From assembly GCA_963759805.1 (NCBI GenBank), contig CAVXAT010000006.1, positions 1 through 12,115 of the forward strand: DNA of 12,115 nt, given 5' to 3'. Shown one piece after another: positions 1 to 12,115 of this stretch (the first letter of the stretch is position 1; each line of letters opens with the position of its first letter). The notes under the pieces are model-generated. The model saw only the letters and a list, made by a program, of their open reading frames with translations, ran no database searches and was not told the DNA's origin. Source of the DNA: an uncultured bacterium (GTDB lineage Bacteria > Babelota > Babeliae > Babelales > RVW-14). Position numbers and translations under genes: made by a program.

Positions 1-1
1 A

Positions 2-3000
2 AACGCCAACATTGAAATAGACAGCACTCCGTATCCATATGGGTTAATTTTGGGAGATGGAACAGCACCGGATGATTTTGCACTAAACATTGATCCTGGA
101 GTAAACCTTACATTAAAATCAGGTAGATTATTTTATAACAATTATTCACCTAATCAAATTATGTTTGATAGCCCTTCATCTACTCTTTCAATAAACCCTC
201 AAAAGGGGGTCTATGCCACCAGAAGTTTCAATATAAATAACGGAACAATCGCCTCACCAAGTCCAAATGATATAAGCTTTGGTTGGAATACGGGAAAGTA
301 TATACAAACATCCAATATGCAGAGATATGATTATGAGCACTTAAGTGATTTTTATATTACCGGAACATTAATCCCCCCTACTCTTGTTCTTGATATCAAT
401 AACCAAATTTTAGCAAATCCGGGAACTGTAAATAAAAATATTCTGATAAATCAATCTAATAATCTAATTACGGGAATAGGTCACATATCCGGAGGGATAT
501 TATTCACAAATTATAATTCAACCGTTACCTGGGACATTCCTCAACCTTATACAGCAGGAAATATTAATTTGAATGGGGGCAGAATTAGATATACACAAGA
601 TTCCGGAATTGGACCGCAATATTCATTCGTGGGAAGTGGAACAATTGACTTAACAACAAAAAAATTTGAACTGGGATCAGAAGCAACCACTTGGACAGGT
701 AATTTTTATTGGATTGGTAACAGTGGAATAATTAGTCTAAATAATGATATAACAATCGATGGAACTTGGACCTTGAGCGGAAATATAATAATTAACGGCA
801 ACGGATATACAATGGATTTGGGAACAACAGGAACTCTTATTTTTGAGTATGGCGCACAAGTGGTTGCCAACAATGTTGCTTTCTATAATTTGACAAGACA
901 GAATAGAATCATATGCAAGGATAACAATTGTCAACTTGAACTCAATTATGTAGATATGGTATTGGCTGGCGATTATCTGTGGGACAAGGGCAGTATATAC
1001 ACCTATTTCGATAGTATAATTTTGCCTATTTCACAGGGCTTAGATTCACTCGTTACATTTTCTTATACGTCTCCGCAACCAGTTTACATTGACTCAGACG
1101 CATCTATTGCAATTTGGCCTGGGGTTAGATTTTCTACCGGACGTCCAAATTCAACGATAACTGATATAACACAGCAGCCCATAACTTTTGGTGATGTAGA
1201 GACCTCAAGAATTCTTCTTAACGGTGGAACATTGCACATAACCTCATCCGGCATGATTATGACAGGAGGAACAATTGAAGCTAATGATGCTTCTACTATT
1301 GAAATAGAAAATTCCACATATCCATATGGATTAATTCTTGGCAATAACACATCAGGTAATGATTTTTTATTAGATATTGAACCTGGAGCCCAACTTACTT
1401 TGACATCAGGAAAACTTTTTTATAATAACTATTCCCCAAACAGAATCGATTTCGATAGTCCTGGCTCTTCTCTGAATATAGTCCCTACAAATGGATTAAC
1501 GGCTGTAACTAATCTGACATTGCAAAATGGGACCATATATTCCCCCGGGACAGCGGTAATTCCATACAGTAATTCGTCCGTTATTTTCAGTAATATAATC
1601 AGAAATTTTGGTTCTCCATACTCTATTGCAACGGTTAGCACTCATGGTGTTTACCCTTCATACACATTAGCCAATGGAGACTCTTTTTATACAACCCAGG
1701 GATATACCATCAGAAATATTGTTGCAAGCTCAGGATCATCAACATTTGGTGGTACCGCTGAGTTTGGCGGAACTTTAAGCTTACAAAACAACACCGTAAC
1801 CCTGAACTCAATTTTAGAAACTCCACTTTTTTGTAGTGTGCCTTTAAATGGTGGAACTCTTATTTATGGAACAAATAGTTCATTTGGCGAATCCTACACT
1901 TTGACTGGATCAGGTAACGTACAGTTCAATGGAACAAGTCTTTCATTCGGTCCGCAAGACACTAGTATGACAAGCTCAATTTACTGGCAGGGCGTAACAT
2001 CCGGCCAAATTAATTTAAATGCCAAAACAGGCCTTTCAAGTACCTGGCAATTTGGTGGCAATATGATTATAAATGGTAACGGCAATGCTTTGGATCTGTC
2101 AGATGGAGGTATTTTGCAAATCAGGCCAGGGGCTACTCTTACGCTTCAAGATATTGCAGTAAAAGGTCTGGGACAAAATTTCGGTTCAATTAATTTCATG
2201 GATAATACAGGAACGTTAAGATTGTCCAATGTCTATATGGACCTTGATAACAATCTATCAACAACGATTGGTGGAGTTATTGTCTTCGGACCAACAACCG
2301 TCGGTGTAAAAAACTACAACTGGACACTTTCTCAAAACGCATCTATGACCGTTGATGGAGCAACATTATGGAAAGATCCACTCGATAAGATAAATCACGG
2401 TAGCATTAAATTTGGAACAGGATCGATAGGCAAATATCTCACGCTGATATACAGCGGCACAATAAAAACTTTATCTAATCTTGATATGTTGAGTACCGAC
2501 ACGACAATCCTTCAGATGCAAATCAGGAATAACAGTAACACCCTGCTGTACTTAAGCCGTACCAACTCCAACGCCCTTCTCTTCGGCGATAGAAACAGCA
2601 GCAATGCTATTGTTGCTCTGGACAGAACTGTTAGAACCGATAGCAATGCCTTTGTTTATGGCATCAAGAACAACAGCAACGCTATTATCAATCTGAACCA
2701 GATAACTGCTGAGCTTTCTGTTAACAACAGTAACGCTATTGTATCTTGGATTAAAGGCACAAGTAATGCAGTTATTAAGTTAAGCGGTACAGCTCCGGCA
2801 GTCCTGCCTCTCAACAACAGTAATGCTATTATAAAACTTACCGCAGAGATTCAAACCATAGACCACGGCCCAAGTGCCATTCAAATTAGTGCTCCTACAT
2901 ATACAATGTCATATGACATTTATCTAAGTACTGACCATACACTAAACATTCAAAACAGCTGTGTGCTTGATGGCAATGGACACATGATAAATTTTGCAAA

Positions 3001-3826
3001 AGATAGTCCAAACATTTTCACAACAGGGATGAATAGTAACGTCATTCTTAACAACGTTGTTCTGAAAAACTTTGATGATTCCTCAGTGCAACTGGGATCC
3101 GGTGCTACATTAACATTTGGTGAGGGATGCAGAATTGATCTTGCGGATGAGCAGGCAATGTCCATGCCATGGATATTCAGTGGGAATTCTGCAATCAATG
3201 GTTATGGCAACCCTCTTGATCTTGGTACGCAAAGCATCCAAATCATGCAAAGTGGAACCTTGACAGTAGAAAACATTATCCTGAGTGGCCTTGTAGACAA
3301 CAATGTACGATGCTTAGGTCCAAACGCAAATATTACATTCAAGAATGATACATTACAAATTACGGGAGATTACAGCTTTACGGCCGGGTCTCTGATATTC
3401 CAAGACGAAGTTGAAATCAAGTCTAATAATGAGCTTTCGCTTTCAAATGAATTTATTTACGCATCTGATCAAATATCGACAATAAACAGTTACTCAAGAT
3501 TGAAATTGGATTACGGCGTGTTCTTCTATTATGCACCAAGTATTGTGAGTAGAAATCTAATTGCGATGCAAGATGTCTCTTCAGAGTTATATTTGAATGG
3601 ATGCGCATTGGCAACATCATCAGTCGGAATGCGTTTAATAAAAGGAACATTGACAGTCGACAGTGACAACCAATTAATCGATGTTTTATTTGGAACACCA
3701 ACAAGTCTTGCACAAAGTATCTGTTTCGGTGATGGAACTTCAGCTGATGACTTGGCGATAAACATACTCCCAGGGGGGCAACTGAACATAGCCAACGGAA
3801 TACTTGATTATCAGAACGTAAACTAA
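2..3826 (+). CDS. Giant repeat surface/adhesin-like protein (5'-truncated): tandem ~430-aa beta-rich modules, an NSNA-repeat segment and a C-terminal module
   Basis: The frame is open from base 2 (NANIEIDSTPYPYGLILGDG...), so the TTG at 50 is not the true start. The internal repeat has a 1287-nt offset (ATTGAAATAG at 11 and 1298; YPYGLILG...SG[RK]LFYNNYSPN in both copies). The motif W-x-[LF]-[SG]-GN-xx-ING-x-G recurs at 767, 2045 and 3170. Composition is Asn/Gly/Ser/Thr/Ile-rich. The function is inferred. Confidence 0.85.
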   Translation, partial: NANIEIDSTPYPYGLILGDGTAPDDFALNIDPGVNLTLKSGRLFYNNYSPNQIMFDSPSSTLSINPQKGVYATRSFNINNGTIASPSPNDISFGWNTGKYIQTSNMQRYDYEHLSDFYITGTLIPPTLVLDINNQILANPGTVNKNILINQSNNLITGIGHISGGILFTNYNSTVTWDIPQPYTAGNINLNGGRIRYTQDSGIGPQYSFVGSGTIDLTTKKFELGSEATTWTGNFYWIGNSGIISLNNDITIDGTWTLSGNIIINGNGYTMDLGTTGTLIFEYGAQVVANNVAFYNLTRQNRIICKDNNCQLELNYVDMVLAGDYLWDKGSIYTYFDSIILPISQGLDSLVTFSYTSPQPVYIDSDASIAIWPGVRFSTGRPNSTITDITQQPITFGDVETSRILLNGGTLHITSSGMIMTGGTIEANDASTIEIENSTYPYGLILGNNTSGNDFLLDIEPGAQLTLTSGKLFYNNYSPNRIDFDSPGSSLNIVPTNGLTAVTNLTLQNGTIYSPGTAVIPYSNSSVIFSNIIRNFGSPYSIATVSTHGVYPSYTLANGDSFYTTQGYTIRNIVASSGSSTFGGTAEFGGTLSLQNNTVTLNSILETPLFCSVPLNGGTLIYGTNSSFGESYTLTGSGNVQFNGTSLSFGPQDTSMTSSIYWQGVTSGQINLNAKTGLSSTWQFGGNMIINGNGNALDLSDGGILQIRPGATLTLQDIAVKGLGQNFGSINFMDNTGTLRLSNVYMDLDNNLSTTIGGVIVFGPTTVGVKNYNWTLSQNASMTVDGATLWKDPLDKINHGSIKFGTGSIGKYLTLIYSGTIKTLSNLDMLSTDTTILQMQIRNNSNTLLYLSRTNSNALLFGDRNSSNAIVALDRTVRTDSNAFVYGIKNNSNAIINLNQITAELSVNNSNAIVSWIKGTSNAVIKLSGTAPAVLPLNNSNAIIKLTAEIQTIDHGPSAIQISAPTYTMSYDIYLSTDHTLNIQNSCVLDGNGHMINFAKDSPNIFTTGMNSNVILNNVVLKNFDDSSVQLGSGATLTFGEGCRIDLADEQAMSMPWIFSGNSAINGYGNPLDLGTQSIQIMQSGTLTVENIILSGLVDNNVRCLGPNANITFKNDTLQITGDYSFTAGSLIFQDEVEIKSNNELSLSNEFIYASDQISTINSYSRLKLDYGVFFYYAPSIVSRNLIAMQDVSSELYLNGCALATSSVGMRLIKGTLTVDSDNQLIDVLFGTPTSLAQSICFGDGTSADDLAINILPGGQLNIANGILDYQNVN
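2522..2839 (+). repeat. Coding repeat: eight xxSN[AT] (NSNA-type) units, several spaced 11 aa apart
   Basis: Translation shows NNSNT, TNSNA, NSSNA, TDSNA, NNSNA, NNSNA, GTSNA and NNSNA, each followed by hydrophobic residues. AACAACAG[CT]AA[CT]GCTATT recurs at DNA level. Confidence 0.85.
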
Positions 3827-3847
3827 AAAAATCAGACGTTAATTTAA

Positions 3848-3870
3848 GGGGCGCACAACCTGTGCGCCCC
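3848..3870. terminator. Perfect GC-rich hairpin between convergent genes (possible terminator)
   Basis: GGGGCGCACA-acc-TGTGCGCCCC forms a 10-bp stem. There is no clean U-tract 3' of it on either strand. Confidence 0.5.
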
Positions 3871-3956
3871 GTCAAAAAATGCTAAAGATCTTAAAGAATT
3901 AATTCTTTGGTTACAAAAAGTTTTTCCAGCAGGAAGACCACGGTCGGAAACTACAC

Positions 3957-3980
3957 AATCGCCATTCTCAACTGGCGATT
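3957..3980 (-). terminator. Hairpin overlapping the adk stop codon
   Basis: AATCGCCA-N8-TGGCGATT forms an 8-bp stem with only a weak U-tract. Confidence 0.3.
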
Positions 3981-4764
3981 ATAAAATTTTAGTGAAATTT
4001 TCGTAAACTTCATCAACTGAAAGCCTTGAAGCATTTATCTCTTCAATCTTAATACTGTTTTTTCTATAAAAACTTAATACATCATCGCTATATTTTGCGT
4101 AGACGCTTAATCTTTCACGCACAACATTTTCAACGTCATCTTGTCTTCTGATAAGTTTAGCTCCGCATTTTTCACAAACAAGATTGTTGGGATCTTTCAT
4201 AAGTTTTAATGAGTATGTTGCTTGGCATGCTTTGTTATCACACATAACTCTGTTTGTAATTCTGTCAACGATCTCTTCCTCCGGAACATTGATAGAGATT
4301 ACTCTGAACTTGTAATCTTTGAACTTCGTGTTTAATAAATTCAGTAGCAGCTCAGCCTGTTTTGCCGTTCTTGGATAACCGTCTAAAATAATTGATTTGT
4401 TATCTGTTGTCTCTTTTGTAAGCCATTCTTCAACCATGTCGGTAATAAGTTCATCCGGAACAAGCTTGCCCTCTTTTATTATTGATGTTATCAGCTTAGA
4501 TTTTTCATCTTCTTTGGTCATGGCAGCTCGGCATAGATTTCCTGTGGATAAAACTTTGAAGTTAAGTTTTCCCACACATCTTTCGGCTAAAGTTCCTTTG
4601 CCAGATCCTGGTGCTCCAAAAAATGAAAATATTGTTTTTTCCATCTGTTTACCTTCAGTTTCTTTTGATTCTTCTGTTTTGGCTCTGTTGTCATTCGAAC
4701 TAAAATTACATGCCGGCAATACCAATCCCGCTGCAATTAAAAGCCATAAATTCTTACAAACCAT
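3979..4764 (-). CDS. adk: Adenylate kinase (long Zn-LID type) with a 40-aa N-terminal extension carrying a putative lipoprotein signal peptide
   Basis: Motifs: P-loop GAPGSGKGT, STGNLCR, GKLVPDE, ILDGYPRT, LID C-x4-C-x16-C-x2-C, and RQDD. SD AGGAG (4771-4775, minus strand) precedes the ATG at 4764. The N-terminus reads MVCKNLWLLIAAGLVLPA-C19. Confidence 0.95.
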   Translation of the reverse strand: MVCKNLWLLIAAGLVLPACNFSSNDNRAKTEESKETEGKQMEKTIFSFFGAPGSGKGTLAERCVGKLNFKVLSTGNLCRAAMTKEDEKSKLITSIIKEGKLVPDELITDMVEEWLTKETTDNKSIILDGYPRTAKQAELLLNLLNTKFKDYKFRVISINVPEEEIVDRITNRVMCDNKACQATYSLKLMKDPNNLVCEKCGAKLIRRQDDVENVVRERLSVYAKYSDDVLSFYRKNSIKIEEINASRLSVDEVYENFTKIL

Positions 4765-4975
4765 GTCAAACTCCTAAAATACGCCCAAATATGCCTAAAA
4801 ATATCATTTAATTTCAAATTTGCTCAATTTTTGACTTAAAAGCTAATTTTACGAATTTTTGCAAAATGCGCAACTTTTAATTTACTTTTTCTACATAAAG
4901 GCCCACTGAGTCGCTTGTTGTGTGAGTTGTGGTGGCAGTTTTGCGCTTGTGGGGGCCATTTCTGTTTATTTTAGT

Positions 4976-5003
4976 TCGACATTTTGATTTATCCTGCTAT
5001 AAT
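4976..5003 (+). promoter_or_regulatory. Sigma70-type extended -10 promoter of the RRM gene
   Basis: TCGACA (4976-4981), a 16-nt spacer containing TG at 4995-4996, then TATAAT (4998-5003). SD TAGGAG lies at 5031-5036. Confidence 0.6.
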
Positions 5004-5042
5004 CAAGAAAGTTAAGTGAAATTCTTTTTTTAGGAGTATCTG

Positions 5043-5387
5043 ATGAAAATCTACGTTGGCAATTTGTCTCGTGTTGTAACCGAGTCAGATTTGCGCCAAG
5101 CATTTGAGGCTTTTGGTCAAGTTATGTCGGCTTTGATCTTGAAAGATAAATTTAGTGGGGAACCTAGAGGTTTTGGATTTGTTGAGATGCCATCTGCTGG
5201 TGAAGCAGAAGCTGCAATTGCAGGCTTGAATGGCACTGAACTTGGCGGTCAGACTTTAAAAGTCAACGAAGCTCGTCCAAAGGCTGATAGACCTCGTTTT
5301 GGAGGTAATGGTGGTGGTCGTGGCGGTGATCGTCGTGGCGGAAGCAGTGGAGGATTTGGTGGTCCACGCAGAAGCAACCGGTTTTAA
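5043..5387 (+). CDS. RRM (RNP-1) RNA-binding protein with a Gly/Arg-rich tail
   Basis: RNP-2 IYVGNL, RNP-1 RGFGFVEM, LKVNEARPK, an RGG-rich C-terminus and a strong SD. Confidence 0.96.
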   Translation: MKIYVGNLSRVVTESDLRQAFEAFGQVMSALILKDKFSGEPRGFGFVEMPSAGEAEAAIAGLNGTELGGQTLKVNEARPKADRPRFGGNGGGRGGDRRGGSSGGFGGPRRSNRF

Positions 5388-5472
5388 TATTTTAAATTAA
5401 TTGATAGTTTTTAAGTACAAGTTTTTTTGTACTTACGTTTTTTAGATTGATAAGAATTTCACTTAGGTTTGA

Positions 5473-5506
5473 CCGCTGGAACGCAAATTCCAGCGGCTCT
5501 TTTTTT
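5473..5506 (+). terminator. Rho-independent terminator of the RRM gene
   Basis: CCGCTGGAA-cgcaaa-TTCCAGCGG followed by CTCTTTTTTT. A weaker AT-rich hairpin (AAGTACAA...TTGTACTT, 5413-5434) precedes it. Confidence 0.8.
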
Positions 5507-5539
5507 GTCGAAATTGACGTAACTTTTGTTTTAAAAAAT

Positions 5540-5696
5540 TAGATCTCTTCTGAAACTCTGCCCGCCGCCCCAAGGGGCGATGGTTCGAGCCGCCTTCGCC
5601 AAGGCTTCGGCGCCCAGGCAAGCTGGCCGCTCATCCTGAGCCTGTCGAAGGAACCACGAGCGGGCTAGTAAAAAACTTATTTACAGAAGAGGTCTA
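5540..5696. mobile_element. 157-bp miniature inverted-repeat / palindromic element with nested hairpin modules
   Basis: Terminal inverted repeats TAGATCTCTTCTG (5540-5552) and CAGAAGAGGTCTA (5684-5696) match at 12/13, with TA at both ends. Nested pairs: GCCCGC/GCGGGC (5560/5660), TGGTTC/GAACCA (5581/5651), CGCCC-caag-GGGCG and GCCTT-cgcc-AAGGC. It is a GC-rich island in AT-rich intergenic DNA. Confidence 0.65.
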
Positions 5697-5726
5697 TTGA
5701 CTCAGCCTCATCGAATCTGCTACTGT
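5697..5726 (+). promoter_or_regulatory. Putative sigma70 promoter for the acyl-synthetase fusion gene
   Basis: TTGACT (5697-5702), an 18-nt spacer ending in TGC, then TACTGT (5721-5726). Confidence 0.35.
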
Positions 5727-5770
5727 TCTTTTAGTAGTTATATTTTTTGTATTTATCTTGTATTTAAAAG

Positions 5771-8293
5771 ATGCCTATCATGATTTTAAATGAAATTCTA
5801 GAACGTAATGCATTAAAATACGCTTGCTTGCCTGCGCTTACCATGCGAATGGGGTATAGAACAGTAACCCTGAATTATAAGCAGGTTTATGATTTATCGC
5901 GTAAGATTGCTCTTTTTTTGCAAAATCAGGGTGTAGGAAAAGGGGATAAAGTAATTATTTTTGCCCCAAATTCTCCCTACTGGGTTTGTGCTTTTTGGGG
6001 GGTACTTTTAAACGGAAGTATTGCCATTCCTGTCAATGTTCAGAGCACTTCACAGATGATTGATAAAATTGTGGCGCATACGCAGGCCAAACTAATTTTT
6101 AAGGGCAGATATTTAAAATATAATTTACCAGATGACTCGCCTGTAACATCTTTTATTATTGATTTTATTGACGAGCTGACGGAACAGTTTGATCCGAATA
6201 ATTTTAAAAAAATTGATATAAATCAAGATGATTTGATTGAAATTTTGTACACATCCGGAACTACGGGTGATCCAAAGGGTGCTTTGCTCACACACAATAA
6301 TTTGCTTTCAAATGTTCAGGCTATTTCGACGATAATTATCTTTAAACATGGATCTGTTCGTATTCTTTCAATTTTGCCACTTACTCATATTCTTGAGCAA
6401 ACAATAGGGCTAATGCTGGCATTCTTTTATGCAGCACATATTATTTATGCTCATTCATACGCGGCTATTGGTGACTTACTGCGTGAATATAAAGTAGATA
6501 AAATGATTGCAGTTCCCGAATTTTTGAAAATTTTCATGCAGAGAATTAAATTTAATGCGCAAAACAGAGGACTGCGCAGCCTTTTGGAGTCGATGCTTTC
6601 AAGCTCCGAAAAGTTAAATAATAAGTTTATATCTAGAATTCTGCTTTACCCCGTTCGCCGTAAGATTGGAAGTAGGCTTGATACAGTTGCCAGTGGAGGG
6701 GCCCCGCTTGAAGTTGAGGTTGAACGCGAATGGCGTGCTTTAGGAATAGATTTACTTCAGGGGTACGGGCTTACCGAAACATCGCCCGTGGTCTGCTTAA
6801 ACTCTTTTGATTTCCATCGATTCGGTTCAGTGGGAAAGGTTTTGCCGGGTGTTAGCGTACGGATTGAGGAGGATGGTGAAATTTTGGTGAAAGGGCCTGG
6901 TGTTTTTCAAGGATATTTCAAAGACGAAGAGAAAACGAAGCAGGCTTTTACAGAGGATGGATGGTTCAGAACCGGTGATATGGGATATTTTGATCAAGAT
7001 GGTTTTTTATTTTTAAAAGGGCGTAAAAAGTACATGATTCTTGGAAGCGGCGGCCAGAATGTATTTCCTGAAGATATTGAAGCTGAATTGAGTAAAATTA
7101 CGGGCGTTAGAGACAGTTGTGTGTTGGGTTTTGAGCGAAAAGGTGGCAATGTGGAAATTCATGCCGTGTTGCTCCTTGATCCATCGGTTAATGATCCGGA
7201 AAAGAAGGATCCGGAAAGGATTGTTGAGCAGGCAAATTCAAATCTTGCATCATACCAGCTTATAAATTCATGGTCTGTTTGGGCCGAAGATGATTTTCCC
7301 CGTTCTGCGACTCGTAAAGTTAAACGGGACGATGTAAAAAAGGTTTTACTGGCGCAAAAAAATGGTGGACAAAAACAGGTTGTGCCGGATGATAAGAGCA
7401 AAATTATTCATATTCTGAGTAATGTTTCCGGTGTTGCACTAGAGAAGATTAATTTAAATACCCGGATTATACGGGATTTAAATATGGATTCTCTTATGCG
7501 CGTTGAGCTGGTTATGCGTTTGGAGGTAGAGTTAGGCGTTTCCATTGATGAGTCCAAAATAAATGCGCAGACCACAGTGCAGCAACTCGAAGAGTTAGTT
7601 CAGAAGCATGTGGGTGTAAAAAAGACTGTGGGATTAAAGCGTTGGCCTAGAACCAGGCTTGCAAATTGCTTTAGAGTTGCAATTCAAGGATTGCTTCTTT
7701 TGCTCAGCCGAATTTTTATGTCTGTTAAAGTTGAAGGGCTTGAAAACTTAAAAGTTGGAAACTTACAAGTTGGAAACGAGCCCGTAATTTTTATGCCAAA
7801 TCATATCGGTTATCATGATCCTGTTGCTGTTATGGTTGCATTGCCTGCTAAATTCAGAAAAAAGTTGGCAATTGCAGCGGCACGTGATGTTTTGTATGAA
7901 GAGTATTCAAAATTTTCTTGGCTGGCAGAACTGTTTTTCAACTCTTACCCATTATCACGACTTGAGGATGAAAATATCAAACTTGGACTTGAGAATACCG
8001 GGAAACTTATTGATCTAGGATATTCAATTCTTGTTTTTCCCGAGGGTAAAATTAGTTTGGATGGAAAGTTTCAACCCCTGAAATTGGGGGCAGGTTTTAT
8101 GGCAGTTGAGATGGGTGTTGCGATTATTCCGATAAAAATTGAAGGTACGGAAAAGATTGCTCCATACGGATGCGTTTTACCACGCAGACGTGCAGCGGTT
8201 AAAGTAAAATTTGGCAAGCCTATCAAATTTAAAAAATCAGATTCATATGATATGGCAAAAGATTGTATTGAAAAAGCGATGAGAGAGTTGTAA
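5771..8293 (+). CDS. Long-chain acyl-CoA/acyl-ACP synthetase (AMP-binding) + acyl carrier domain + PlsC-like acyltransferase fusion
   Basis: Adenylation motifs YTSGTTGDPKG, GYGLTETSP and GWFRTGDMG. Phosphopantetheine site LNMDSL. Acyltransferase motifs NHIGYHD (HX4D), FPEG and IIPIKI. The start could alternatively be the ATG at 5780. Confidence 0.92.
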   Translation: MPIMILNEILERNALKYACLPALTMRMGYRTVTLNYKQVYDLSRKIALFLQNQGVGKGDKVIIFAPNSPYWVCAFWGVLLNGSIAIPVNVQSTSQMIDKIVAHTQAKLIFKGRYLKYNLPDDSPVTSFIIDFIDELTEQFDPNNFKKIDINQDDLIEILYTSGTTGDPKGALLTHNNLLSNVQAISTIIIFKHGSVRILSILPLTHILEQTIGLMLAFFYAAHIIYAHSYAAIGDLLREYKVDKMIAVPEFLKIFMQRIKFNAQNRGLRSLLESMLSSSEKLNNKFISRILLYPVRRKIGSRLDTVASGGAPLEVEVEREWRALGIDLLQGYGLTETSPVVCLNSFDFHRFGSVGKVLPGVSVRIEEDGEILVKGPGVFQGYFKDEEKTKQAFTEDGWFRTGDMGYFDQDGFLFLKGRKKYMILGSGGQNVFPEDIEAELSKITGVRDSCVLGFERKGGNVEIHAVLLLDPSVNDPEKKDPERIVEQANSNLASYQLINSWSVWAEDDFPRSATRKVKRDDVKKVLLAQKNGGQKQVVPDDKSKIIHILSNVSGVALEKINLNTRIIRDLNMDSLMRVELVMRLEVELGVSIDESKINAQTTVQQLEELVQKHVGVKKTVGLKRWPRTRLANCFRVAIQGLLLLLSRIFMSVKVEGLENLKVGNLQVGNEPVIFMPNHIGYHDPVAVMVALPAKFRKKLAIAAARDVLYEEYSKFSWLAELFFNSYPLSRLEDENIKLGLENTGKLIDLGYSILVFPEGKISLDGKFQPLKLGAGFMAVEMGVAIIPIKIEGTEKIAPYGCVLPRRRAAVKVKFGKPIKFKKSDSYDMAKDCIEKAMREL

Positions 8294-8319
8294 AAGATCC
8301 GAAAATGTTAGAGGCGTTT

Positions 8320-8901
8320 TTATGGCATACATAAAATATCTAACGCTGTCCAACCATCATACTCACTGCCGGGGTTGTCTATTTTTGCATAAAGATCTGC
8401 CCCGCCGAAAGTGATAAGAGTTTTTGTGATTTCTGCATGTATTTGGCTGCCAAATACTTTAGTTCGCCATTCGGCAATATGTAATGCTGCCCAGTTATGA
8501 TGATAGCTGTCTGGATGATCCACTCTTGCATTAATATCAGCGCCATTTTGAATAAGCACACGCACGATTGCTTCATGCCCTTGCTCTACAGCGATTTGCA
8601 GCAGTGTCCAGCCGTAATAATTACTTTTAGGATCATATACTCTGGTATTAACCAAAGTATTAAGCAAGCTGTCGTCGTTGGCAACCAAAATATTGCACAC
8701 TTTTTCAGCATTTCCTGCGATCGTGTCAGTAATAAGTTCTTCAATGAGATTTTTTACAAAATTTGTGCTTGGATTGCTAAAGGACTTCTGGTGGGCGCAT
8801 ACCGGTCTTCGGTCATAGGATTTCATTGCAAGTGAAGACGAATAAACCAAACCGGCCAGCATGCCTGATAACAGTATTTTGTTAAAATTTTTCATATTCA
8901 T
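8320..8901 (-). CDS. Secreted ankyrin-repeat protein
   Basis: Ankyrin repeats GWTLLQIAVEQGHEAIVRVLIQNGADIN, NWAALHIA...LITFGGAD and GWTALDI. The N-terminus is signal-like: MNMKNFNKILLSGMLAGLVYSSSLA-M. Confidence 0.88.
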   Translation of the reverse strand: MNMKNFNKILLSGMLAGLVYSSSLAMKSYDRRPVCAHQKSFSNPSTNFVKNLIEELITDTIAGNAEKVCNILVANDDSLLNTLVNTRVYDPKSNYYGWTLLQIAVEQGHEAIVRVLIQNGADINARVDHPDSYHHNWAALHIAEWRTKVFGSQIHAEITKTLITFGGADLYAKIDNPGSEYDGWTALDILCMP

Positions 8902-9362
8902 CCAGTAACTAATCTGTATGGAATTAAAAGAGTTTTATATTCTACACTCCTCATATATTCAAACCTTTTATGTAAATCAAGGACATTCCCACCTAAAAGA
9001 GAGTCAGCCTTGGCTTGGAATTTTTCCTGTAGCGATGTATTACAAAAACAGTATTCATCCAAATATTCGGATGATAAGTTTATTGGATTACATGAAAATT
9101 TACTATAGATGAATATTTCATGTGCAATTTGATAAGATCGGAGCAAATCCGTTATTTTTGAAAGTTTTTCGTCTTCACTAATGGTTTGATCAAATTCTTT
9201 TAAATTTAGAAAATTATTTTTGATATCGTTGGCGAGATTAAAAGAACCCATAACTTGAGTGAGTACAGAAGTTTGCGCGTGCGCATCAATTTGACTCATT
9301 GCATGAGCCTGGGAGTATGCAATTATTAAGAAAGATAGAATTATAAAATTAATCTTGCTCAT
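8898..9362 (-). CDS. Hypothetical secreted protein
   Basis: Signal peptide MSKINFIILSFLIIAYSQAHA-M with an AxA cleavage motif. ATGA overlap with the ankyrin gene at 8898-8901. A strong promoter lies upstream. No recognisable domain. Confidence 0.72.
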   Translation of the reverse strand: MSKINFIILSFLIIAYSQAHAMSQIDAHAQTSVLTQVMGSFNLANDIKNNFLNLKEFDQTISEDEKLSKITDLLRSYQIAHEIFIYSKFSCNPINLSSEYLDEYCFCNTSLQEKFQAKADSLLGGNVLDLHKRFEYMRSVEYKTLLIPYRLVTG

Positions 9363-9422
9363 AGGATTCTCGTTAAAATTGTTTAAAATTGTTTTATTTA
9401 GCCTTTTTATCTAGGGTTTGCA

Positions 9423-9451
9423 ATTGTAGCAATAATAAAACAGGGTGTCAA
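9423..9451 (-). promoter_or_regulatory. Near-consensus sigma70 promoter for the secreted-protein pair
   Basis: Minus strand: TTGACA (9451-9446), a 17-nt spacer ending in TGC, then TACAAT (9428-9423). Confidence 0.72.
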
Positions 9452-9524
9452 AAGCTTTATTCTTTTAAATTAATTTGGATAAAGCCTATAAAAGTCACTT
9501 CTGATTAATAATAAATTTTTTAAC

Positions 9525-9554
9525 TTGACAATAATTGTATATTTTTGTTTTAAT
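9525..9554 (+). promoter_or_regulatory. Sigma70 promoter for the leader-asnA transcript
   Basis: TTGACA (9525-9530), an 18-nt spacer with TG at 9546-9547, then TTTAAT (9549-9554). Confidence 0.55.
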
Positions 9555-9600
9555 AAAGTTCAATAAAAACTTTTTTATGTAAATGAAATTTTAAAAATCG

Positions 9601-9708
9601 ATGTTGTCAAAAATGATGGCTTTAATCACATCCCAAATTATCAATCTTAATAATCAAAATAATAATAACCAAGAGATTGGTCGTGCTGGGGTGTTTTTAA
9701 AACATTAA
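9601..9708 (+). CDS. Putative asnA leader (attenuator) peptide, 35 aa: MLSKMMALITSQIINLNNQNNNNQEIGRAGVFLKH
   Basis: Hand translation gives 7 Asn codons in 9 consecutive codons (9643-9669). Alternative ATGs lie at 9613 and 9616. The ORF sits between the promoter and a terminator upstream of asparagine synthetase. No clear SD. Confidence 0.8.
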   Translation: MLSKMMALITSQIINLNNQNNNNQEIGRAGVFLKH

Positions 9709-9763
9709 GTAAAATAAAAAGTAAAGAATAAAAACCCCAGCTTAAAGCAAGCTGGGGTTTTTT
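9628..9763 (+). promoter_or_regulatory. Transcription attenuator: 1:2 protector, 2:3 antiterminator, 3:4 terminator
   Basis: 1:2 is ACATCCCA (9628-9635) with TGGGGTGT (9687-9694), plus ATCAATCTT (9640-9648) with GAGATTGGT (9673-9681). 2:3 is GCTGGGGT (9685-9692) with ACCCCAGC (9734-9741). 3:4 is the terminator listed next. Confidence 0.8.
9730..9763 (+). terminator. Intrinsic terminator in the asnA 5' leader
   Basis: AAAAACCCCAGCTT-aaagc-AAGCTGGGGTTTTTT is a perfect stem with a U6 tract, ending 30 nt before the asnA start. Confidence 0.9.
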
Positions 9764-9793
9764 AGTTTTAACCCCAAATGAAAGGATCTAACG

Positions 9794-10852
9794 ATGTTGT
9801 GTGGTAAGGCGTTAAAAGAAAAACATGGTGATTGTGAAAAATATTCACCAGCGATCGGATTACGTGATACAGAAAAGGCAATTTATCTGATTAAGAAGAG
9901 TTTTCAAGAGGAGTTGGCCAAAGCGCTTAATTTAACCAGAGTAACCGCTCCAATTTTTGTCAGGGAGGGGACGGGGATAAATGACGATTTAAATGGGATT
10001 GAGCGTCCGGTCTCTTTTGCGGTAAAATCTGATAATGATTCAAAGGCTGTGATTGTGCACTCCCTTGCAAAGTGGAAAAGAATGGCATTAGGAAGTCATG
10101 GATTTTTACCCGGTGAAGGAATTTATACTGATATGAATGCCATACGTGCAGACGAAGAGCTTGATGCACTGCATTCGTTGTACGTTGACCAGTGGGATTG
10201 GGAGAGGGTTATAACCAAGCAAGATCGTAACGTTGAATTTTTAAAGATGATAGTGCGCAAGATTTATGGAGCGATAGCTAGTACGCAGGCCGAAGTATCA
10301 ATGCATTTTCCACAGATAACATCATCTCTTCCCGCTGATATTCATTTTGTGCATGCGGAGGAACTTGAAGATTTATATCCTTCGTTGTCGCGCAAAGAAC
10401 GTGAAAATGAAATTTGTAAAAAATATGGAGCAGTTTTTGTTATAGGAATAGGTGGAAATTTGAAAGACGGCATTCCTCATGATGGCCGAGCCCCTGATTA
10501 TGATGACTGGTCAACCCCAACACATGATGGATTTAAAGGCTTGAATGGTGATATTTTGGTTTGGAATCCTGTTTTGAAAATGGCTTTTGAACTGTCTTCT
10601 ATGGGAATTCGTGTTGATAAAACAGCTTTGGAAGAGCAGCTTAGGATTGTTGGTAAAGAAGATAGAAAAAAATTAATGTTTCATAAAATGCTTCTGGACG
10701 GCAAATTGCCTTTATCTACCGGTGGAGGGATTGGTCAGTCAAGATTGTGCATGTTTTTATTGAAAAAGGTTCACATTGGTGAGGTTCAGGTGAGCGTTTG
10801 GCCGGATGCAATGGTCGGAAGTTGCCTAGAAAAAGGTATTTTTTTATTGTAG
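9794..10852 (+). CDS. asnA: Aspartate--ammonia ligase (asparagine synthetase A)
   Basis: Motifs GINDDLNG, VHSLAKWKR, YTDMNAIR, HSLYVDQWDWE, HDGRAPDYDDW, FELSSMGIRV, GGGIGQSRL and HIGEVQ. SD AAAGGA lies at 9781-9786. Confidence 0.97.
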   Translation: MLCGKALKEKHGDCEKYSPAIGLRDTEKAIYLIKKSFQEELAKALNLTRVTAPIFVREGTGINDDLNGIERPVSFAVKSDNDSKAVIVHSLAKWKRMALGSHGFLPGEGIYTDMNAIRADEELDALHSLYVDQWDWERVITKQDRNVEFLKMIVRKIYGAIASTQAEVSMHFPQITSSLPADIHFVHAEELEDLYPSLSRKERENEICKKYGAVFVIGIGGNLKDGIPHDGRAPDYDDWSTPTHDGFKGLNGDILVWNPVLKMAFELSSMGIRVDKTALEEQLRIVGKEDRKKLMFHKMLLDGKLPLSTGGGIGQSRLCMFLLKKVHIGEVQVSVWPDAMVGSCLEKGIFLL

Positions 10853-10901
10853 TTAGCTTATATCTGGTTACCTGAAAATCTAGTTATTTACTTGAAATTA
10901 T

Positions 10902-10928
10902 GGGCAGAAGATATGGTGTCTTTTGCCC
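10902..10928 (+). terminator. Hairpin downstream of asnA
   Basis: GGGCAGAAGA...TCTTTTGCCC with G-U pairs and no strong U-tract. Confidence 0.4.
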
Positions 10929-11016
10929 TATCAAATTACTGTTTTTAAACTAGAAGTTTTATGGTATCTTAGGTCATGCGAATTTTGATGTTTAACGCTT
11001 TAAAATAGGATGTACC

Positions 11017-11361
11017 ATGGCATCGACTACTGTGACGCTTGAAAAAATAGTTTCATTGTGTAAGCGCAGAGGATTTGTTTATCCATCAGCCGAGATCTAT
11101 TCAGGTCTTAACGGCGTGTATGACTTTGGTCCGCTCGGTGCGCTGCTTAAGCAAAACATCAAACATGCCTGGTTAGAATATATGACCAGTTTTCCCGAAG
11201 AGGTTGTGCTTGTTGACGGTTCAATTTTGGGTGCTCCGGATGTCTGGAAGGCGTCAGGTCACGTTGATAATTTTAGTGATCCACTGGTAGACTGCTTGGC
11301 TTGTAAAAAACGGTTCAGAGCCGATGAATTTAAGCTTGAGGATGGCTGCCCAAATTGTGGG
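11017..11361 (+). CDS. glyQS: Glycine--tRNA ligase, alpha2 homodimeric type; N-terminal ~115 aa only, truncated at the junction
   Basis: Motifs [56 protein letters not shown] and CPNCG, with SD TAGGA at 11006-11010. The translation after CPNCG, to the stop at 11499, is unrelated to GlyRS. Confidence 0.93.
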
Positions 11362-11665
11362 CCTCCACCGTCATCTTGTCGGTGTTCTCCAACATCGCGG
11401 TCTTACCGGCTGACCAGAGCGCAGACAACGCCGCTTGCATATCGACGGCCGGCGGCGTTTCGACCGTCGCCACGGCGGTCGGCGTCGAATCCTCGATAGG
11501 CGGCGAAGGCGAAGCCACGGCCGCAAGCCCGCACTCGATTTGCCGGCGAATCTCTTTCGGTGGCAGCCCACTATCAAGCCCCGATTCTTCGAGCAAGGCC
11601 ACGGCCAGCACCAAGGGGCAAGCAAACTCGGCAAGATTCGCGGCGGCAGAGTACAAGAGCCGGTT
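11362..11665 (-). other. GC-rich foreign fragment of a coding region (NRLLYSAAANLAEFACPLVLAVALLEESGLDSGLPPKEIRRQIECGL...), possibly a primase C-terminal (PriCT-like) helical domain
   Basis: The open minus-strand frame has a protein-like amphipathic helical pattern. The R-x-x-L-[FY]-x-AA ... GL-x-x-x-E-I-x-R-x-I layout recalls PriCT domains, judged by eye only. No native start or stop lies within the fragment. Confidence 0.35.
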
Positions 11666-12115
11666 CGCGCCCTGATCGCGCCTTTCAGGCGACCCCGGTC
11701 GGCGATGCCTGGGCGGATCCCGACTCGCATTTTGCTCGGGCTCGACAATCTCGGCCGCGACCTCATGAGCCGGCTGATCTATGGCGCGCGCATCTCGATC
11801 GGGCTCGCGCTGATGATCACCGCTTTTTCCTTCACCATCGGCATCATCCGGGTTCCCCGCGCGGTCGCCGGCGGCTGGGTCGATCAGGCGCTGTCGCGCC
11901 TCGTCGACTTCCTGCTCTCGATGCCGACGCTGATCTTCGCCTTCGTCGTCCTGTCGGTGCTCGGCACGGCGATCCCGGTGCTCATCATCACCATCGCGGT
12001 GCTGGATTCGACCAAGGTGTTCCGCCTCGCCCGCGCGGTCGCGATCGGGATCGTCAACCTCGAGTTCGTCGAGGCCGCGCGGCTGCGTGGCGAAGGCTGG
12101 TGGTGGATCGTGCGA
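11664..12115 (+). CDS. Partial DppC/OppC-family peptide/nickel ABC transporter permease with frameshifts, from a high-GC organism
   Basis: The frame from 11735 to the window end reads LGLDNLGRDLMSRLIYGARISIG...GGWVDQALSRLVDFLLSMPTLIFA...EFVEAARLRGE (EAA loop). The upstream part (GDAWADPDSHF at 11701-11733, and FAP.IAPF from 11664) is joined through frameshifts. Third positions are strongly G/C-biased. Confidence 0.85.

Follow-up and report, generated by a model that had tools for sequence, protein, structure and literature searches.

A candidate asparagine-sensing leader-peptide attenuator upstream of asnA in Babeliales

In enterobacteria the asnA gene is controlled by AsnC, and in Firmicutes the control is exerted by Asn T-boxes. 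The thrL leader mixes Thr and Ile codons. asnA is reportedly not included in the attenuator lists of Lopatovskaya 2010 and Vitreschak 2004. The mechanism of the classical leader-peptide attenuators trpL, hisL, pheL, thrL, leuL and ilvL is described in the accessible part of PMC1183508. The leader considered here resembles these, as presented there, in having leader codons for the downstream product, predicted mutually exclusive helices 1:2, 2:3 and 3:4, and an intrinsic terminator. It differs from the trpL/hisL set in that Asn codons are accompanied by Gln codons, helix 1:2 is variable, and sequence homology is absent. None of the Rfam families of Trp, His, Phe, Thr and Leu leaders reached the gathering score at the locus: His_leader scored 27.6 bits (gathering score 49) and Thr_leader 20.8 bits (gathering score 55), and these matches covered the hairpin only. 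The leader likely works like the trpL, hisL and thrL attenuators, yet belongs to none of their Rfam families.

Mixed regulatory codons within a single run are shared with thrL and with the M. tuberculosis ilvB1 leader, which contains LVVI according to the accessible part of PMC13236596. In those two leaders the codons correspond to end products of one pathway, whereas AsnA does not produce Gln, whose role here is putative. Another case of a computational attenuator with specificity beyond the textbook set is uORFC-8-2, a Cys-codon uORF motif before cysS predicted to be an attenuator (PMC8632094, available part); it differs from ours in the amino acid, gene and phylum. Neither "asn" nor "asparagine" occurs in the main text of that paper and the one supplement consulted. 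The same holds for the main text of PMC4833913, the leader-gene tables of which could still hold such ORFs, and "asn" does not occur in PMC10219788. As far as the accessible text goes, the nearest published case is the S. aureus sORF7, an Asn-rich uORF and leader-peptide candidate (bioRxiv 10.1101/2025.06.19.660503), which, unlike the babelial leader, precedes a gene of unknown function and has no link to an attenuator or asnA. The original prediction knew of no characterised Asn leader-peptide attenuator, and none was found in the literature searched for Asn attenuators and asnA control, represented mostly by abstracts; two comparative surveys may hold an earlier computational prediction.

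The analysed stretch of DNA (the window, 12,115 nt) belongs to contig C6 of genome G000, which has the size of 1.5 Mb and is 88.7% complete. We take its lineage to be Babeliales (TM6/Dependentiae). The features of the locus are collected in Table 1. The gene 3' of the leader had been identified as asnA, and its product indeed matches PF03590 and scores 420.5 bits against TIGR00669 (cut-off 292.8). The gene 5' of the leader runs on the opposite strand and has a promoter-like site of its own, and no co-directional gene enters the terminator. Hence the terminator at 9730–9763 closes no ordinary gene. Elsewhere in the window, positions 50–3826 encode a repetitive 1258-aa protein with no Pfam match. 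At 11360–12115 the GC content rises to ~65% and the glyS frame is broken, while a copy of the glyS start with 99.7% identity is present on contig C7; this is likely a chimeric contig end, and the attenuator finding is unaffected by it.

Table 1. Features of the asnA leader region (window coordinates; isolated helix energies in kcal/mol)
Feature	Coordinates	Strand	Comment
Divergent site resembling a promoter (11 of 12), for the minus-strand gene upstream	9423..9451	-	
Predicted promoter: -35 TTGACA, 18-nt spacer, non-canonical extended -10 TG-n-TTTAAT	9525..9554	+	
Leader ORF (start 9601, 35 codons; likelier start 9613, 31 codons)	9601..9708	+	recognisable Shine-Dalgarno absent
Segment 1; predicted partner in helix 1:2 is 9673-9701	9621..9648	+	-21.5 isolated; variable in relatives
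Regulatory run of 10 codons (7 Asn, 2 Gln, 1 Leu)	9643..9672	+	unique in genome, conserved in relatives
Segment 2, antiterminator 5' strand, core 9685-9692	9685..9698	+	predicted partners in 2:3 given in the text
Intrinsic terminator with its T tract (segments 3:4, core 9734-9741:9751-9758)	9730..9763	+	-20.9
Shine-Dalgarno-like GAAAGGA and asnA start	9779..9796	+	35 nt downstream of segment 4
asnA, aspartate-ammonia ligase, 352 aa	9794..10852	+	PF03590; TIGR00669 above cut-off

The 35-aa leader ORF with the NLNNQNNNN stretch is present exactly where the original prediction had placed it. The seven Asn in nine codons are there as well, and the description of the run as Asn only was too narrow, since it consists of Asn plus Gln. 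In all six frames of the focal genome, no other stretch of 9 codons holds 7 or more Asn, and the leader run also tops the ranking of 87 small-ORF/terminator pairs there. By-eye comparison with congeners suggests that the shared start is probably 9613 rather than 9601. Shine-Dalgarno-like words were sought before the three in-frame ATGs of the focal leader (9601, 9613, 9616) and in its two closest congeners, and none was found; such words are present in 9 of 19 leaders. A predicted hairpin (9603–9620) would cover the ATGs at 9613–9618. Conservation at the codon level favours the leader being translated. The promoter claimed before the leader stood in part: the −35 box at 9525–9530 is a perfect TTGACA, but the −10 element at 9546–9554 is non-canonical, lacking the conserved A, and the promoter scan made no call at 9525–9554. 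TTGAC[ATG] was found upstream in 17 of the 19 leaders, with 2.7 expected from shuffles.

The 8-mer GCTGGGGT occurs at 9685–9692 in the leader ORF and again at 9751–9758 in the terminator 3' arm, both copies facing ACCCCAGC at 9734–9741, as had been noted originally; those coordinates are correct. The intrinsic terminator expected between the leader ORF and asnA was found too. It consists of 14 pairs (9730–9762), six T (9758–9763) make up the U tract that follows the G:C stem, and the structure looks strong and bidirectional. Helix 2:3 is predicted to comprise 9685–9692:9734–9741 plus 9693–9698:9724–9729 and in isolation has the energy of −14.4 kcal/mol. The third helix that had been proposed (9628–9648 with 9673–9694) is present in the minimum free energy fold as 9628–9635:9687–9694 plus 9640–9648:9673–9681, and the Asn run sits in a predicted unstructured loop. 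The folding of the region has z = −4.08, none of 200 shuffles being as good. By strength of the upstream competing helix, the focal terminator ranks second of 100 terminator-like hairpins in the genome (ratio 0.94, median 0.41).

Judging from the sequence and from folding models, we estimate at about 0.85 the probability that the leader is a ribosome-mediated transcription attenuator for asnA that senses Asn shortage. Features of this class that can be recognised in the sequence are the ORF with cognate codons, the intrinsic terminator and a putative antiterminator helix 2:3, exclusive and covarying. From the parts, their order and conservation, the covariation of 2:3 and the presence of AsnRS in the genome we infer the following switch. 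The transcript would begin near 9561, and the leader would be translated by a ribosome trailing the RNA polymerase. At low Asn-tRNA the ribosome would stall at 9643–9669 and cover segment 1, leaving the RNA from 9685 onward free; segment 2 could then capture segment 3 (9734–9741) before segment 4 exists, and the polymerase would continue into asnA. When Asn is plentiful, the ribosome would cover segment 2 while over codons 26–35, or segment 2 would go to helix 1:2 after release. With segment 2 unavailable, helix 3:4 would form and the transcript would end near 9763.

The predicted behaviour was modelled by a stall scan, where the transcript was cut before segment 4 and the ribosome footprint was moved codon by codon. 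In the focal leader, segment 3 pairs upstream at 0.8–1.0 for the A site anywhere in the run and at 0.1–0.2 over codons 26–35. In agreement with the original prediction, constrained folding of this leader yields helix 2:3 when 9630–9682 is masked and no 2:3 when 9680–9720 is masked. The masking of segment 2 by the ribosome is clear over codons 26–35 and marginal at the stop codon, where pairing is 0.7 with a 15-nt upstream footprint. Among 17 rich leaders, by our own reading of the fold output, the fit was clear in 10, partial in four (L010, L011, L022, L023) and poor in three (L003, L008, L009). In the folding model, a stall on the regulatory codons frees segment 2 and passage covers it for the focal leader and for 10 of the 17 rich leaders. 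Sequestration of the antiterminator by helix 1:2 is predicted in the focal leader but is variable and not dominant in 10 of 19. Since naked RNA already prefers 2:3 in 10 of the 19 leaders, helix 1:2 is not a conserved necessity. The full transcript at equilibrium folds to the terminator even with a stalled ribosome (−32.2 kcal/mol vs −22.0 for forced 2:3). Therefore antitermination must be kinetic, resting on co-transcriptional timing.

The search for asnA covered 261 genomes of the phylum and produced 25 matches in 23 genomes. Four loci (L012, L018, L024, L025) could not be judged, as they lie at contig ends or comprise the 3' half only of a gene that is split. The layout of leader ORF, segment 2 and terminator is seen in 20 of the 21 readable loci, the focal one included, from five families. 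The original prediction had named the lack of an in-frame Asn run in homologous leaders as evidence against it; the run is retained, Asn/Gln-rich leaders accounting for 18 of the 20 with the shared layout. Tables of 19 loci omit L005, whose layout is counted among the 20. In L005 the terminator and asnA are separated by a deformylase-like gene. The 18 codons before segment 2 in the 17 rich leaders comprise 134 Asn, 63 Gln, two Asp and one Lys of 306, and genome-wide frequencies in the focal genome are 5.3% for Asn and 3.9% for Gln. The synonymous codons AAC and CAG occur 16 and 14 times, respectively, among 342 codons of the 19 leaders. The N-termini of the leaders differ in length and sequence. 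Segment 2 is in leader frame 0, 1 and 2 at 13, 1 and 5 of the 19 loci, respectively. The run appears to be conserved as codons and segment 2 as RNA, that is, under two separable constraints.

As segment 2 we took the 8-mer that paired best, and as the leader ORF the one richest in Asn; hence the counts are biased favourably, shuffles and slides serving as controls, and kin among the loci are not independent. So defined, helix 2:3 is paired in 145 of 152 cells, and the terminator core in 152 of 152 (19 leaders). Covarying helices, proposed originally as a check in homologues, were found: helix 2:3 covaries with changes on both sides in six loci (L004, L009, L011, L020, L022, L023). In an alignment of 12 sequences, which omits seven of the 19 loci (six with segment 2 misregistered by MAFFT, plus L013, off by one), helix 2:3 is 90.6% paired with seven cells of both-side changes, matched by 0 of 500 shuffles, and the partners slid along the sequence give 29–65%. 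The terminator helix scores like 2:3 on this alignment. The upstream duplex was better than all 200 shuffles in 17 of the 19 leaders; the exceptions were L009 (4/200) and L017 (11/200).

In two leaders, L017 (G031, the second asnA copy) and L021 (G175), the RNA scaffold is kept and the Asn run is lost, being replaced by a Ser/Thr-rich run in L017 and a Cys/His/Met-rich run in L021. Their AsnA proteins group weakly (0.62), and the leaders represent either decay or retuning. The one readable locus outside the shared layout is L016, with an Asn-rich ORF of different architecture; its AsnA branches outside the main Babeliales clade with the support of 0.97 on the tree built by FastTree from 22 Babeliales and 28 of 80 metagenome sequences. 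Further, in L016, L018 (G053) and L025 (G162) the AsnA belongs to a separate lineage, the next gene is asnS-like, and the Asn-rich leader ORF ends at the run, with a different hairpin layout; this leader is possibly of independent origin. In L015 the leader is intact and asnA is frameshifted, a short stretch being missing compared to homologues, which is either a pseudogene or an assembly error. An amino acid permease-like gene (141–1436) lies 58 nt after asnA in L007.

The leader pattern gave matches in 13 of the 261 genomes, of which 11 were at asnA and two inside a long coding frame. The latter two (L117 in G029 and L118 in G023) have a Gln/Asn-rich low-complexity stretch, which presumably resembles the N-terminal extension of Rho. 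Rho is encoded in the focal genome, in a 576-codon frame. The pattern search in genome contigs yielded eight matches, of which five were known asnA loci and three (L030, L032, L033) had neither asnA nor a terminator and were dismissed as chance. No matches were found in viral contigs. Two candidate paralogous leaders in the focal genome were rejected: the hairpin at C11:75767 closes a lon-like gene (73357–75699) and faces a convergent gene, and that at C18:13337 closes an ordinary ORF. NCBIfam contains no family for the leader peptide.

Outside the Babeliales clade, we considered 80 metagenome asnA loci, of which 74 had at least 300 nt upstream. The shared layout was absent from these 74. At least 4 Asn in 9 codons were found in nine of them vs four in the reverse-strand control, and no terminator followed the best ORF in any. 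Hence the leader type is not general. Four metagenome loci (L050, L054, L059, L072) have an Asn/His-rich leader ending with NNW-x-V-x-A-x-Q, 40–180 nt before asnA, and a hairpin without a U tract, with a pyrimidine stretch preceding a GGAG-type Shine-Dalgarno sequence. From their sequences, these look like translational rather than transcriptional attenuation.

In 11 related loci (L005–L009, L011–L014, L019, L022) a strong Shine-Dalgarno-like site just upstream of asnA starts not asnA but a separate short ORF, and asnA has its own start further downstream. The second mini-ORF begins 29–37 nt after the terminator in the nine loci where the distance is measurable. Codons 2–8 include at least four Asn or Asp in 10 of the 11 loci (50 of 77 codons in total, vs 0 of 474 comparable sites in the focal genome). 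The focal locus has no second mini-ORF, asnA itself starting at the distance given in Table 1. No shared structure was seen upon folding the second mini-ORF regions. The mini-ORF may couple asnA translation to the supply of substrate and product, or it may be a relic N-terminus. Long palindromic insertions, resembling mobile repeats, are located between the second mini-ORF and asnA in L006, L008 and L013.

Genomes bearing AsnA use AsnRS, as stated in the accessible part of PMC2330236. In our set, asnS scored above the cut-off in the focal genome and in 15 of the 16 asnA holders. With AsnRS present, free Asn can set the charging of tRNA-Asn. As with AsnC or T-box control, expression is predicted to track the Asn supply; unlike in those systems, no AsnC/Lrp domain was found in the focal genome at its completeness, and the T-box model RF00230 had no match at 9200–11200 up to E = 10. 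Two T-box-like leaders with a very short Stem I exist elsewhere in this genome (C15:481–675 and C3:24137–24331; 52.7 and 51.4 bits, gathering score 93). Both precede an aspartate-tRNA(Asn) ligase-like gene. The C15 copy is interrupted by an insertion sequence; the C3 copy has a frameshift and is truncated at the contig end. The region before asnS showed no Asn run, and by eye the AsnB-like gene of this genome sits among sugar-modification-like genes.

The same attenuator might act as a two-input sensor of amide nitrogen, with stalls on Gln codons also opening asnA. This is a refinement of the attenuator explanation and not an exclusive rival, and we hold it slightly short of an even chance. 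Gln codons (63 of the 306) occur at least once in each of the 17 rich leaders as both CAA and CAG, while Lys, one mutation from Asn, appears a single time. GlnRS was not found in any of the 61 genomes searched, and gatB is present in the focal genome. Glutamine synthetase was found in eight of the 61 genomes, all of them outside the 16 asnA holders, although the mutual exclusion of asnA and glnA is not significant (P = 0.07) and kin are not independent. In L020, gatA (18–1496) directly follows asnA and hence would be under the same leader, but this adjacency is observed in one locus only. CAA may merely keep the loop unstructured. According to the available part of PMC2330236, the GatCAB of mesophilic bacteria favours Gln, by a factor of 130 in H. 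pylori. Asn is thus probably a poor donor for Gln-tRNA, which weakens indirect reporting on Asn by the Gln codons. Overall, the odds that the Gln codons add a second sensory input are about even. A wider scheme, in which a lineage with a reduced genome, apparently without glutamine synthetase and GlnRS, gauges its overall amide-nitrogen state through ribosomes, one attenuator reads Asn and Gln, the second Asn/Asp mini-ORF of many relatives adds a substrate check at the level of asnA translation, and the scaffolds of L017 and L021 have been retuned to other codons, is tentative and in our opinion rather doubtful.

Readings that dispense with Asn sensing by attenuation were weighed against the same data. 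The AAT repeats could be filler in a general sensor of translation rate or coupling, or in a vestigial, stuck switch with asnA expressed via terminator leak. Such an origin would suit an AT-rich genome, the missing Shine-Dalgarno and weak −10 of the focal genus, the loss of the run in two relatives and the +1 frame of the repeat, poly-Ile and often open. Still, an ATG in the Ile frame is found in 2 of 19 leaders only, the third frame is closed within five codons in all 19, and the run has no counterpart in the genome and specifies the amino acid made by the enzyme downstream; with the covariation of 2:3, this makes the filler or vestigial reading unlikely.

Direct sensing of a metabolite by the leader RNA (a riboswitch), or a nascent TnaC-like arrest peptide, seems very improbable, even though the NNQNN core is well conserved among the leaders. 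No Rfam family reaches its gathering score at the locus, the matches being sub-threshold and to hairpins; the run lies in the unstructured loop; the length and flanks of the peptide vary (27 to about 66 aa); and induction by a shortage of the encoded amino acid is simpler. The promoter-like site, the ORF and the strong, bidirectional-looking terminator could belong to an independent small gene or sRNA with no role in the control of asnA. The chance of this is slight in the extreme: the leader accompanies asnA through differing gene neighbourhoods, no plus-strand promoter-like site was found between 9666 and asnA, where only ~30 nt are available, and the antiterminator would be purposeless.

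If the attenuator reading is true, the textbook set of amino acids read by attenuation grows to asparagine and possibly glutamine. The leader is a 250-nt module, ready to use, for which natural variants and compensatory changes exist, and may be of use as a part of an Asn biosensor. Babeliales are protist parasites with little metabolism or regulation. An Asn switch kept in such organisms would imply that the Asn supply in their niche fluctuates enough to merit sensing, and that this phylum couples transcription to translation.
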